Shown piece by piece: positions 1 through 64,000 of a DNA stretch of 64,000 nucleotides; the first letter of the stretch is position 1; the number at the start of each line of letters is the position of its first letter. The stretch covers positions 5,312,001 through 5,376,000 of the forward strand of contig OZ241986.1 of NCBI GenBank assembly GCA_965204375.1, written 5' to 3'. Under the pieces are notes generated by a model, which was not told where the DNA came from, ran no database searches, and saw nothing but the letters and a program-made list of their open reading frames with translations. The DNA comes from Candidatus Latescibacterota bacterium. GTDB lineage: Bacteria; Latescibacterota; UBA2968. Made by a program: the position numbers and the translations under genes.

Positions 1-32
1 AGCAGAAGTATTTCCTCGGCAAATCTCAGCAT
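1..32 (-). CDS. 5' end of a probable GPP34 (Golgi phosphoprotein 3-like) family gene, running off the window
   Basis: Minus strand reads ATG CTG AGA TTT GCC GAG GAA ATA CTT CTG = MLRFAEEILL, like the LxxAEELLLL N-terminus of bacterial GPP34 proteins; AGGA RBS upstream. Only 10 codons visible. Confidence 0.55.
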   Translation of the reverse strand, partial: MLRFAEEILL

Positions 33-180
33 GGTATATGTTCCTGCATATCTACTATTACGCGATGTGTGACTTCAAAATTTTACGAGGCCGTCAAAAT
101 CAAGGGGGTCCCTGTAATTGATGATATTGAGAAAGACACACAGGGTATGGGTTAAGATTTTGGTATTTTCTATAACATAT

Positions 181-196
181 AGCAAAAAATATGCCA
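181..196 (-). promoter_or_regulatory. sigma54 (-24/-12) promoter
   Basis: Minus strand TGGCATATTTTTTGCT matches TGGCAC-N5-TTGCW with correct GG/GC spacing; faces the gene starting at 32. Confidence 0.7.
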
Positions 197-272
197 GATT
201 ATACTAAACGATCTAATCCCTTGTAAATAAAGGAGTTGGATCATGTGAGGAATGATTCGCAGATCTTTGAAT

Positions 273-415
273 TGTTGCAGAATGCGACACTCAGGAGTGC
301 ATATCTACTGAGTTAGATATGAAACAAATATTTGTTTATAGGGGATTTATGGAAAATTAAAGGTGGGATATAGAGGATTTGTTGCAATTTGTAACAAGGG
401 TTGCATTTTACAACA
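273..415. promoter_or_regulatory. Putative enhancer-binding-protein sites (TGT-N11-ACA type)
   Basis: TGTTGCAGAATGCGACA (273-289), TGTTGCAATTTGTAACA (380-396), GGTTGCATTTTACAACA (399-415), 80-220 bp upstream of the sigma54 site. Confidence 0.55.
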
Positions 416-782
416 AATATGACCAATACGACCTCGTTCCAAAAAATGAAAATTTTTTTGGAAGGAATTTGCAAGGAAATATTCTATATTATGTCATATG
501 CGACTTTAAATAGACAAGAGGAGGTTCCTGGGGTATATTGCAAAAATTTCTATAAGTTGTTTAAAAACAATCATTACACCCCCCCCGAATTTTTCAAATT
601 CAGAATCGCTACCCTATGCGATTTTTTGTACTGCCCGACGAAATAACTCTAAAAATTGTCACACCCAACCTGTCCATATTTATTCGGTATTACTTTATGG
701 AGATTTTGAAGTCACACATCTCGTCTACTATTTTGACCCAAAACCCCTTACGAGACCGATTAGATCGGCGTTGATATCAATT

Positions 783-1111
783 ATATGGCCGAAAACCGCG
801 TACCATGAATCCATTGTCTTTTTTTGCCTCTGCCGCACGTTTTGCCGATTCTGCGCGGTTTTTTGTGGTGGTGCCGCGTATGACGACGTAATCATCAGCC
901 CTGCGGTAGCGGTGTATGAAGACGGGGCGGGGTTTGTCCGAGTGGTTCTGTTTGGAGCCGTGAACGGTTTTGACGTGGAAGAAGATGGCGTCACCGGGTT
1001 GACCGGGTATTGGGAGGGCGCGTTCGTAATTGTCAGGGGCGAGTAAAAAGTGCTGTTATGAGATTTCCTGTTTGGGCTGTTTGTCGTTTGAGTGCCCGGT
1101 GAGATGGCGAG
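783..1111 (-). pseudogene. Mosaic remnant: PhyH 3' end + PhyH internal piece + Gfo/Idh/MocA internal piece
   Basis: 783-1025 aligns ungapped to 4694-4936; 1021-1041 to 5298-5318; 1038-1111 to 9846-9919. Confidence 0.9.
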
Positions 1112-1145
1112 TAAATTGTTTAAAACAGATCAATTTCTAAGCCTC

Positions 1146-1174
1146 TTGACAACACTTTCCCGACTATTTATTAT
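1146..1174 (+). promoter_or_regulatory. sigma70 promoter of the LRR gene
   Basis: TTGACA-17 bp-TATTAT. Confidence 0.7.
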
Positions 1175-1249
1175 GGGCATGATAAACAGGAGTCAGTTGT
1201 CGAGGTCGTCCAGGTCCTCGCGACGGTGAACGGCCTTATTGAGGTAAAG

Positions 1250-4200
1250 ATGCCCAAACGCAAAGGATTCCCCCCCCGTTTATTCCTCACCCTCTGTATC
1301 GCCAGTCTGCTGAACTTGATTTCCTCGTGGTCTCTTTTCGCACAGACAAGTAGTTTTTCCCTTTCTCTGGATCTAAATGGTTCTGATGGCGATCAGGCTA
1401 TCCAGTCTCTTGATGTATTTCCCAATCAAGTTATTTTTGTTCAAATTTTTGGCAAAGATATTCAAAATGCCAACAGTCTTTTGACGCGCTTTGAATACCC
1501 TGCGACACAGGTTGTTTACGAGGGGTTTGATGCTGGCGATGTATTGTCCAATGCCTCAGTACTCTTAGAGCCAGGTTCGGGTTTTGTCGAGATCGATATC
1601 GCGTCTTCTAATGGGTCTGCAACGGTCAAAAGCGGTCTGATGGGCACGTTGCGTTTTCGTACGACAGATACGTTTGCGGGTACGCGGATTCGGTTGGTGC
1701 GTGCGGAACTGGGGCGGGGGGGACAGTTTGAGACTGTGACCTTATCTGTTAGTGTAGCCTTACAGGTGGCTGCTTCCTCTTCTCTGGACATTGATGAGAG
1801 TGGGGTTGTGGATTTTTCCGACTTTTTGGTATTGGCGGGTGCCTTTGGGGCACAACGGGGCGATACACGGTATGAAGATCGGTTGGACCTGGATCGCAAC
1901 GGGTCTATAGAGTTTTCAGATTTTCTCGAATTTGTTGGCGTGTTTGGAAAAAAAGTGTCACACCCATTCTTACCGGTCTGTGACCGCACCGCCCAGGTAC
2001 GCGATGCGATTGTGGCGGCAGTATCTGTAAGCACCTGTGGCGATGTGACAGAGGTGCATCTCGTAGCGATAGATTCTCTCAGTGTGGCCGGGGCAAACCT
2101 CTCAGAACTGCAAGCCAATGAATTATCTGGCCTGACCGCTTTGACATGGCTCAATCTGAGGGGCAACCAACTGACCAGGCTACCGGAAGGCATCTTTGAT
2201 GGCCTGACTGCCCTGACATGGCTCAATCTGGGTAACAACCGCCTCAGCATAATCCCATCCGAATTGGGCAATCTGACCAATCTTACGTATCTGCATTTTG
2301 GGCGCAATCAGTTGAGTGGTGAGATTCCATCCGAATTGGGCAATCTGACCAATCTTGAGTACATGTCTCTTGGTGGCAATCAGTTAGAGGGTGAGATACC
2401 AGCAGCATTGGGCAACCTATCCAATCTTGAATACCTGTCCCTTAGTGGCAATCAGTTAAGTGGTGAGATTCCATCCGAATTGGGCAACCTGTCTAATCTT
2501 AAAGACCTGGGACTTAACAACAATCAGTTGCGTGGAAAGATTCCCGTGGCATTGGGCAACCTGTCCAATCTTGAGCGTCTGGGTCTTTACAACAATCAAT
2601 TGAGCGGTGAAATTCCGTCCGAATTGAGCAGGCTGACAAAGCTCACAGGCCTGTGGCTTGGCAACAATCCATTGCGTGGCGCGCTTCCCCATAGCTTGAT
2701 AGAGCTGACAAATTTGGAGGAATTTTACTTTGGGGGCGGGGGATTATGTGCGCCTCTTGATGCGACCTTTCAAAAGTGGCTTCAGGGCATTGATGAGGTC
2801 AATGGCCCGACTTGCATCCCTGCGTCACAGCGCGAGGCATTGGTGGCTCTGTACCGGGCGACAGACGGCGACAATTGGACGGATAAGACAAATTGGCTAA
2901 GTGACAAGCATCCTTCGACCTGGCATGGCGTCGGGGTTTCCGAGGGTTGGGTTACACGTTTGGATCTGAGGAAGAACAATCTGACGGGCATGCTTCCTGC
3001 CGAATTGAGCAATCTGACCCATCTTGTTTACTTGAATATAGGCGACAATTCATTGCGTGGCGCGCTTCCTCATAGCTTGATGGAACTGACAAAATTGGAG
3101 GAATTTCACTTTAGGAGCGGGGGGTTATGTGCGCCTCTTGATGCGACCTTTCAAAAGTGGCTTCAAGGCATTGATGAATTCAATGGTCCGACTTGCACCC
3201 CTGCATCACAGCGCGAGGCATTGGTGGCTCTGTACCGGGCGACAGACGGCGACAATTGGACGGATAAGACAAATTGGCTAAGTGACAAGCATCCTTCGAC
3301 CTGGCATGGCGTCGGGGTTTCCGAGGGTTGGGTTACACGTTTGGATCTGAGGAAGAACAATCTGACGGGCATGCTTCCTGCCGAATTGAGCAATCTGACC
3401 AACCTTAGGGAACTGTGGCTTTACGACAATGAGTTGCACGGTGAGATTCCATCCGACTTGGGTAAGCTGCCCGACCTTGTGGAACTGGATTTTGGCTACA
3501 ATCAATTGAGTGGTGAGATTCCATCCGAATTGGGCAATCTGTCCAATCTTGAGAAATTGGGTCTTTACAGCAATGAGTTGCGCGGTGAGATTCCGTCCGA
3601 ATTGAGCAGGCTGACAAAGCTCAATAGCCTGTGGCTTAACAACAATCAGTTGAGTGGTGAGATTCCATCTGAATTGGGTAAGCTGACCAACCTCGAGGAA
3701 CTGGATTTTGATTACAATCAATTGAGTGGTGAGATTCCATCCGACTTGGGTAACCTGTCCAGTCTTGATGGTCTGGATCTTTCTAATAATCAATTGGGCG
3801 GTGAGATACCTGTTGAATTGGGCAAGCTGTTCTTCCTCAGATCGTTGTCGCTTCGCGACAATCAATTGAGCGGTGAGATACCTGTGGAATTAGGCAAGCT
3901 ATCCTATCTCGATGCACTGGATTTTGGCAACAATCAATTGAGTGGTGAGATTCCATCCGAATTGGGTAAGCTGACCAATCTTGAATGGCTGTGGCTTTAC
4001 AGTAATCAGTTGCGCGGTGAGATTCCATCCGAATTGGGTAAGCTGACCGACCTTGTGGAACTGGATTTTGGCTACAATCAGTTGCGCGGTGAGATTCCAT
4101 CCGAATTGGGCAATCTGTCCAACCTTACAGACCTGGGACTTAGCAACAATGAGTTGGAGGGTGAGATTCCATCCGAATTGGGCAACCTGTCCAGTCTTGG

Positions 4201-4669
4201 GTGGCTGCGGCTTGACAACAATCAGTTGAGTGGTAAGATTCCATCCGAATTGGGCAATCTGTCCTTCCTCAAAGAGCTAGAGCTTCACGACAATCAATTG
4301 AGCGGTGAGATTCCTGTGACATTGGGTAAGCTTACCAACCTTGAGGAACTGTGGCTTAGCAACAATCAGTTGAGTGGTGAAGTTCCTGTTGAATTGGGCA
4401 ACCTGTCCAGTCTTGAGTGGCTGTGGCTTAACAACAATCAGTTGAGTGGTGAAGTTCCTGTTGAATTGGGCAACCTGTCCAGTCTTGAGTGGCTGTGGCT
4501 TAACAACAATCAGTTGAGTGGTGTACTTCCCCACAGCTTGATAGGGCTGACGAAACTGGAGAAATTTTACTTTGGGGAGGGCGGAGGGTTATGTGCGCCG
4601 CTTGATGCAGCTTTTCAGATGTGGCTTCAGGGTATTTCAGAAACCAGTGGTCCGAATTGTTCAAGATAG
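1250..4669 (+). CDS. Secreted cohesin-like + EF-hand/dockerin + plant-type leucine-rich repeat protein
   Basis: Signal peptide (MPKRK...SLFA); beta-sandwich domain; paired DxDxSGxVDFSDF motifs; many 24-aa LxxLxLxxNxLSGEIPSELGNL repeats; LRRNT-like caps (REALVALY...W.GV). ATG at 1250 follows GAGG; the ORF opens at 1226. Confidence 0.9.
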   Translation: MPKRKGFPPRLFLTLCIASLLNLISSWSLFAQTSSFSLSLDLNGSDGDQAIQSLDVFPNQVIFVQIFGKDIQNANSLLTRFEYPATQVVYEGFDAGDVLSNASVLLEPGSGFVEIDIASSNGSATVKSGLMGTLRFRTTDTFAGTRIRLVRAELGRGGQFETVTLSVSVALQVAASSSLDIDESGVVDFSDFLVLAGAFGAQRGDTRYEDRLDLDRNGSIEFSDFLEFVGVFGKKVSHPFLPVCDRTAQVRDAIVAAVSVSTCGDVTEVHLVAIDSLSVAGANLSELQANELSGLTALTWLNLRGNQLTRLPEGIFDGLTALTWLNLGNNRLSIIPSELGNLTNLTYLHFGRNQLSGEIPSELGNLTNLEYMSLGGNQLEGEIPAALGNLSNLEYLSLSGNQLSGEIPSELGNLSNLKDLGLNNNQLRGKIPVALGNLSNLERLGLYNNQLSGEIPSELSRLTKLTGLWLGNNPLRGALPHSLIELTNLEEFYFGGGGLCAPLDATFQKWLQGIDEVNGPTCIPASQREALVALYRATDGDNWTDKTNWLSDKHPSTWHGVGVSEGWVTRLDLRKNNLTGMLPAELSNLTHLVYLNIGDNSLRGALPHSLMELTKLEEFHFRSGGLCAPLDATFQKWLQGIDEFNGPTCTPASQREALVALYRATDGDNWTDKTNWLSDKHPSTWHGVGVSEGWVTRLDLRKNNLTGMLPAELSNLTNLRELWLYDNELHGEIPSDLGKLPDLVELDFGYNQLSGEIPSELGNLSNLEKLGLYSNELRGEIPSELSRLTKLNSLWLNNNQLSGEIPSELGKLTNLEELDFDYNQLSGEIPSDLGNLSSLDGLDLSNNQLGGEIPVELGKLFFLRSLSLRDNQLSGEIPVELGKLSYLDALDFGNNQLSGEIPSELGKLTNLEWLWLYSNQLRGEIPSELGKLTDLVELDFGYNQLRGEIPSELGNLSNLTDLGLSNNELEGEIPSELGNLSSLGWLRLDNNQLSGKIPSELGNLSFLKELELHDNQLSGEIPVTLGKLTNLEELWLSNNQLSGEVPVELGNLSSLEWLWLNNNQLSGEVPVELGNLSSLEWLWLNNNQLSGVLPHSLIGLTKLEKFYFGEGGGLCAPLDAAFQMWLQGISETSGPNCSR
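2670..3400 (+). repeat. Intragenic direct duplication, period 381 bp
   Basis: 2670-3019 is near-identical to 3051-3400 (LRR C-cap, linker, N-cap). Confidence 0.9.
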
Positions 4670-4690
4670 GCGTCGCTCGGATTGCTTTTT

Positions 4691-5557
4691 TTAATATGGA
4701 CGAAAACCGCGCACCATGAATCCATTGTCTTTTTTTGCCTCTGCCGCGCGTTTTGCCGATTCTGCGCGGTTTTTTGTGGTGGTGCCGCGTATGACGACGT
4801 AATCGTCGGCTCTGCGGTAGCGGTGTATGAAGACGGGGCGGGGTTGGTCCGAGTGGTTTTGTTTGGAGCCGTGAACGGTTTTGACGTGGAAGAAGATGGC
4901 GTCACCGGGTTGACCGGGTATTGGGAGGGCGCGTTCCCAGGGCCATTCGTCGTCTGCGAGTCCCAGGTGCGAGAAGGTGTCGATGTGGTCGAGTTGCCCC
5001 AGTTTGTGAGAGCCGGGTACGACGTGGAGGGCGCCGTTTTTGAGGTCGGTGGGGACGACGTAGGTGAGGATGCCAACGGGTCCTTCGTATCGGTGTTCAA
5101 AATACGCCGAGTCCTGGTGCAGGTGTTTGGGGTGGCCTCCGACGGGTTCTTTGTAGAGGCATTGCCCGTTGCCGTAGAGTTCGATGTTGGGTCCGAGGAT
5201 GGCTTCGACTATGTCGAGGGTGGGGGGGTGAAATGCCGAGCGAAAGAAGGTCGCGCTGGTGTGGTAGTTGATGCCGAGGACCATGATTTGTCGGTCCCGT
5301 TCATAATTTTCAGGCGCGGGTATAAAGAGGGTGTTGTTGGGCGTGCGCCATCCTTCGGGTATTGCGCTGGCTTGATCGAGGAGGGCGAGGGATTGCCTAA
5401 CTGTGGCGTCGATGTCGCGGTGAAGCGCGTCAATGTATTCGCGGAGCAAACCTCGTATGACTATCGCGCCATGCGTTTTGAATGCCTCGGCTGCACGCTG
5501 AAGGTCGATGTCTTTGGACTGGAAGTCCAGATCGTTTAGAGAGATGGTTTGGGTCAT
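4691..5557 (-). CDS. Phytanoyl-CoA dioxygenase (PhyH) family Fe/2OG oxygenase
   Basis: HQD motif, NGALHVVPGSH, GDAIFFH..TVHGS. Confidence 0.9.
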   Translation of the reverse strand: MTQTISLNDLDFQSKDIDLQRAAEAFKTHGAIVIRGLLREYIDALHRDIDATVRQSLALLDQASAIPEGWRTPNNTLFIPAPENYERDRQIMVLGINYHTSATFFRSAFHPPTLDIVEAILGPNIELYGNGQCLYKEPVGGHPKHLHQDSAYFEHRYEGPVGILTYVVPTDLKNGALHVVPGSHKLGQLDHIDTFSHLGLADDEWPWERALPIPGQPGDAIFFHVKTVHGSKQNHSDQPRPVFIHRYRRADDYVVIRGTTTKNRAESAKRAAEAKKDNGFMVRGFRPY

Positions 5558-5572
5558 GATATAAACTCGGTC

Positions 5573-7102
5573 TTACGATTGGTTTGGATCATCCCGTAAA
5601 GTTTCTAAAATTTCACTGCAGTATCCTTCAACAATCGTACGCTCATGGGGTTGGAGTACCTCATCACGATTATGAGCCAGGGGATTTCTACACTTCGCAA
5701 GTAACTTTTGGCGTTCCTCCCAGTAATTCTTATCCTTACCAAAGATAGGCCGAAAGAGGTCATCCCATAAACCTCTCGCACGAATAATCTCAAACAAATG
5801 TGTGGGATAAGTAAAATCGATCAGATTATGTGATGCTCTATCTCCAAATGATTTTTCTTCTTTCTGCTGCGCTTTACGGCAGTCATCAAAAATGTTCTTT
5901 AAGTTTGGACGTGTTTTCCCCAGTTCGTCAATCCAGTTCACCCCATACGCATTGGACAGGGTGTTTGTAATTACCTCACGAAGCGCTTTCTCAGTGTCTC
6001 TCCAGATCGGCCATAAATCTGCGGCAAATTCTGTTGCACGCTCTTGGAGCTTAAGATAATCGTGAAAGTGTTCTGAATAGGCAGCGTAAGTTCCATTTTG
6101 GGTTGGCTTAATCAATCCGTAGTTTTGAAGTTCAGTCACATCAGTTCGCTTGACATCGATAACGGGACCAAACAAAATTTGGATTAACTTATTAAGGGTC
6201 CCTTCCCCCCGCAGTAAACGAATCATGTCGTCGTAATGTTCAAAGAAGGACTGGCTAATCGTATCGGCGGCGTTATCGACATTAATTTTTTGATTTTCAC
6301 GAAATATCTCGACAATTTCACAGCCTAACATTTCAAGAAGATAGGGGTGCGCCCCGCAATAGAATAACACACGTTCTCGGTCAGCATCAGATAGTGATAT
6401 CCCGATAGACGAAAATTGATCAAAGTAGGTTTCTAAGTCCTCCTCACGGAACGTTGTTAAACGTTGAACCTGAAAAATGTTATGAAATGGGGAGTTGGAT
6501 CCAGCATCTTGCTCAATATCTCTAATACTCCGACGAGAGGTTAAAACGAGCGATAGCCGATAATCCGGGTAATCAGCCAGCTCTCGTAAGCGCTGAAAGG
6601 CCGTATCCCCTTTGAAGAGAAGTCGAGCCTGATCAAATTCATCAATAATGAAAAGGGTGCCATAGCCAGCTTCTTGGACTTTCTTAAAAAAGCGTTTAAT
6701 TTGGTTCCACGGATCCTGAGTCTCCAATGCGCGGTCGGCTAAACGTTGAATTTGTTCTGTGAGCCAGTTTAAGTCCTCCATTTCATCAACACATTCAGTT
6801 ACAAGCGAGCGGAAGAAATTCAACGACTGATTATACGAAGAAAGCCCTATCCAAATCGGAAGAACTCCCTTCTGGGTTAGCTTATCTTTCTGCTCAATGA
6901 TCGTTTTGTAAGCCAAGCTGCTTTTGCCGATACGATGTATCCCAATGATAGCCAGGTTCCCCGGATCCGTGGGCTGAATGATTCGACTTTCGATAACCCT
7001 TATAATTTCCTTACGACCGATGAAGCGTTCTCCGCGAACAATTTTACCGTAATCTGCAAATGGATTTTCAAACGCAGAATTCATTCTGTTCTCCAATTTC
7101 AT
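5573..7102 (-). CDS. STAND-like ATPase with C-terminal Swt1-like HEPN domain
   Basis: NPF...FIGR, Walker A GIHRIGKSS, Walker B IIDEFD, GAHPY, winged helix, then E..LR and RNPLAH (Rx4H, 5672-5689). Confidence 0.8.
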   Translation of the reverse strand: MKLENRMNSAFENPFADYGKIVRGERFIGRKEIIRVIESRIIQPTDPGNLAIIGIHRIGKSSLAYKTIIEQKDKLTQKGVLPIWIGLSSYNQSLNFFRSLVTECVDEMEDLNWLTEQIQRLADRALETQDPWNQIKRFFKKVQEAGYGTLFIIDEFDQARLLFKGDTAFQRLRELADYPDYRLSLVLTSRRSIRDIEQDAGSNSPFHNIFQVQRLTTFREEDLETYFDQFSSIGISLSDADRERVLFYCGAHPYLLEMLGCEIVEIFRENQKINVDNAADTISQSFFEHYDDMIRLLRGEGTLNKLIQILFGPVIDVKRTDVTELQNYGLIKPTQNGTYAAYSEHFHDYLKLQERATEFAADLWPIWRDTEKALREVITNTLSNAYGVNWIDELGKTRPNLKNIFDDCRKAQQKEEKSFGDRASHNLIDFTYPTHLFEIIRARGLWDDLFRPIFGKDKNYWEERQKLLAKCRNPLAHNRDEVLQPHERTIVEGYCSEILETLRDDPNQS

Positions 7103-8670
7103 CCATTAACGACAAGCCATTCTTTGAAAAGAGCAACCTGAATTTGGTAATATTGCCCCTGATCGTGTTTAACGACATCTCGTTTCACGAGATCGTCCAG
7201 AATTTTATCAACGCGTAAACAGGTTTCGCAGTCAATTTTATCCCGATGACAGGGCCCTGTCCTGCTATTGGCGGCAATGGCCTTGAGGACTTTTAATGCA
7301 TCGTCATCTGAGATAGCATCCGTTGATGTATCTCCCGAATTAATGAGGTTATCAAACTTGTCTAAACCAAACGCATTTACACCCTGTATCAGTTCATTTT
7401 TAACCTGCTCTACATCCGCCTCTGTTACCAGTTCGGCATGTTTAAGATTCATATATTCAACCAGACGGTTGCATAAGATTTGAATGTAGAATGGACTGCC
7501 CGCGGTGAGATCTAAAATCCGTTCAATTGCTTGCTCTCGGTAACGACTTTCACCCTGTCTGCCACCTATACGAATGGGATCTTCGATGAGTTTAGTAGCG
7601 TCTTGTTTGTTGAGATAGGTGACGCGTTCATCCTGTGTTGTGCCAAACTCGTTGGGGAAATGTTCCTTGAACTTTGGCATCACATCCTGACCCACCAAAA
7701 CAGCACTGAAATAGTTTGCTTGCAACAAAGCTTTCCAGTTTTGCATGAATGCTTCGTGAATTTTACCAGCAACGATTCGGTCGTAAATATACTGGAATTC
7801 ATCTATCAAGAGCACAACCCTTACACCACGCCAATCCTCTTGTCTAGAGACGAGGCGATTTAGGGTTTTAAAAGTGTCTTGAAAGCATTGTAGCGGGGCG
7901 GGATGATTATAGAAATCAAGATCATCGGGTATAGAGAGGTCCAATGAACTAAAATCATCAGCAGATCGATCTTCAATCGCGTATTCTAACTCTGTTAAAA
8001 TGCGCTTGAGAATCTGGTATAGGATAGGGACTTCGGAATCCGGATCCTGAATCGTCCCAATGTTTCCCAGATCAAGGATAAGTAGCTCATTATCTTTTTG
8101 GAGTAACGTCTTCAGGTGATACAAAACCGAAGACTTACCAGATCGTTTTTGTCCAAATACTATGACACACTTGCTCTGCAAGCGAGATTCTTGAATAGTC
8201 TGTGCAATGTTTTGGATTAATTCATCACGTCCAAAAAACATGGCTGGATCGCCGACAATTCCCCCTTCGGCATAGGCAGCATAAGGGTTTTTAATCGTCT
8301 CAAAATCATCTTGGGGATAGAGGCGAATTGAGAGATTTTCGACCTGCGTTTCTTCTTGTTCATCTGCACGGGTACGATACCGGGCATATTTGGGTTTTTC
8401 CTCATCAGTTGATGTATTTGAACTGACTGGAACCGGATCTTCACTTTGTCCATTTTGCGGAGTCTCTGTCAAAGACTGCCAATAGATAACCCGCTCAATG
8501 GGTATCACGGTTGGAGACTGGTTTTCCTTGACTTCAATTTTGATATGCCTCCGCCCAATTTCTACGAGTTTGCCCGAGATGTCGATGCTACCTTGAAGAG
8601 AAAATTTGACTTGGCTTTCAAGGGGAACCTGTTCCTGTATTAATCGAGCATTCATATTTTCTCCCATCAT
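7099..8670 (-). CDS. STAND-like ATPase with short N-terminal beta domain and C-terminal winged helix
   Basis: NPY...FFGR, Walker A GQKRSGKSS, Walker B LLIDEF, GSPFY; ATGA overlap with the downstream gene. Confidence 0.8.
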   Translation of the reverse strand: MMGENMNARLIQEQVPLESQVKFSLQGSIDISGKLVEIGRRHIKIEVKENQSPTVIPIERVIYWQSLTETPQNGQSEDPVPVSSNTSTDEEKPKYARYRTRADEQEETQVENLSIRLYPQDDFETIKNPYAAYAEGGIVGDPAMFFGRDELIQNIAQTIQESRLQSKCVIVFGQKRSGKSSVLYHLKTLLQKDNELLILDLGNIGTIQDPDSEVPILYQILKRILTELEYAIEDRSADDFSSLDLSIPDDLDFYNHPAPLQCFQDTFKTLNRLVSRQEDWRGVRVVLLIDEFQYIYDRIVAGKIHEAFMQNWKALLQANYFSAVLVGQDVMPKFKEHFPNEFGTTQDERVTYLNKQDATKLIEDPIRIGGRQGESRYREQAIERILDLTAGSPFYIQILCNRLVEYMNLKHAELVTEADVEQVKNELIQGVNAFGLDKFDNLINSGDTSTDAISDDDALKVLKAIAANSRTGPCHRDKIDCETCLRVDKILDDLVKRDVVKHDQGQYYQIQVALFKEWLVVNG

Positions 8671-8699
8671 CTACTGCTATCATGGATGCTTTGACCTTC

Positions 8700-8728
8700 A
8701 TGATACTCAAAGCAACGCAAACTGTCAC
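8700..8728 (-). promoter_or_regulatory. Putative sigma70 promoter for the ATPase pair
   Basis: Minus strand GTGACA-17 bp-TATCAT, about 30 bp upstream of the start. Confidence 0.45.
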
Positions 8729-8749
8729 GCATATTTTGTAATTTCAGAC

Positions 8750-9310
8750 CTAAAATTCGAAAGTCTGTGCGATCCTTTTTGCAGTTTCCGAGGCTGTTAA
8801 TCTGGTATTATTAATTTTTACGTAATTTTGTGTGTAAAAGAAATCGTCATTTGAATTCAGTTTGTAATTCTGATCACTCTTGAGCAGATTTTTTTTCGAC
8901 GCTTCAATATCGCGTTTTGAAGGTTTCTGTTTTAGTCTTAATGGAGATGCGTTTCGCTTGAGGCGCTCTTCTTGATCTGCTTCGAGTTCGACGAAATAGA
9001 TTACCCCTCCTTTTGCTCGAAAAATATCGCAGCATTGGTCTATAAAGTTTTTGTCCGATGGATGGTCGAGTGCCCAGACATAGGTGAAGATCAGGCCCGG
9101 TAAATTACTGTTTGCGACTTCCTCAAAAATGCGTCGTCGAAATTCGTTTACTAACCGGCGAAATTCAGGCTGACCAAAATCAAAAAAATTAAGCGCGATT
9201 TCAATGGTCATATGATTGTGAAAGACCTTCAAGCCCGTGAGTTTCGCCAGTTCATACCCCACAGTCATTTTTCCGACAGCAGGGGGTCCGAATACAATTA
9301 CGAGTTTCAT
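8750..9310 (-). CDS. P-loop kinase, shikimate/nucleotide kinase-like (AAA family)
   Basis: MKLVIVFGPPAVGKMT; true start placed at 9310, the ORF extension overlaps the next gene. Confidence 0.85.
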   Translation of the reverse strand: MKLVIVFGPPAVGKMTVGYELAKLTGLKVFHNHMTIEIALNFFDFGQPEFRRLVNEFRRRIFEEVANSNLPGLIFTYVWALDHPSDKNFIDQCCDIFRAKGGVIYFVELEADQEERLKRNASPLRLKQKPSKRDIEASKKNLLKSDQNYKLNSNDDFFYTQNYVKINNTRLTASETAKRIAQTFEF

Positions 9311-9321
9311 GGGATTATTCA

Positions 9322-10296
9322 CTATAGAAGTTCCGAGAGGGTTATGCGGCGGTTTTCTTGCATTGATCGTTCGGCTGCGAGACCGATCAGCGCGGCGTTG
9401 ATGGCGGTGCGGGCGTCGGTTTGCCAGTTGCCATTGTTGATGTCGTTGAGGAATTGGGTTTGGATTGTGATGTCCGATGGTTCGGTTGCGGGCAGGTCGT
9501 GTTCGCCTGATTTTGTCGATAGGCACCAGCCATCGCTTCTGTTGATGAGTGTCCCGCCTGTCATGACAATACGACGATATTCTTCGGCATTGGAAATTTC
9601 AATGCCTCCGGCCCAGTTCCACTGACCAATACCGCCGTTTTCAAAACCGACTGTGACGGAATTTGCAAAGCTGTCGTAGGTGCTGTCATCGCGCAGATTT
9701 TCGTAGTGGGCTGCAGCTTCAACCCAGGTGGCGGGACCAAAACAATCGACGAGGGGATAGATGTTATAGACAAAAAAGAGGGCTGGTGGACCCGATATGG
9801 AAATATTAAAGAGGATTTCAGGGCGTTGACCTCGGCCCGGGGTGAGGCGAGTGAATAGTGCGGTTATGAGATTTCCCGTTTGAGCTGTTTGTCGTTTGAG
9901 TGCCCGGTGAGATGGCGAGAGTACTTCGTTGTGGCCCACGCGGAGGACGCAAGACGAGTGGTCGATTCTGGAAAGCAATTGCCGCGCTTCATCGATATTG
10001 CGCGCCGCGGGATATTCGGTAAAAACGTGTTTGTTTGCATCGAGCGCAGCAAGGGCGATTTCACTGTGGGTGTCGTTGTAGGTGCATATTGCGATGGCGT
10101 CAATGTCGTCGCGTTTGAGTATGTCCCGATAGGTCGGCAAGTAATCTATACCGTGCTTGTTGGCGAGTGCTGGCCCGGTTTCTATGTTTCGCGCAGCAAT
10201 GGCAATGAGTTCAAATCCTTCGGTTTGGGAAAAATGCTGGGTGTGGCGACTCGCCATACCGCCTGAGCCGATGATGCCAATGCGAATGTCGTTCAT
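9322..10296 (-). CDS. Gfo/Idh/MocA family oxidoreductase
   Basis: IRIGIIGSGGM Rossmann motif, KHVFTEYP; GGAG RBS before ATG 10296. Confidence 0.85.
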   Translation of the reverse strand: MNDIRIGIIGSGGMASRHTQHFSQTEGFELIAIAARNIETGPALANKHGIDYLPTYRDILKRDDIDAIAICTYNDTHSEIALAALDANKHVFTEYPAARNIDEARQLLSRIDHSSCVLRVGHNEVLSPSHRALKRQTAQTGNLITALFTRLTPGRGQRPEILFNISISGPPALFFVYNIYPLVDCFGPATWVEAAAHYENLRDDSTYDSFANSVTVGFENGGIGQWNWAGGIEISNAEEYRRIVMTGGTLINRSDGWCLSTKSGEHDLPATEPSDITIQTQFLNDINNGNWQTDARTAINAALIGLAAERSMQENRRITLSELL

Positions 10297-10308
10297 TTTT
10301 TCTCCATT

Positions 10309-10345
10309 AAAAAAAGAGTCCGCGAGGTGCTTGCGGACTCTTTTT
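10309..10345. terminator. Intrinsic terminator downstream of korB
   Basis: AGAGTCCGC / GCGGACTCT stem flanked by A and T tracts. Confidence 0.75.
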
Positions 10346-10366
10346 GCGCTGTGATGTTGACGCGCG

Positions 10367-11908
10367 TTAGTTGGGCGATATGTCGTCTGAGAAGAGTCCG
10401 CCAGTGAACTTGAGCATGACTTTGAAGGATGCCAGGCCCACGGGACGCCCATCGGGATCTACAATGGGTATGTGGCGGAAGCCGTGCAGAGACATCAGGT
10501 GCAGGAGGTGACCGATGGGATCAGATGTTTTCAATGCGGTGGGGTCTTTGGTCATCAGGCTATCGACCGTTATTTTTGTCAGGTCTATATCGCGCCCGGC
10601 AACTTTTTCAAAGAGATCGCCCTGTGCGAATATGCCGCGCAATAAGCCCTGTTTGTCAACGACCAGCAAACACCCCAGATTTTTGCTGCGCATGGTCTCG
10701 ACGGCATCGGCTACCGAAGTGTCGGCGGATACGCATTCGGGGGCTGGCAGATCGAGCGATGAGATCGGATCGTAGAGCAGTTGCTGAAGCGCGGTGCGCG
10801 GTGCCATGGGGTCTTCTTGTTCGATATCGGGAATGATATTCGATGTGGGCAATTCTTCGTGGACTTCTTGCACGGTTTCAGCGTCGGGACCTTCGGGAAC
10901 AATCCAGGTGTCTGTCGCGTGATACAGGGCATTGAGATCGCCTGCGCCGCGTTCTTCAACCGCCTGACGGCCCTGTGCGATGACTTGGTCTTCATAAATT
11001 GGACGTTCGACACAGCGAAATACACCGAGTGGCACGGGATAGTCCGGATGCGTGAGGCGGCTGAGCAAATACGCATGGGCTGGATTGTCCAGGGTTTCGT
11101 CGTGTGTGAGCAAGTCGCTTTCCGATACGCCATTGCCCAGGGTTACGACTTCGGGCGCGAGCTTATTGACGCGGATGCCTTTGTCGCGGTCTTTGCCAAA
11201 AATGATGGGTTGGCCGTGTTCGAGGATCACGGTCTGATCGTCTTTGACATCTGCCTCAGTGGCAAAAAAGAAGGCACCGTCGTTGTAGATGTTGCAGTTC
11301 TGGTAAATTTCGACAAAGGATGTGCCGCGGTGTTCGGTGGCGCGTTTGAGGATCTCGGCCATGTGCTTGGTGTTGCGGTCAACGCTGCGGGCGACAAAGG
11401 TGGCTTCGGCTGCCAGGGCAACGGAGATGGCATTGAAGTCCTGTTCCACAGAGCCCATGGGCGACGAATAGGTGCGTGTGCCCGGCGGCGATGTGGGTGA
11501 GTATTGTCCTTTGGTGAGGCCGTAGATCGCATTGTTGAAGAGTATGATGTTGAGATCGACATTGCGACGCAGCACATGCAACAGGTGATTGCCGCCTATG
11601 GATAGGCTGTCGCCATCGCCGGTGATTACCCATACGTGCAGGTCGGGATTGGCTACTTTGAGGCCAGTCGCCACGGTTGCCGCACGACCGTGAATGGTGT
11701 GCAGACCGTACGTGTTCATGTAATAGGGGAAGCGGCTGGAGCAACCGATGCCCGATATAAAGACCATATCTTCTCGCGCAATGCCCATTTCGGGCAACAC
11801 GCGTTGCATCTGTGCAAGGATGGCGTAATCACCACAACCGGGGCACCAGCGCACTTCCTGGTCGGATACGAAGTCTTTTCGCGTCAGTGTTTCAATAGCG
11901 TCTGCCAT
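10367..11908 (-). CDS. korB: 2-oxoacid:ferredoxin oxidoreductase beta subunit fused to a C-terminal CBS pair
   Basis: WCPGCGD, GIGCSSR, GDGD TPP motif; after an acidic linker, two CBS repeats (MTKDP, FRHIPIVD). Confidence 0.9.
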   Translation of the reverse strand: MADAIETLTRKDFVSDQEVRWCPGCGDYAILAQMQRVLPEMGIAREDMVFISGIGCSSRFPYYMNTYGLHTIHGRAATVATGLKVANPDLHVWVITGDGDSLSIGGNHLLHVLRRNVDLNIILFNNAIYGLTKGQYSPTSPPGTRTYSSPMGSVEQDFNAISVALAAEATFVARSVDRNTKHMAEILKRATEHRGTSFVEIYQNCNIYNDGAFFFATEADVKDDQTVILEHGQPIIFGKDRDKGIRVNKLAPEVVTLGNGVSESDLLTHDETLDNPAHAYLLSRLTHPDYPVPLGVFRCVERPIYEDQVIAQGRQAVEERGAGDLNALYHATDTWIVPEGPDAETVQEVHEELPTSNIIPDIEQEDPMAPRTALQQLLYDPISSLDLPAPECVSADTSVADAVETMRSKNLGCLLVVDKQGLLRGIFAQGDLFEKVAGRDIDLTKITVDSLMTKDPTALKTSDPIGHLLHLMSLHGFRHIPIVDPDGRPVGLASFKVMLKFTGGLFSDDISPN

Positions 11909-11920
11909 GTTTGGATTCCT

Positions 11921-13813
11921 CTATAACGATGCGCTCTTTGGAGCACCCAGTATTTCGGCAATTTTGCCGGAGAGTTCTGTAATTTTGAAGGGCAATCCCT
12001 GAACTTTATTGAAGGGAACGATGACCTGTGAGGGATATTTGGCCTGGAGCAGCAAAGACAACTGTCCCATGTTGAGTTCGGGCACGAGTATGGTTTTGTA
12101 ACTCGATAGTATCGCACCCAGATTTTTGGGGAATGGGTTGAGGTAGCGCAGATGCGCCGCGGCAACCGAATAGCCTTGCTGTCGCATTCGGCGCACTGCC
12201 GAACGGATCGCACCATAAGTACATCCCCAGCCGAGGACGAGCAAATCGCCCGATTTGGGACCCATGACGTGCTGGAGTGGAATGCGGTCGGCGATGCGCG
12301 CCAGGCGTTCGGCGCGTATGTTCGCCATGTGCTGGTTGTCATCCGGGTCGTAGGATACATTGCCTGTACCGTCTTCTTTGCCCAGTCCACCAAGTCTGTG
12401 TTCAAGGCCCGGTGTGCCCGGCAATACCCAGGGGCGAGAGAGCGTTTTTGGATCGCGCAGATAGGGCAAGAAGCCCTCGGGATCGGTTCTGTGCTCGGTC
12501 TGTATGGTCGGAATATCATCCGGATCGGGAATTTTCCACGGTTCAGCGCTGGTGTTGAGATATCCATCGGAGAGGAAAATGACCGGGCTCATGGTTTCAA
12601 CGGCGATGCGGAACGCTTCGATGACCATGTCAAAGCAGTCTGAGGGCGTGGCCGGTGAGACAATGGGGATGGGACTGTCGCCATTGCGACCAAACATGCA
12701 TTGGAGCAGGTCCGATTGTTCTGTTTTGGTGGGCATGCCGGTGCTGGGACCACCGCGCTGAAAATCGCAGATAACGAGGGGCAATTCCATCATCAGAGCG
12801 AGGTTCATGGCTTCGCTTTTCAGTGCGATGCCGGGGCCACTGGTGCCCGTGGCGGCAAACGCGCCTCCAAAAGCAGCGCCAATGACTGAGCCCAATGCGG
12901 AAATTTCATCTTCTGCTTGAAAAGTTCGCACGTCAAAATTTTTCAATGCGGCTAATTCTTCGAGTACCGCGCTGGCCGGCGTGATGGGATAGCTGCCGTA
13001 AAAGAGGGTTTTGCCCGCTTTGTGAGCCGCAGTGACCATGCCTATTGCCGTGGCTTGTGTACCCGTGACAGCGCGATAAGTGCCCGGTGCGACGACGGCT
13101 TTTTTGACCTGGTACTGAATCTGAAATTCTTCGACTGTTTCACCAAAGTTGTAGCCGGCTTTCAGGGTGCTGACGTTGCCGTCGATGATTTCGTCTTTGC
13201 CCTGAAATTTCTTTTCGAGCATGCGAATGGTCGGCTCGATCGGGCGATCAAATATCCAGTAGGACAGGCCCAATGCGAAGAAGTTTTTCATCATGTCAAT
13301 CTGGCGATTGCTCAGGCCCTCAACGTGTGCGACAGCTTCTTTGTGTAGCGTGGTGAGGGGCACTTTGACTACGCGGTAATTGGAGAGTTCATTGCCTTCG
13401 AGGGGATCGCCGTCGTATCCGGCTTTGCGCAGGTTGTTGCGCGTGAAGTTGTCTGTGTTGGCAATGACGATGCCGCCGTTTGGAAGGTCGTTGATATTGG
13501 CTTTGAGTGCAGCCGGGTTCATCGCCACGAGGACTTGGGGTTCATCGCCGGGTGTGTATATTTCTTCGCTGGATATGTGGATTTGAAATCCGCTAACGCC
13601 GGGCAATGTGCCGGCAGGCGCGCGGATTTCAGCGGGAAAGTCCGGCAGGGTACTGATGTCATTGCCGACGATTGCCGAGGTGTTGGCAAATTCTTTGCCG
13701 ATGAGCTGACTGCCATCGCCGGAATCACCTGCAAAGCGAATGGCAATCGATTCGATTTCGGACAGTTCAAAAAGTGCCGATTCGGCCGTTTCTTCGATGT
13801 CTATTTCGGCCAT
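11921..13813 (-). CDS. korA: 2-oxoacid:ferredoxin oxidoreductase alpha subunit (gamma-alpha fusion)
   Basis: GDSGDG, YPITPAS, QAEDEI, QRGGPSTG. Confidence 0.92.
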   Translation of the reverse strand: MAEIDIEETAESALFELSEIESIAIRFAGDSGDGSQLIGKEFANTSAIVGNDISTLPDFPAEIRAPAGTLPGVSGFQIHISSEEIYTPGDEPQVLVAMNPAALKANINDLPNGGIVIANTDNFTRNNLRKAGYDGDPLEGNELSNYRVVKVPLTTLHKEAVAHVEGLSNRQIDMMKNFFALGLSYWIFDRPIEPTIRMLEKKFQGKDEIIDGNVSTLKAGYNFGETVEEFQIQYQVKKAVVAPGTYRAVTGTQATAIGMVTAAHKAGKTLFYGSYPITPASAVLEELAALKNFDVRTFQAEDEISALGSVIGAAFGGAFAATGTSGPGIALKSEAMNLALMMELPLVICDFQRGGPSTGMPTKTEQSDLLQCMFGRNGDSPIPIVSPATPSDCFDMVIEAFRIAVETMSPVIFLSDGYLNTSAEPWKIPDPDDIPTIQTEHRTDPEGFLPYLRDPKTLSRPWVLPGTPGLEHRLGGLGKEDGTGNVSYDPDDNQHMANIRAERLARIADRIPLQHVMGPKSGDLLVLGWGCTYGAIRSAVRRMRQQGYSVAAAHLRYLNPFPKNLGAILSSYKTILVPELNMGQLSLLLQAKYPSQVIVPFNKVQGLPFKITELSGKIAEILGAPKSASL

Positions 13814-13831
13814 AAATCCTCCTGAAGTATT

Positions 13832-14299
13832 TTAGGCACCAGCCCGAGCACTGGCAAAATGGTCGGGGGTTGGCGGTAGGTTGTAGATTTCTTCTGGGAA
13901 GTGATCGCTCATGTATTTGATGATGGCATAGTGTGTCAGTGTGCCCAATACGCGCTCTTCTGCATCTACAACGGGCATGTAGCGGTGGGGCTTGTCGCTC
14001 ATAAATCGGATGGCTTCGATTAGTGTGGTATCCGATTGCAGGGTGAGCGGATCGGGGGTCATGATCGTTTCTATAGGCTCGTTGATTACTTCGGATTGGT
14101 CGATTACACGGCGGGCAATGTCGTGTGCTGTAAAGATGCCGATTAGTTTGCCCTGGTCCATGACCAGCGCGCATTTGCGCTGGCCGGCCTGCATTTTGGC
14201 GATGACCTGACCTACGCGATTGTCTTTTTGCACTTCGACATAAAAAGAGAGATCAACGTGTTTTACTGTGTCGTTGTGGAGGCTGTGATTCAGATTCAT
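13832..14299 (-). CDS. Stand-alone CBS-domain protein
   Basis: Two CBS repeats (LIGIFT, MTPDP, RYMPVVD); start assigned to MNLNHSL. Confidence 0.85.
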   Translation of the reverse strand: MNLNHSLHNDTVKHVDLSFYVEVQKDNRVGQVIAKMQAGQRKCALVMDQGKLIGIFTAHDIARRVIDQSEVINEPIETIMTPDPLTLQSDTTLIEAIRFMSDKPHRYMPVVDAEERVLGTLTHYAIIKYMSDHFPEEIYNLPPTPDHFASARAGA

Positions 14300-14529
14300 T
14301 GGGAAGGCTCTTTGGGGAGTTTTATAGGGATTTAGAGCTGTAATTTTAGAGCAATTTAATATAAGGTATTTACATGTGTGTGGCAAGTATTGTTATAGTA
14401 ATATAGCATGGGGAGCAAATTCAATACATCTGTTCAAAAAGGTCGGTTCGGAAATTGTTTGATCTGCGGTTTTTTGCTTCTATATTGCCTGACACTATTT
14501 TTTAAAATTTGTTTTTGCGTGGAGAAGAT

Positions 14530-15708
14530 ATGCTGCGATCCGGGGCTGGACATTCAAATGATGCCGATGGCATGTTCGCTGTTGAGGCCGCTTTGTCTGA
14601 AGCTATGAAGGGGCTGGGCGATGTCGCTGTTGATGCTGCATTTCTTTTTTTGACCTATCACCACATGGGCGATGCTGCTGCTATGGTGGATGTTGTTATC
14701 GATCGGGTGGAGACAGAGGCTGTATTTGGATGCAGTGGCATGGGCGTTTTGACAGATGCCCGAGAGAATGATCGCGAGCCAGGGGTGGCTGTGCTGGTGC
14801 TGGGGGGAGACCATTTTGAGGTGACACCTCTTGTGGCTGAGGGTGACGATGCAGGGGTTCGTATTGGCGAGCAGGTGGTAGCCCGGGGAACAGAGGATGC
14901 CTTGCTGGTGCTTATGTGTGGAATTTACTCCAATCCGGCGGTCTGTCTGGAACAGATTGCCGAGATCGCGGGTGATGTGCCCGTTGTGGGGGGCGTTGCA
15001 TCGGGCAATCCATGGCCGTGGGGATCAGCGTCGCCGCGGACATTGCAATGGTGTGGCCGGTGGATTGGTGAACACGGGGTGGTGGGGGCGTTGCTGACGG
15101 GGGTCAAGGTGGCTACGGGAGTGGCACAAGGTTGCCAGCCGTTTGGACAGGCTTATGCGATTACCAGAGCCGAGGGCAATGTGATTCAGCAGATCGCATT
15201 TGTTCCGGCTATTGATGCGCTGAAGGAGGCGCTCAATACGCTTTCGGCAGAGGAGAGGGCCGATTTGCGCAACAATATTTTTGTGGGTCTGGCGATGGAT
15301 GAGTACGCAACTGAACGGGGGCGAGGCGATTTTTTGATTCGCGGTCTGACGCATATCGACGAGCATTCGGGCGCGATTTCGGTTAATGAACAGGTGTCTG
15401 TGGGGCAGACCATTCAATTTAATCGGCGCACGCCCCATGCGGGGCACGAAGATATGGTGAAGGTGATGCAGGAGTTGCGGGAGTCTGTCGGGCGCCCGTC
15501 CAATACATGTGGTTTGTATTTTAACTGTATGGGACGCGGATTTGGACTTTACGGTCAGCCCGATCACGATGTTCTGGTGATTCGAAAACACCTGGGCGCT
15601 TTTCCGATGGCTGGCTTTTTTGGCAATTCAGAGTTGGCACCTGTGGGCGGGCGCAATTTTGTTCATAGCTATACGGGCGCGCTGGCACTGATTTGGGAGG
15701 CGGAATAG
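14530..15708 (+). CDS. FIST N/C domain signal transduction protein
   Basis: GCSGMGV, VVGG.AS, QGCQPFG, C.GRG..LYG, GFFGNSE. Confidence 0.85.
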   Translation: MLRSGAGHSNDADGMFAVEAALSEAMKGLGDVAVDAAFLFLTYHHMGDAAAMVDVVIDRVETEAVFGCSGMGVLTDARENDREPGVAVLVLGGDHFEVTPLVAEGDDAGVRIGEQVVARGTEDALLVLMCGIYSNPAVCLEQIAEIAGDVPVVGGVASGNPWPWGSASPRTLQWCGRWIGEHGVVGALLTGVKVATGVAQGCQPFGQAYAITRAEGNVIQQIAFVPAIDALKEALNTLSAEERADLRNNIFVGLAMDEYATERGRGDFLIRGLTHIDEHSGAISVNEQVSVGQTIQFNRRTPHAGHEDMVKVMQELRESVGRPSNTCGLYFNCMGRGFGLYGQPDHDVLVIRKHLGAFPMAGFFGNSELAPVGGRNFVHSYTGALALIWEAE

Positions 15709-15714
15709 GTCTCG

Positions 15715-17061
15715 TTATCCGATTCGCCCTGCTTTGGAGCGTCCCCCGCGCCACAGGTCGTACTGGGGGTCTGCGTACTGATCAAAGAAGTTCTGGATGC
15801 GGTTGCGACATTCGTTGATGACTGTTGCGTGGGAGCGGTTCGCCAGGTTGTCGCGTTCTTCCGGGTCTGCCTGCATGTCGTACAGTTCATCCGGGCCATC
15901 TGGATTGCGCCAGGTGTATTTCCAGCGGTCGTTTCGCACCATGCGTGTGTTTTCAAATTCGTGGAATATCTCATTATTCCACGTTATTTCTTCTCCTATA
16001 AGTGCTGAGGCATAACTCGTGCCCGAGAGATTGGGGTTGTCGGCGATCCGCTCCTGTAATCCCAGGTAGTTCAGTACGGATGGGAAGAAATCGTAGTTGC
16101 ATGTTCGCCCTTCAAATACCCCGCCCGCCGGTATCCGCCCGGGCTGGCGGAATATCAGCGGGATGTGAATGGTTTCTTCATAAGTATGAAGGGGTCGGGA
16201 GTGGTCTCCCATGCCCCACATTCCGTGATGTCCGCCGCACCAGCCCTGGTCTGCTGTGAAAATTATCAGGGTGTCTTCTTCCAATCCGTATTCTTTTAAG
16301 GCGTTTGTTATTTCGCCTATCCCATCATCTACGCCGCTGACCGATGCGGCATATCCTCGAATGCTCACCGGGTTGTTGATCATGTCCCGATTGCTGCGTA
16401 GCCACGGATGTACTGGTTCTCTGGGGAAGCTCGGCAGTTCTTTGTCCGCGTAATATTCGGTATGCCGGTTGAGATGTGTTTCCAGCATGCTTTTTCCCAG
16501 GCCATAAGGTCCGTTGTACGCTACGTAGAGGAAGAACGGCTGGTGGTGGTTTTGTTGCAGGAATTCCAGGGCGTGTTCTGTTATGGCTTCGGTTGTGTAT
16601 CGGGGTTCGGTGTAAACCCTGTCCCGCCAGATCCATTCATCGTCGTAAAATGTGGTGGTGTGCCCCTTTGGCCGGGTAAACCAGTATGAGAATCCCTCCT
16701 GGGGCCGCATGCTGTCTCCCAAATGCCATTTTCCGCTCAGTCCGCATACATAGCCCGTATCTGCCATGACGCGGGGGAGGTTTGTAAATTCCCGAATGGT
16801 GCAGTACGCGTCTGGTCCCATCTGTGCGTCTGGTTTTTCTCCGCCGAGGTAACAGTGTACGCCGTGCTGGGATGGGATCAGTCCGGTCATGAATGTGGCG
16901 CGGCTGGGCGAGCAGACCGAGTTGACGCAGTAGGCGTTTGAAAACCGAATTCCTTCTTCTGCAAGTCTGTCGATGTTTGGGGTTTGTATGTCTGGATTGC
17001 CATAGCAGCCCAGGGTCCAGGCCCCCTGGTTGTCGGTCATGATGAATACGACATTAGGCAT
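15715..17061 (-). CDS. Cys-type sulfatase
   Basis: CSPSR motif, GKWHLG; no signal peptide. Confidence 0.9.
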   Translation of the reverse strand: MPNVVFIMTDNQGAWTLGCYGNPDIQTPNIDRLAEEGIRFSNAYCVNSVCSPSRATFMTGLIPSQHGVHCYLGGEKPDAQMGPDAYCTIREFTNLPRVMADTGYVCGLSGKWHLGDSMRPQEGFSYWFTRPKGHTTTFYDDEWIWRDRVYTEPRYTTEAITEHALEFLQQNHHQPFFLYVAYNGPYGLGKSMLETHLNRHTEYYADKELPSFPREPVHPWLRSNRDMINNPVSIRGYAASVSGVDDGIGEITNALKEYGLEEDTLIIFTADQGWCGGHHGMWGMGDHSRPLHTYEETIHIPLIFRQPGRIPAGGVFEGRTCNYDFFPSVLNYLGLQERIADNPNLSGTSYASALIGEEITWNNEIFHEFENTRMVRNDRWKYTWRNPDGPDELYDMQADPEERDNLANRSHATVINECRNRIQNFFDQYADPQYDLWRGGRSKAGRIG

Positions 17062-17081
17062 TTTATGGTCCTCTTGTGAAA

Positions 17082-17126
17082 CGGGCGATGCGGTGGGATC
17101 AGACGACCATGTGGGATCGCTCCTAC
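17082..17126 (-). repeat. GTAG-type REP-like palindrome
   Basis: Minus strand GTAGGAGCGATC...ATCGCCC. Confidence 0.5.
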
Positions 17127-17196
17127 GTACCCCTTCGTGTCTCTTAGTGTCGTGAACTGGTCTGGAATGCGACCAGTTTTACACCGCCCGTGGATC

Positions 17197-18600
17197 TCAT
17201 ACGTCTTTTTCGTATCGCTCGTCTCCCACTTCATCCTGCAAGCGGTGGAGTTCGTCTTTTAGTTCGGCGACTATTTCTGCGTATTCTGGATTGTGATAGA
17301 CGCTGTTCAGTTCATACGGGTCTTTGTCCAGGTCAAATAATTCCCACTCTGGTTCTCGGGCGTCGTCCGAGGCGCCTTCTTGTCCACATCCGTCGGCGTA
17401 ATAGTAGATGAGTTTGTGCCGATGCGTTCTGACTCCGTAATGCGCGTAGATATTGTGTCCGTTCAGGTGCATCCAGTACCGGTAATACATCGAGGCGCGC
17501 CAGTAGGCGGGTCGGTCGCCGTTTAACAGGGGGCGCATGCTGTGTCCCTGAAAATGGCTGGGGATGTTTATTCCGGCGTAGTCCAGGAATGTGGATGCGA
17601 AATCTACGTTGAGGATCATGTCGTCGCAGACACTGCCGGCTTTGATTTCTTTGGGATACCGGATGAGGAATGGCATGCGGAGGGATTCTTCGTACATGAA
17701 TCGCTTGTCGTACCAGCCGTGGTCGCCCAGGTAGAAGCCCTGGTCCGATGTATAGACGACGATGGTGTTGTCCGTTAGTCCCTCTTCGTCCAGGTAGTCC
17801 AGTACGCGACCGACGTTGTCATCGACAGATGCCACGCAGCGCAAGTAGTCTTTGATGTAGCGCTGGTATTTCCATTTCATGTCTTCTTCGGGGGTCAAGC
17901 CTTCGGGTACGGGTTGTTTCAGGTCGCGGGGGTTCAGGTCGCGGTTGACGCGCATTTCAGCCTGAGATGCGGCTGTGGCGCGGTTGCTGTAGTCGTCCCA
18001 TAGGGTTTCGGGTTCCGGGATGTCGATGTCTTCGTACATGTCCGCGTGTTTGTCATCTGGCTCCCAGGGCCGGTGAGGTGCTTTGTGGTGGTACATGAGC
18101 ATGAATGGCCTGTTTTTGTCGCGGTCTTTTAACCAGTCCAGTGCGAGGTCGGTTATGATGTCTGTGGTGTATCCTTCGTAGTGGACTTCTTTGCCCATGT
18201 CGTACATCATGGGGTTGTGATAGGCGCCTTGACCGGGGAGTACGTTCCAGTAGTCAAATCCGGTGGGGTCATTGTGTCCGCCGTGCCCGAGATGCCATTT
18301 GCCCACCATTGCGGTTTGATATCCCGAGGCTTGCAGGAGTTTGGGAAATGTGACCTGTCGCCCGTCTAAATTTGTGCGCAATGTGGTTACGCCGTTGATG
18401 TGGTTGTACGTTCCGGTCAAGATTACCGCCCGGCTCGGCGCGCAGATCGAGTTGGTGCAAAAGCAGTTGTTAAAGCGCATTCCGCCTTCGGCGATGCGGT
18501 CCAGGTTGGGCGTTTCGTTAATCCGACTGTTATAACAACTCATGGCATGCGATGCATGGTCATCGGTCATGATAAATAGAATGTTGGGTCTTTCGCTCAT
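17197..18600 (-). CDS. Cys-type sulfatase (N-acetylglucosamine-6-sulfatase-like)
   Basis: CAPSR motif, [15 protein letters not shown]. Confidence 0.9.
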
Positions 18601-18626
18601 GTGTGCTCCTTTTGGTTGTGGATTTT

Positions 18627-19736
18627 TTAATTTAACTGAGCAATGAGGTCAGAAGGCACGGATGCGACATGGATTTGGGGATGGCCCGAGCGGTCGGAGT
18701 TGAAGACGAGCCATTTGAGGTCGGGTGAGAGATAGGGATGCCCGTGTGTGTTTTGCGCGGTGCTCATGGATGTGTGCGCTTCGCATACGACCGCGGTTTT
18801 GCCGGTTTGGATATTGCCGACGATGAGTTTGCTGGCGCCCTGCCAGTCGTCGCAGAAGAAGTATTGACCACACGGGGAGGTGCCGACGTGGTTGAAGCGA
18901 TAGCCCGGCGTGCCGACGCGCTCTGGGGGTTTGTTTGCCGATACTTTGACGAGGTTGCCTTTGTCGGGTGCGTACTCACCTTCGGCGCGGACGGATAGGA
19001 GGATTTCATTCGCGCCCGCGATCCAGGCTTCGTGTCCGGTGATGCTCGGTGTATGGGGTAGCCCGACCTGAAGGCGCGTGACTTTGCCGTCGGGTATATC
19101 GACGAGGTATTCGGTGGCGCCTTCGTCGCCGACGAGTTTGACGCGGGTGCCGTCGGGTTTAAATTCGCAGCCCCGGTTGTGCTGGACCATAATTTGTTTG
19201 CCTTCTGTGGGTTCAAATTGCGTGTGTGGGTTGCAGATGTCGGGGTCGGTGTTGATGATTTCTCGCGTTCCTTTTTGGAGATCGACGAGTTCAATGCCAA
19301 ACATTTTGGGGTGATAGCTGATGGTGACGCCATAAGCGTAATAGCGTTCATTGGGCGATAGGGTGCCCAATCCGCGCGTTTGAAGGTCTTCGGGAAATTC
19401 ATAGATGACGCGCTGTTTGCCCGTGCGCAGGTCAACGCGCACGAGTTCCTGGCATTTGTTGGGGACAATGCGCCGATAAAAGAAGATGCCGCTGTGGGTC
19501 ATGCCAGGTCCGCCCAGACCGCGACCGATGACTTCGGTTTCCCATGTGCCAAATTCGCAGGCGATATATTCGGTGGTGTTGGGCGCGGTGTCTGAATTTT
19601 TCTGCTCATAGACAAAGACGCGCGAGTCAGCTGAGCAGTAGGGCAGTTCGCAGTAGATGTTGGATTTTTCAAGCGCGTCAGTGGTCACCTGTGTGAGTGC
19701 CACGCCATTGGACAATTCGCCGAGTTTGATAGACAT
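18627..19736 (-). CDS. Oligogalacturonate lyase-like beta-propeller protein
   Basis: [25 protein letters not shown]. Confidence 0.6.
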
Positions 19737-19748
19737 TTTTTCTCCTTT

Positions 19749-20639
19749 TCACACTGCATTTAAGAGCCACTGGTGTGCCAGATGCCAGTCTTCGATGTGG
19801 TTGAGCACGACGGCTGAGGATATGTCGCCACATCCCACGGTTGCGCGGATTTCTGCGCGTTTGGCGTCGTTGTGGATGCGATTGCACAGGTAGTCATTCC
19901 ATTCGTCAACGGCTTGCGCAGGGATTTGACCGTCGCACTGTTCGAGCACCCAGCCTTCAAATTCGAGGTAGGATGGCAGGTTTGTGCGGATGTGGTTTAA
20001 TGTGGCGTCGATGTCCAGATTTAATGCGCGCAGTACGCGGGGATCCAGGCCATTATCCGTCATGTCGGGATAGTCGGGGTGGAGCAGGCCTTTTGCGCGG
20101 AGGAGGATTTTGTACCAGGTGCGGGGCAACTGGCGCACGCCGAGGGGACCAAAATCAATTGTGGCGACGAGTGGAATAATGTTTCCGCTGAGTTTGGACA
20201 GGTCGCGCTTGTAAAATAATTGCAAATCCTGAAGGCAGTTGAGTACGGTTGCAGAATTAATGCCCGCATCTCGCGGTAGGCCCGTGTCTGTGTACGTTTC
20301 TTCGATTTTATCCCCGCGGTGTCGCCGTGCGCGGATAAATGCATTCCATCGGACGATGGCGTCTTGCTGTTCAAAGCTCCAGAAGGCGTCGCCTCTCTGT
20401 TCGAGTATCCACGCTTCAAATTCGAGGTACGAGGGCATGTTTTCGCGCAGGTAAGCCAATGTGGTTTCGATATCCAGATTCAATGCGCGCAGTACGCGGG
20501 GGTCGAGGCCATTATCCGTCATGTCGGGATATTCGTCGTCTAAGATACCGGCGTTGCGCGTGAGTACTTTCCACCATGTGCGGGGCAATTGACACGCGCC
20601 GAGCGGGCCATAGACGAGGCTGCTGATGAGGGGGACCAT
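19749..20639 (-). CDS. Tandem-domain hypothetical protein (DUF5069-like)
   Basis: Two copies of VPLI...GPLG..QLPRTW.K...YPD...LD...YLEFE.W. Confidence 0.7.
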   Translation of the reverse strand: MVPLISSLVYGPLGACQLPRTWWKVLTRNAGILDDEYPDMTDNGLDPRVLRALNLDIETTLAYLRENMPSYLEFEAWILEQRGDAFWSFEQQDAIVRWNAFIRARRHRGDKIEETYTDTGLPRDAGINSATVLNCLQDLQLFYKRDLSKLSGNIIPLVATIDFGPLGVRQLPRTWYKILLRAKGLLHPDYPDMTDNGLDPRVLRALNLDIDATLNHIRTNLPSYLEFEGWVLEQCDGQIPAQAVDEWNDYLCNRIHNDAKRAEIRATVGCGDISSAVVLNHIEDWHLAHQWLLNAV

Positions 20640-20663
20640 AGTGTGCTCCTTGGTTATTGGTTA

Positions 20664-20987
20664 TTATCCGCAGATGGACGCAGATGGACGCAGATGAAAA
20701 ATGGACAAAAGCAGTTTACTGGCGGTGGTGTGGCGGGGCATCCTGTTCATCCTTTAATCCTGAAAATCCTGTTATTGATTATTTATCCGCAGATGGATGC
20801 AGATGAAAATGGACAAAAGCAGTTTATTGGCGGTGGTGGTGTGGGGCATCCTGTTCATCCTTTAATCCTGAAAATCCTGTTATTGATTATTTATCCGCAG
20901 ATGGATGCAGATGAAAATGGACAAAAGCAGTTTATTGGCGGTGGTGGTGTGGGGCATCCTGTTCATCCTTTAATCCTGAAAATCCTG
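20664..20987. repeat. Three tandem copies of a 108-bp unit
   Basis: Units start at 20664, 20783 and 20891 (the first is 119 bp); each contains CCGCAGATGGAYGCAGAT and ATCCTGTTCATCCTTTAATCCTGAAAATCCTG. Confidence 0.9.
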
Positions 20988-22008
20988 ATCCGGTTTGGCG
21001 GCATAATTCCATGACGCGCATGAGTTCGCGCGATTCTTCTATGCGAATATAGGGGGTGGCGTTGTTGACGATTACGTCATGGATGTTGGCGTAGAAGTCG
21101 CGCTGTTTGTCCCGGGTGATGGGGATATCCTCTTCCCGCCAGGGCAATCGATCCCGGTTGTCGTAGCTGCGTTCGGGTGCTGCGCCTTCGACGACGTCTA
21201 ATGGAGACGCTTCTGCGGGGTCGTAATATCGTACTTTGAATACGTTGTCCTCGCGAATGGCTGTGCCGTATTTTCCACAGATATGCCAGAGGGGCATGAT
21301 GTGAGCAGTGGCTTGATTGATATGTACGTCTAAGAGTTGTCCAGATTCTTTTTTCACCCAGGCTTTGACCACGTCGTCGGCATCCCCCCGGGTGGCTATT
21401 GCCCAGCGTTTGCAATCGACTTCTGTGATTGCCGAGTCGTCCGAGAGATAGATGAGTTGGTCGAGGTAATGCGCGCCGTAGTTGTTGAGCATGCCGCCGC
21501 CGTTTTTCCGCAAGCTCTGCCAGTCGTTTCGGCGCACATAGCGATATACGCCCCGGTGTATGGCGTAGATAGGTCCCAGCATGCCGCTTTGAATAATTTC
21601 TCGCGCGGTTTGCGTTTCGGGTGTGAGACGGTGGGGTTGATAGAGAAAGATGCGGCGGTTATTTTTTTTGGCCTGGGCGATCATGCGATCTGCCGAGGCG
21701 AGAGAGGTGGTCATGGGTTTTTCGAGGATGACGTGACAACCTTCGTTGAGGGCGCGAATGGTCATGTCTTCGTGCAATGTGGTCGGCGTGGCAATGGCGA
21801 CCACGTCGGGCGATGGGCCGGACCAGAGTGATTCAAAATCGGTGTGGGTTTCACAACCCGCTGCTGCGCGCGCTTCGGATAAGCGTTCGGGCAGGGGATC
21901 GACAACAGCGGTGAGTTCAAATTGGTCGGATGAGAGGGCTTGCTGAAAGTGAAATCGCCAGCCGATGCGTCCCAGTCCGACGATGGCGATTTTTGTGGTT
22001 TGGTTCAT
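20932..22008 (-). CDS. Gfo/Idh/MocA family oxidoreductase
   Basis: IAIVGLGRIG, EKPM, GGGML.NYGAHYLDQ. Confidence 0.9.
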   Translation of the reverse strand: MNQTTKIAIVGLGRIGWRFHFQQALSSDQFELTAVVDPLPERLSEARAAAGCETHTDFESLWSGPSPDVVAIATPTTLHEDMTIRALNEGCHVILEKPMTTSLASADRMIAQAKKNNRRIFLYQPHRLTPETQTAREIIQSGMLGPIYAIHRGVYRYVRRNDWQSLRKNGGGMLNNYGAHYLDQLIYLSDDSAITEVDCKRWAIATRGDADDVVKAWVKKESGQLLDVHINQATAHIMPLWHICGKYGTAIREDNVFKVRYYDPAEASPLDVVEGAAPERSYDNRDRLPWREEDIPITRDKQRDFYANIHDVIVNNATPYIRIEESRELMRVMELCRQTGSGFSGLKDEQDAPHHHRQ

Positions 22009-22118
22009 TGACTTAGCTCCATTCTGTATCTATATTGTCCAAAATTTGACGCAGGCGATTGAAGTTAAAATAACCATGTAGATTGCCAAATGTCCACTAC
22101 ATTTCCCGGTGGTTTTGA

Positions 22119-23828
22119 ATGGATAATAAAGATATTGCCTCGGCATTGGAAGAGATGACCACGCTGATGGAACTGAATGGCGAGAATGCGTTTCGCATTC
22201 GGTCTTATGTCAATGCAGCGCGGCAGATTGAGTTGTTGCAGGAGCCCGCTTCGGATTTGAGCGCGCGCGGTGAATTGGAATCTGTGCGCGGTATTGGTGC
22301 GAAGATGGCGGCAAATATTGCAATACTTATTGATACGGGGCAGTTGCCGGGGATGGGCGATTTGCGTTCCGCGCTGCCCGAAGGGTTATTGGAGATGATT
22401 GAGGTGCCCGGTTTGGGCGCGAAACGGGTGCGGTCTATTTACGAGCAATTGGGTATTGCCGATGTGGATGCGCTGGCAAAAGCCTGCGAGGCGGGTGAGG
22501 TCGAAAAATTGCGCGGGTTCGGGAAGAAGACCGCTGAGAGTATTTTGCGCGGGGTGTCTTATTTGCAGCAACACCGCGGGCGTTTTTTGAGCCGCACGGC
22601 GCAGGATGAAGCAGAGGCTTTGCGGGCTTATCTGTCGGATCAACCGGGGGTGATGCGTCTGGCGGTGGCGGGCAGTGTGCGGCGATGTATGGAGACGAGC
22701 AAGGATGTGGATATTGTTGCGAGCGCGAAAGACGGGAGCGCGCTTGCCGGGGTTTTTGTCGCGTATCCCGGTGTGGCAGAGGTTACGGGGCGCGGTGAGA
22801 CAAAGGTGAGTGTTGTGCTGGATTCGGATATGCGCGCGGATTTGAGGATTGTGCCGGATGCGGCGTATCCCTATGCATTGCACCATTTTACGGGGAGCAA
22901 AGAACACAATACTGCGATGCGGCAGCGGGCAAAAGACCGGGGTATGAAGCTCAATGAATACGGTTTGTTCAAGGGAGATGAAAACGCGGTTTGCGCCGAT
23001 GAGCGCGCGTTATTTGATGCGTTGGGTTTGCACTATATTCCGCCTGAGTTGCGCGAGGGACAGGGTGAGATCGAACGCGCAGAACAAGCGCCGTTGCCGG
23101 AGTTGGTCACGCAATCCGATCTGCAGGGTACGCTTCATGTACATACGACGTATAGCGATGGAAGGCATAGCGTGGAGGATATGGCACGGGCGGCAAAGGC
23201 GTTGGGTTATACGTATATCGGTATTTGCGATCACAGCAAGGCCGCGGCTTATGCCAATGGGCTGAATGAAGATCGCGTGCGGTTGCAGTGGGACGAGATT
23301 GATCGGGTTAACGATTCGGTGGAAGATATCCGGGTGTTGAAGGGTATTGAGGTGGATATTTTGAGCGATGGGGGGTTGGATTTTGACGATGATTTTTTAT
23401 CCGAGTTTGATCTGGTGGTTGCGTCTGTGCATTCGAAGTTTGCAATGACTGAAAAAGAGGCTACTGATCGGTTGATTCGCGCGGTTCAGAATCCCCATGT
23501 CGATATTTTGGGGCATCCGTCAGGCCGTTTGTTATTGTCTCGTGAGGGCTATCCGCTCAATATGAGGGCTGTGATTGACGCTGCGGCCGAGGCGCGTACG
23601 GCGATTGAGATCAATGCCAATCCCGCACGTTTGGAGTTGGATTGGCGATTTTTGTCTTATGCGCGGGAGAAGGGTGTGCAAATTCCGATTAATACAGATG
23701 CCCACAGTGTGGAAGGGCTGAAAGATATGTGCTTTGGGTTGGGGATTGCCAGAAAGGGTGGATTGACGGCTGATGGTGTGCTCAACGCACTTTCTGTAGA
23801 GGATTTTTTGGCTGCGCTTGGGGGATAG
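22119..23828 (+). CDS. polX: DNA polymerase X with PHP 3'-5' exonuclease domain
   Basis: HhH motifs, GSVRR..KDVD, FTGSKEHN, HVHT.YSDG, NTDAH. Confidence 0.92.
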   Translation: MDNKDIASALEEMTTLMELNGENAFRIRSYVNAARQIELLQEPASDLSARGELESVRGIGAKMAANIAILIDTGQLPGMGDLRSALPEGLLEMIEVPGLGAKRVRSIYEQLGIADVDALAKACEAGEVEKLRGFGKKTAESILRGVSYLQQHRGRFLSRTAQDEAEALRAYLSDQPGVMRLAVAGSVRRCMETSKDVDIVASAKDGSALAGVFVAYPGVAEVTGRGETKVSVVLDSDMRADLRIVPDAAYPYALHHFTGSKEHNTAMRQRAKDRGMKLNEYGLFKGDENAVCADERALFDALGLHYIPPELREGQGEIERAEQAPLPELVTQSDLQGTLHVHTTYSDGRHSVEDMARAAKALGYTYIGICDHSKAAAYANGLNEDRVRLQWDEIDRVNDSVEDIRVLKGIEVDILSDGGLDFDDDFLSEFDLVVASVHSKFAMTEKEATDRLIRAVQNPHVDILGHPSGRLLLSREGYPLNMRAVIDAAAEARTAIEINANPARLELDWRFLSYAREKGVQIPINTDAHSVEGLKDMCFGLGIARKGGLTADGVLNALSVEDFLAALGG

Positions 23829-23855
23829 AACGTCTTATTTTTTGTGTTGTAAGAC

Positions 23856-23884
23856 TTGACATTATTTTGACGCTGACATATAAT
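23856..23884 (+). promoter_or_regulatory. Consensus sigma70 promoter of the dksA-like gene
   Basis: TTGACA-17 bp-TATAAT. Confidence 0.8.
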
Positions 23885-23961
23885 TGCGGACAAATTTTCA
23901 CAGGGGATAGAAGCACCACCCCTGCGTATTGGCAAGTACAAGAAAAGAGGACCAATAGGCA

Positions 23962-24402
23962 ATGGCAACGCATGAACCTTTGAGTGACGAACAGTTCGCG
24001 TTTTATAAAAAAATTTTAACTGAGCGCAAGCGCGAGTTGCTCAAACAAGTGCTCAGTCAAGATGAAGATCTCGATGAAATTAGAGGCGATGTCGCAGCCG
24101 ATCCTCTCGATGCAGCGGGCAATGCATCGTCGCTGGAGTTGATGACGACGCTGGGCAATCACGAGCGGCTCGAATTGGCGGAGATTGACAATGCCTTGCA
24201 AAAAATTGAAAATGGTTCTTATGGATTCTGCGAAGAGTCCGGCGAACCCATTCATCCCATGCGGCTCGAGGCAATGCCCACGGCGCGTTATACGGTGCAG
24301 GTTCAAGAACGGCTCGAGCGCACACCCCAACAGCGTAGTCGGCCCCGTCGCCGCGTTTTGAAGCGCGAGGATTTGCCCATTTCTACAGATGACGATGAAT
24401 AG
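23962..24402 (+). CDS. dksA: DksA/TraR family regulator with a non-canonical zinc finger
   Basis: Coiled-coil tip DPLDAA; YGFCEESGEPI..RLEA.PTARYT. Confidence 0.75.
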   Translation: MATHEPLSDEQFAFYKKILTERKRELLKQVLSQDEDLDEIRGDVAADPLDAAGNASSLELMTTLGNHERLELAEIDNALQKIENGSYGFCEESGEPIHPMRLEAMPTARYTVQVQERLERTPQQRSRPRRRVLKREDLPISTDDDE

Positions 24403-24433
24403 AATTTATTAATGATTACAACAAAACCCCATG

Positions 24434-24463
24434 GCCGTCAGGATATATCCCTGACGGCTTTAT
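24434..24463 (+). terminator. Hairpin terminator after dksA
   Basis: GCCGTCAGG-7 nt-CCTGACGGC followed by TTTAT. Confidence 0.6.
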
Positions 24464-24482
24464 ATTTGAGGAGGTTGTTCAC

Positions 24483-25781
24483 ATGTCCCAATCATTGTTC
24501 AGCGATGCCAGCCAACGGCTCGATGAAGCCCTGGCGTATGCTTCTATTTCTGAGGAGGCCATTGAGCGGCTCAAATTGCCCAGGTCGAGTTTGAAAGTTT
24601 CTATCCCGGTGCGGATGGATAATGGCGAGTTGCGTATTTTTCCGGGGTACCGGGTGCGCTACGACGATACGCGAGGTCCCACCAAGGGAGGCATACGCTT
24701 TCATCCAGATGTGTCTATTGACGAGGTGCAGTCTCTGGCTTTTTGGATGACTTTCAAATGCGCGGTGGCCAATTTGCCTTTCGGAGGAGGGAAAGGTGGG
24801 ATAACGGTGGATCCCAAGTCGCTGTCTCCTTTTGAACTGGAACGGCTCAGTAGGGGTTATATCGACGCGGTGGCCGATTTCATCGGTCCGGATGTCGATA
24901 TTCCGGCGCCGGATGTTTATACCAATGAGATGATTATGGGCTGGATGGTGGATGAGTATAGCATTATTAAGCGGGAGATTTCGCCTGCGGTGATTACTGG
25001 TAAGCCTTTGACTATGGGGGGGAGTCTGGGGAGGGACAAGGCGACTGCTATGGGTGCCTTTTTCACTATGGAGGCGACTTTGCCCAGGCTCGGGTTGAGT
25101 GGCTCGCCCGCTACGACGACCGTGGCTGTGCAAGGCTTTGGCAATGCCGGGGCCATTATTGCAGAGTTGCTTTTTAATGCCGGTTACAAGGTTGTGGCGG
25201 TGAGCGATTCTAAGGGCGGGATATATCGGCGAGAGGGTCTCGATATTCCCAGTGTGCGTCAGTTCAAGGATTCGACCCGCGCGCTTAAAGCCGTTTACTG
25301 CGAGGGCAGCGTGTGCAATGTGGTCGATCACGAGACGATTACCAACGAGGAATTGCTCGCGCTCGATGTCGATATTCTGGCGCCAGCGGCGTTGGAGAAT
25401 CAGATTACGGCGTCGAATGCCCGCGATATTAAGGCGAGGGCGGTGTACGAACTGGCAAATGGTCCGACGACTCCAGAGGCGGACGAGATTTTGCGCGGGC
25501 GAGATGTGGTGGTGTTTCCCGATATTCTGGTCAATGCCGGCGGTGTGACGGTGAGTTATTTTGAGTGGGTGCAGAATCGCCAGGGTCTGTACTGGACGCT
25601 GGATGAGGTCAATCAGCGGCTCAAAGAGATGATGGTCGAGGAGACAGAGCGCGTTTGGGATATTGCCCAGACAAAGGGTATTTCCCAGCGCACCGCGGCT
25701 TATGTCCACGCGTTGAACCGGATCGGCGATGCGGTGCAAGCTAAGGGGACTAAGAGCTATTTCACGGGTGGGAGTGATTGA
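24483..25781 (+). CDS. gdhA: Glu/Leu/Phe/Val dehydrogenase (glutamate dehydrogenase)
   Basis: KGGIRFHP, GGGKGG, QGFGNAG, NAGGVTVSYFEW. Confidence 0.9.
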   Translation: MSQSLFSDASQRLDEALAYASISEEAIERLKLPRSSLKVSIPVRMDNGELRIFPGYRVRYDDTRGPTKGGIRFHPDVSIDEVQSLAFWMTFKCAVANLPFGGGKGGITVDPKSLSPFELERLSRGYIDAVADFIGPDVDIPAPDVYTNEMIMGWMVDEYSIIKREISPAVITGKPLTMGGSLGRDKATAMGAFFTMEATLPRLGLSGSPATTTVAVQGFGNAGAIIAELLFNAGYKVVAVSDSKGGIYRREGLDIPSVRQFKDSTRALKAVYCEGSVCNVVDHETITNEELLALDVDILAPAALENQITASNARDIKARAVYELANGPTTPEADEILRGRDVVVFPDILVNAGGVTVSYFEWVQNRQGLYWTLDEVNQRLKEMMVEETERVWDIAQTKGISQRTAAYVHALNRIGDAVQAKGTKSYFTGGSD

Positions 25782-25782
25782 T

Positions 25783-26340
25783 GTGAATGAAAATCATTCT
25801 ATGAATATTGGACGCGTGTTACAGGGCGGACTGTTCACGAGCGATTTTCTCATAGATGCTGTCCAGGAGATGGACGAATGGCAGAGGTGGGATGATGGGA
25901 CGGTATTTGAGACCGAACTTCAAAATATCTTCAATGCCTTCCCAATTGATCAGAACCCCAATGAAAGCCAGACCGAAGATGATTTGATCTGGCCCATCCT
26001 CAACTGTCTCGGATGGACAGATTACCTGACGCAACAAAACCTGACGCCCCAGGGTCGCGATGACGTTCCTGATGGCCTTTTGTTTGAGGACGATGCATAC
26101 AAGGCGCGTGCCAATGGTTTGGCCGAGGAGTGGAGACGCTACGAGTGGGGTCTGGCAATTGTGGAATCCAAACGGTGGGATCTGCCACTCGACCGCCGGT
26201 CTGCTCAGCAGGCAACCGCGCCTTCGACGCAGATGCTTCGCTATTTGCGCCGGGTGGATGATTTGACCGAGGGGAAGTTGCGCTGGAGCATACTTACAAA
26301 TGGCGCAAAGATTGGTCTGGCTGGGTCAAGTGTATTGTAG
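25783..26340 (+). pseudogene. N-terminal fragment of a type IIG (Eco57I-like) restriction-modification enzyme
   Basis: PD...ESK nuclease motif, Q..RYL, W.ILTNG, then an abrupt end with no methyltransferase domains. Confidence 0.75.
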
Positions 26341-27719
26341 TTATCTGGGTTCTATTGCCATTTCCTAATATGTACGAGGTCCTAAAAACTTGGCTGCCTT
26401 GGATTCATTCTTTCTTAGACGCAATTGGGACCCTTTTCTCCGCATCGTCTGAACCCGCATCGTCTGAACCCGCATCGTCTGAACCCGCATCGTCTCAAGA
26501 GGGTCAAAATCAGAGTTTATTCGACTAGGTGCGGGCAAGCATGTTGGTCATCGCAGCTTGGTATGGCGTACCTTTTCTGATTTGGCGCATGTTACTCGCG
26601 GACCGGCAGACCCAAGCCACGGAAATGCAGACCCAGGCCGCAGACAAGCAGACGGAGATCAATCGCGAGAGCCACTACACCGATCTTTTCACCAAGGCAG
26701 TGGAACAACTCGGAGCAACCCATCAGGACGGGGAGCCTGCTATTGAGATGCGGATCGGCGCGATCTTCGCTTTGGAGCGACTTGCGAAGGACAGCGAGCG
26801 CGATTATGGCTCCATTATTGAAACACTTGCTGCCTATATCCGCGAGCATTGCCGCGATCCAAAACCTTTTGATGAAGATGACTTGAGCGGTGATGAGTTA
26901 AAGCAGGCGCAGCAGAGGTGGGAGGAGGTGCTGAGGGCGTTGAAAGAAGAGGATTTTTACGGAATAAAATTTGATCAAGCACGGTATGAGTGGATTAAAC
27001 AACTGCTTATTACTCCACCAGCAGACCGCACTGATGTAGCAGCGGCGTTGACAGTGCTGAGTCGTCGAGAAAAGAACCGTAACTGGACCAGTACGGGCGA
27101 GGACGAGACCCAACCAGACTTCACTGGCGCAAACTTTCAGGGAGCAACGCTCTGGAACAAGAGCGAGGGGCTTGCACGAATAGGTACTAATCTGGAATTG
27201 GCCCATCTTGAGGGTGCAAATCTTAGGGGAGCCAAACTATCGGGCGCGAACCTTATCGCAGCCAAATTTAAGGGCGCGGATCTTTCAGAAGCTAAACTGG
27301 TGGGTGCAAATCTTATTAGCTCCAAAATAGTGAACGTATATCTTATTAGAGCCGATCTTAAAGGTGCAAATCTTACGATGGCAGATATTAAAGAGGATAC
27401 GATACTTAAGGTAGCTAAACTTGAGAGTGCGAAATTTGGGGGAGCCGTTTTCTGCAATGTCAATCTTGAGGGTGCAAACTTCTGGGACGCTAATCTTAGG
27501 GGAACAGTTTTTAACGAAACCAATCTATCGGGTGCTCTTCTTGCTGGAGTCCACCTCCAAGATTCAAACGGTTTAACGACTGAGATGATAAAAGAAGCAT
27601 TTGGAGACAATAATACGTCCCTACCCAGTGGCGTGATTCGGCCCACACACTGGAGTAGCCAAGAGGAGGCTATCAAAAAATGGCAGGCGTTTTGCAGGGA
27701 TGAAGGTTTTACAGTTTAG
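26307..27719 (+). pseudogene. Membrane-anchored pentapeptide-repeat protein, 5'-truncated with an in-frame TAG
   Basis: FTKAVEQLG, RIGAIFALE, A.L.GA repeats; the frame is open upstream of TAG 26526-26528. The 26529-27719 part could still be translated. Confidence 0.7.
26440..26495 (+). repeat. 15-bp tandem repeat, about 3.7 copies (encodes ASSEP)
   Basis: CCGCATCGTCTGAAC repeated. Confidence 0.9.
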
Positions 27720-27913
27720 CTCTAACGGCATCTATTGTATTTGCCACCCTCAAATTAAATAAAAAAGAAGACACTATACGGTGATAGGATTAAGCACGAA
27801 TTTTTCGACGCCGCGATAGACGCGAGACACGCTACGCCAACTATTGTGTTTAATAACGTGTAGTGCCTGCAAAAACGGGTTGACATTGCTGCGTAATGGG
27901 ATAAGTTTTCTAA

Positions 27914-28246
27914 ATGGAATATCGTGTAGAAATTTATCAAACTGAACGAGGACGACGCCCTTTTGTAGATTGGATGAATAAACTTAGAGATTCACGAGGT
28001 AAAAAACTTATTAATCAACGCATTCAACGAATTTCTGACGGAGATATGGGAGATTATCAGCGTATTCAGGGGGGTGGAGGTGTATTGGAATTTCGAATAC
28101 ATAGTGGGCCTGGGTACCGTATCTACTTTGGAAGGATCGGAGAAAGGATCATTCTTTTGTTGTGTGGTGGAATGAAACGTTCACAGCGTAGCGACAGTCA
28201 ACGTGCAAAGCGATATTTGGCTGATTATAAGGAGCGTGTTTTATGA
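27914..28246 (+). CDS. Type II toxin, RelE/ParE family (addiction module killer type)
   Basis: EFRIHSGPGYRIYF, LLLCGG.K..Q..D; TTGACA at 27880 suggests a leaderless transcript. Confidence 0.85.
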   Translation: MEYRVEIYQTERGRRPFVDWMNKLRDSRGKKLINQRIQRISDGDMGDYQRIQGGGGVLEFRIHSGPGYRIYFGRIGERIILLLCGGMKRSQRSDSQRAKRYLADYKERVL

Positions 28247-28587
28247 AAGCCTCTATTCCTTTTGAAGATTATCTGGTGCCAAAACTCAAAGATTCCAAAT
28301 ATGCAGATGAGTATATTGATGTCGCCCTGGAGACTTATGACGAAGACCAGAATCTGGATGCTTTGCTGTTCATTTTACAAAGTGTTGTTCGGGCACAGGA
28401 CGAAGACAAAAAGGTGACACAAAAAATTTATTGGGCATTTAAAAAGAGAGGTATTTTGCCCGTGTTGAAGAAATCGTCACGCTCCCGCTACAAATACGCT
28501 CTGGAGTATCTTGGTCTTTCTACTCAGAGAGTAGCAGCCGATTCGTTGGCATCGAACCAATTTGTCGGAAATGAGGCGTCCGGTTAG
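28243..28587 (+). CDS. Putative antitoxin (addiction module antidote-like)
   Basis: ATGA overlap with the toxin; FEDYL..L.D..YA.EY...ALE N-terminus. Confidence 0.65.
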   Translation: MKASIPFEDYLVPKLKDSKYADEYIDVALETYDEDQNLDALLFILQSVVRAQDEDKKVTQKIYWAFKKRGILPVLKKSSRSRYKYALEYLGLSTQRVAADSLASNQFVGNEASG

Positions 28588-28611
28588 TTGGTATTACGCT
28601 ATTTAGTAAAT

Positions 28612-28644
28612 AAAAAAGGAGATACCGTCTGGTATCTCCTTTTT
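28612..28644. terminator. Bidirectional intrinsic terminator
   Basis: AAAAAAGGAGATACC-GTCT-GGTATCTCCTTTTT between convergent genes. Confidence 0.85.
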
Positions 28645-28664
28645 CTTTTTATCGCGATGATGGA

Positions 28665-29426
28665 TCAGGTGCGGATTTCTCGGAGGATGTGGCGGCAGCC
28701 GTAGAGGTAGATGCCCGTGTCAACGGAGAGCGAGATGTAGCCTACGCCCGCGTCGATCCAGCGGTTGGCGGCTTCGGGGGAGTCGGCAAATGTGCCGACG
28801 GTGAGTCCGGCGTCGTTGATCAGTTTTGCGGCTTCGCGCATTCGGTCAACCACGCGCGGGTCGTTGACCTGGCCGGGTATGCCGAGAGATTGCGAGAGGT
28901 CATAAGGTCCCAGGAAGATGACGTCGAGACCCGGAACTGAGATGATTTCTTCGAGGTTTTCAAGGCCTTCTACGCCTTCGATGTGGATGAGTATCATCGA
29001 TGAGGCATTGAGGCGTTCAAAGATGGCGCCACCATCTGCAAAGTAGCGGGCTGCTCGGGTATAGGGCGAGACGCCCCGCATGCCCAGTGGTGAATATTTG
29101 GCTGCTCGCACAACGGCTTCGGCATCGGCTTTGTTGCAGATTTGCGGTACCTGTACGCCGCCAGCGCCTATGTCGAGGGCGCGCAAGATCTGTGCGGGGT
29201 CATTTTCTCGCACTCTGACAATGGGTGTGATATCGACGCCGTGTGCAACGCGGCAGAGGTCTTCGCAGGTGGGTATGTCGAGCGGCCCGTGTTCGGTGTC
29301 GAGGATGACAAAGTCAAATCCGCTGTATGCCGCGATTTCGATGAGCGCGCCAGAACTGAGGTTGACGAAAGGCCCGATGGCAACGTCGCCATTAGAGAGT
29401 TTGTTTTTGAGCAGGTTTTCGGCCAT
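28665..29426 (-). CDS. HpcH/HpaI aldolase family
   Basis: DTEHG, LDIGA.GVQVPQ, FLGPYDLS; start at 29426 after a CAGGAG RBS. Confidence 0.9.
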   Translation of the reverse strand: MAENLLKNKLSNGDVAIGPFVNLSSGALIEIAAYSGFDFVILDTEHGPLDIPTCEDLCRVAHGVDITPIVRVRENDPAQILRALDIGAGGVQVPQICNKADAEAVVRAAKYSPLGMRGVSPYTRAARYFADGGAIFERLNASSMILIHIEGVEGLENLEEIISVPGLDVIFLGPYDLSQSLGIPGQVNDPRVVDRMREAAKLINDAGLTVGTFADSPEAANRWIDAGVGYISLSVDTGIYLYGCRHILREIRT

Positions 29427-29447
29427 TTTGGAACTCCTGTTGGTAAA

Positions 29448-29522
29448 GAATAGACGAATAGACGAATAGACGAATAGACGAATAGACGAATAGACGAATA
29501 GACGAATAGACGAATAGACGAA
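29448..29522. repeat. 8-bp tandem repeat (GAATAGAC)x9
   Basis: Read directly; three copies of the same unit occur in opposite orientation at 54321-54346. Confidence 0.95.
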
Positions 29523-29576
29523 CCCCACCCAACCGCCCAAAGTAGTTACAAACTCCGCCGTAGATTCGTAGATTCG

Positions 29577-30866
29577 CTACACACCGATAAAAGATCTATC
29601 ATTTGTTTTTTCGCACCAGTCGCGCAGGCGGCGGCGGTGGTCGTCGAGTTCGTTTTTGAAGCGCGCGTTGACGGCGAGGTTGACCATTTCACCAGGGTCG
29701 TTCTGGAGGTCGATGAGTTGTTCTCGGTGGCGGCCCATGGGAAAGGTGCTGTATTTGTAGCGGTCGGTGAGGACGGCACGCGAAGCACCGCTACCGCCTG
29801 GACCAGAGCCGAGGTCGATGATGGTTTCAACGACGAGGTCGTCGCGCCATTCGCCGGATGTGTTGCCTTCTGCGAGAGACCGCAGGCTCAATCCGTCGAG
29901 GCCGTCGGGAACGCTCGCACCGCCTATGTCGCATAAGGTGGGCAGAAGGTCGAGGCCGAGGGAGACGAGGTGGGTGTCGTTGACGCCACCGGGTTGCGTG
30001 ACGCCTTTGTGGCTGACGATGAATGGGATGTTGATGACTTCTTCGTAGAGGCTGGTTTTTTGATTCCAGTTGTGTGCGCCGTGTCCGTCGCCGTGATCTG
30101 AGGTGAAGACGATGTATGTGTTTTCTTCGAGGTCCAGGTCGCGCAAGCCGTTGAGGAGGACGCCGATTTCGGCATCGACTTTTTCGCACAGGCGGTAATA
30201 GAGGAAGCGGAGGCGCCGCCAGTCGTCTTCGGTGTATTCGATGGTGGGATAGACGCGGCGGTTGGCCTGGCGCAGCATTTGCAGGATGTCGGGTGAATAG
30301 GGTGGGATGGCGAAGTTCGCGGGCAGGTTCGGACATTCTTCTATGGTTGTGGGTTCTGGTACAGGACCTTGTGGAAGCGGCTGACTGCGGGCGACCTGGC
30401 AGATGTCGTGGGGGTTGAGAAATGACGCGATGAGGAAGAAGGGGTTGTCGCGGTCGCGTTTCATAAATTCGATGGCGCGAAGGGGCACTTCGTCGTCGCG
30501 GTTGCCGCAGATGACTTCGAGGCCGCTTTCTTCGGGTGTGGTGCCCGGGACGTGCCATTTGCCAGAGAGGGCGCAGTCATAACTCGCGTTTTTGAGAAAG
30601 TTGCCGAGGGTTTTGCCTTTGTATTCGGGTTTGATCGGGGTGCCGTTGCTCGTGGCGCCGTTTTGATGGGGATAGAGGCCCGTCATATAGCTGGCGCGCT
30701 GGGGACCGCACAGGGGATGCGTGCAATAGGCGCGGGTGAAGCGCACGCCGGTTTCGGCGAGGCTGTCCATATTGGGAGTGTGAACATCGGGGTTGCCCGC
30801 ACAGGACATGGCCCCGGCGTATTGCTGATCGGTGATGATGAAGAGGATATTGGGACGATCTGGCAT
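29577..30866 (-). CDS. Cys-type sulfatase
   Basis: CGPQR motif, GKWHV, SDHGD. Confidence 0.88.
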   Translation of the reverse strand: MPDRPNILFIITDQQYAGAMSCAGNPDVHTPNMDSLAETGVRFTRAYCTHPLCGPQRASYMTGLYPHQNGATSNGTPIKPEYKGKTLGNFLKNASYDCALSGKWHVPGTTPEESGLEVICGNRDDEVPLRAIEFMKRDRDNPFFLIASFLNPHDICQVARSQPLPQGPVPEPTTIEECPNLPANFAIPPYSPDILQMLRQANRRVYPTIEYTEDDWRRLRFLYYRLCEKVDAEIGVLLNGLRDLDLEENTYIVFTSDHGDGHGAHNWNQKTSLYEEVINIPFIVSHKGVTQPGGVNDTHLVSLGLDLLPTLCDIGGASVPDGLDGLSLRSLAEGNTSGEWRDDLVVETIIDLGSGPGGSGASRAVLTDRYKYSTFPMGRHREQLIDLQNDPGEMVNLAVNARFKNELDDHRRRLRDWCEKTNDRSFIGV

Positions 30867-30928
30867 GTGACATCCTTTTTTGAAAGTGAGCTGCAGCTCG
30901 ACGGTTAAAAAAAATCTGGTTTCATCTA

Positions 30929-32086
30929 TTAGTATGTGGTGCCAAAGACGCTAACAAAGATGAGAAAATCGGCAAAGTTAATCATACCATCGTCGTTCAG
31001 GTCCATGCGGGCATCGTAATTGGCATCTGATGATGATAATCCAAAAACGCCGGTAAAGGCGAGAAAATCGGCAAAGTCAACGTCGTGGTCGCCATCGAAA
31101 TCGCCGGAAATGGTAGTAACAGTGATCACGGCGTTGGACACATCCAATGAGTCCTGTTGTCCACTGAGGTCGGCCATTAAAATGGTTTTGACAATGAGCG
31201 TTGTTTCGGATTCAAGGGTGTTGGTCACTTGCAGGTCAATTTGACCGAGATAACCATTGGCTGGTACAGTGGGGGTAGAGATGAGCAGTGCTGATAGGAC
31301 AGGACGGGCGGGTGTTTGGCGCAGGGATGCACCTGTAAAACTCGTGCCCGATATGTTGCCGATGTAGTCGAAAAATGTCTTGTCCGGCAGGTCGAGTTCT
31401 ATTTCGTAGCCATAAGTTTGTTTGTCTGCAGCCATTGGAACAAAGAGTTGAAATTGTATCGTATCGCCTGCTGTTTGTTCGGGTATGATCAGCCCGTTGT
31501 TCTGTACAGCGGGTGTTTCAATTTGTGTGTCGAGGTGGAGTAGCATGCCGGCAAATTCACCGCTTGCAGGCTCGTTAAACGATATGATATTTGTCGTTGT
31601 GATTTCGTCGATCAATGCCACGCTTTGTGCAAGTGTAACCATTTTAATGCCCAGGGTAAATGCCTTATCCGTTACATCCACTGCAGTGGTAAATTCAGCG
31701 CGTGCTACAAAACCGGATTCCGGCAGGGTGACAAGGGCAGCAGATGCGAAGTTTGTGCCAGTCGAGTCTGGTTCTGGAACGACAAAGGCGAACGCACTGT
31801 TTTCGGCTTTGTCAAAAGTCAAAATAGCAGGATCAAAGTCGAATATGACTACCACGCCGGCGAGAGGTGTGGTCACACCTTTTGCGAAGACTTCAACGGC
31901 AATTTTTGTGCCCTGTCCAGAGATAGTACCTGAGGTAACGCCATCATCTGTCTGATTGCCCGGCCCGCCATCGGGAATGAGATCGAGCGATAGCATAGCA
32001 TTTGCATTGGGACCAGCAGAGGCTTGTCCCACGAAGACCAGCAATGCAAGGGTGGTAATAAATAGGAATTCTTTTTTGAAAAACAT
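30929..32086 (-). CDS. Secreted protein with two cohesin-like beta domains and a C-terminal EF-hand/dockerin
   Basis: Signal peptide ending ASA; GDFDGDHDVDFADF ... DLNDDGMINFADF. Confidence 0.75.
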   Translation of the reverse strand: MFFKKEFLFITTLALLVFVGQASAGPNANAMLSLDLIPDGGPGNQTDDGVTSGTISGQGTKIAVEVFAKGVTTPLAGVVVIFDFDPAILTFDKAENSAFAFVVPEPDSTGTNFASAALVTLPESGFVARAEFTTAVDVTDKAFTLGIKMVTLAQSVALIDEITTTNIISFNEPASGEFAGMLLHLDTQIETPAVQNNGLIIPEQTAGDTIQFQLFVPMAADKQTYGYEIELDLPDKTFFDYIGNISGTSFTGASLRQTPARPVLSALLISTPTVPANGYLGQIDLQVTNTLESETTLIVKTILMADLSGQQDSLDVSNAVITVTTISGDFDGDHDVDFADFLAFTGVFGLSSSDANYDARMDLNDDGMINFADFLIFVSVFGTTY

Positions 32087-32104
32087 TTGCGACCTCCTTC
32101 CTGA

Positions 32105-34636
32105 CTACAGCCGTGGATCCACGGGTTCTGTTTCGAGCGCGAGGACTCCGAAGACGCATTCGTGGATGCGGCGCAGGGGCTCGTTTTGAACGAAGCGGCT
32201 GAGGGCTTCGAGGCCCAGGGCAAATTCGCGCAGGGCGAGAGATTGCTTGGTTTTGACATTGCGCCAGCGCAATTTTTCGAGATTTTCGGGGGTGGTGTAT
32301 TCGGGACCGTAGATGATGCGGAGGTATTCGCGTCCTCTGCATTTGATGGCGGGCTGGATCAGCCGGCCTTTTTTATTTTTCGCAATAAAATCTATGGGTT
32401 TGACGACCATGCCCTCGCTGCCCTGTGCTGTTTTTTCTTTCCACCATGCAGTGGTGTTGGCACAACTTTGTGTGTCGTTGAGATCGACGACGCGGTATGA
32501 CGTGGCATGGAGGAGTTCGGGATCAGCCATGCATAGTTTTGAGAGGGTTTCCATGTGATAGGTATGTGGCTGGTTGTGGTGAACGCTTCCTTCTGTGGCG
32601 AGGATGTGAAAGGGCGCGAGTTTGAGGTCTGTGAGATTTTGAACGGGCCAGCAGTAGGCGCGATACGCGTGGATGTAGTGGTCGATGCGTTGTGAACTGG
32701 CTCTGTATTTGGCGAGCCAGGCGGCGACGTCGATGTTGTTGTTGGCGTTTAGAGCTTCAATGGTGGCGTTGAGTGAGGCATGGGCAGAGGCACCGACAGC
32801 TGCGTATTGTTCTTGCAATAGTTGTTGTGCGCGCGCAGACCAGGGCATGAGTTCGCAGTCGAGGGCTATCCATGTGGTGTTGAGGTCATTCCAGAGGTCG
32901 GCTTTGGAGACGGCGTTTTGGAGACGGGAAAGGAATGCGGTTTCGAGGGTTGCATCGTCAAAGAAGGAACGGCCTGTTCGGGTATAACACGCGCCGGGTG
33001 CGGGTTCGGATAGGCCAAAACGCGCGCGGGCATCGTCATCATTTTTGCACAGGATGACTATGGCGCGGGATCCCATGTGTTTTTCTTCTGCTATGGCCTG
33101 AGTGATGTTGTTTTCCCGGTAATAGGCATAAGCTTCATCGGGGTGTTCGAGGATGTTGGGACGCGAACTGGGTTTTGATGGGGACATGGTCGGCGGCAGG
33201 TAGATCAGCCATTTGGGGTCGATGGCGTAGCGGCTCATGATTTCGAGTGCGGCTGTGGCGTGTTCTTCGCGGATGGTGATGCGCGGGATGAGAAAGGTAT
33301 CTACGGCTCGCTTGCCGCTGACGTCGTCGATGTCGAGCATGTCGTCGTGCGTTTGCTGTGCGGAGCGCGTGGTGTTAGAGGCGAGAGGACGCGCGGGTTT
33401 GCTATATGTTTTGAGCGCGGGCACGGAGACGCATTCTTTTTCGGGATAACGCAGGGCTGTGAGTGCGCCGCCATAGGCGCAGCCCGTGTCGATGTTGATG
33501 GTGTTGTTGAGCCATTCGGGATTGGATACGGGTGTGTGTCCATAGACGACAGTGGCTGTGCCGCGATATCGCGCCGCCCAGTTGAGGCGGATGGGCAGGC
33601 CGAATTCGTCGGTTTCGCCCGTGGTTTCGCCATATAGGGCGAAGGCGCGCACGGTGCCCGAGGTGCGTCCGGCGAGTTCTTCTTTCATTCCGGCGTGTGC
33701 AACGATGAGGTTGCCGTTGTCGAGTATGTAGTGGCTGACGAGGCTGTCGAGGAATTTTGCATAGCGTTTGTGGTCTTCAATGGGATATGATTCGAGCTGT
33801 TCGAGGGTTTCGGCAAGGCCATAAGTGGGTCTGACATTTTTGCCCTGTAGCGCGCGAACGAGGCGCGTGTCGTGATTGCCTGGGATGCAGAGGGCGGCGC
33901 CGGAATCGACCATTTGTATGACGAGGTCGAGTACCTCGGGTGTTTTGGGACCGCGATCTACGAGGTCGCCGAGAAAGATGGCTTTGCGTCCCGGCGGTGG
34001 TGCGATGTGGTTGGACTGAATGTCGTAGCCGAGTTTGTCGAGTAGGGAGAGGAGTTCGTCGTAACAGCCGTGTACATCGCCGATGATGTCAAAGGGACCG
34101 CGTTCGTCGCGGCGGTTGGGCCAAACTTTTTCGCGTGTGACACACACGCGCTGGATTTCTTCTTCTGAGCGCAGGGTGTAGATGCGGCGAAATCCTTCGC
34201 GTTTGAGGCGTCTGAACGAGCGGCGGAGTTGATGGCGTTGTTGCGCGATAACGCGATGCGCAAAGTTGCGGTCTGGGCGGTGTTTGTTGCGTTCGCGGCA
34301 GAGGTCTTCGGGCATGTCGAGGACGATGGCGATGGGGAAGACGTGATGTTGTTTGGCCAGTGCGACGAGGGATTTGCGGGCGCTTTCCTGTACGTTGGTG
34401 GCGTCGATAACGGTGAGTTTGTAATTGGCGAGGCGTTTGGCTGCCACGTAGTGGAGGGTTTCAAATGCCTCTTTTGTGATGGTCTGATCGGTTTCGTCGT
34501 CGCTGATGAGTCCGCGGAAGTAGTCGGAGGAGAGGACTTCGGTCGGTTTGAAGTGGGTTTTGGCAAATGTGGATTTGCCAGAGCCAGATACGCCGATGAG
34601 GACGACGAGGGAGATTTCGGGGAGTGTGATGTTCAT
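32105..34636 (-). CDS. pnkp: Polynucleotide kinase-phosphatase-ligase (bacterial Pnkp)
   Basis: GVSGSGKST kinase, GDVHG/GDLVDRG/GNHD phosphoesterase, EEKHMGSR adenylyltransferase, C-terminal VDPRL. Confidence 0.93.
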   Translation of the reverse strand: MNITLPEISLVVLIGVSGSGKSTFAKTHFKPTEVLSSDYFRGLISDDETDQTITKEAFETLHYVAAKRLANYKLTVIDATNVQESARKSLVALAKQHHVFPIAIVLDMPEDLCRERNKHRPDRNFAHRVIAQQRHQLRRSFRRLKREGFRRIYTLRSEEEIQRVCVTREKVWPNRRDERGPFDIIGDVHGCYDELLSLLDKLGYDIQSNHIAPPPGRKAIFLGDLVDRGPKTPEVLDLVIQMVDSGAALCIPGNHDTRLVRALQGKNVRPTYGLAETLEQLESYPIEDHKRYAKFLDSLVSHYILDNGNLIVAHAGMKEELAGRTSGTVRAFALYGETTGETDEFGLPIRLNWAARYRGTATVVYGHTPVSNPEWLNNTINIDTGCAYGGALTALRYPEKECVSVPALKTYSKPARPLASNTTRSAQQTHDDMLDIDDVSGKRAVDTFLIPRITIREEHATAALEIMSRYAIDPKWLIYLPPTMSPSKPSSRPNILEHPDEAYAYYRENNITQAIAEEKHMGSRAIVILCKNDDDARARFGLSEPAPGACYTRTGRSFFDDATLETAFLSRLQNAVSKADLWNDLNTTWIALDCELMPWSARAQQLLQEQYAAVGASAHASLNATIEALNANNNIDVAAWLAKYRASSQRIDHYIHAYRAYCWPVQNLTDLKLAPFHILATEGSVHHNQPHTYHMETLSKLCMADPELLHATSYRVVDLNDTQSCANTTAWWKEKTAQGSEGMVVKPIDFIAKNKKGRLIQPAIKCRGREYLRIIYGPEYTTPENLEKLRWRNVKTKQSLALREFALGLEALSRFVQNEPLRRIHECVFGVLALETEPVDPRL

Positions 34637-34639
34637 GGT

Positions 34640-36001
34640 TTATTTTGTATTAAATACGGCCATTTGCGTTGGTGGTCCTGCTTTGGGATCTACGGGACCG
34701 ATGGGTTTGATTGTTGTGTGGTAGTTGAATTTTTTTTCGATGCCTTGCGTCCAGTGTTGAAATTGTTTGCGCGACCACTCGAACCGGTGATCGGGATGGC
34801 GAAATTGCCCGGCGGGAAGAGATTCCCAAAGCGTGTTGAAGTCGGCGTTTGGGGTGGTGATGATGACGGTGTTGGGATGGGCATATTCGAATACGACGCG
34901 TTCGCAGACGGGTAGTCGCGATGGGTCGAGGTGTTCGACGACTTCGAGGAGTACTGCGGCGTCATAGCCGTCGAGGCGCGTGTCGCGATAGAATAGGGAT
35001 CCGTGAATGAGTTCGATGCGGTTGCGCTGTATGGATTGCTCAAGGCGGTTATGAGCGCGGCTCAAGGCATAGTGTGATACTTCCATGCCGAGGATTTTGG
35101 TGAATTGGGCGCGTTCTGACAGGACTTGTGTGAAGTGGCCTTCACCGCAGCCGAGGTCGAGTACGCGTTGTGCGCCGCTGTTTTCGAGTTCTTTGAGTAC
35201 GGCATTGTGCCGTTGCTGGTTTAGTCTGAGGTTGTTTTCGACAACGAGTTCGTTGTCTTTGATATTGCGCGATAGGGGTTGTTCATCCATGAGGCGATAG
35301 GCTTCCTGGGTGAGGATGCGCTGGTGTCTGAGGTATCGGTCGATGATGAGGTCGCGTTTGGGGTGGTCTGATAACCAGCCTTCGCCGCGGCGCATCAGGG
35401 TGTCGATTTCAGATTGGCTGACGAAGTAGTGTTTGTCGTCATCGAGTACGGGGATGAGGACGTAGAGATGGGTGAGCAGGTTTTTTAGTGGGATGTTTGC
35501 TTCGAGTGAGACGGTGTAATACGGGCTGTACCCCCATTCTGAGAATTTTTCGTCGAGGAGGTGCGGTTTGGCTGTGACTTTATATCCCAATGGCTGAAAC
35601 AGGTCGTTGAGTAGTTGGTCGCCGCCGCGACAAGGAAGAACGTGGATTTCTGCGTGCAAGGGGATGGGCCGGGTGACGAGGTCGGGTCGGTCGGCGCACT
35701 GGCCTTTGAGCGCGCTGCCAAATACGCGGGCGATGGCTACGCTGGTAAATGAGGAGGCGACATAGGGACGATCTGTGACATAATCGCGAAGTGCAAAGGT
35801 GTTTTGGCGACGGCGTTTGAGGCCAATGGTGTCGAGGTCGAGCAATAGGGCAGCCGTGCATTTTTCATCTGTGGCTTCGGGATAAAATACATGTGCGCGA
35901 CCAAAAGATAAGTTAAACGTTTGTGCGCGTCCGGGATGTTTGTGTAGCAGATAGCCCAGGTCGGTTGCGGGGTTGTATGTGGTTGTGATGGTTAAGAGCA
36001 T
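34640..36001 (-). CDS. hen1: 3'-terminal RNA ribose 2'-O-methyltransferase Hen1
   Basis: MLLTITTT..PATDLGYLLHKHP, LDLGCGEG, EVVEH, FRHPDHRFEW. Confidence 0.93.
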   Translation of the reverse strand: MLLTITTTYNPATDLGYLLHKHPGRAQTFNLSFGRAHVFYPEATDEKCTAALLLDLDTIGLKRRRQNTFALRDYVTDRPYVASSFTSVAIARVFGSALKGQCADRPDLVTRPIPLHAEIHVLPCRGGDQLLNDLFQPLGYKVTAKPHLLDEKFSEWGYSPYYTVSLEANIPLKNLLTHLYVLIPVLDDDKHYFVSQSEIDTLMRRGEGWLSDHPKRDLIIDRYLRHQRILTQEAYRLMDEQPLSRNIKDNELVVENNLRLNQQRHNAVLKELENSGAQRVLDLGCGEGHFTQVLSERAQFTKILGMEVSHYALSRAHNRLEQSIQRNRIELIHGSLFYRDTRLDGYDAAVLLEVVEHLDPSRLPVCERVVFEYAHPNTVIITTPNADFNTLWESLPAGQFRHPDHRFEWSRKQFQHWTQGIEKKFNYHTTIKPIGPVDPKAGPPTQMAVFNTK

Positions 36002-36067
36002 GTGAAGTGTGATCCACAGAAAAAACGCGAATAATTTGAGCGTTTTACGCAGAAAAAACGCAGATGT

Positions 36068-36207
36068 GTAGGGGCGAAAAATCTTTCGCCCGTTTGTAGG
36101 GGCGAGGCATGCCTCGCCCGTCATCGCGGCATGATTCCCTGCTCAACATCATGCAGAGCCTGCCCTTGAGGTTTTAATCAAGGGGACATGGCCGAGCTGC
36201 GATCCAG
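36068..36207 (+). repeat. Composite REP cluster (two GTAGGGGCG palindromes plus a GTCATCGCGG...GCGATCCAG element with nested inserts)
   Basis: 36068-36091, 36096-36119, 36120-36207; related copies elsewhere in the window. Confidence 0.85.
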
Positions 36208-36405
36208 AGGTTTTGTTTGTTATTACTGACGTTGTGCATTGGCGTGCTGTTTCAAGATACACAGAAAATCATATAAATGATAGTGTTACTTGTACCTATG
36301 CTGATCTTTTTAGGTGGACTGAAATTTGTTGATGGTGTATTTTTCGATGATGGATGCGAGGTGTTTGACGTTTGAGAGAATTTACATTTTTGGAAGGGGC
36401 GAAAA

Positions 36406-36603
36406 ATGATACGCGAGATCGTGATGGCTGGCATATCCGTTGGGGCGGTGATTGCGCTGGCGTGGTGGATGGATCATCCAAAAAAAGAGGTGGGAAGTCT
36501 GTTGGCTGTTGGTGTGTTTGTGGTGATCGTTGTGGTTGCTTTTCTAAAAAATAAGAATCAGGTGACGCGCTATCAAAGGATGAAGCACAAGAATGATAAG
36601 TGA
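36406..36603 (+). CDS. Small two-helix membrane protein, hypothetical
   Basis: Two hydrophobic stretches, basic tail, purine-rich RBS. Confidence 0.45.
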   Translation: MIREIVMAGISVGAVIALAWWMDHPKKEVGSLLAVGVFVVIVVVAFLKNKNQVTRYQRMKHKNDK

Positions 36604-36622
36604 ATGTAGCGGGGGAATAGGG

Positions 36623-38002
36623 ATGTTTGTTATGAGAGGGTTTGGCAGTGTGGTTGTGATGGTCCTTGTCGCTGGATTGATGTGGCACTGTGGTGGCGAG
36701 CGTGTGATGATGGAGGTAGATGAGCAGGTTGGGCAGCCGCTGAGTAAGCTGGCGGTGCAAGACAATGCGTCGGGGGCTGTGGTGGTGGCTTCTGTGCGAC
36801 AGGATGACGCGCCTATAAGTGGTGCAATGGTAGAGTTTGCGCGTTCTATTGCGGGTCTGGCGGCAGAGTATGCGTGGTCGGGGATGACGGATGAAGAGGG
36901 TCGGGTGCGGTTGGAGATTGCGGGCGATGCGACGGGTTATTATCAGGTGCGTGCATCGCAGGATGGCCGGGTGATCGGTTTGTGGTCGAGTATTCCGATT
37001 AATGCAGGCGATGAGGTGATGGTCAATTTGCCCATTGATGGGAAGGCGAGTGTGATGAAGATGTCTCCGTCGTCGGCTTGCGCGGATCGCGTGCTCAATT
37101 TTGGTTTTTATGCCTTTTTTATGCCGGTCAGTTCCAGTGCAGATCCCGATCCGGATGCCGCCGGGTTTAATACACATGTGGGTTATGAAGCGGATTTGTT
37201 GACGGCTCTGGAAGCGATGGATGGCGCAGGGCTGGCGTTTTCCCGGCGTGGTATTGATATATGGCCCAATATCTGGCTGCTGTCGGCTGGTTCGGAATAC
37301 GATGTTGTGGGCGGTGGTATTACGATTCTCAATTCTCGAACCCGCGATGAGATGGGCAATCAGGTGGTGACTTTTACTTCGGGGCATATTGCGTTTCGGC
37401 AGTCGCTTCTGGTGCGTGTCGAAGATGGAGCGCGCTGGGTTAGTCACGATGACTTGACGAGCGAGGTACGCGTGGGCGCGCTGGCTAGTACGACGGGGGA
37501 GGCGCGTTTACTGGTGCTGACGGGTCTGGTCAATGCCGATGGGGTTTTGGCTGCGGGTGTGCGCGTTGAAACGCAAACGGATACGGTGGTTGCCGATGGC
37601 AGCGCGGATTATTTTATTACTGCTGCTGGCGCGTCGCCGAACCTTGAAGGCAGGCGGCATCTTTATCCGCCTGTAGATACGATGCCGCAGGTGGTTTATG
37701 TGGGAGCCAGCGACGAAGAATTACTCGGTGCGCTTGCGTCTGGTAGGATTGATGCTCTGGCTCAAGGAGCAATCGGCAACCGCGATGCGGTTCACGCTTC
37801 GGGTGGTGCTTTTGTGGTTACGGCGCTGGATGCCGCGGTTGAGTATGGCGGCTTTACCCTTGGTGTAGAGGATGCGGATTTGGCTGCCTGTATTGATGAT
37901 AAGATCAATTATCTGACGGATGACCGACGCATCGGCTATGGAGAGTGGAGACAAGATCCTATGATTTTCATGACCCGGGCCAGGATGTGGCAGGGGCAAT
38001 GA
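36623..38002 (+). CDS. Putative lipoprotein: carboxypeptidase-regulatory-like domain + family 3 solute-binding domain
   Basis: Hydrophobic leader ending in Cys (WHCGG), TDEEG motif, GYEADLL, GGITI...R. Confidence 0.65.
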   Translation: MFVMRGFGSVVVMVLVAGLMWHCGGERVMMEVDEQVGQPLSKLAVQDNASGAVVVASVRQDDAPISGAMVEFARSIAGLAAEYAWSGMTDEEGRVRLEIAGDATGYYQVRASQDGRVIGLWSSIPINAGDEVMVNLPIDGKASVMKMSPSSACADRVLNFGFYAFFMPVSSSADPDPDAAGFNTHVGYEADLLTALEAMDGAGLAFSRRGIDIWPNIWLLSAGSEYDVVGGGITILNSRTRDEMGNQVVTFTSGHIAFRQSLLVRVEDGARWVSHDDLTSEVRVGALASTTGEARLLVLTGLVNADGVLAAGVRVETQTDTVVADGSADYFITAAGASPNLEGRRHLYPPVDTMPQVVYVGASDEELLGALASGRIDALAQGAIGNRDAVHASGGAFVVTALDAAVEYGGFTLGVEDADLAACIDDKINYLTDDRRIGYGEWRQDPMIFMTRARMWQGQ

Positions 38003-38024
38003 TTATTAAGCACACTCTTCATTT

Positions 38025-38060
38025 AACTCCTCAAAGCCTTCGGGTTTTGAGGAGTTTTTT
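38025..38060 (+). terminator. Intrinsic terminator
   Basis: AACTCCTCAAAGCC-TTCG-GGTTTTGAGGAGTT followed by a T tract. Confidence 0.85.
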
Positions 38061-38070
38061 ATTTTTCCGC

Positions 38071-38112
38071 TTGACAAGAGAATTGTTTGAGTGTATTATT
38101 TAGGTAGAACAC
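38071..38112 (+). promoter_or_regulatory. sigma70 promoter overlapped by a YtrA/GntR-type operator
   Basis: TTGACA-17 bp-TATTAT; imperfect palindrome GTGTATTA-TTTAGG-TAGAACAC at 38091-38112. Confidence 0.7.
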
Positions 38113-38150
38113 TAAGACGCTGGTAATTTTTAACTCGATTGGAGGATCAA

Positions 38151-39533
38151 ATGACTGCTCGATATTTTAAGTTCTGCCGATCTGGTCTCGGGATGTTCGC
38201 AACGGCGCGTGGAACACTGTTGGGCTTCTGTTTGTTCGTCGGATGTGCGACCGCGGGTGCTGAGGAACCCCCTCGGGTGGTGCGGACTGTGCCGGAGAAT
38301 GGTGCGCAGTCGGTGGATGCCGCTACGACGGAGTTGCGCGTCACTTTTGACCAGCCCATGAGGCGCGGGATGTCGTTTACGATTATAGGGAACAAATCTA
38401 TGCTCCCAGAGGTTGCCGGAAAGCCCCGGTGGATTTCTGATACGACTATTGTTCTTCCTGTGAAACTCAAGCCGGGCCGCGAATATCGATTGGGTATCAA
38501 TTCAAAGTCAAAGCGTTATCAGAATTTTCGAGGAACCAATGGGCTTCCCGCGGTTCCCGATTCCATCTCTTTCAGGACTGCTCTTTCGGGCGATGTAAAA
38601 CCCCTGGATCCAGAAAAGAATCGGAAATCGTTGGAGCAGTTGAGGTCGGCCATTGAGGAGAAGTATTCCCATCGCGATCTGCGGGGCGTGGATTGGGATG
38701 TTAGATTTTCTGAGTTCGAGGCGCGGTTGATTGATGCGAAGATGCCCGGCCAGTTTGCCAGTCTTGCTGGACAACTTCTGGAAGTCGCCCGCGATGCTCA
38801 TATCTGGATTGGTGTGGATGGTGATCAATTAGCTGGCTTTCAGCGCAATGTTCGCCTCAACGCGGATCGAGAGTTGCTGAAACAAACAGTACCTCAGTTT
38901 CGATCCGTCAATCGCGTGGTGGCTACTGGAAGATTTCCAGATGGACCGGCGTATCTGGTGATTGGAAGTTGGGCACAAAAAGCGGCCCGGGATATCGAGG
39001 CCGCTGCGAAATGGATCGACGAACTGTCTCCGGATGATACACTGATTCTGGATATTCGGTTCAACAGTGGAGGAGACGAGCGGTTGGCGAGAAAGATCGC
39101 CGGTCGATTTGTCGATCAATCTGTGGTATATGCCGGTCATGTCAATCGCGATACTTCCAGTCCTTCTGGTTTTTCTGAAATCAAGACGCGAACGCTGAAG
39201 CCGATTCGGCCCGGTTTTCGAGGGCGCACGGTCGTTTTGATGGGGCCGGTCAATATGAGCAGTTGCGAGGCGTTTTTGTTGATGATGAAGCAAGCACCAC
39301 AATGCACGCTGATGGGCGAGAAGTCCTACGGTAGTTCGGGCAATCCAAAGCCCATTTCCCTGGCGAATGGGGTAACCGTGTTTCTTCCGTCGTGGGTGGC
39401 TTTGACGCCCGATGGAGAGCCGTTTGAGGGTAAGGGTATCTCACCCGATGTTCACGTCGAATTTCCCGACGGATCAGAGGATGATCCTTTAATCAACGCA
39501 GCCCTTGAATTGTTGAAAGGCGATGAGAGGTAA
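38151..39533 (+). CDS. S41 family peptidase with an N-terminal Ig-like domain
   Basis: P.NGA..V...VTFDQPM Ig-like motif, LDIRFNSGG, SSCE, EGKGISPD. Confidence 0.85.
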   Translation: MTARYFKFCRSGLGMFATARGTLLGFCLFVGCATAGAEEPPRVVRTVPENGAQSVDAATTELRVTFDQPMRRGMSFTIIGNKSMLPEVAGKPRWISDTTIVLPVKLKPGREYRLGINSKSKRYQNFRGTNGLPAVPDSISFRTALSGDVKPLDPEKNRKSLEQLRSAIEEKYSHRDLRGVDWDVRFSEFEARLIDAKMPGQFASLAGQLLEVARDAHIWIGVDGDQLAGFQRNVRLNADRELLKQTVPQFRSVNRVVATGRFPDGPAYLVIGSWAQKAARDIEAAAKWIDELSPDDTLILDIRFNSGGDERLARKIAGRFVDQSVVYAGHVNRDTSSPSGFSEIKTRTLKPIRPGFRGRTVVLMGPVNMSSCEAFLLMMKQAPQCTLMGEKSYGSSGNPKPISLANGVTVFLPSWVALTPDGEPFEGKGISPDVHVEFPDGSEDDPLINAALELLKGDER

Positions 39534-39536
39534 GAT

Positions 39537-39560
39537 GTAGGGGCGAGGCATGCCTCGCCC
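39537..39560 (+). repeat. GTAG-type REP
   Basis: GTAGGGGCGAGGCATGCCTCGCCC, identical to 36096 and 59471. Confidence 0.85.
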
Positions 39561-39625
39561 GTTTTAAGATACAAGACGTAAGAAGGGATGACTTTAACGT
39601 CTCACCTGTATCAAAGGAGTATGAC

Positions 39626-40294
39626 ATGAAACAATTTTTTGCGCTGTATGTGAAGGAGATCAAAGCGAATAGAACCCTTTTTCTCTTTTTGCTCCTTTTG
39701 ATTGCGGGGATAAATGTCTATGGGTTTATGGACAATGACTTAGATTTTCCTTTGTCAATTCTGGCTGCTTTTATCCTCGTTCTCAGTCTGCCCTTTTTGC
39801 TGGCACACGCCTTCAATACCGAGTGGAAATCAGAAACGCATTATCAGATGTTTGCACTGCCGATTCCACAATACACAATGATTCTGGCAAAGATCGCTGC
39901 GGTTGCGAGTAAGGGCATTGTAGGTGGCATAATTGTAATAAATTGTCTGTACTTATGGCTGATGGGTGCTGCGGCCGATGATATAAGACTTTCATTTTTC
40001 GGAAGGGAGGTGACGGGGGTACCAGCGTTTTCTGATTTTGCTTTTTGGACTGGTATGACACTTGTGACATATATGGTTTTCATTCTCGGCGTTGTGGCCG
40101 GAATGGAGGGGGTAAAGTTTTCGGTTAAGCGGTATCGGGGATTGACTGCGGTTGCTTTTTTTATTCTTGCCGTGTTTGTGTATGGCCGACTTTTACCACA
40201 AGACGATTGGTCTCCTTTCGTCTATACGTTTCTGATGGGTGTCATCTTTATGATTATTGGGCTTGTTGTGTATGAAAAACGCGCGGAAATATGA
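39626..40294 (+). CDS. ABC-2 type permease
   Basis: KE.K start, multiple TM helices, LP....ILAK. Confidence 0.75.
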   Translation: MKQFFALYVKEIKANRTLFLFLLLLIAGINVYGFMDNDLDFPLSILAAFILVLSLPFLLAHAFNTEWKSETHYQMFALPIPQYTMILAKIAAVASKGIVGGIIVINCLYLWLMGAAADDIRLSFFGREVTGVPAFSDFAFWTGMTLVTYMVFILGVVAGMEGVKFSVKRYRGLTAVAFFILAVFVYGRLLPQDDWSPFVYTFLMGVIFMIIGLVVYEKRAEI

Positions 40295-40335
40295 CGTTCA
40301 GTGTCTGACCTTACAAAAAGTCAGGAGGCATTTGT

Positions 40336-40707
40336 ATGCCACCTTATGAGTTTGATCCGAATGCACCTATTTATCTACAAATTATTGGCGAGATCAAAAA
40401 GCGTTCGGTGCGCGGGGTTTATTCGCCGGGTTCAAAGTTGCCTTCGGTGCGGGATATGGCGAGGAAAATGGGCGTGAATCCCAATACGATGGCGCGGGCT
40501 TATGCAGAACTCGAGCGGGAGGGATTTGTTTTTACGCGGCGCGGGCAGGGTTCGTTTGTTACGGGGGATGGGAAGAAGATTGAGGCTGAAAAGCGGAAGT
40601 TGGCACAGAGTGCTGTTGCGCGGTTTGTTGCAGAGGTTGGAGAATTAGATCTTTCCAGCGAGCAAGTTGCCAATTTGTTGCGCGATATAGAGGAGGATTT
40701 GACATGA
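40336..40707 (+). CDS. GntR family regulator, YtrA subfamily
   Basis: PIYLQI, LPSVRDMA, VNPNT.ARAY, RG.GSFV; short C-terminus. Confidence 0.9.
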   Translation: MPPYEFDPNAPIYLQIIGEIKKRSVRGVYSPGSKLPSVRDMARKMGVNPNTMARAYAELEREGFVFTRRGQGSFVTGDGKKIEAEKRKLAQSAVARFVAEVGELDLSSEQVANLLRDIEEDLT

Positions 40708-41396
40708 TGATCGATGTTCGAGATGTGTGGAAGCGATATCCAGGTGCGTGGGCACTGCGCGGTGTTTCTTTTCAGGTTGAGCGCGGGCGCGTGCAAGGTG
40801 TGTTGGGCGAAAATGGCAGTGGAAAGAGTACGTTGTTCCGCATTCTGGCTGGTTTGACCCGTCCGTCGCGGGGATCCGCCGAGGTGATGGGGCAAGCGGT
40901 GAGTGTGAAGACCCGACAGCATGTGGCTTATTTGACGGAGGTCAATCCGTTTTACGATTGGATGAAGGTGACGGAGCAGGTCGAGTTTTTGGCGCGTTTT
41001 TATCCGATGTGGGATATGGATAAGTCGCGCGAGTTGCTGAGTTTTATGGGGCTGGATGGCGATAAAAAGGTGGGCGCGCTTTCGCGGGGTCAACAGGGAC
41101 GGCTCAAGGTGGTGTGCGCGTTTTCCTGGCCCAGTGATCTGGTTTTGATGGATGAGCCGCTATCCGGTATTGATCCCCCGTCGCGCAAACGTATTGTCGA
41201 AGCCCTGTTTAGTGAGTTTCGTTTTGGAGAGCAGACGATTTTGATTTCGACGCATCTGGTCCATGAAGTGGGCGAGTTTATCGAGGATGTGATGTTTATG
41301 AAAGAGGGCGAGATCGCGCTTTCCGGCAATGCAGATGCTCTGCGTGAGGAACGCGGGGAGTCGCTTTCGGAGATGTTTGAGATGGTGGCGATGTGA
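40704..41396 (+). CDS. ABC transporter ATP-binding protein
   Basis: GENGSGKST, LSRGQ, LMDEP, H-loop. Confidence 0.92.
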   Translation: MMIDVRDVWKRYPGAWALRGVSFQVERGRVQGVLGENGSGKSTLFRILAGLTRPSRGSAEVMGQAVSVKTRQHVAYLTEVNPFYDWMKVTEQVEFLARFYPMWDMDKSRELLSFMGLDGDKKVGALSRGQQGRLKVVCAFSWPSDLVLMDEPLSGIDPPSRKRIVEALFSEFRFGEQTILISTHLVHEVGEFIEDVMFMKEGEIALSGNADALREERGESLSEMFEMVAM

Positions 41397-41417
41397 GATG
41401 GCCGGTGCCGTAATGTT

Positions 41418-41502
41418 GTAGGGGACGGCCCCTGTGCCGTCCCGTCATCGCGGCATGTTCCCTGCTTAAATCATGCAGGGACATGCTTTAGCCGCGATCC
41501 AG
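41418..41502 (+). repeat. Composite REP (GTAG palindrome plus GTCATCGCGG...CCGCGATCCAG)
   Basis: Same architecture as 36096-36207. Confidence 0.8.
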
Positions 41503-41529
41503 CCTACCGAGATTTGAAAGGAGTATGAC

Positions 41530-42321
41530 ATGAAACCATTTTTAGCATTGTATATGAAAGAACTCAAAGCGAATAAAACCCTTTTTCTATTTTTGCTGCT
41601 TTTGATTGCCGGGATAAATGCTTATGGGGTTATGCAGATGGCAAATGTTTCGCAAGAACAGCTTGTTGCACAAGAACGGATGATCCTCAAATTTTTGCTA
41701 TTTGTTATGTTGCCTATCAATCTGGCAAAATCTATCCTCGTTCTGAGTCTGCCCTTTTTGCTGGCGCACACCTTCAATTCTGAGTGGCGATCCGAGACGC
41801 ATTATCAGATGTTTGCATTGCCGGTGTCACAATATACGGTGATTTTAGCAAAGGTCGCTGCGGTTGCAAGTGTTGGCTTTGTAGGTGGTGGGATTGTTAT
41901 TGGCTGTGTGTATTTATCGATGGCAAAAGTCGCTGACTGGCTGGTAGATGTAGGGTCTGTATTCAGGGGAGAGGTTATGCCATTTTTTGATTTTGTTCAT
42001 ATAGCAAGTTTGATGCTTGTGACTTATATGATTTTTATTTTTGGTATTGTGATGGGGGTGGAGGGAGTGAAGTTTTCAGTTAAGCGGTATCGGAGATTGG
42101 CTGCGGTTGCTTCTTTTGTTGTATTTTTATTTTATAGCTTCTTCACGCTTCAAGGTCTGAGTGTTTTTGCAAGTTTCCTGGTGCCGATGCTTCCTGTTTC
42201 TCATAATATAGGTTTCATTTCTATGGAAACGAATGTAATGCCTTATTTTTCTATCATTCTTACGGGTATCATCTTCATGATCATTGGGCTTGTGATGTAT
42301 GAAAAACGCGCGGAAATATGA
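41530..42321 (+). CDS. ABC-2 type permease, paralogue of 39626-40294
   Basis: Shared RBS/start context AAAGGAGTATGACATGAAAC and identical YEKRAEI end. Confidence 0.8.
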   Translation: MKPFLALYMKELKANKTLFLFLLLLIAGINAYGVMQMANVSQEQLVAQERMILKFLLFVMLPINLAKSILVLSLPFLLAHTFNSEWRSETHYQMFALPVSQYTVILAKVAAVASVGFVGGGIVIGCVYLSMAKVADWLVDVGSVFRGEVMPFFDFVHIASLMLVTYMIFIFGIVMGVEGVKFSVKRYRRLAAVASFVVFLFYSFFTLQGLSVFASFLVPMLPVSHNIGFISMETNVMPYFSIILTGIIFMIIGLVMYEKRAEI

Positions 42322-42324
42322 ATT

Positions 42325-42582
42325 TCATTCTCCAATCACCTGTATTCGCTTGACTTGACTTAATCTCGCTCCAAAAGCGAGTGCTGCCAGAATATCCTCT
42401 TTTTTCAGATCTTCATAATCGTCCAGAATATCGTCAATGGACATATCCCCACTTAAGAGTGTCAAAATCATCTCAACTGGATACCGCAATCCCCGTATGC
42501 ATGGTTTGCCATGACAAATTTCAGGATTTATGGTAATGCGTTTCAGCAATTTTTCTGTAGAATGATCCGATTGCAGAGCCAT
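42325..42582 (-). CDS. DUF433 family protein (antitoxin-like)
   Basis: RITINPEICHGKPCIRGLR, ILDDY.DL..EDI.AAL; start uncertain (42582 or 42600). Confidence 0.85.
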   Translation of the reverse strand: MALQSDHSTEKLLKRITINPEICHGKPCIRGLRYPVEMILTLLSGDMSIDDILDDYEDLKKEDILAALAFGARLSQVKRIQVIGE

Positions 42583-42622
42583 ATACCTATTCTTCCCCAA
42601 AATCCGTCATGATCGGTTTGTG

Positions 42623-43243
42623 CTACTCAGAGAGACGTCGGTTGAGGTCAACTGGAACCGCATAGCGCGGAGCGGCGATGGGTTCGCCTGGGGCAGGTCG
42701 TTCCAGAAAGGTTACGCTGTCGTAGAAATCATCCAATGCGATAAATCTGCCGTTCTCTTCCGCCCATTCCCGCATCCGGCGATTGCAGCTATGCCGCCAC
42801 GACAAAACTTCAATACGCCAACCTCGGCGTCGCATGCGCTCCAGGTCAGCGTGAAAGCCGACGCCATCATCAAAGCCGGCTCCGTCTCCAGTGAGCATGA
42901 CCACAATACCTGGATTGCCGTTGTAATCGAACCCATCGCGCAGCATCTCGGTTTGCAGTACCTGGTCCACGCCCTGTTCCCGTCCCTGTATTGCACCGCG
43001 TTCCAATAGCTTGATGGTAACGCCTTCGTTCTCTAAACGATTCCAGACGTGCCGTAGTTCTGGTGGGATAGAGCCAACGGCGACAGCATGCTCAATTTTT
43101 CGTCCGGCACGCGCCAGTTCCAGCAAATTCCGAAAGTGAATACGCACGCGAGAACGCACAGCTTCGCCTTCTCTGTCAATGGCAACTTGTTGAGCACTGA
43201 TGAAAATGTTGGAATCGTCCCAATAAATAAAAACTTTGCCCAT
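42623..43243 (-). CDS. NYN domain (PIN-fold) putative RNase
   Basis: IYWDDSN, EQGVD, LTGDG; GGAG RBS before ATG 43243. Confidence 0.8.
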   Translation of the reverse strand: MGKVFIYWDDSNIFISAQQVAIDREGEAVRSRVRIHFRNLLELARAGRKIEHAVAVGSIPPELRHVWNRLENEGVTIKLLERGAIQGREQGVDQVLQTEMLRDGFDYNGNPGIVVMLTGDGAGFDDGVGFHADLERMRRRGWRIEVLSWRHSCNRRMREWAEENGRFIALDDFYDSVTFLERPAPGEPIAAPRYAVPVDLNRRLSE

Positions 43244-43363
43244 TTTGTCTCTCCGGTTTTGCTCGTCCCGGTTACACTCAATTTTCTTTTTTTGACCCAC
43301 GTCTAAAAATAGCCTATTTGCCATGACCAGTCAACAGGAAGGCTGGAGGTTGGACGACTGGTG

Positions 43364-43472
43364 TTGCTGGCACACGCCTTCAATTTCGAGTGGCGATCTG
43401 AAACGCATTATCTTATGTTTGCGCTGCCAGAATGTCCTCTTTTTTCAGATCTTCATAATCGTCCAGAATATC
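43364..43472. pseudogene. Mosaic remnant: permease fragment + DUF433 fragment
   Basis: 43364-43428 matches both permeases (LAHAFN.EW.SETHY.MFALP); 43423-43472 matches 42383-42432 with one mismatch. Confidence 0.88.
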
Positions 43473-43487
43473 CTCAGAGAAAACGCA

Positions 43488-44570
43488 TTGACACCATCTA
43501 ACACCGCCACATTTGCAGATACGACCTATCAGCGCCGCTATGATGTCGATTGGCTGAGGGTGCTGGCCATGGTTTTGCTCATTATCTATCACATTGTCGT
43601 CAGTTTTCAACCCTGGGCTACAAAAATATTCTTCATCCAGAACGAGCAGTCCATAGAGGGACTATGGATTATCATGGCCATGATAAACGTGTGGCGTATT
43701 CCAATTCTTTTTTTAATCTCTGGCATGGGCGTTCGCTTTGCTATGGAACGCCGCGACTGGAAACAGCTTCTTAAAGACCGCACGGTTCGGATACTTATAC
43801 CATTCTTATTCGGTTTCTTTTTTATTTGCCCGATCAGTGTCTATTTCTCACTGAGATTCTATAATCAAGAAGGCGCGTACATTCCCAATCCCGGGCATCT
43901 CTGGTTTCTCGCCAATATTTTCTTATATGTTCTGTTACTCCTGCCGCTCTGGATTTACCTGAGAAACAACCCAGACAATTACATTTTGCGTGCGTTTTCA
44001 AAAATATTTCGCCGACCACCGGGACTTTATCTTGTCGCTCTACCCGTAATGGTTGAAGTATTGCTTGTGAACCCGACGCATTTTCCCGCCTATGCCCAGA
44101 CACCACATGGCTTCTATCTTGGCATGATCTGTTTTATCATGGGGTTCGTCTTTATTTCTATTGGGGATAATTTCTGGCGGGCTGTGGAACGCATCCGTAG
44201 AATTGCCCTGACAGTGGCATTTCTACTTTATCTGGTGCGGTTAATGGTTTTTCATCTGAATGGAGAACCCAGTTTGCTAACGGCTTTTGAATCTGTGAAC
44301 TGGATGTTAGCCATACTTGGGTATGGGTCATTATACCTCAATAGGCCCTCTGATAGCTTGACCTACTTCAGCAAAGCTGTATATCCCGTGTACATTATTC
44401 ACATGCCCGTGCAGTACTGTATTTCATTCTATCTCTTGCCTCTTGCTTTGCCAGTGTTCCTGAAACTGATTTTGCTGCTTTTGGGAACCTTCGGTGTCAG
44501 TCTGTTAATTTATGAATATTTCATCCGGCGATTAAGATGGATCCAACCCATGTTTGGTGTAAAAATATGA
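43488..44570 (+). CDS. Acyltransferase 3 family membrane protein (MdoC/OpgC-like)
   Basis: RRYDVDWLR, LFLISG, HLWFL, VYIIH; start uncertain (TTG 43488). Confidence 0.82.
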   Translation: MTPSNTATFADTTYQRRYDVDWLRVLAMVLLIIYHIVVSFQPWATKIFFIQNEQSIEGLWIIMAMINVWRIPILFLISGMGVRFAMERRDWKQLLKDRTVRILIPFLFGFFFICPISVYFSLRFYNQEGAYIPNPGHLWFLANIFLYVLLLLPLWIYLRNNPDNYILRAFSKIFRRPPGLYLVALPVMVEVLLVNPTHFPAYAQTPHGFYLGMICFIMGFVFISIGDNFWRAVERIRRIALTVAFLLYLVRLMVFHLNGEPSLLTAFESVNWMLAILGYGSLYLNRPSDSLTYFSKAVYPVYIIHMPVQYCISFYLLPLALPVFLKLILLLLGTFGVSLLIYEYFIRRLRWIQPMFGVKI

Positions 44571-46969
44571 CAATGCGATGGGTGTGGTTATTTGCCGTTC
44601 TTTTATTTTCTGCACAGGTGCAGGCAAAGGTGATTCAGGGCACTGTGACCGATGCGTCAACAGGTGAGCCGCTTCCCGCTGCAACGGTGCATGTTCTGGG
44701 GGCTTATGATGGGACGATTTCAAATACCGAGGGCAAGTATGTGCTGTCTTTGCGTTCTGTTCCCGCGGTGGTGGAGGTGCGTTATATCGGCTACCGGTCA
44801 CAGCGGTACAATGTGACGGAGGACGCAGCCGATGTGCGTGATTTTGCCCTGGCGCCTGTGCCGATTGAGTTGGAGACGCTCGTGGTGACGGCTGAGGATA
44901 TGGGGCCCAGTATTATGCGTAAGGTCATCGCGCAGAAGCAAACGTGGTGGGATAGTCTGGAGACGTTTCGCGTTGAAGCTTATTCGCGCTTTGTCTATTA
45001 CAGGGGAAAGGGGGATAATGACTCATCGGAGATTGTCGCGATTATTGAGAGCTTGTCCGATGGTTTTTGGGATAGGGAAAAAGGGTGGCGGGAGGTTATT
45101 AAGGACAAACGCGAGACAGAGAATTTGGATTTTGAGATTGCACTGCCTGCGGCTGCAGGTGTGAATTTGTACGATGATGAGACTGAACTCGCTGGGCATC
45201 TTATGATCGGTGTTACGCATCCCGATGCATTGGATCATTATGATTTTGTGCTCACAGGCCGTCGCAAGATGGATGAGCACATTATTTACGATATTGACGT
45301 GAAACCCAAACACAGTCTCAAGACGGCTTTTAATGGTCGCGTGGCTGTGCTCGATAGTGTGTACGCGCTCGTGGAGGTGGAATTGACGCCAAATCGAGCG
45401 TTTTTGTTTCCGCCGCCTGTTCGCGAATTTACCATTACTATGCGCCAGCAGTTTAGCAATTTCGGTGGTGATTACTATTTGCCGGTGGGCTATCAGTCGG
45501 ATGTGAATGTTGAGATTGGGATGATTGGTTTGCAATTCCCGCCTATTAAGGGTCAGCGCGTTTCTCGGTTGACGGGGTATGAGGTGAATGTCGCGTTGCC
45601 CGATTCGCTTTATGAGCAGGATCGCATTGTGGTGGTGGATTCCGCGCGTGTCGAGCAGGATAGTTTGTTGGTTCAAACAGCACTCGCCGTGCCGTTGGAT
45701 GATATCGAGCAAGAGGCTTATGCGCGCATTGACAGTACGATGACGCTGGATAAAGCTTATGAGCCAAAGGGGTTTTTGGCGCGTTTTGTGAAGGAGGATG
45801 AGGAAAAGAAGAAAAGCGAAAAAAATAGTAAGGATGGTGAGAAGAAACGCAAGTTGCCGTTTCGAGTTGATCCCGATATATGGTTCAATCGCGTGGATGG
45901 TGGGCATTTAGGTTCAAAAATTTCTGCGGGGTCGAGTCGAAGCCGAGCGGCTTTTGCTGGTGGGAGCGCGTATAATTTTGGTTTGAAACGATGGTCTTTG
46001 AATGGCAAGGCAACGGTGCGCTGGGGAGCGAGTAATAAGGGTTTTGTTTCGTTTGAGGGTTTTCGCGGGACAGATACGCGCCATCGGTCGAGACTGTATA
46101 GCCGATACGAGGTCAGTTTGCGGCAGATTAGAGGTTTAGAAGATTATTTTGATTTTTTCTGGCGCGAGGGTGTAAGGGGCACTGCGGGCTATCGGTTTGG
46201 TCGTCCGCGAAGGGCGGGTGTGCGGTTGAGCGGTGGGGTAAATGTCGCACAACACAGTTCGGTGGAGAAGACGACGGATTGGCATTTGAGTGGGGATGTT
46301 GATGTGCAACGGCCCAATCCGGAGATTGATCCGGGCAATTTGCGTTCTGTGTTTTTGCGTGCGGATATCGAGGGTAAAAATTCGGGACCCGCACTCATTT
46401 TTGGGAAACGAAAAATCGCATTGGAGGTTGAACACAGCCGGTCGGGATTTGGTAGTGATTTTGATTTTACACAGGTTCGGATGCTGTTGGATTGGCGGAT
46501 CGAGACGATGTTTAAGCGGCGTTTGTTGCCCAATGTGCTCGATGTGCGCGTTGTCGGCAGTGCGTTTACGGGGACACTGCCCAGGCAGCGTTTTGAGATT
46601 TTGGATTTAGGGGTGCTATTGAGCAGGGTTTCGATATTCGGGGGATTTCGAACGCGAGTGGAGCGCCCTTATGAAGGCGAGAAGGTGTTGGGGATGTTCT
46701 GGGAACACAATTTTCGCACGGTTCCATTTGAGCTGATGGGCTGGCGGTGGGCTGCGGAGCGCAATATTGGTTTGATTGTTCACGGCGGGCACGGGCGCAC
46801 ATGGTTTGGAGATCGGGCGTTATTGGATTACGCGCCGCAATATACAGACGGTTTTCACCACGAAATAGGTGTGTCGATTAATGGGCTGTTTAATTTATTC
46901 CGATTGGATTTTTCAAAGCGGTTGGATGCACCGGGATTTTTTGTGAGTGTTGGGTTTGTGCGGTTTTGA
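44567..46969 (+). CDS. Outer-membrane protein, carboxypeptidase-regulatory-like domain + DUF5686-like barrel
   Basis: Signal peptide, GTVTDA.TGEPLP.A, YIGY, terminal Phe. Confidence 0.7.
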   Translation: MTMRWVWLFAVLLFSAQVQAKVIQGTVTDASTGEPLPAATVHVLGAYDGTISNTEGKYVLSLRSVPAVVEVRYIGYRSQRYNVTEDAADVRDFALAPVPIELETLVVTAEDMGPSIMRKVIAQKQTWWDSLETFRVEAYSRFVYYRGKGDNDSSEIVAIIESLSDGFWDREKGWREVIKDKRETENLDFEIALPAAAGVNLYDDETELAGHLMIGVTHPDALDHYDFVLTGRRKMDEHIIYDIDVKPKHSLKTAFNGRVAVLDSVYALVEVELTPNRAFLFPPPVREFTITMRQQFSNFGGDYYLPVGYQSDVNVEIGMIGLQFPPIKGQRVSRLTGYEVNVALPDSLYEQDRIVVVDSARVEQDSLLVQTALAVPLDDIEQEAYARIDSTMTLDKAYEPKGFLARFVKEDEEKKKSEKNSKDGEKKRKLPFRVDPDIWFNRVDGGHLGSKISAGSSRSRAAFAGGSAYNFGLKRWSLNGKATVRWGASNKGFVSFEGFRGTDTRHRSRLYSRYEVSLRQIRGLEDYFDFFWREGVRGTAGYRFGRPRRAGVRLSGGVNVAQHSSVEKTTDWHLSGDVDVQRPNPEIDPGNLRSVFLRADIEGKNSGPALIFGKRKIALEVEHSRSGFGSDFDFTQVRMLLDWRIETMFKRRLLPNVLDVRVVGSAFTGTLPRQRFEILDLGVLLSRVSIFGGFRTRVERPYEGEKVLGMFWEHNFRTVPFELMGWRWAAERNIGLIVHGGHGRTWFGDRALLDYAPQYTDGFHHEIGVSINGLFNLFRLDFSKRLDAPGFFVSVGFVRF

Positions 46970-46996
46970 GGGTGTGGTGGATAACACATCATCTTC

Positions 46997-47030
46997 GCCC
47001 CTTGTCAGATACATTGACAAGGGGCTTTTT
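46997..47030 (+). terminator. Terminator hairpin overlapping a TTGACA box
   Basis: GCCCCTTGTCA-7 nt-TGACAAGGGGC-TTTTT. Confidence 0.7.
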
Positions 47031-47087
47031 GGTTTATAATATTGTCGCGGTTTTTTGTGGGATTACACTTTAATGTAAAGGAGTTTC

Positions 47088-48428
47088 ATGGCCAGTAATA
47101 TTATTCTCATTTTTGGCGATCAGTGGCGCGCACAGGCATTTGGTTATGCCGGCAATTCCTGTGTGCAGACGCCGAATATCGATCGTCTCGCGTCTCAAAG
47201 TATCAATGCGATACACGCGGTTTCAGGTTGTTCGGTTTGTTGCCCGGCGCGGGCGTCTTTGCTGACGGGGCAATATCCGCTGACGCATGGCGTTTTTGTC
47301 AATGATGTCCATTTGAGCGATAGGGCTGTTAGTCTGGCTCAGGCTTTTAAGAATGCGGGATACGATACCGCTTATGTGGGCAAATGGCATGTGAATGCAA
47401 ATGGGCGATCCAATTATATTCCTTCCGAAAATCGGCAGGGGTTTGATTATTGGAAGGTGCTGGAGTGTACGCACAATTACAATAATTCTTTTTATTATGC
47501 GAATGATTCCGATGAGAAACTCACATGGGAGGGGTACGACGCGATTGCGCAGACGCGCGATGTGCAGGATTACATTGAGAATCACGACTCGGAGAATCCC
47601 TTTTTGCTCGTGCTGTCGTGGGGTCCACCACACGCGCCTTATGAGACTGCACCTGAGAAATACCGCGCAATGTATCGCCCCGAGGATGTGCCGCTGCGCG
47701 AGAATGTGCCGCCAGAATCGGAAGCAAATGCCCGAGAATGGATTGCGGGCTATTACGCTCATTGCACGGCGCTGGACGATTGTATGGGCGATTTGCTCCA
47801 GACGCTGGACGATAAGGGTATAGCTGACGATACGCTTTTGCTCTTTTTTTCAGATCACGGCGATATGCTGGGCTCACAGGGGAGTGCAAAGAAGCAACAG
47901 CCCTGGGAGGAGTCTATTCGCATTCCGTTTTTGTTGCGATGGCCAGCGCGGTTTGGGATGGAGGGGCGGGAGATTTCTGATCCTATCGATATTCCCGATA
48001 TTATGCCCACGCTTTTGGGGCTTTGTGGGATTGATGTTCCCGATACGGTTGAGGGGTTGGATTTTTCGGATTATCTTATGGGAGGTGAGAATCCATCTGA
48101 CGGTGCCGCGCTTTTACAATGTCCGCAGCCTTTTGGGCAGTGGACGCGCGATAGGGGCGCGCGCGAATATCGCGGCTTGCGGACGGGGAAATACACGTAT
48201 GTTCGCTCGCTCGATGGGCCGTGGTTGCTCTATGATAACGATGCCGATCCCTTTCAGTTGAACAATCTTATTAATGATCCTGAATACGCGGATTTGCGCC
48301 GCGAGTTGGATGCCTGGCTCCAGCGCCGCCTCGATGCACAAGGCGATGAATTTCTTCCCGGTGCAGATTATATTCGGCAGTGGGGATATACGGTGAATGA
48401 GAGCGGTACTGTGCCTTATACGAATTAA
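47088..48428 (+). CDS. Cys-type sulfatase
   Basis: CCPAR motif, GKWHV, SDHGD. Confidence 0.9.
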   Translation: MASNIILIFGDQWRAQAFGYAGNSCVQTPNIDRLASQSINAIHAVSGCSVCCPARASLLTGQYPLTHGVFVNDVHLSDRAVSLAQAFKNAGYDTAYVGKWHVNANGRSNYIPSENRQGFDYWKVLECTHNYNNSFYYANDSDEKLTWEGYDAIAQTRDVQDYIENHDSENPFLLVLSWGPPHAPYETAPEKYRAMYRPEDVPLRENVPPESEANAREWIAGYYAHCTALDDCMGDLLQTLDDKGIADDTLLLFFSDHGDMLGSQGSAKKQQPWEESIRIPFLLRWPARFGMEGREISDPIDIPDIMPTLLGLCGIDVPDTVEGLDFSDYLMGGENPSDGAALLQCPQPFGQWTRDRGAREYRGLRTGKYTYVRSLDGPWLLYDNDADPFQLNNLINDPEYADLRRELDAWLQRRLDAQGDEFLPGADYIRQWGYTVNESGTVPYTN

Positions 48429-48443
48429 ATTTTGGAGTAAAAC

Positions 48444-48827
48444 ATGAATCGCGGTAAAAATGTTTTGGGCGAGGAACTCGAGGATTGTTGTACCGATCCT
48501 ATGACGGGTTTTTTTAGAGATGGATGTTGTCGCACGGGTCCGGGCGATCTGGGGTTGCATATTCTCTGCGCGGAGATGACGGAAGAGTTTTTGGCTTTTT
48601 CCCAGTCTGCGGGCAATGACCTGAGTACGCCTGTGCCCGAATTGCGCTTTCCCGGTCTCGTGCCGGGCGACCGATGGTGTTTGTGTGTCCAGCGCTGGGT
48701 TGAAGCGCTCAATGCGGGTTTTGCACCGCCCGTTTATCTTTCGGGGACGCATATTTCTACGCTTGAGTTTGTCGATTTGGATACGCTGAAGGAATATGCA
48801 CTGGATAATGGAGACCCTTTGACATGA
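48444..48827 (+). CDS. DUF2237 family protein
   Basis: NVLG, P.TGFFRDG.C, GNDLSTP, GDRWCLC. Confidence 0.85.
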   Translation: MNRGKNVLGEELEDCCTDPMTGFFRDGCCRTGPGDLGLHILCAEMTEEFLAFSQSAGNDLSTPVPELRFPGLVPGDRWCLCVQRWVEALNAGFAPPVYLSGTHISTLEFVDLDTLKEYALDNGDPLT

Positions 48828-49765
48828 TTGAAAAAGCCACTCTTCAAGTCCCACGTCGTCGCTGGGGCAAGACCGAACTTTCTATTCCCGTTATTCCCTT
48901 TGGTACGCAGGGGTTTGGCAACAATTTTGGTACTGTTACCGATGACGAGGCCGCAGACCTGATTCGGTTTGCGGTGGATATTGGGGTCAATCACTTCGAT
49001 TGTGCGCGGTGTTATGGGGATTCACTGCGAAAACTCGGTCTTGCGATTAAGCAGGGCGTTGTCGAGCGCGATGAGATTATTATTAGTGGGCGCGTTTGTT
49101 GCCACAGTGCTGCGAAGTGGGGTGTATATGGAGATGGAGATCCCGATTATTCAACTGAGCGTGCGCTTGCCGATATAGAGGATCAGCTCGAGATTTTGGG
49201 GATTGATCACTTCGATGTGCTCTTTATTCACGATCCGTGGAGTATCGAGGCTACGCTGGTTTCGGGGGGTACGCTCGAGGGATTGGAAAAGGCGCGGGAA
49301 CGGGGGTGGGTCAATTTTATTGGATATGGGATGCGGCCCCACGATTTTCATCTGGCGCAGATCGAATCCGGACGCACGGACTGTTTCCTGTGTTTTAGCG
49401 ATCACAATCTTTTGCGAGAGACCATTAGCGAAAATATTTTGCCCGCTGCGGCGGAGCGCGATCTGGGCGTGATGAATGGCTGGTCGATTATGCGCGGTTA
49501 TCTCACGGGCGCGCCTGTGGAAAATTTTGTGCCCCGCGACCGCTGGCGAGAAGATCACGAGCGCGCCGAGAATATGCGTCTGTGGTGCGAAGATCGCGGG
49601 TATAACTTGCTCGAGCTGACTTTGCAATTCTGTATTCGCGAAACCCGCATTCACGGCAATCCGATCGGTAGTCTGAACAAGGAGCAACTCGAGGCCAATG
49701 TGCGCGCGGCGTGTGCAACGGTTTCCGATGAGGTGTTCGAAGAGTTTTTCGCTGCGGAACTTTAG
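48824..49765 (+). CDS. Aldo/keto reductase
   Basis: GKTEL, NHFDCA..YG, IHDP. Confidence 0.85.
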   Translation: MIEKATLQVPRRRWGKTELSIPVIPFGTQGFGNNFGTVTDDEAADLIRFAVDIGVNHFDCARCYGDSLRKLGLAIKQGVVERDEIIISGRVCCHSAAKWGVYGDGDPDYSTERALADIEDQLEILGIDHFDVLFIHDPWSIEATLVSGGTLEGLEKARERGWVNFIGYGMRPHDFHLAQIESGRTDCFLCFSDHNLLRETISENILPAAAERDLGVMNGWSIMRGYLTGAPVENFVPRDRWREDHERAENMRLWCEDRGYNLLELTLQFCIRETRIHGNPIGSLNKEQLEANVRAACATVSDEVFEEFFAAEL

Positions 49766-49774
49766 GAGTTTTTT

Positions 49775-50836
49775 ATGCAAATTCACACGTATCAACCCGC
49801 ACATCTCCACGCGCTTACGAGATGTTTGTTTGAAGCATCTGGTGCGACACCCGATATTGCAGATATTGTCGCGAAGATTCTGGTGAATGCCAATCTCGCC
49901 GGTCACGATTCTCACGGTGTTCTCCGCATCCCTTTGTATCTCACTAATATCTCCGAGGGGGGGATGAATCCGGCGGCTGAACCGACTACGGTGCGGGAAT
50001 CAGCCACTACACTGGTTCTGGATGGCAACCGGGGAGTGGGGCATCTTACGGCTTATCGCGCAGTCCACCAGGCGATGGAAAAAGCGCGAACTTCTGAAAT
50101 TTGTTCGGTTTCTTTCACGCGGGTTGCACATATTGGGCGGCTGGGAGAATATGTCGAGATTGCCGCGCGCGCGGGGTTTATCGGTATTTGCATGGTTGGT
50201 GGGGGTTCGCCCAATACGATGAAAGTTCTGCCTTTTGGAGGGAAGAAAGGGAGTCTGGGTACCAATCCCATTGCGGTGGGGGTTCCCACGGGCGACGATG
50301 CGCCTTTTGTAATCGATTTTGCCACTGCCATGGTCGCCGAGGGCAAACTCCAGGTTGCGCGAAGCAAGAATGCGTCGATTCCCGATACTTTTATTGTGGA
50401 TAAGAATAACAATCCGTCAACCAATCCCCTCGATTTTTACGATGGCGGATTTTTGCGTGCTTTTGGTGAGCACAAGGGCTACGCGCTTTCGCTGCTGGTC
50501 TGTTTGATGGGGCTGCTTTCGGGGGCTCAAAGGGAGGGCCGGCGTTCTGGGGGTGCGTTTATGCAGGTTATCGATATCAGTACATTTACAGACCTGGATA
50601 GTTATCAACAGGATATTCGCGCATTTTTAGATGCGATGAAGACGACCGAATCCGCCGATGGGATAGACGAGGTTCTGGTTCCCGGGGATTTTGAGTACCG
50701 CAATCGCAAGCATCGCCTCAAACACGGCATTGAAATACCCGATACGATTAACGAGCAAATTGGCGAATGGGCAGACCGCCTCAAAGTGCCTGTGGATGAT
50801 GGTATTGTGGAGGATGAGGATAGGGCGCATTATTGA
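49775..50836 (+). CDS. Ldh_2 family (malate/L-lactate/ureidoglycolate-type) oxidoreductase
   Basis: GHDSHG, HIGRLG, GTNPI, HKGYAL. Confidence 0.9.
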   Translation: MQIHTYQPAHLHALTRCLFEASGATPDIADIVAKILVNANLAGHDSHGVLRIPLYLTNISEGGMNPAAEPTTVRESATTLVLDGNRGVGHLTAYRAVHQAMEKARTSEICSVSFTRVAHIGRLGEYVEIAARAGFIGICMVGGGSPNTMKVLPFGGKKGSLGTNPIAVGVPTGDDAPFVIDFATAMVAEGKLQVARSKNASIPDTFIVDKNNNPSTNPLDFYDGGFLRAFGEHKGYALSLLVCLMGLLSGAQREGRRSGGAFMQVIDISTFTDLDSYQQDIRAFLDAMKTTESADGIDEVLVPGDFEYRNRKHRLKHGIEIPDTINEQIGEWADRLKVPVDDGIVEDEDRAHY

Positions 50837-50911
50837 TCGCGGATGAAACGGATTAAAGGATGACGCGGATTAAAGGCGAAGGGCTGGGGGCTGGGGGTTG
50901 GTCTTTGAAAT

Positions 50912-50951
50912 AAAAAAGGGGTGAAACCGATTGATGGTTTCACCCCTTTTT
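50912..50951. terminator. Bidirectional intrinsic terminator
   Basis: AAAAAAGGGGTGAAACC ... GGTTTCACCCCTTTTT. Confidence 0.85.
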
Positions 50952-50963
50952 GCGTTGCGACGC

Positions 50964-52142
50964 TCAATCCGCCGCGTCGCTGTGATCCATGGAGCAGAAT
51001 GCCTGATAGTCCATGAGTTCGGTGATGGTCGGATTGTCGCCGCATACAGGACAATTTTTGTCGCGGCGAATTTTGAATGTGTTGAAGTTCATTTGCAGGG
51101 CGTCGTACATCAGCAAGCGACCGATGAGTGGATCCCCTTGACCGAGTATGAGTTTGACAACTTCTGTGGCCTGCACGAGGCCAACTGTGCCGGGTAATAC
51201 GCCCAGCACGCCTGCTTCGTCTCACGACGGTGCCAGGTCCGCTGGCGGTGGCGCGGGGTAGAGGCAGCGGTAGCAAGGCCCCTCACCGTCGCACGTGTAC
51301 ACCGTGACCTGACCTTCAAAGCGGAAGATGCTGCCATCCACGATGGGTTTTTTTAAGAAGACACACGCATCGTTGACCAGGTAGCGCGTTGGAAAGTTGT
51401 CGCATCCGTTGACGATGATATCGTATTGGGGGAGGATGTCCATGATGTTGTCGGATGTGAGATAGTCGGTGTGTGGCACCACATCGCAACCGGGATTGAT
51501 TTCTTTGAGGGTCTCGTACGCCGAGATGGCTTTGAGACGACCCAGGTCAGATGTGCCGTGCAGTATCTGGCGTTGCAAGTTGGTGACATCGACGATGTCG
51601 GCATCGACGATCCCCAGTGTTCCAATGCCAGTCGCGGCGAGATAAAGTCCGGTTGGGCTGCCCAATCCGCCTGCGCCAATGAGGAGCACTTTGGCGTCGA
51701 GGAGTTTGCCCTGTCCGCGTTCTCCCACTTCGGGGATGAGGAGGTGACGGGAGTAGCGCTGTACTTCGGCTTTGTTGAGGGCGCGGTCCTGGTTGATGTC
51801 GAGACCGGCATTTTGCCAGGCGTCGATGTCGCCCTGTATATACGCGACGTCGGAATAGCCCATGTCTTGAAGGGCTTGTGCGGCCAATGCGCCCTGGCCC
51901 TGAGCACCATAGACTATGATTGCGCAGCTGCGGTCATTGTCCATGCTTTCTATGCGGAGTTCGAGAAAGCCGCGTGGCACGTTTTCTGCGCCGGGGATAT
52001 ATCCTTCGATATAATTTTCGCGCTCGCGCACGTCTATGAGCAGCGTGCCATTTGCGTGGATTTTCTCCTGTGCGCGTTCTGGAGAAAGTCCCGTGGTGCT
52101 GGCTTCTGCCCGTGCGACGAGCGTTTCATAAGTTGCACTCAT
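50964..52142 (-). CDS. moeB: Rhodanese-MoeB E1-like adenylyltransferase, probable selenoprotein (UGA at codon 307)
   Basis: RYSRH, GAGGLG, NLQRQ, PCYRC; APS-TGA-DEAGVLGVLPG continues in frame to CPVC and the stop at 50964. Confidence 0.85.
51187..51209 (-). promoter_or_regulatory. Putative bacterial SECIS hairpin
   Basis: 12 nt after the UGA: GUGCUGGG-CGUAUUA-CCCGGCAC, an 8-bp stem with GU at loop positions 2-3. Confidence 0.7.
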
Positions 52143-52226
52143 GGCATGCCTTTCGGGTTGGTGTTTGGGGTCATTTTTGACGGGATTTAATGTAAGGTAT
52201 TTTTTTTTATCCGCAAGCCCGAAAAG

Positions 52227-53036
52227 TTAGACAATTGTGATTTCGGGCAGGTCGCTTTCCCGTTCTGCCAATGCGTCGGTAATGCGCGTGGCGATTTCGG
52301 AAAATGCGAGGTTTTCACCTGTTGCGATGGGCGCACCCGTGTCGCCGCCTTCGCGAATATTGGGCTGGATGGGGATTTGTCCGAGCAGGGGCAGGCCAAA
52401 TGCATCGGCGATGTGTTGCCCCCCGCCTTCGCCAAAGAGGGGCGTGCGGTCTCCGCAACACGGGCACAGGAAATAGCTCATGTTTTCGACAATGCCGAGG
52501 ATGGGAACTTCGACTTTGCGAAACATTTCGATGCCGCGATGTACGTCTTCCAGAGCGACATTTTGCGGGGTGGTGACTATGACCGCACCGCTGAGTGGCA
52601 CGGTTTGGGCAAGGGTGAGTTGTGCGTCGCCCGTGCCGGGGGGGAGATCGACGACGAGGTAGTCGAGTGCGCCCCATATTACGTCAACCATGAATTGCTG
52701 TATCATTCTGCCCACGATGGGACCGCGCCATATTATGGGGGCATTTTCTCCGGCGATGAGGCCGAGAGACATGAATTTGACATTGTGATTTTCAAGGGGC
52801 AGTATTTTTTGGCCTATTGACCTGGGTTGCGCTGTGCTGCCCATCATGATCGGTACGTTGGGACCGTAAATATCCGCGTCGAGCAAGCCGACCGCTGCGC
52901 CCTGTTTGGCGAGTGAGACCGCGAGGTTTACGCTAACTGTTGTTTTGCCTACGCCGCCTTTGCAACTGGATACTGCGACGATGTTTTTGACTTCGGGTAA
53001 GATTTCGGGGCGTTGGGGTCGGTCTGGTGTTGGCAT
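52227..53036 (-). CDS. mrp: Mrp/NBP35 (ApbC) Fe-S carrier ATPase
   Basis: KGGVGKT, DADIYGP, DLPPGTGD, ENMS..CPCC. Confidence 0.92.
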   Translation of the reverse strand: MPTPDRPQRPEILPEVKNIVAVSSCKGGVGKTTVSVNLAVSLAKQGAAVGLLDADIYGPNVPIMMGSTAQPRSIGQKILPLENHNVKFMSLGLIAGENAPIIWRGPIVGRMIQQFMVDVIWGALDYLVVDLPPGTGDAQLTLAQTVPLSGAVIVTTPQNVALEDVHRGIEMFRKVEVPILGIVENMSYFLCPCCGDRTPLFGEGGGQHIADAFGLPLLGQIPIQPNIREGGDTGAPIATGENLAFSEIATRITDALAERESDLPEITIV

Positions 53037-53053
53037 GGTGGCTCCGGGGATAT

Positions 53054-54214
53054 TTAATAGTTCGGCGATATTTCGCGCAGGCGATTGACTTCTTGAATCA
53101 CGCGTTCTGCAACATAGTCAATTTCTGTTTCGGTGTTGAATCGGCCAATGCCAAAGCGTATGCTGCACTGCGCCATGTCATTGCTGACGCCAATGGCTTT
53201 GAGTACGTAGGATGGTTCGAGAGATGCGGATGTACACGCCGAGCCGGATGAGAGGGCCACGTCTCGCAAGCTCATGAGCAGGCTTTCGCCATCCACGCCG
53301 GCAAAGCTGATGTTGAGGTTGCCCGGCAGGCGTTGTTCGGGATGGCCGTTGAGTTGTATCTGGGGCAGCGCGTTGAAGAGGTGGTTTTGCAGGCGATGGC
53401 GCAAGTTCTCACTGTGTTTTGCTTCGGTTTCGATGTGTTTTTGTGCGAGCGCACAGGCTTCTCCCAGGCCCACAATGCCCGGTACATTGAGGGTGCCAGA
53501 GCGCATGCCTTTTTCATGGCCCCCGCCGTCTATTTGGCCGACGAGGCGAACGCGCGGACGGCTGCGCACATAGAGTGCGCCCGCGCCTTTGGGTCCGTAG
53601 AGTTTGTGGGCAGAGATGGAGAGGAGGTCGATGTGCATGGCTTCGACGTCGAGAGGGTACTTGCCTATGGCCTGTGCTGCATCTGTGTGGAAATAGATGT
53701 TTTTTCCCCGGCAAATCGCTCCGATTTCTTCAATGGCCTGGCAGGTGCCGATTTCGTTGTTGGCCGCCATGATAGAGACGAGTACGGTGCTGTCTGTGAT
53801 GGCGTTTGCAATATCTGATGGGTCGGTAATACCGTGTGAATCTACGGGTAAGATTGTGACTGAGACGCCGTCGCGTTCCAGGGCACGGCAAGAGTCGAGG
53901 ACGGCGTGGTGTTCGGTGGCTTGCGTGATGATGTGCGGAGTTTTGGCTGCGGCGACCACGCCTTTGATGGCGAGGTTGTCGGATTCTGTGGCGCCACTGG
54001 TAAAGACGATGTCTTTGGGCTGTGCGTTGATGAGGCTGGCTATTTGTTCCCGCGCCAGATCAACAGCATCTTCGGCATGCCACCCAAAGGTGTGTGTGCG
54101 ACTGGCGGCATTGCCAAATCGGTCTTTGAGATAGGGCAACATTGCGTTGAGCACCCGTTCATCTATGGGTGTGGTGGCGTTGTTGTCGAGATATATGGGC
54201 AGTTGGGTAGGCAT
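53054..54214 (-). CDS. iscS: Cysteine desulfurase
   Basis: [26 protein letters not shown]. Confidence 0.93.
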
Positions 54215-54346
54215 GAAGAAGTGTGAAGTGAGAAGTGTGAAACCGTAGGGGCGGTGCCCCTGTATAAAAGCACTACGGGGCAGGCTCCTGTGCCCGCCCG
54301 TTGGGTGGCTGGGCAGGGCTCGTCTATTCGTCTATTCGTCTATTCG
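54215..54346. repeat. Intergenic repeat cluster: 7-mer GAAGTGT array, GTAG REP, (GTCTATTC)x3
   Basis: 54215-54241, 54245-54300, 54321-54346. Confidence 0.75.
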
Positions 54347-54392
54347 TTGATTCGCGCTTTTTTGAATATACCCGATTTCGCATTGGCGTCAA

Positions 54393-55313
54393 TTACTCAA
54401 ATAGAGCCTGGACAAAGATTTCGGGATCAAAGTCGTCCAGGTCCTCAATGTCTTCTCCCAGGCCAATATAGCGCACGGGCAGGTCGAGTTCGTCGGCAAT
54501 GGCTATGATTACACCCCCTTTGGCTGTGCCGTCGAGTTTTGCGAGGACAAGGCCCGTGAGTTCGACTGTGCTGTGAAATTGTTTTGCCTGTATGACGGCG
54601 TTTTGTCCGGTGGTGGCATCGAGTACGAGCAGGGTTTCGTGGGGGGCACCGGGCATGGCTTTGGCGACGACGCGGCGGATTTTTTTGACTTCTTCCATGA
54701 GGTTGATTTTGGTGTGCAGGCGGCCCGCTGTGTCGATGAGTACGACGTCGATGTCGCGTGCTCTGGCTGCCTGAATGGCGTCGAATGCCACGGATGCTGC
54801 GTCTGCGCCCGGTTGGTGTTGCACGATGTCAGATCCCGTGCGGTTGGCCCAGATGCCGAGTTGGTCAATGGCTGCTGCCCGAAATGTGTCTCCCGCAGCA
54901 AAGAGTACTTTTTTGCCTTCGCGGCTGAGTTTGTGAGCCATTTTGCCAATGGTGGTGGTTTTGCCCACGCCGTTGACGCCTACGACGAGGATGATGTGGG
55001 GTTTGGTTGTGATTGCGATAGATGGCGCGGTATCTGAGGGCAGGAGGATTTTGCGAATTTCTTCTTCGAGAAATTCCTGGATTTCCGGGTTTTCAACGGG
55101 TTCGCCAGTTTCAAAGCGTTCGCGCAGTTGGTCAATTATGCGGAGGGTGGGTTCTACGCCAACGTCGGCTTCTATGAGAATTTCTTCTATTTCTTCAAGG
55201 GTTTCTTCGTCGATTTCAGGACGCCGCCGAATGACTTCTCGGATTTTTTGTACCATGCCTTCTCGGGTTTTGGTCAGTCCTGTTTTCAGTTTGTCGATTA
55301 ATTTTCCGAGCAT
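54393..55313 (-). CDS. ftsY: Signal recognition particle receptor
   Basis: [31 protein letters not shown]. Confidence 0.95.
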
Positions 55314-55520
55314 GAAAATTCCTTAATGTTTGCGAAAAGATGTAGGGGACGTTACAACAGGGCAGAAGATACACAAAACGGATTTTTTTGCCAAAAAAAG
55401 ACTGTTTGTCAGGAAGATTTTGATTTGACACTAAAGAGGAATTTTCTTATATGTGAAATACAAGAGAAAGAAATAATGCGATGCAGTCGGATACGATTGC
55501 TTAAATAGGAGGGTCAAAGA

Positions 55521-56063
55521 ATGAAGATTCAATTGGCAATATTGGCAACGCTGGTGGTTGTGGCGACGGGATATGCAGAGGATGTTATGAAAGATAATGG
55601 TATTGTTGAGAGAGAGGTTATGGAGGCCCAAAAAATTTGGGGCGAAGCAATTGTCGCTATCGGTGAAGCATATACGCAAAAAAAGGACTATAAGGCACTG
55701 GCCGAAAAGGTCGTCAATACGTTATATGGTTATGATGAAGGCGTGGTTCTATTTAAGCCTACGAAGGCGTCAGAAAAACAATTTCGATTAACAAAAGAAG
55801 AAGCGGTATCTTATTTTGTGACTGGTATTGTACCTGAAGATCGCGGTTTTGCTATCGAGCCTTGGAGCAAAGTCCGATTTGAGAACGCTGATATTATTAT
55901 TAACGGCGACTCGGCCATTGCAATGGGTAATTACTATTTTACAGATGCGAATACCGGAAAAGAAGCCAAAGTGGAGTTCTCGTTTGGCTATTTTAAGGAT
56001 GAGAATGGCAAGTTGCGTATCAATGTACATCATTCGTCATTTCCGTACAAACCGATGCCTTGA
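55521..56063 (+). CDS. Secreted COG4337-type (iota-class) carbonic anhydrase-like protein
   Basis: Signal peptide, LFKPTKA, SYFV, AMGNYYFT, C-terminal HHSS.PY. Confidence 0.75.
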   Translation: MKIQLAILATLVVVATGYAEDVMKDNGIVEREVMEAQKIWGEAIVAIGEAYTQKKDYKALAEKVVNTLYGYDEGVVLFKPTKASEKQFRLTKEEAVSYFVTGIVPEDRGFAIEPWSKVRFENADIIINGDSAIAMGNYYFTDANTGKEAKVEFSFGYFKDENGKLRINVHHSSFPYKPMP

Positions 56064-56114
56064 GTCTGCATGATGACAAAATCATCGGATGTGTGAAAGC
56101 GAATTTGTACGAAC

Positions 56115-56157
56115 AAAAAAGAACCCGCAATCGTTCGGTGGTTGCGGGTTCTTTTTT
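56115..56157. terminator. Bidirectional intrinsic terminator
   Basis: AAAAAAGAACCCGCAA ... TTGCGGGTTCTTTTTT. Confidence 0.85.
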
Positions 56158-56181
56158 GTGGTTAATGTCTATGATTCCATT

Positions 56182-56430
56182 TTACAGAAACTTCATGACA
56201 GCAGCAAAAACCAATAGGGCAACTATCGTTGTGGGAACATACCACTTTATCAAATCATCAATCCGGACATTGAGCCGCGCTTCGAGATTTTCTTGCCCTT
56301 GCTTCAGGTCCTTTAAGTCCTGTTTTACATCTGAAAGTTGTTCTTTGATAAATTCCAGGTTCGTCTCAAGGGCTATCATCCGTTGTTCCTGTTCATGAGT
56401 TGCGTCGTTATTTTTCGTCTCTGTGCTCAT
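56182..56430 (-). CDS. Small coiled-coil protein with a C-terminal TM helix, hypothetical
   Basis: AAGGAG RBS, heptad pattern, hydrophobic tail. Confidence 0.65.
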   Translation of the reverse strand: MSTETKNNDATHEQEQRMIALETNLEFIKEQLSDVKQDLKDLKQGQENLEARLNVRIDDLIKWYVPTTIVALLVFAAVMKFL

Positions 56431-56521
56431 AGCGATATCTCCTTTTAGATGAATAATTGCATAACAGAATATAAGACAAATTTAATTTTGGTAAATATTT
56501 TTTCTTTTTTTCGCGCTCTCA

Positions 56522-57946
56522 TCAACTGATCAGTGCGCGTGCGGCGCGTGCGGCCATGTCCCAGAAGGGACCGGGGAGGGTGCCCATTGCGATTACGAGG
56601 ATGATGGTCGCCATTGCGGTGACGGCGATGAGGGGTGTGGGTTTGATGGTGTTCTGTGTGGTGGGTTCTACCCAGTAGAGTTGGCGGATGATGAGGAGAT
56701 AATAATACAGGGCGACCGCGGCGTTGATGGCTGCGATGAGGACGAGATAGAATTGTCCGCGTTGGAGGGCAGCGGAGAAGAGGAACCATTTGCCGACAAA
56801 ACCCACTGTGGGGGGGAGGCCAATGAGGCCAAATAGGCCGATGAGTAAGGTGAAGGAGAGGAATGGCGCGCGTTTGTAAAGGCCAGATACGGAGTCGATG
56901 GTGATGCGGTCTTCGCTACGACCGACTTCACAGATGACGAGGAAGCACGCAAAGGACATGGCAAAGTAGCCAATGGCGTAAAAGAGGGCGGCGGTAAGAC
57001 CCCATTCGGCGAAGGTTTGAAGGGCGAGGAGTACGTAACCGGCGTGGGCAACTGTGGAATAACCGAGCAGGCGTTTGAGGTCTTTTTGCGCGAGTGCAGC
57101 CAGGTTGCCCAGGCTCATTGCGATGACGCTTGCCCACATGAGTGCGGTTTGGGCGTGGCCCGATTCCCAGCCACCGGGCATGGCGAGGGATAATAGGCGG
57201 CAGAGGATGCCGATGGCGGCGATTTTGGAAACGGTGGCGATGAATGTGATGATGGGATGGGGTGCGGTTTCATAGGTGTCGGGTGCCCAAAAGTGGAAGG
57301 GGAATGCGCCGAGTTTGAAGAAGAAGCCAGCGAGTGTGAGTAGCAGGCCCAGATAGAAGATGGGTTGCGCGGTGGCGTGTGGGATGCTGATGGCAGAGAA
57401 GTAGGTGGAGCCAAATGTGCCAAAGAGGAAGCTCATGCCGTAGAGCGAGATGGCCGAGGCTGCCATGCCCTGTACCATGTATTTGGTGGCACTTTCTCCG
57501 CCGATGTCCGCATTGCGGTGAAGGGCAACGACGATATAGACGGGGTAGGCGGCCAATTCCATAGCGACATAGAGGGTGAGGAGTTCGGTCGCGCTGACCA
57601 TCATCATCATGCCGAGTGTGGAGAAGATAAAGAAAAGAGGGACTTCGAGCCAACCATTGCGGTCAACCGTGAGGGGATTGGCACTGGCGATGACGACAAA
57701 TAGGAATCCAACTGCGAGTGCAGTTTTGATCAATTGGGAGAAGAAGTCAACCGCGTATATGCCCGGGAAGAAGGGTTCGCCTTCAAGGGGTAGAGTCCAG
57801 AGACAGGCGGCGACCATGGTTATGCCCGATGCTATGGCAATGCCCCGGGTTGTGCGATAGGACCAGTTGAGTACTGTGCAGAAGAAGAGCACGAGACCCA
57901 TGAGCAGGCAAATGAGTTCTGGCGCGAAGAGTATTGCGTTTTCCAT
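56522..57946 (-). CDS. nuoN: NADH-quinone oxidoreductase subunit N
   Basis: FKLGAFPFHFWAPD.Y, KRLLGYS; operon position. Confidence 0.92.
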   Translation of the reverse strand: MENAILFAPELICLLMGLVLFFCTVLNWSYRTTRGIAIASGITMVAACLWTLPLEGEPFFPGIYAVDFFSQLIKTALAVGFLFVVIASANPLTVDRNGWLEVPLFFIFSTLGMMMMVSATELLTLYVAMELAAYPVYIVVALHRNADIGGESATKYMVQGMAASAISLYGMSFLFGTFGSTYFSAISIPHATAQPIFYLGLLLTLAGFFFKLGAFPFHFWAPDTYETAPHPIITFIATVSKIAAIGILCRLLSLAMPGGWESGHAQTALMWASVIAMSLGNLAALAQKDLKRLLGYSTVAHAGYVLLALQTFAEWGLTAALFYAIGYFAMSFACFLVICEVGRSEDRITIDSVSGLYKRAPFLSFTLLIGLFGLIGLPPTVGFVGKWFLFSAALQRGQFYLVLIAAINAAVALYYYLLIIRQLYWVEPTTQNTIKPTPLIAVTAMATIILVIAMGTLPGPFWDMAARAARALIS

Positions 57947-57947
57947 G

Positions 57948-59423
57948 TTAGAAATTACCCAAAAAAGCTATTGTCGTGCTGTTGATCAGGTCGAGCATGA
58001 GACGGGGTACAAAGCCGAAGATTACGAGTACGGCGATTAGTATGGCGCGCGGTATCAGGTGCAGGCCAGACATGTCCTGTGCTTTCAGATTTTCCCATTT
58101 CGGATTTGGTGCACCAAAAAAGGCCAGGTTGAAGACGCGCAAGATGTAAACCGCGGTGAGTACGAGGCCGAGGATGACGATGACGCCGGCGATGGGGTAC
58201 GTCTTCAGGGCTGCGAGGAAGACGAGTAATTCGGCCCAAAAGCTCGCCAGACCGGGCAACCCGGCACCACACAGGCCAGCGACGATGAAGATGGAGACTG
58301 CGCGGGGCATCTGCTTGCCAAGACCGCCAAAGTCGCCAATGGTTTTGGAGTGGGATTTGTCGTAGATATATCCCGCGGTGCTGAAAAATAGGGCGGTCAT
58401 GATGCCGTGGGCAAACATCTGGAAGACTGCGCCGTTGAGGGCGTCGGTAGCAACGACCTGGCCGAGGATTGCGAGGTTGAGGCCGAGGAGGACGATGCCC
58501 ATATGAGATACAGATGAAAAGCCGATGACAAATTTGAAGTCGGTCTGTCGCATGGCGACATAAGCTCCGTAGATGATCCCTATGACGGCCAATACCACGA
58601 AGGTCGGTGCCCAGTATGCAGCGCCTTCGGGTAGCAGGCGAATGCCCACCGTGAGTATGCCATAAGCGCCGAGTTTCATCAGGACGCCCGCGTGTAGCAT
58701 GGATACCGCAGATGGCGCGGCAACGTGTCCCGTGGGCGACCAGCCGTGGAAGGGGAACAGGCCAGCTAAGACGCCAAAGCCAATGTAGATGAAGGGATAG
58801 ACAAATATTTGGAATTGGGGATCGAATGTGTGTGCGGACAGGGCAATGAGGTCAAAGGTGTTGAGGCCCGCGTGGTGATAGATGGCGAGGAGACCGGGAA
58901 AGAGGAGCGCGCTGCCGGCGAGGAGGAAGAGCATGAGTTTCATGCCGGCATAAGCTCTGTTGCCGCTGCCCCATATCAGGATGAGGGGGTACATGGGGAC
59001 GACGGCGATTTCGTAAAAGAAGAAGAAGAAGAAGAGGTCCAGCGACATGAAGACGCCGAAGACGCCGATGACGAGGAGTACCATGAAGGCGAAATATTCT
59101 TTTACGCGCTCTTCGAGGTGCCACATGGTGAGTACCCCGGTGAAATAGACGATGGCGTTGAGCATGACGAGGATGACGCCGAATGCGTCAACGCCGAGGT
59201 GATAGGAGATGCCAATGGCTGCGACCCAGGGGATCATTTCTTCAAATTGAATACCGCCGCTTGTGGGGTCATAACCCGTCCAGAGTTGCAGACTCAACAC
59301 ACAGGTCAATAAGCCGCTGAAGGCGCATATCAGCCGAATACTCCGCACGGCCTTTTGGGGCATGAGCAAAAGGATGATGAGGGTGATGACGGGCGTGAGA
59401 AGTATGGATGAGAGAAGTGGCAT
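57948..59423 (-). CDS. nuoM: NADH-quinone oxidoreductase subunit M
   Basis: FPFHGW, LMKLGAYG, SSVSHMG; start at MPLLSS because the upstream extension is repeat-derived. Confidence 0.92.
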   Translation of the reverse strand: MPLLSSILLTPVITLIILLLMPQKAVRSIRLICAFSGLLTCVLSLQLWTGYDPTSGGIQFEEMIPWVAAIGISYHLGVDAFGVILVMLNAIVYFTGVLTMWHLEERVKEYFAFMVLLVIGVFGVFMSLDLFFFFFFYEIAVVPMYPLILIWGSGNRAYAGMKLMLFLLAGSALLFPGLLAIYHHAGLNTFDLIALSAHTFDPQFQIFVYPFIYIGFGVLAGLFPFHGWSPTGHVAAPSAVSMLHAGVLMKLGAYGILTVGIRLLPEGAAYWAPTFVVLAVIGIIYGAYVAMRQTDFKFVIGFSSVSHMGIVLLGLNLAILGQVVATDALNGAVFQMFAHGIMTALFFSTAGYIYDKSHSKTIGDFGGLGKQMPRAVSIFIVAGLCGAGLPGLASFWAELLVFLAALKTYPIAGVIVILGLVLTAVYILRVFNLAFFGAPNPKWENLKAQDMSGLHLIPRAILIAVLVIFGFVPRLMLDLINSTTIAFLGNF

Positions 59424-59427
59424 AAAT

Positions 59428-59524
59428 GAAGTGTGAAGTAAGAAGTGTGAAGTAAAAAGTGTGAACAATCGTAGGGGCGAGGCATGCCTCGCCCGATGTG
59501 GTAGGGGCGAAAAATTTTTCGCCC
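59428..59524. repeat. 7-mer array plus two GTAG REPs between nuoL and nuoM
   Basis: GAAGTGT/GAAGTAA units at 59428-59466; REPs at 59471-59494 and 59501-59524. Confidence 0.85.
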
Positions 59525-59533
59525 AGCCGCCTC

Positions 59534-61360
59534 CTATCGCAATCCGAGGTAAAGTGCGACAACGGCCAATAAGATGATGGCCCAGCCGAGATAGAGTTGC
59601 ATCCAGCCGCCCTGTACGCGGGTTGATTTTGCGCCGGTGCGCAAGATGCCGAGGCCAAAGCGGTCGTAGTTTCCGTCGAGGATGTGGTTTTCAGTCCAGT
59701 GCAAGATGCGGGATAGCGCGTGGGTGATGGCGACAATGGTGACGCGATAGATGTCGTCGATGTACCATTTGTTTGTGAACAGGGTATTGAGTGGTGCGAT
59801 TTTGCTGATGAATCCCGTGCGCGGTGCGTTGTCGCGTCCATAGTCGAGATAGGCGATCAGAATGCCGAGGATGACGACGCCTACTGTGGGTATCATCAAT
59901 ATGACGCTGTGGTGTTGTGGTATGAGGCCCAGGCCCTGAGCGATGTTGGCACCAAAGAAGCCGAGTACGATTGCGCCCAGGGTGAGGATCAAGACGGGGG
60001 CTTTCATGTTCATGGGTTCGGGATGGCTGTGGTCGTTGGTGGATGTCCGATCGGGTTTTGTGATGAGGAAAATCATGCGGAATGTGTAATAGGCCGTGAG
60101 AAAGGCCGCGAGAAATGCACCGGCCATGTAGATGTTGAAGCCATTGTGCCCCAGTTGGGCAAAAATTTCTTCTTTGCTCCAGAATCCCGCCAGTGGGGGA
60201 ACGCCCGATAGGGCAGCACCACCGATGAGGAGGCCAAGGGTTGCAGCTTTGAGGCGGCGGCCGCCACTGCGACCAATTTCTGCCATGCTGTTGGTGTGAT
60301 AGGCGTGGATGTAAATGCCCGAGCAGAGGAAGAGTAAGGCTTTGAAAAAGGCGTGGGTGATCAGGTGAAATACTCCTGCGAAGAGGCTGCCAGCAGCGAG
60401 TGCCATGAGCATGAAGCCGAGCTGGCTGATGGACGAATAGGCGAGTACTTTTTTGATGTCGGTATCGACCATTGCTATGGTCGATGCGAGGATCGCGGTG
60501 AAGGTGGCGATGCTCAGGACGATGAGTGCTGTGTCTTGCGCTGCCATAAAGAGCGGGTGCAGGCGGATCATGAGAAAGACGCCCGCGGCGACCATGGTGG
60601 CAGAGTGCAACAGGGCGCTGACCGGGGTGGGGCCTTCCATGGCGTCGGGCAGCCAGGTGTGCAATGGGAATTGCGCGCTTTTGCCCATGATGCCAATGAA
60701 GATGAGCAGTGTGATTGCGTTGAGCAAGCCCGGCGATATTTGTGTTGAGAGACCAGTTTGAGGGTCTAAGAGGGTGGGGATGTCGAAGTTTGAAACGAGT
60801 TGGAGGATGAGCAATATGCCGATGAAGAGGCCGACGTCGCCCACGCGGGTCATGAGAAAGGCTTTGCGCGCGGCTGCGGCTGCTTCGGGTTTTTCAAACC
60901 AGAAACCGATGAGGAAAAACGAAGATAGGCCGACGAGTTCCCAAAAGATGAAAGATTGCAGGAGATCGACGGCATAGACAAAGCTGAGCATGGACCAGGC
61001 AAAGAAGCTGAGCATTGCGAAATAGCGCGTTTTGCCCGGGTCTTGCGCCATGTAGCCTACTGAATAGAGCATGATGCAGGCGGTGATGAAGGCGACGACA
61101 ACGCCAAACATAAGGCTTGGACCATCGAGGATGAAGCCGAATTGGAGTTGTATTGCACCGCTTTGAAACCACAAAAATCGCAGGGGTTCAACGGGTCCCT
61201 GTACGAGAAGGGCGATGGCGCTCAAGAGGGATACCGCGCTGCCGAACAGGACCAATCCCTGAGCTATTCGAGGTTGTTGTACGAGAAAGATGATGGCGAT
61301 GATAAAACACGCCAGGGGAGAGATTGTCGTTAAGAGTATGAGTGAGAGAGTGTCCATCAA
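59534..61360 (-). CDS. nuoL: NADH-quinone oxidoreductase subunit L
   Basis: GKSAQFPLHTWLPDAMEGPTPVSALLHSATMV. Confidence 0.95.
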   Translation of the reverse strand: MMDTLSLILLTTISPLACFIIAIIFLVQQPRIAQGLVLFGSAVSLLSAIALLVQGPVEPLRFLWFQSGAIQLQFGFILDGPSLMFGVVVAFITACIMLYSVGYMAQDPGKTRYFAMLSFFAWSMLSFVYAVDLLQSFIFWELVGLSSFFLIGFWFEKPEAAAAARKAFLMTRVGDVGLFIGILLILQLVSNFDIPTLLDPQTGLSTQISPGLLNAITLLIFIGIMGKSAQFPLHTWLPDAMEGPTPVSALLHSATMVAAGVFLMIRLHPLFMAAQDTALIVLSIATFTAILASTIAMVDTDIKKVLAYSSISQLGFMLMALAAGSLFAGVFHLITHAFFKALLFLCSGIYIHAYHTNSMAEIGRSGGRRLKAATLGLLIGGAALSGVPPLAGFWSKEEIFAQLGHNGFNIYMAGAFLAAFLTAYYTFRMIFLITKPDRTSTNDHSHPEPMNMKAPVLILTLGAIVLGFFGANIAQGLGLIPQHHSVILMIPTVGVVILGILIAYLDYGRDNAPRTGFISKIAPLNTLFTNKWYIDDIYRVTIVAITHALSRILHWTENHILDGNYDRFGLGILRTGAKSTRVQGGWMQLYLGWAIILLAVVALYLGLR

Positions 61361-61662
61361 CCGCTCAGTTTGGTGAGTTTTTCCGCATCTATCTCGTGGT
61401 ATGCCCGATAGATGCGCAGGATGATCGATAAAAAGATAGCGACTTCGGCGGCTGCCAGCCCAATGATGATGAGGACGAAGACCTGGCCGGTCGTTGGGTC
61501 GGTGACGACAAACCGGTTAAAGGCCATCAGGTTTAAGCTGGCGGCATTCATCATGAGTTCGATGCCGATGAGCAGGGCTATGAGGTTGCGATGGGATAGT
61601 GCGCCGATCAAACCGAGTGAAAACAGGGCAGCGCCTACCAAAAGATAGGATTCGAGGGTCAA
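61357..61662 (-). CDS. nuoK: NADH-quinone oxidoreductase subunit K
   Basis: IELMMNA, AAAEVA. Confidence 0.93.
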   Translation of the reverse strand: MTLESYLLVGAALFSLGLIGALSHRNLIALLIGIELMMNAASLNLMAFNRFVVTDPTTGQVFVLIIIGLAAAEVAIFLSIILRIYRAYHEIDAEKLTKLSG

Positions 61663-62171
61663 GAATTTTCCTTTGGCAAAGCCTTGCGGGCAATCAAGAT
61701 GGCACCGATGATGGCCAGGAGCAAAACGAGGGAGAGGGCTTCAAAGACGACGTTGTAATGCGTGAGCAGTGCATGACCCAATGCACCCACAGACCAGGCT
61801 TTTTCAGATGCCGGGGACGCGATTTGCTGGAATTGCGCGCCGCGGATCAGATGGGCAACTGCGCCAAAAAAGATAACGGCACAGGCTATGGCGAAGCCGA
61901 GTTTTCGGGTGTCGGGATCGGGCGGGCGGATAGACATGGCTATCGAGAGCATCATGGCAAATACAATGGCAACGGTTATGCCGCCGATATAGATGAGTAC
62001 TTGCATTGCCGCGACAAATGGACTGCCGAGGTTGAGAAATAGCCCCGCCAGCCCCAGGAGGCTGATACCCAGACCGATGATGGCGTAGAGTATCTGGCGA
62101 GAAAATGCCGCCAGGCCTCCACCGATGAGGACGAGGGCTACAAATGTGTAGATGGCAGTCTGTTCGAGCAT
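61659..62171 (-). CDS. nuoJ: NADH-quinone oxidoreductase subunit J
   Basis: QVLIYIGGI.V, FE..S..LL.A.IGA. Confidence 0.92.
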   Translation of the reverse strand: MLEQTAIYTFVALVLIGGGLAAFSRQILYAIIGLGISLLGLAGLFLNLGSPFVAAMQVLIYIGGITVAIVFAMMLSIAMSIRPPDPDTRKLGFAIACAVIFFGAVAHLIRGAQFQQIASPASEKAWSVGALGHALLTHYNVVFEALSLVLLLAIIGAILIARKALPKENS

Positions 62172-62224
62172 TGTTGTTCTCCTGAAGGCGATCAGCATTC
62201 AGCGGTCAGCCCGCTCCACTACCC

Positions 62225-62276
62225 TTCTTTCCACTTCACACTTCTTACTTCACACTTCTTACTTCCTACTTCTTAC
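62225..62276. repeat. 7-mer array (ACTTCAC/ACTTCTT) overlapping the nuoI 3' end
   Basis: Same family as 54215 and 59428, in opposite orientation. Confidence 0.8.
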
Positions 62277-62798
62277 CTTTTTCGCTTTTCTTGCTGCGGC
62301 TTTTCTGGCGCGTTCTGCGGCTTGTTCGGCTTCGATTTCTTTCAGGCGTTCGCGCGCGGCTTCTTCTTTGTCTGCCCACGGTTCGAGTAAGTCGTAGAGA
62401 AAGTCGCTGCGATTGTATCCGGCTTCGTCGTGGACTTTGCTGTATCCCAGGGTGTCTGTGGGGCATACGTCTAAGCACAGTCCGCAGTCGCTGCACAGGG
62501 CAAAATCGACTTCGAATTTGGTCGATCTTTTGCGCCTTAATCCTTCGGGGCGTTCCCCGTCGAGGTAAATGCAAAAGGAGGGGCACACGCGCTCACAGAG
62601 TTTGCAGTCGATGCAATCGTGCGAGCCTATGTCTTCTTTTTCGATGAGGACAATGACATTGCGGAACGCTTCCGACATCTCGATTTTTTCCATTGGATAT
62701 TGCGAGGTGACGGGCGGTTTGCGAAAGTTGTCCAGTGTGACTTTCATGCCGGTCAGGAGCGTTTTGGTGCCGTCGAGGATTTCTTTTATGAGTGCCAT
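62259..62798 (-). CDS. nuoI: NADH-quinone oxidoreductase subunit I
   Basis: Two CxxCxxCxxxCP motifs. Confidence 0.92.
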   Translation of the reverse strand: MALIKEILDGTKTLLTGMKVTLDNFRKPPVTSQYPMEKIEMSEAFRNVIVLIEKEDIGSHDCIDCKLCERVCPSFCIYLDGERPEGLRRKRSTKFEVDFALCSDCGLCLDVCPTDTLGYSKVHDEAGYNRSDFLYDLLEPWADKEEAARERLKEIEAEQAAERARKAAARKAKKVRSRK

Positions 62799-62823
62799 GG
62801 GATTTTCCTGTGAGATGAAAGTT

Positions 62824-63798
62824 CTATACGATTTTCAAGACGAGTGTTGTGATTAGCAGGTTGATCAGCGAGAGGGGGACGAGTACCACCCAGGCGAATT
62901 TCATGAGCTGGTCAAAGCGGAGCCTCGGAAAAGTCCAGCGAAACCACATCATGAGGACGATGAGTGCATAGACTTTGATGAAGAACCATACGGCGTCTGG
63001 CAGGAAAGGCCCGCGCCATCCCCCCAGGAAGAGCACGGTTGCCAATGCGCATGCAAAGATCATGTTGGAGTATTCGGCAAAGAAGAACAGTCCAAAGCGC
63101 ATGCCGGAATATTCGGTGTGGAATCCGGCGACGAGTTCGGATTCCGCTTCGGGGATGTCAAAGGGGGCGCGATTGGTTTCGGCTGTGGCTGATATGATAA
63201 AGATGATCAGGGCAATGGGTTGTACCAGTATAAAGGGATAGGTTTCCTGTGCGAGGGTGATGTCGTAGAGCGACATGGTGCGGGTTATCATGACGATGGG
63301 GATGACCGATAGGATGAGGGGGATTTCGTAGGAGATATTTTGCGCGACTGAGCGCACGGCGCCGAGCAGGGCGTATTTGTTATTGGATCCCCAGCCTGCT
63401 AAGAATATGCCGATTACGTTGATGCCGCTGATGGCGAGGATGAGGACAATGGCGATGTTGAAGTCGTGGAATATGTAGGTGCTCGTTATGGGAAAGAGGG
63501 ACGAGAGGGCGACGACGGGCGCAAAGACCAGGATGGGCGCGATGATATAGAGCAGTTTGTTGGCGTGTTCGGGTGTGAGGAGTTCTTTGCTGAGTAATTT
63601 GCCCATGTCAAAAATTTGCTGCATCAGGCCAAAGGGTCCGCGTTGCGGGCCAATGCGGCGCTGTATGCGCGCGCTGAGTTTGCGTTCGAGCCAGATCAAC
63701 ATGATGGCGTTGACGCTCAAATAGGCCATGATGACGGCTATGGTTACACCGAGCGCGATATAGGGGTTTTCAAAAAGTTGGATGACGTCTGTTTTCAT
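62824..63798 (-). CDS. nuoH: NADH-quinone oxidoreductase subunit H
   Basis: ERK..A.IQRRIGP, ETNRAPFD.PEAESEL.AGF.TEYSG. Confidence 0.95.
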   Translation of the reverse strand: MKTDVIQLFENPYIALGVTIAVIMAYLSVNAIMLIWLERKLSARIQRRIGPQRGPFGLMQQIFDMGKLLSKELLTPEHANKLLYIIAPILVFAPVVALSSLFPITSTYIFHDFNIAIVLILAISGINVIGIFLAGWGSNNKYALLGAVRSVAQNISYEIPLILSVIPIVMITRTMSLYDITLAQETYPFILVQPIALIIFIISATAETNRAPFDIPEAESELVAGFHTEYSGMRFGLFFFAEYSNMIFACALATVLFLGGWRGPFLPDAVWFFIKVYALIVLMMWFRWTFPRLRFDQLMKFAWVVLVPLSLINLLITTLVLKIV

Positions 63799-63829
63799 AA
63801 AATAGCTTTCAGCGGTCAGCAGTTAGAGA

Positions 63830-64000
63830 TTAGCCTTCAGTAATCAGGGAACGATCCGTAAAGTTGCTGCGATTCTTTGGTTCCATCCATGCTGGAAGGG
63901 CGGTCCCGGTAGCTTCCGCATACAAGGTCTCTGGCGCTATGTCTATCTCGTTGTTCCAGGTCAGGACCCCAAGTTCCTTGTTGACAACGAAGTTGCGAAA
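63830..64000 (-). CDS. 3' end of a probable DUF2442 family protein (partial)
   Basis: Minus frame FRNFVVNKELGVLTWNNEIDIAPETLYAEATG...EG*; the W.N..DIAPE.LY motif. Confidence 0.7.
   Translation of the reverse strand, partial: FRNFVVNKELGVLTWNNEIDIAPETLYAEATGTALPAWMEPKNRSNFTDRSLITEG

Follow-up and report, generated by a model that had tools for sequence, protein, structure and literature searches.

The window, as the whole 64,000-nt stretch of DNA analysed here is called, carries two adjacent genes, A and B. On balance we favour the view that they are an undescribed sensor/executor pair of STAND (NLR-like) proteins, most likely serving antiviral defence or abortive infection, and that the window's copy is one from which the sensor has been deleted. 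STAND/NLR-like proteins are central to the innate immunity of animals, plants and bacteria. To our knowledge, the bacterial STANDs studied to date combine sensing and killing on one polypeptide. In plant sensor/helper NLRs (e.g., the NRC network) and in NAIP-NLRC4, recognition resides on one NTPase protein and killing on a related second one. If the favoured view is correct, a plant-type division of labour between sensor and helper evolved in prokaryotes too.

Signalling by STAND NTPases depends on oligomerisation that a trigger induces, and HEPN Rx4-6H RNases work as dimers. In the mechanism proposed here, the canonical, long form of A would be the sensor and B, with its Swt1-type HEPN RNase domain, the executor. 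A trigger would bind the region of A that contains a cold-shock domain (CSD) and TPRs, and this would release the NTPase of A. The freed NTPase would then pair or co-oligomerise with the NTPase of B, bringing B HEPN domains together, which would activate their Rx4H sites for cutting RNA. RNA cleavage would in turn stop the growth of the infected cell.

Two coupled genes that travel together

The two frames (Table 1) share an ATGA, with ...aat gga tga of A running over atg aaa of B. The original prediction, which was made from the letters of the DNA, had described two minus-strand genes overlapping in this way, and both the ORFs and the overlap are real. Other starts, M6 of A (8655) and M7 of B (7084), have better Shine-Dalgarno-like spacers and are the first residue in many homologues. 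If these starts are used, the overlap may instead be a 14-nt gap. A and B are coupled under either choice.

Table 1. Positions of the genes and features discussed in the text, numbered from the first base of the window.
Feature	Position	Strand	Remarks
A-B cassette as indel	5561-8684	minus	same site empty in congeneric genomes
Gene A	7099-8670	minus	523 aa ORF; short form of nSTAND1 STAND NTPase
N-terminal small beta-rich domain of A	8470-8670	minus	residues 1-67; family without name
Deletion junction K94/Y95	8386-8391, between bases 8389 and 8388	minus	located by blastn and from the sequences at the junction
Walker A of A, GQKRSGKS	8131-8154	minus	residues 173-180
Walker B of A, VVLLIDEF	7795-7818	minus	residues 285-292
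Gene B	5573-7102	minus	509 aa ORF; STAND/ORC-like NTPase, winged helix and Swt1-type HEPN
Walker A of B, GIHRIGKS	6920-6943	minus	residues 54-61
Walker B of B, LFIIDEFD	6632-6655	minus	residues 150-157
HEPN domain of B	5594-6010	minus	residues 365-503; all helical in model
Rx4H motif RNPLAH	5672-5689	minus	residues 472-477, R472...H477; predicted RNase active site
55-nt conserved element	8685-8739	minus	upstream of A; contains promoter-like hexamers 8728-8700

In 30/30 loci that have upstream DNA, the gene immediately upstream of B is an A homologue. These loci come from MAGs labelled Poribacteria/Latescibacterota, Chloroflexota and Gemmatimonadota and from the cultured Dictyobacter vulcani. 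They include 21/21 loci labelled Poribacteria/Latescibacterota (two further loci with this label are cut at a contig end and were left out of the count), 7/7 strong Chloroflexota loci with D. vulcani among them, one Longimicrobium locus (identity to the proteins of the window 38% for A and 33% for B), and locus L038. The order of the genes is constant and the frames usually overlap or abut. Identity to the window's A and B also falls in step (98/97, 64-66/52-54, 55/47 and 38/33%). A and B are one conserved two-gene unit, and the coupled pair of the original prediction is borne out by the neighbourhoods of its homologues.

The unit is widespread but patchy. At E<=1e-60, B was found in 11 of the 168 genomes of a phylum sample (the window's own genome counted), in 6 of the genus's 20 other genomes and in 2 of 49 genera; at E<=1e-30, 13 of the 301 Chloroflexota genomes sampled have it. 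The cassette is present in one copy per genome. Clustering at 50% gives 358 representatives of the family at E<=1e-30, and the pair spans at least three bacterial phyla. It occurs mainly in uncultured lineages (e.g., sponge symbionts, Chloroflexota), which may be why screens centred on genomes like that of E. coli have not named it.

Gene A, an nSTAND1 NTPase

A was originally described as a P-loop ATPase with intact Walker A and B motifs, a GxP region and a winged helix. Conservation among 47 homologues and an AlphaFold model (pLDDT 86.3 overall, >90 from about residue 120) agree with this. A passes the profile test for Pfam nSTAND1 (PF20703) with 38.2 bits against a cut-off of 27.1 over residues 141-384, and long A alleles also score above the cut-off (35.3 and 33.3 bits). 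The motifs of a STAND protein are Walker A, Walker B (hhhhDE), a GxP helical domain and then a winged helix, and A has the whole set. G173, R176, G178 and K179 of Walker A and D290 and F292 of Walker B are invariant in the 47 homologues, and E291 is conserved in at least 90% of them, as are G391 and P393 of the GxP motif (AGSPFY). Winged-helix elements lie at residues 487-522 of the model. No sensor-1 'hhhToR' arginine can be made out in A, where the sequence reads VLVGQD. Foldseek matches of the model include ORC1/Cdc6, 2fna, 2qen, Apaf-1 and NRC4.

Residues 95-523 hold the final beta-sandwich strands, the NTPase, the helical GxP domain and the winged helix. Residues 1-94 form a small N-terminal beta domain and a linker. 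Strands of this domain are modelled at residues 20-25, 31-34 and 61-67 with moderate pLDDT. Homologues of both lengths align over it, and in the long forms too it is N-terminal. An Atlas search gave leads only for it, to unnamed clusters of ~75 aa (0.91) and to DUF6897 (0.89). No effector domain was found on A. A Pfam scan found no repeats in the window's A, which thus lacks the tripartite architecture with a TPR/WD40/LRR sensor.

An in-frame deletion has removed the presumed sensor

Canonical A is much longer. It has ~1500-1600 aa and consists of the small beta domain at its N-terminus, a cold-shock (OB) domain, TPRs and a C-terminal nSTAND1 NTPase with its winged helix, so that the TPRs and the CSD sit N-terminal to the NTPase. 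Of the matches, 878 are 917-2615 aa in length; among the 120 best, TPR and nSTAND1 occur together in nearly all, and a CSD in some. Across loci, A is long in 17, short in two and without a length class in two. The complete A genes in Chloroflexota are 1193-1698 aa in 6/6 cases. Six of the eight closest alleles are 1577-1587 aa, while the remaining pair reach just 975 and 1287 aa.

Compared with the long allele L001, the window's A lacks 3195 nt, or 1065 codons, in frame. The missing stretch encodes the CSD, the TPRs, a helical region and most of the beta-sandwich. The deletion is real. Contigs of two samples bridge its junction with 0 differences, and the long form was found in another study. 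The best reading is that the window's A is a recent in-frame deletion variant that has kept the N-terminal domain and the NTPase and lost the CSD and TPRs, next to an intact B. With the 1065 codons the presumed sensor of this A is gone, and without CSD and TPRs the window's copy may sense nothing. The name 'sensor ATPase' given to A by the original prediction therefore suits the long form of the family, but not the 523-aa protein of the window, which has no recognisable sensor. That prediction also saw a TPR/LRR sensor as a trait of the usual single-gene STANDs; a repeat sensor (CSD plus TPRs) does occur in canonical A.

What if the window's copy, and only this copy, is an inactive remnant, with sensing disabled by the loss of CSD and TPRs and the pair persisting because the deletion is recent? 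This is a serious alternative, if an unlikely one, and the family could still be a defence system if it held. The 1065 codons were lost relative to alleles that are 94-98% identical to the window's A in the NTPase part. Judging by the two shorter close alleles, the central part of A is structurally unstable. Relatives also contain broken copies: B has an internal deletion in L023, genes are split in L009, L017 and L018, and in L030 A is followed by a HEPN piece only. However, neither frame of the window's copy is interrupted, and no catalytic motif is damaged. Both genes look constrained, with dN/dS against L001/L002 of 0.16-0.17 for the C-terminal part of A and 0.21-0.26 for B, values that are not assignable to the branch after the deletion. 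In addition, two samples contain the short form, and short forms with other junctions recur. Two of these (L004, 609 aa; L007, 536 aa) are diverged and have an intact B, and short-form clusters can have many members (18 in P0126, 29 in P0185).

Gene B, an NTPase with a probable HEPN domain

B consists of an NTPase (about residues 13-290), a winged helix (about 300-355) and a HEPN domain (about 365-503). It too had been called a P-loop ATPase with Walker A/B, GxP and winged helix, and the description stood up in 67 homologues and in the AlphaFold model, which has the winged-helix elements. G54 and G59 of Walker A and F156 and D157 of Walker B are invariant in these homologues; K60, S62, D154, E155 and R191 of sensor 1 (LTSRR) are conserved in at least 90% of them, and G250 and P253 of the GxP motif (CGAHPY) are conserved. 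The window's B is under the Pfam cut-offs (ATPase_2, 28.3 vs 33.2; NACHT, 16). NTPase profile matches among the 67 homologues are to nSTAND1 (10), nSTAND2 (8), NACHT (4) and NB-ARC (2), and in fold searches the NTPase of B is equally close to ORC/Cdc6.

The original prediction had recognised HEPN in the helical C-terminal domain with RNPLAH. By profile, the domain most probably belongs to the Swt1-type HEPN family. PF18731 matches residues 371-479 of B with E 1.1e-5, just under the cut-off (26.2 bits vs 27.5), and is found in 45/67 homologues at E<=1e-3 (best 7.3e-10). Helices are modelled at residues 365-386, 399-422, 458-472 and 485-503, and pLDDT is mostly >90 over the domain. R472 and H477 are conserved in at least 90% of the 67 homologues, which are 28-93% identical to the window's B. 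The domain is thus a predicted RNase with RNPLAH as its putative active site. Fold searches with B aligned residues 7-330 only, their lists being filled by the ATPase, and a PDB sequence search gave no match. Atlas neighbours of the domain carry PF18731 with a score of 0.86, again a lead only. No repeat sensor was found on B.

A predicted contact between the two NTPases

Do A and B act together? A model of A (residues 93-523) with B has an ipSAE of 0.76 (0.74, 0.77 and 0.76 in separate runs), whereas the best control has 0.17. In calibration, 116/157 solved complexes and 2/215 mismatched pairs reached the ipSAE mark. Contact agreement is at least 72% and partner pLDDT at least 81. The modelled interface is NTPase to NTPase, with residues 127-141, 175-184, 200-230 and 401-440 of A facing residues 32-49, 128-137, 166-180 and 205-216 of B. 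The score may partly reflect the side-by-side contacts of AAA+/ORC type that are common in solved structures. There is also a natural fusion, P0316 (1108 aa), in which a B-type NTPase precedes an A-type module that shares 47% identity with residues 63-522 of A. The hetero-oligomer that was originally proposed gains from the predicted contact and from the fusion, and its limit is the likeness to AAA+/ORC contacts.

It is very unlikely that A and B are independent single-gene STANDs that happen to be adjacent, or a toxin-antitoxin-like pair in which A neutralises B, with no joint oligomeric signalling. Each protein does have a complete NTPase and winged helix, and their mutual similarity is weak and confined to the surroundings of the P-loop (BLASTP 1e-4, 72 residues). 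However, neither arrangement fits well with the invariable adjacency and gene order, the step-wise joint divergence, the fused form or the score of the complex, nor with an A that has no effector domain beside a B that has no repeat sensor.

Among 28 length variants of B that were scanned, five have Schlafen AlbA_2, four a protein kinase, five a C-terminal CSD, one EAD7 and two HEPN_Swt1. By these profile matches, relatives of B exchange HEPN for Schlafen, protein kinase or EAD7. Two Chloroflexota loci have a tandem double HEPN. Perhaps, then, A-B is a prokaryotic sensor/helper NLR pair in the full sense, where a CSD/TPR nSTAND1 sensor nucleates a resistosome-like hetero-oligomer with the executor NTPase and a swappable C-terminal effector (HEPN, Schlafen, kinase, EAD7) does the killing. 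This is a tentative extension of the sensor/executor view. It would make A-B the bacterial equivalent of NAIP-NLRC4 and of the sensor/helper NLR networks of plants, and natural alleles without a sensor, the window's among them, might then show how autoinhibition works. The logic would be the same as in plant sensor/helper NLRs and NAIP-NLRC4, including the NTPase-to-NTPase contact predicted for A-B. The likeness is one of analogy and not of membership; beyond the STAND fold, A-B has no sequence relation to these systems, and its effector is a HEPN RNase. If the pairing is as proposed, A-B offers a simple two-protein system for heterotypic STAND assembly, and the exchangeable effectors and the alleles with partial or complete sensor loss are ready-made study material.

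The insertion site and its surroundings

One flanking gene encodes PhyH (PF05721, 1.2e-28) and the other a small P-loop kinase-like protein (AAA_18, under the Pfam cut-off). GC is 0.54-0.58 in 4501-5500, drops to 0.39-0.45 in 5501-9000 and is back at 0.52-0.57 from 9501 onward, which agrees with the AT-richer block reported earlier between these two genes. The site is empty in four congeneric genomes (G387, G386, G381 and G374), where the 55-nt element lies ~20-30 nt from PhyH with nothing between, and a low-depth contig with the empty site is present in run X3 too. The best reading of these alignments is that the cassette was inserted between PhyH and the PhyH upstream region. If so, it is probably transcribed from that region, and possibly co-transcribed with PhyH. 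The pair had been credited with its own putative promoter. This did not hold. The sigma-70-like match (GTGACA-17-TATCAT, 10/12) is one of eight such sites in 5300-9000, no excess over shuffles (6.9 +/- 2.6). Moreover, it lies inside the 55-nt element, which is directly upstream of PhyH in relatives without the cassette, and so belongs to a pre-existing PhyH upstream region rather than to a promoter brought by the pair.

In the homologue neighbourhoods, enrichment for defence islands is not clear-cut. Around seven Chloroflexota loci, 10/56 neighbouring ORFs have PADLOC matches, most of which come from generic domains (kinase, ATPase, TPR or HTH; 56 of 67 non-A/B ORFs were scanned and 11 ORFs <145 aa were left out), and there are no clear islands. 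The pair's neighbours within the window are metabolic genes, and other cargo at the cassette's variable chromosomal site is not defence-like. No homologue was found in viral_contigs or the phage collection, and none of B in the plasmid collection.

Could the module be a cellular RNA-surveillance or stress device (e.g., for cold or translation stress) that senses RNA by the CSD, cuts it by HEPN and has nothing to do with phage? The metabolic context and the lack of phage and plasmid copies would suit such a device, as would the CSD in A and at the C-terminus of some B variants and the NTPase modules that are 55-66% identical across phyla. Nevertheless, the idea is improbable. Within a single genus, some species have the cassette and others lack it, and the empty sites are precise. 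The GC content is below that of the flanks. The cassette is single copy, and no link of the pair to core RNA-metabolism genes was found. Effectors are swapped for Schlafen, kinase or EAD7, and effector swapping is a pattern associated with conflict systems in the available part of PMC7159879. As for the two-gene defence system that the original prediction proposed, none of the outcomes named as refuting it was observed: homologues are conserved as a pair, the C-terminal domain is assigned to HEPN by profile, and no described system is a full match. However, the neighbourhoods are not clear islands, and the defence role of A-B is one that we infer.

Relation to known systems

The pair was said not to be a named system, and this is still so: it has no match among the system models of PADLOC, NCBIfam and PHROGs, and no description of it was found in the literature. 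Avs and other bacterial NACHT/NLR-like proteins are among the systems most like it. They share with A-B a STAND-type NTPase with a winged helix, TPR-type repeats (in canonical A), a nuclease-type effector and a patchy distribution. The NTPase fold resembles that of Avs3 (8dgc_A; Foldseek 4.6e-5) and also those of Apaf-1 and the NRC resistosomes. In contrast to Avs/NLR-like proteins, which are single polypeptides, A-B has sensor and effector on two NTPase proteins, and the repeats and CSD of canonical A are N-terminal to the NTPase. No Avs/NLR model of PADLOC 2.0.0 matched A or B at E<=1, or the long A and three B homologues at E<=0.01. With no model match and the functions divided over two genes, A-B was rejected as an Avs/bacterial NLR system.

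Another candidate was PDC-M34, a PADLOC candidate system. Residues 368-480 of B match its component B (PDLC04592, 5.1e-10, profile positions 66-170/192), as do B homologues. However, this model describes a protein of ~190 aa, and the match in B is confined to the HEPN domain. PDC-M34A matched neither A nor long A among the PADLOC models, and no publication naming PDC-M34 was found. A-B as PDC-M34 was thus rejected too.

B has the HEPN family and the conserved Rx4H in common with the Swt1/Abi2-type HEPN proteins (PF18731) as described in the available part of PMC3710099. The same part reports bacterial fusions of HEPN with AAA+, STAND NTPases and cold-shock-like OB domains (Anantharaman et al., 2013), such as Ava_2192 (HEPN plus DUF499 AAA+, in R-M operons) and N-terminal HEPN-STAND proteins. 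B differs from those two in having a C-terminal HEPN on an NTPase-wHTH of ~350 aa and in being paired with an nSTAND1 gene. The NTPase of A falls in the nSTAND1 clade of the conflict systems of Kaur, Burroughs and Aravind (PMC8195603, PMC7159879), and one B-family variant has EAD7, an effector-associated domain of those systems. As far as the available parts of the two papers go, nSTAND1 is an NTPase at the centre of single proteins that have Death-like or EAD adaptors, and pairing with a second, NTPase-HEPN gene is a feature of A-B that they do not mention. Finally, ORC/Cdc6 initiators and archaeal ATPase_2 proteins (2qby, 7jgr, 2qen, 2fna) resemble A-B in fold, with 12-17% identity. In contrast to them, A-B has no replication context and has HEPN and CSD/TPR additions. 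The likeness is at fold level, which is what one expects of the STAND and ORC clades.

Gene organization and domains

Two minus-strand genes form the pair under study: A, a short form of an nSTAND1 NTPase, and B, an NTPase with a winged helix and a putative C-terminal HEPN domain (Table). The original prediction placed two overlapping ORFs here, and both are borne out by ORF calls and by the sequence, in which ATGA serves both as stop of A and as start of B. However, both genes have alternative internal ATGs with GGAG-like spacers (M6 of A, M7 of B). Many homologues begin at the matching positions, so the overlap may instead be a 14-nt gap. The AT-richer block that had been noticed between PhyH and a small kinase is confirmed by the GC profile, the flanks having a GC content of 0.54-0.58 and 0.52-0.57, and by the neighbors. 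A PhyH dioxygenase gene lies 15 nt downstream of B, and a small P-loop kinase-like gene and a Gfo/Idh/MocA oxidoreductase gene lie upstream of the pair. Both A and B are single-copy, with no paralogues of either in their own genome.

Positions of features in the window
Feature	Position	Strand	Remark
Leucine-rich-repeat protein gene	1226-4669	+	1147 aa; large internal repeats
AT-richer block	5501-9000		GC 0.39-0.45
A-B segment	5561-8684		cargo of the variable site
B	5573-7102	minus	509-aa ORF
X21 contig matches	6136-6887; 8228-8543		95-99% match to parts of A and B
B M7	7084		alternative start
A	7099-8670	minus	523-aa ORF
Deletion junction in A	8389/8388		in frame
Small N-terminal domain of A	8470-8670		residues 1-67
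A M6	8655		alternative start
Conserved element	8685-8739		55 nt
Promoter-like hexamers	8728-8700
Kinase-like gene	8740-9322		cargo of the variable site
2-oxoacid:ferredoxin oxidoreductase beta-type ORF	10367-11908	minus	513 aa

Two other genes in the window deserve mention. The 3' part of the leucine-rich-repeat gene has many partial DNA matches elsewhere in its own genome and in congeners, so its product belongs to an expanded LRR family. The oxidoreductase beta-type ORF has a C-terminal extension that seems CBS-like by eye, from its translation.

A matches the Pfam nSTAND1 family over residues 141-384 (38.2 bits, curated cut-off 27.1). Its Walker A (G173, G178, K179), Walker B (D290, E291), and GxP (G391, P393) residues are invariant or at least 90% conserved in 47 homologues. 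The structural model (pLDDT 86.3) begins with a poorly defined small beta domain (residues 1-67) and a disordered linker, followed from about residue 120 by a confident NTPase, a helical domain and a winged helix. In structure searches A comes closest to ORC1/Cdc6/ORC4, the archaeal ATPases 2fna and 2qen, Apaf-1, and the NRC4 resistosome. Similarity between A and B is faint and confined to the surroundings of the P-loop. B conserves Walker A, Walker B and GxP, together with an LTSRR sensor-like motif. The intact P-loop motifs and winged-helix elements of the original prediction are seen in both proteins.

The C-terminal part of B (residues 365-503) is wholly helical and is a probable HEPN domain, judging from profile matches and conserved residues. 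It scores 26.2 bits against Pfam HEPN_Swt1, slightly below the 27.5 cut-off, and 5.1e-10 against the PADLOC candidate model PDC-M34B. PF18731 is present in 45 of 67 B homologues (28-93% identical to the window's B), and R472 and H477 of the RNPLAH motif, which had pointed to HEPN in the first place, are at least 90% conserved across the 67. With the whole B model, the lists given by Foldseek and VIA-wide were filled by matches to the ATPase part. A phmmer search of residues 355-509 against the PDB gave one chance-level match (E 0.087).

Pairing of A and B

A and B form one unit. Homologous loci were gathered by single-protein scans and genome searches, and in all 30 that have upstream DNA the A homologue ends where B begins. 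This is true of 21/21 loci in MAGs labelled Poribacteria or Latescibacterota (two more are cut at a contig end), of the single locus L038, of 7/7 strong Chloroflexota loci, including that of the cultured Dictyobacter vulcani W12, and of one locus in Longimicrobium (Gemmatimonadota), where A and B are 38 and 33% identical to those of the window. Across the paired loci both identities drop in parallel. Conserved pairing, one of the checks proposed for the prediction, is thus evident.

Modeling of the complex, another of these checks, predicts a contact between the two NTPases. For residues 93-523 of A with B the ipSAE is 0.76 (0.74, 0.77, and 0.76 in three runs), whereas the best of three controls has 0.17; the calibration set had 116/157 solved complexes and 2/215 mismatched pairs at the mark attained by A and B. 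The score may partly reflect likeness to AAA+ side-by-side contacts, of which solved structures have many. Contact agreement is at least 72% and partner pLDDT at least 81. The modeled interface runs from NTPase to NTPase, taking in residues 200-230 of A and 166-180 of B, and the HEPN domain is uninvolved.

A natural fusion, seen once, also supports the unit: in P0316, a metagenomic protein of 1108 aa, a B-type NTPase comes first and is followed by an A-type module with 47% identity to A, the reverse of the order in the operon. Some loci depart from the simple arrangement. At L038 (3236-6148 and 7001-8215) the pair is followed by a second A-type gene with no B match behind it. In another genome (L030, 6785-8687) a short A precedes only a HEPN-sized piece of B (residues 351-504).

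A long canonical A and a deletion in the window

In its canonical form, A has three times the length seen in the window. In the Poribacteria/Latescibacterota-labelled loci A has 1170-1621 aa in 17, is short in two (609 and 536 aa), cut in one and split in another, and the six complete Chloroflexota genes encode 1193-1698 aa. A search limited to 917-2615 aa found 878 relatives; the best 120 of these are nearly all of 1200-1670 aa with TPR families and nSTAND1, some with a cold-shock domain (CSD). In the L002 allele (1587 aa) a small N-terminal domain is followed by a helical region, a CSD (residues 384-449), TPRs (about 530-700), further helical sequence, a beta-rich segment and the NTPase. The idea that A is a sensor ATPase fits the family, in which TPRs and in some cases a CSD are present, but the window copy has lost this presumed sensor region through a deletion.

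The window DNA is collinear with the homologous loci L001 and L002 apart from one gap, at which L001 bases 1520-4714 (3195 nt, 1065 codons) are missing. No microhomology is evident at the ends. An assembly artefact can be dismissed as the source of this junction, since contigs of two samples of one study bridge it with 0 differences. A contig of another study has about 3.5 kb in its place, and the second sample also has a low-depth contig showing an empty A-B site. Even close relatives differ: of the eight alleles whose NTPase part shows 94% identity or more, six have 1577-1587 aa and two have 975 and 1287 aa, so the central region of A varies in length. Pairwise dN/dS of A and B against L001/L002 is 0.16-0.26.

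What if the window's A were instead a mosaic? This was prompted by the short form P0148, whose N-terminus is 92% identical but whose NTPase is only 58% identical. It was rejected in view of long alleles that are close in both parts (P0397, 90 and 96%; P0398, 85 and 95%), and a simple in-frame deletion from an allele of this kind explains the window's A. To P0395 and P0243, which have NTPases 96-98% identical to that of the window, the N-terminal 92 residues show no more than 51-60% identity, against 92% to P0148. Similarity in the N-terminal domain is thus out of step with that in the NTPase, which suggests that this domain has been exchanged or has evolved fast.

Small contigs of X21, an RNA-seq run of another study, resemble parts of A and B and, at their loose ends (8388/8389), pass into the sequence of the long form. 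They hint weakly at expression of a long-form relative in situ, but may also stem from DNA carry-over.

An accessory cassette at a variable site

The A-B cassette is accessory. At E<=1e-60, B occurs in 11/168 genomes of the window-phylum sample, in 6/20 other genomes of the genus, and in 2/49 genera. In Chloroflexota it occurs in 13/301 sampled genomes (E<=1e-30). The family as a whole comprises roughly 360 B representatives.

The gap between the Gfo/Idh/MocA and PhyH genes is a variable site among congeners (loci L063-L067), its cargo in the window being the kinase-like gene and A-B. In three congeners (G387, G386, and G381) both are absent, and the oxidoreductase gene, the 55-nt element and PhyH adjoin one another. 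G374 has the kinase-like gene without A-B, together with a Nal1-like peptidase, and in G373 the same site is occupied by two TldD/PmbA-like genes. The pair had been credited with its own putative promoter. However, the promoter-like hexamers lie inside the conserved 55-nt element and so belong to the old PhyH upstream region, and such matches are no commoner here than in shuffled sequence. B was not found among viral contigs, in a plasmid collection (1e-10) or in a phage collection (1e-5), and the A NTPase had one plasmid match of 23% identity, under an annotated methylase gene.

Comparison with described systems

The original prediction did not recognize a named system, and this stands: in PADLOC 2.0.0, NCBIfam, and PHROGs no system model matches A or B beyond single domains. 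PADLOC models PDC-S01, mad8, PD-T4-5, and PDC-S60 were rejected as identities, the matches being weak and limited to the P-loop or short stretches. NCBIfam gave nothing near its cut-offs (DS41_1_antiphage, E 0.02, P-loop only) and PHROGs no matches for the pair. A full-text literature search found no paper that uses the name PDC-M34 or the term Swt1-like HEPN. Nor did the abstracts and passages covered, nSTAND1 work included, describe an nSTAND1 plus NTPase-HEPN operon, although the 589 clades of a 2026 STAND survey preprint (10.64898/2026.01.04.697583) may include these NTPases. The domains and general STAND logic are already known. What appears to be undescribed is the division between two cognate NTPases, one a sensor and the other an executor.

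A conflict system as the best reading

Exchange of C-terminal modules on the B scaffold argues for a conflict system. Among 28 length variants scanned, five carry Schlafen AlbA_2 (P0276, P0320, P0347, P0355, P0356), four a Ser/Thr kinase (P0277, P0314, P0379, P0383), five a C-terminal CSD (P0272, P0292, P0308, P0315, P0267), one EAD7 (P0363), and two HEPN_Swt1. Eight have no Pfam match at E<=1e-4 and five more match ATPase/nSTAND families only; these 13 may carry unrecognized effectors. In two Chloroflexota loci, HEPN is present as a tandem pair of domains. Earlier work associates NTP-dependent conflict systems with patchy presence, inter-phylum transfer and the swapping of effectors while the NTPase stays constant (PMC7159879; PMC8195603), and bacterial proteins in which HEPN, STAND, and cold-shock-like domains occur together have been noted (PMC3710099). 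Given these patterns, we infer that the pair is best read as a conflict system. One observation counts against it. Around seven Chloroflexota loci, 10/56 neighboring ORFs match PADLOC models, mostly by way of domains of a generic type (kinase, ATPase, TPR, or HTH), so the enrichment in defence islands that the prediction proposed to look for is not clear.

If the pair is a conflict system, the CSD/TPR region of canonical A would bind a trigger, either nucleic acid or protein. The A NTPase would then engage that of B, and clustering of B would bring HEPN domains together, allowing their Rx4H sites to cut RNA and growth to stop. Of the canonical protein, the window's A retains just the NTPase and the N-terminal domain. 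Perhaps this copy no longer senses anything, perhaps the small N-terminal domain suffices, or perhaps regulation is different in some other way. Short A forms with other junctions and intact B recur in diverged versions (L004, L007; clusters P0126, P0185), which argues that a sensor-less A can persist. Broken copies in other genomes indicate that decay also occurs. At one locus (L023, 6001-6864, also in G382) B has lost residues 103-390, most of its NTPase, and in that genome A is 94% identical, with an N-terminal piece out of frame with the remainder.

Follow-up and report, generated by a model that had tools for sequence, protein, structure and literature searches.

A predicted selenocysteine-containing MoeB/ThiF-type adenylyltransferase with a Cys-less N-terminal rhodanese domain in Latescibacterota

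The window analysed here, a 64,000-nucleotide stretch of a Latescibacterota genome, very probably carries a single gene for a 392-residue selenoprotein, in which an N-terminal rhodanese domain that appears to be catalytically dead is joined to a MoeB/ThiF-type adenylyltransferase with a predicted selenocysteine (Sec). The in-frame UGA at the catalytic Cys position of this enzyme almost certainly encodes Sec. The protein adds one more member to a selenoprotein family that has been predicted since 2005; neither the family nor the position of its Sec is new.

A preliminary description of this DNA proposed that the listed open reading frames had divided one selenoprotein gene. This is what is found, and the strand, which the description omitted, is the minus strand. 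When TGA is read as U there is one frame with a lone internal TGA, and the true stop is a second TGA at 50964-50966. Translation with table 11 instead gives a 306-aa ORF (51222-52142) and an 81-aa ORF (50964-51209) with a GTG start. The concern that annotation pipelines would mis-call such a gene is borne out by the public gene calls, which contain both split products, of 306 aa and 81 aa. Around the UGA the translation reads ...PPPADLAPS-U-DEAGVLGVLPG...CPVC.... The full-length product scores 515.2 bits against NCBIfam NF006444 'MoeB' (cut-off 449) over residues 5-385, and Pfam finds two domains within it, Rhodanese and ThiF (Table 1). The adenylation domain contains the GAGGLG nucleotide loop (LIGAGGLG in the translation). 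The protein also has two CxxC pairs, C290/C293 and C364/C367, presumed to form the zinc site of the family, and their Cys columns are invariant in all 30 orthologues.

Table 1. Features of the locus and its neighbours, in window coordinates
Feature	Position	Strand	Evidence
Intrinsic terminator after the full-length frame	50903..50951	-	direct fold
Predicted Sec-containing rhodanese-MoeB/ThiF adenylyltransferase frame, 392 codons	50967..52142	-	TGA=U translation, NF006444, Pfam
ThiF/MoeB adenylation domain, residues 130-366	51045..51755	-	PF00899, E 2.4e-81, 272.8 bits, profile positions 1-238/238
Second conserved hairpin UGGCCU-CGUGC-AGGCCA, 6 bp, right after the first	51167..51183	-	fold prediction
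Candidate bacterial SECIS hairpin, 8-bp stem GUGCUGGG/CCCGGCAC	51187..51209	-	fold prediction
In-frame UGA, codon 307, candidate Sec, crossover-loop catalytic Cys column	51222..51224	-	Cys alignment in homologues
Rhodanese-homology domain, residues 20-112, without catalytic Cys	51807..52085	-	PF00581, E 2.1e-16
Mrp/NUBPL-type iron-sulfur cluster carrier ATPase, upstream neighbour	52227..53036	-	PF10609, E 2.4e-98
Cysteine desulfurase of NifS/IscS type (class-V aminotransferase), first in the sulfur gene cluster	53054..54214	-	PF00266, E 1.8e-86

Were the internal TGA a true stop, the locus would be a truncated gene or pseudogene, whose 306-residue protein lacks the C-terminal 85 residues. This is exactly the product that table 11 and the public gene calls give, and TGA ordinarily serves as a stop in this genome. 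Nevertheless, what lies beyond the TGA makes this reading extremely unlikely. The 85 downstream codons are in frame and free of stops in all 21 sequences of the clade, and among 136 pairs from 17 sequences they show a dN of 0.0121 and a dS of 0.3172 (dN/dS ~0.04), the values upstream of the TGA being 0.0280 and 0.3313, respectively. This strong purifying selection shows that translation continues past the TGA. The second of the invariant CxxC pairs, C364/C367, also lies within these 85 codons. A strong terminator is located after the second stop and not after the internal TGA. It consists of a 16-bp hairpin (50913-50951) followed by a U-run, begins 12 nt past the true stop and folds with -29.3 kcal/mol (z = -5.93), a stability equalled by none of 200 shuffles. 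It was not listed by a simple terminator scan and is revealed by direct folding; the only three Rfam matches in the region, all weak and to sRNAs, overlie it. Finally, the TGA has been retained in 23 genomes of three genera, and the gene that it interrupts is the only one of MoeB/ThiF type in a genome which keeps MoaD/MoaE and ThiS/ThiG.

It could also be supposed that the gene is genuinely split, with the 306-aa and 81-aa polypeptides, the latter begun at a GTG 12 nt after the TGA, assembling into the enzyme. A GTG-start ORF does begin at 51209 and 81-aa products are held in public collections, but in 21 of 21 sequences both parts share one frame, with exactly one TGA, at the Cys column, between them. 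The four codons from TGA to GTG (DEAG) are conserved within the family motif, no Shine-Dalgarno-like purine run can be seen by eye in the 37 nt before the GTG, and the catalytic residue would be lost. We therefore give this arrangement next to no credence.

The case for a selenoprotein, as opposed to read-through in general, begins with the column in which the UGA lies. Among 30 loci fetched from the same order, column 307 is TGA in 21 and TGC in nine. More distant homologues, sampled by similarity, have a Cys codon (TGC or TGT) there in 61 of 61 cases. The earlier claim of a UGA at a conserved Cys is upheld by all nine Cys forms of the order and all 61 distant homologues, and the TGA/Cys alternation that it led one to look for in relatives occurs at exactly this column. 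Both flanks of the UGA are conserved. The putative Sec sits at the crossover-loop Cys column in the motif PS-U-x-x-AGVLG. The UGA aligns with the CtUba4 Cys in 'tsCgeagimg', a position occupied by Lys in the trapped complexes 6yuc and 6z6s. In a sample of 151 genomes from the phylum, an orthologue is present in 119 and has an internal TGA in 23 of these, the three genera concerned belonging to one family. A 24th genome (G111) was rejected, as there the TGA ends the gene and column 307 is Cys. The occurrence of TGA in a Cys column and its conservation there clearly exceed chance, which the hairpin by itself does not. A pattern scan of genome contigs extends the distribution further: 118 of the 120 matches listed are MoeB homologues with a stop at column 307, and among the matches listed the TGA form spans more than ten phyla. 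The possibility that codon 307 is really TGC or TGT, raised in the preliminary description, finds no support in independent contigs (contigs and not raw reads) from four runs of other studies, two of DNA and two of RNA libraries, none of which shows another letter at 51222-51224. Some of the RNA-library contigs span the TGA, although such libraries may include DNA and these contigs are hence no proof of transcription.

The components needed for Sec insertion, for which a search had been recommended, are all present. The genome encodes selA (580 bits), selB (389 bits) and selD (369 bits), each above its curated cut-off, and a tRNA-Sec (70 bits, again above the curated cut-off) that ARAGORN reports as tRNA-SeC with anticodon tca. 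The selD gene itself has one in-frame TGA and is thus Sec-containing. selA is above cut-off in 40 of 41 relatives and occurs in five of five genomes from other phyla that bear the TGA form of MoeB. These findings bear on the proposal that read-through of the UGA inserts another residue instead of, or besides, Sec, for example Cys or Trp from a near-cognate or mis-charged tRNA, or through partial reassignment of UGA. Selection on the downstream codons does show read-through and not the identity of the residue, and the hairpin considered below is not specific to Sec forms. However, a complete Sec system whose selD uses UGA, the distribution of selA and the restriction of the UGA solely to a Cys column, which is the classical Sec signature, all argue against this proposal, and we judge it very unlikely. 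As TGA terminates eight of 17 Pfam-supported ORFs checked, it is an ordinary stop in this genome and there is no global UGA reassignment.

Downstream of the UGA, an arm GUGCUGGG (51202-51209) starting 12 nt 3' of the codon pairs with CCCGGCAC (51187-51194) around a 7-nt loop, CGUAUUA, in which G is at position 2 and is followed by U; the apical loop lies 20 nt after the UGA. The geometry is therefore as originally described, an 8-bp hairpin with a GU-containing loop, but its weight as evidence is lower than was then implied. According to the available part of PMC13188914, the bSECIS model requires an apical loop of 3-9 nt, an upper stem of 4-16 bp, a G in the first two loop positions, a UGA-to-loop distance of 16-37 nt and a minimum free energy of -7.5 kcal/mol or lower. 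The candidate, which has a dG of -14.4 kcal/mol when folded as this fixed hairpin, falls within these published limits; Cys forms and synonymous recodings often do so too. Of the clade's Sec forms, 21 of 21 have the perfect 8-bp stem, versus none of nine Cys forms of the order. Yet 10% of 5000 synonymous recodings of the MoeB gene reproduce the identical perfect stem, and 15% yield some perfect stem of at least 8 bp at SECIS distance.

The energetics point in the same direction. The 81-nt hairpin region has a z of -1.61, with 11 of 200 shuffles folding equally well, and resampling of synonymous codons in the window's own gene gives a z of -1.15, 11.5% of resamples folding equally well. A greater stability of Sec-form hairpins was not found (one-sided Mann-Whitney p ~1.0): the mean fold energy is -20.4 kcal/mol for Cys forms, which have a higher GC content, and -15.8 kcal/mol for Sec forms, and the mean z on codon resampling is -0.67 for Cys forms (n=69) and -0.33 for Sec forms (n=120, among the matches listed). 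In the hairpin alignment of the clade 99.1% of cells are paired and 12 of 15 pairs never vary. Compensatory covariation is absent within the clade, with none of the 15 pairs altered on both sides, and the observed covariation score is equalled by 269 of 500 shuffles. In other phyla the register of the hairpin is shifted by one base, as seen on inspection of the predicted folds. The candidate SECIS region has no match to any Rfam family. The hairpin was thus rejected as independent proof of a SECIS, since Cys forms fold at least equally well and one recoding in ten gives the perfect stem. It permits Sec insertion without proving it, and it is weak evidence because it is largely a by-product of the conserved GVLGVLPG coding sequence.

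Sec at this MoeB column was reported from the Sargasso Sea by Zhang, Fomenko and Gladyshev in 2005 (PMC1088965), as the preliminary description correctly allowed in stating that the family was already known. The supplement, in its available part, gives ...CYRCLYSEPPPAALVPSuAVAGVLGVLPG..., and the Sec column is identical to that of the window sequence, ...CYRCLYPAPPPADLAPS-U-DEAGVLGVLPG.... A 'Molybdopterin biosynthesis MoeB protein' selenoprotein family also appears in the available parts of a GOS list (PMC2398784) and of review tables (PMC9312934, PMC13188914). Both the Sargasso and the Latescibacterota proteins have an E1-like adenylation domain with many Cys homologues, and both have been predicted from a Cys/Sec alignment together with a downstream stem-loop. 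They differ in the rhodanese domain, which in the Sargasso sequences, as far as these are available, is C-terminal with an active-site Cys (...IYLYCYKGQRS...) and in the Latescibacterota protein is N-terminal with Gly; the window's protein has no C-terminal catalytic rhodanese of the Sargasso kind. The host also differs, being a member of the Latescibacterota from sponge and coral metagenomes. In the parts available, PMC1088965, PMC2398784, PMC9312934 and PMC13188914 describe no experimental characterisation of the Sec-MoeB family.

Among solved structures, the best match is to Uba4/MOCS3-type enzymes (6yub, 6yuc, 6z6s; E 7e-60). Residues 119-335 align to the Uba4 adenylation domain, with Sec307 opposite Uba4 Cys202, the crossover-loop residue that, in the available part of Pabis et al. 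(2020, PMC7527816), forms a thioester with Urm1; Uba4 has a structural zinc site according to the same source. The zinc CxxC pair and the combination of a rhodanese with an E1 domain are common to the two proteins. Uba4, however, is eukaryotic, serves Urm1, uses Cys and has an active C-terminal rhodanese, whereas the present MoeB has a Cys-less rhodanese at its N-terminus, and a persulfide relay from the rhodanese in the style of Uba4 therefore cannot work in the same way. Residues 122-370 also align over the whole of the 249-253-residue Escherichia coli enzymes in the MoeB-MoaD (1jw9) and ThiF-ThiS (1zud, 1zfn) structures (E ~1e-53). Unlike the Latescibacterota protein, with its rhodanese and UGA, these have no rhodanese domain, and their aligned residue is Cys. 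In ThiF this Cys enters an acyl-disulfide with ThiS, while the aligned Cys of E. coli MoeB has been reported to be dispensable. As the role of this residue varies within the family, the chemistry proposed below draws solely on the analogy with Uba4 and ThiF.

At the position of the rhodanese active-site Cys the window's protein has Gly79 (51906-51908), and in alignments to solved rhodaneses their active-site Cys faces Gly79 or an adjacent gap. All 28 unique rows from the Latescibacterota order have Gly in this column, and 60 Sec forms from other phyla among the matches listed have Cys. Residues 1-118 contain no Cys conserved among the 30 orthologues. The domain, which lacks the active-site Cys expected of a catalytic rhodanese, is thus predicted to be catalytically dead in this MoeB, although a dN/dS of 0.15 indicates that purifying selection on it persists. 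The N-terminal arrangement itself is found in 79 of 90 unique Sec-form rows among the matches listed.

The genes alongside are also concerned with sulfur. Of the 30 loci from the order, 29 have the Mrp/NUBPL-type gene adjoining that for MoeB and 25 have the cysteine desulfurase, even though the flanks extend only 1.5 kb; in Actinomycetota-type loci no cysteine desulfurase was found in 61 cases with 6-kb flanks. The conserved desulfurase-Mrp-MoeB cluster, like the N-terminal rhodanese without its catalytic Cys, is particular to this lineage. Elsewhere in the genome are four PF02597 carrier proteins ending in GG, namely MoaD, ThiS and two further ThiS-like proteins, together with downstream enzymes; the MoaD gene lies beside MoaE and the ThiS gene beside ThiG. 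The other three ThiF-domain matches in the genome are long, differently built proteins, leaving this as the only protein of MoeB/ThiF type.

In the mechanism that we propose, UGA codon 307 would be decoded as Sec by SelB and Sec-tRNA(Sec), possibly aided by the hairpin with its apical loop 20 nt downstream. By homology, the enzyme would adenylate the C-terminal Gly-Gly of MoaD, ThiS and the two ThiS-like carriers, after which Sec307 on the crossover loop might either attack the acyl-adenylate or carry an incoming persulfide sulfur. Resolution of the intermediate would then yield the thiocarboxylated carrier used in making molybdopterin and thiazole. Because the rhodanese domain is without its Cys, the most likely direct source of the sulfur would be the cysteine desulfurase, whose gene lies two places upstream.

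The only MoeB/ThiF-type enzyme of this genome, presumably serving the sulfur chemistry of both molybdenum cofactor and thiamine, is stored publicly as fragments of 306 aa and 81 aa. Such split records will lead metabolic reconstructions to score the step wrongly as broken in sponge and coral Latescibacterota, many Poribacteria, Rokubacteria and others. The replacement of an E1-type catalytic Cys by Sec would constitute a natural experiment on the role of this residue in sulfur-carrier activation, and the pairing of a dead rhodanese with Sec or Cys in close relatives would make the Sec/Cys comparison an unusually clean one.

Two further, linked readings, a rhodanese-independent sulfur route and a latent SECIS, are offered tentatively, and jointly we consider them rather doubtful. 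In the first, the loss of the rhodanese Cys in this Latescibacterota order, from a domain that selection nonetheless maintains, would leave the Sec (or Cys) of the crossover loop as the only catalytic chalcogen, and the adjacent desulfurase may load Sec directly as a selenenyl-persulfide. If so, this would be a selenium-assisted route of thiocarboxylation distinct from the Uba4/MoeZ relay. In the second, the conserved GVLGVLPG motif may already encode the hairpin that acts as SECIS. One TGC-to-TGA change would then give any bacterium that uses Sec a working Sec-MoeB, which would explain both why more than ten phyla have Sec at this one column and why it arose here inside a background of Cys forms. 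Downstream of the candidate SECIS, the second hairpin (Table 1) is paired in all cells across 15 distinct rows, and five of its six pairs are invariant.

The minus-strand rhodanese–MoeB/ThiF gene contains one in-frame TGA, and public gene calls split it, since both of its conventional products, of 306 and 81 residues, are present in the public protein collection. Some of these split products are named 'ThiF family adenylyltransferase' or 'bacteriocin biosynthesis cyclodehydratase domain-containing protein'. The preliminary description had claimed that the frame continues past the TGA and had predicted such a mis-annotation; both points are borne out, and the flanking residues are exactly those it gave.

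Features of the MoeB gene and its 3' flank (window positions)
Feature	Position	Strand	Remarks
Full MoeB frame, 392 residues	52142 down to 50967	-	translation with TGA = U
Internal TGA, codon 307, the only one in the frame	51222-51224	-	translation with TGA = U
Terminal TGA stop	50964-50966	-	translation with TGA = U
306-aa ORF (5' fragment of the gene)	51222-52142	-	table 11 reading
81-aa ORF, GTG start	50964-51209	-	table 11 reading; same frame as the 306-aa ORF
8-bp hairpin, loop CGUAUUA	GUGCUGGG (51202-51209) paired with CCCGGCAC (51187-51194)	-	starts 12 nt after the UGA
Second hairpin, 6 bp, after the first	51167-51183	-	fold
Apparent intrinsic terminator	50903-50951	- (seen on both strands)	16-bp hairpin then U-run, 12 nt after the second stop

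Pfam places a rhodanese domain at residues 20-112 and a ThiF domain, complete in length, at residues 130-366. Over residues 5-385 the protein scores 515 bits with NCBIfam NF006444 (PRK08762, 'molybdopterin-synthase adenylyltransferase MoeB'), whose cut-off is 449. The solved structures that match it best are those of Chaetomium Uba4 (E 7e-60), E. coli ThiF and E. coli MoeB. Residue 307 aligns to the Cys of the Uba4 motif 'tsCgeagimg', a position occupied by Lys in structures 6yuc and 6z6s. In Uba4 this residue, Cys202, lies in the crossover loop and forms a thioester with Urm1, the Lys mutant serving to trap the complex (Pabis et al. 2020, PMC7527816). The alignment therefore places the UGA at the position of the E1-type catalytic cysteine.

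Several observations indicate that translation is likely to run on past the internal TGA. Among 17 equal-length sequences of the gene's clade (136 pairs), the 85 codons downstream of the TGA have a mean dN of 0.0121 and dS of 0.3172, compared with 0.0280 and 0.3313 for the upstream part. The downstream part also holds the second CxxC pair, which is invariant in 30 of 30 orthologues. A simple terminator scan lists nothing at the 3' flank of the gene; direct folding reveals the hairpin there (-29.3 kcal/mol, z = -5.93), and its location after the second stop therefore suggests a transcription unit built around the full-length frame. The same stretch, between the MoeB gene and a convergent Ldh_2 gene (49775-50836, +), holds an inverted repeat that is GC-rich and perfect over 11 bp, with an A-run and a T-run at its flanks; it resembles an intrinsic terminator acting in both directions.

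The codon itself was compared with contigs from four public runs: X1 (a likely source run), X4 (DNA, from another study) and the metatranscriptome libraries X5 and X16. All span the TGA and differ from the window elsewhere, with no other letter at the codon; the TGC or TGT that the preliminary description had named as counter-evidence appears in none of them. Contigs from the RNA libraries, 1367 nt and 352 nt long, cross the TGA, with DNA carry-over possible. Strain variants from another study, in X4 and X5, have gained one base and lost another three bases away (51927-51930), so that the frameshift is compensated and one or two rhodanese-domain residues are altered.

The genome, a single contig of 6.34 Mb (G000:C1) in which the window occupies 5,312,001-5,376,000, encodes the whole set of selenocysteine components that the preliminary description had proposed to look for. 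selA and selB are adjacent (G000:C1 2,586,472-2,589,722), and selD (L014/L017; G000:C1:5302781-5303902), which itself has one in-frame TGA, lies ~8-9 kb before the window start; a tRNA-Sec, confirmed by ARAGORN with anticodon tca, follows after ~100 nt. The selD TGA is the 11th codon of the translated stretch (...SCGG-TGA-ASK...). TGA is otherwise a normal stop: between 42 and 64 kb of the window, 17 ORFs with Pfam support were checked and 8 end in it. Of 41 relatives, all but one, a genome 91% complete in 430 contigs, have selA above its cut-off, as do 5 of 5 other-phylum genomes that have the TGA form of MoeB. The reading of the MoeB gene as a predicted selenoprotein gene is supported as a real finding.

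A survey of the best match in this genome and 40 relatives found exactly one internal TGA in 21 cases (this genome, all but one of the 20 same-genus genomes and a single one from a different genus) and no stop in 19; the remaining match was a contig-end fragment. Across 30 fetched loci the TGA always falls at one alignment column, column 307, where the nine stop-free orthologues have TGC, so that the alternation foreseen among relatives is present (21 TGA against 9 TGC). Among 79 loci from named public genomes, TGA is found in 18 Latescibacterota loci; the other 61, mostly Gaiellales/Thermoleophilia at ~54% identity, have TGC (55) or TGT (6). In the phylum sample an orthologue was detected in 119 of 151 genomes (E <= 1e-80), with TGA in 24 rows. 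One of these, G111, was rejected, its TGA being the terminal stop and column 307 a Cys. The 23 Sec-type genomes all belong to three genera of one family.

The 8-bp hairpin with GU in its loop, placed 12 nt past the UGA by the preliminary description, is confirmed. All its values fall within the ranges that a 2026 review (PMC13188914) quotes for the published bacterial SECIS model: an apical loop of 7 nt (3-9 required), an upper stem of 8 bp (4-16), G at loop position 2, then U (at least one G among loop positions 1 and 2), 20 nt from UGA to apical loop (16-37) and a free energy of -14.4 kcal/mol (<= -7.5). Within the order, the stem is perfect in 21 of 21 Sec forms (mean fixed-hairpin dG -14.1) and in none of nine Cys forms, which retain 6 or 7 of 8 pairs (mean -7.8); the two groups are set apart by synonymous changes, GUC/GUG and CCG/CCC. 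It is a candidate SECIS hairpin compatible with SelB recruitment and seemingly tuned in the Sec clade. Sec forms do not fold more strongly in the wider comparison, where 122 unique Sec forms average -15.8 kcal/mol versus -20.4 for 69 unique Cys forms, with GC of 0.66 and 0.73, respectively. When synonymous codons were resampled under each gene's own codon usage, z averaged -0.33 in Sec forms and -0.67 in Cys forms (-1.15 for the window's gene), and the same perfect stem arises in 10% of synonymous recodings of that gene. No compensatory change was found in the stem within the clade, 12 of 15 pairs being invariant and none altered on both sides. Thus, from the three controls (Cys forms, resampling and compensation), the stem-loop is largely a consequence of the codons of the motif G-V-L-G-V-L-P-G, and as independent proof of Sec insertion it adds little. 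No Rfam family matches the hairpin region.

The gene adds one more member to a known, predicted MoeB selenoprotein family, which the preliminary description had rightly said was reported before. Eleven 'Molybdopterin biosynthesis MoeB protein' selenoprotein genes were described from the Sargasso Sea (Zhang, Fomenko & Gladyshev 2005, PMC1088965), and the supplement writes 'u' in the column of the window gene's TGA (...LVPSuAVAGVLGVLPG...); a GOS study counts 19 Sec and 2,262 Cys MoeB sequences (PMC2398784), and the family features in two reviews (PMC9312934, PMC13188914). In the Sargasso proteins displayed in the 2005 supplement the rhodanese domain is C-terminal and retains its Cys, whereas that of the window protein is N-terminal and Cys-less. 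This domain, the conserved desulfurase-Mrp-MoeB cluster, the probable, recent Cys-to-Sec switch among close relatives and a hairpin seemingly pre-encoded by the protein motif are what is distinctive locally.

A degenerate DNA pattern, P-[ST]-UGA-x-[DE]-A-G-V-x-G, searched in one genome per species, matched at least 120 stretches; 118 of the 120 matches listed are MoeB homologues with a stop at column 307. By record title, carriers among the matches listed include Poribacteria, Rokubacteria/Methylomirabilota, Entotheonella, Syntrophaceae and other Thermodesulfobacteriota, Verrucomicrobia, SAR324, Nitrospinota, Actinomycetota, Chloroflexi, Planctomycetota and Latescibacterota. Many of the other carriers listed are lineages known from sponges, e.g. 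Poribacteria and Entotheonella, and the 50900-52200 stretch occurs in coral and sponge metagenome/metatranscriptome runs from 13 studies.

In a FastTree phylogeny of the ThiF part (159 unique rows, Sec/Cys column masked), the 28 rows of the Latescibacterota order are united in a single clade (support 100), and the 19 Sec rows among them make up one sub-clade (support 95). The tree requires at least four Sec/Cys changes, two forced by well-supported branches, although these counts are only indicative, the sample being biased (a pattern search supplied the Sec rows, similarity the Cys rows). Same-order Cys orthologues are 70-74% identical to the window protein, compared with ~50-55% for other-phylum Sec forms, which makes local TGC-to-TGA conversion more likely than import of a foreign Sec gene.

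Gly79 or a one-residue gap lies opposite the active-site Cys of solved rhodaneses. This column is Gly in 28 of 28 unique rows of the order and Cys in 60 Sec forms of other phyla. No conserved Cys occurs in residues 1-118 of the orthologues; nonetheless, the domain has a dN/dS of 0.15. At this column the unique rows of Actinomycetota-type Cys forms (L073-L133) comprise 40 with Cys and 19 with Ala, and Cys has therefore been lost more than once in the N-terminal-rhodanese MoeB subfamily.

The MoeB gene closes a same-strand run of ftsY, cysteine desulfurase, Mrp/NUBPL and MoeB. In the order, Mrp adjoins it in 29 of 30 loci and the desulfurase is nearby in 25 of 30, Sec and Cys forms alike; neither was found at 61 Actinomycetota-type MoeB loci (0/61). 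The enzyme would adenylate the C-terminal glycine of its carriers; Sec307, on a mobile crossover loop, would then form a covalent acyl intermediate, by analogy with Uba4 Cys202, or carry persulfide sulfur; the sulfur would probably come directly from the neighbouring desulfurase, not from the rhodanese domain of the enzyme itself. With selenium, nucleophilic attack and later release would be faster and the residue harder to over-oxidise.

Four ThiS/MoaD-family ORFs with a Gly-Gly end are found in the genome, one beside MoaE and one beside ThiG. Two extra carriers besides MoaD and ThiS, of 91 and 88 aa (L254 and L257; G000:C1:597423-597683 and 1983555-1983791), may also be served by Sec-MoeB; they could belong, for instance, to cysteine or tRNA thiolation. 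It is the sole MoeB/ThiF-type gene of the genome, the other three ThiF-domain matches (409-492 residues) being of different build. These three (L262-L264; G000:C1:728585-729274, 5619367-5619795 and 4049231-4049614) have long extra N-terminal regions and are free of internal stops; they are clearly not MoeB/ThiF housekeeping enzymes and could be E1-like components of defence or ubiquitin-like systems.
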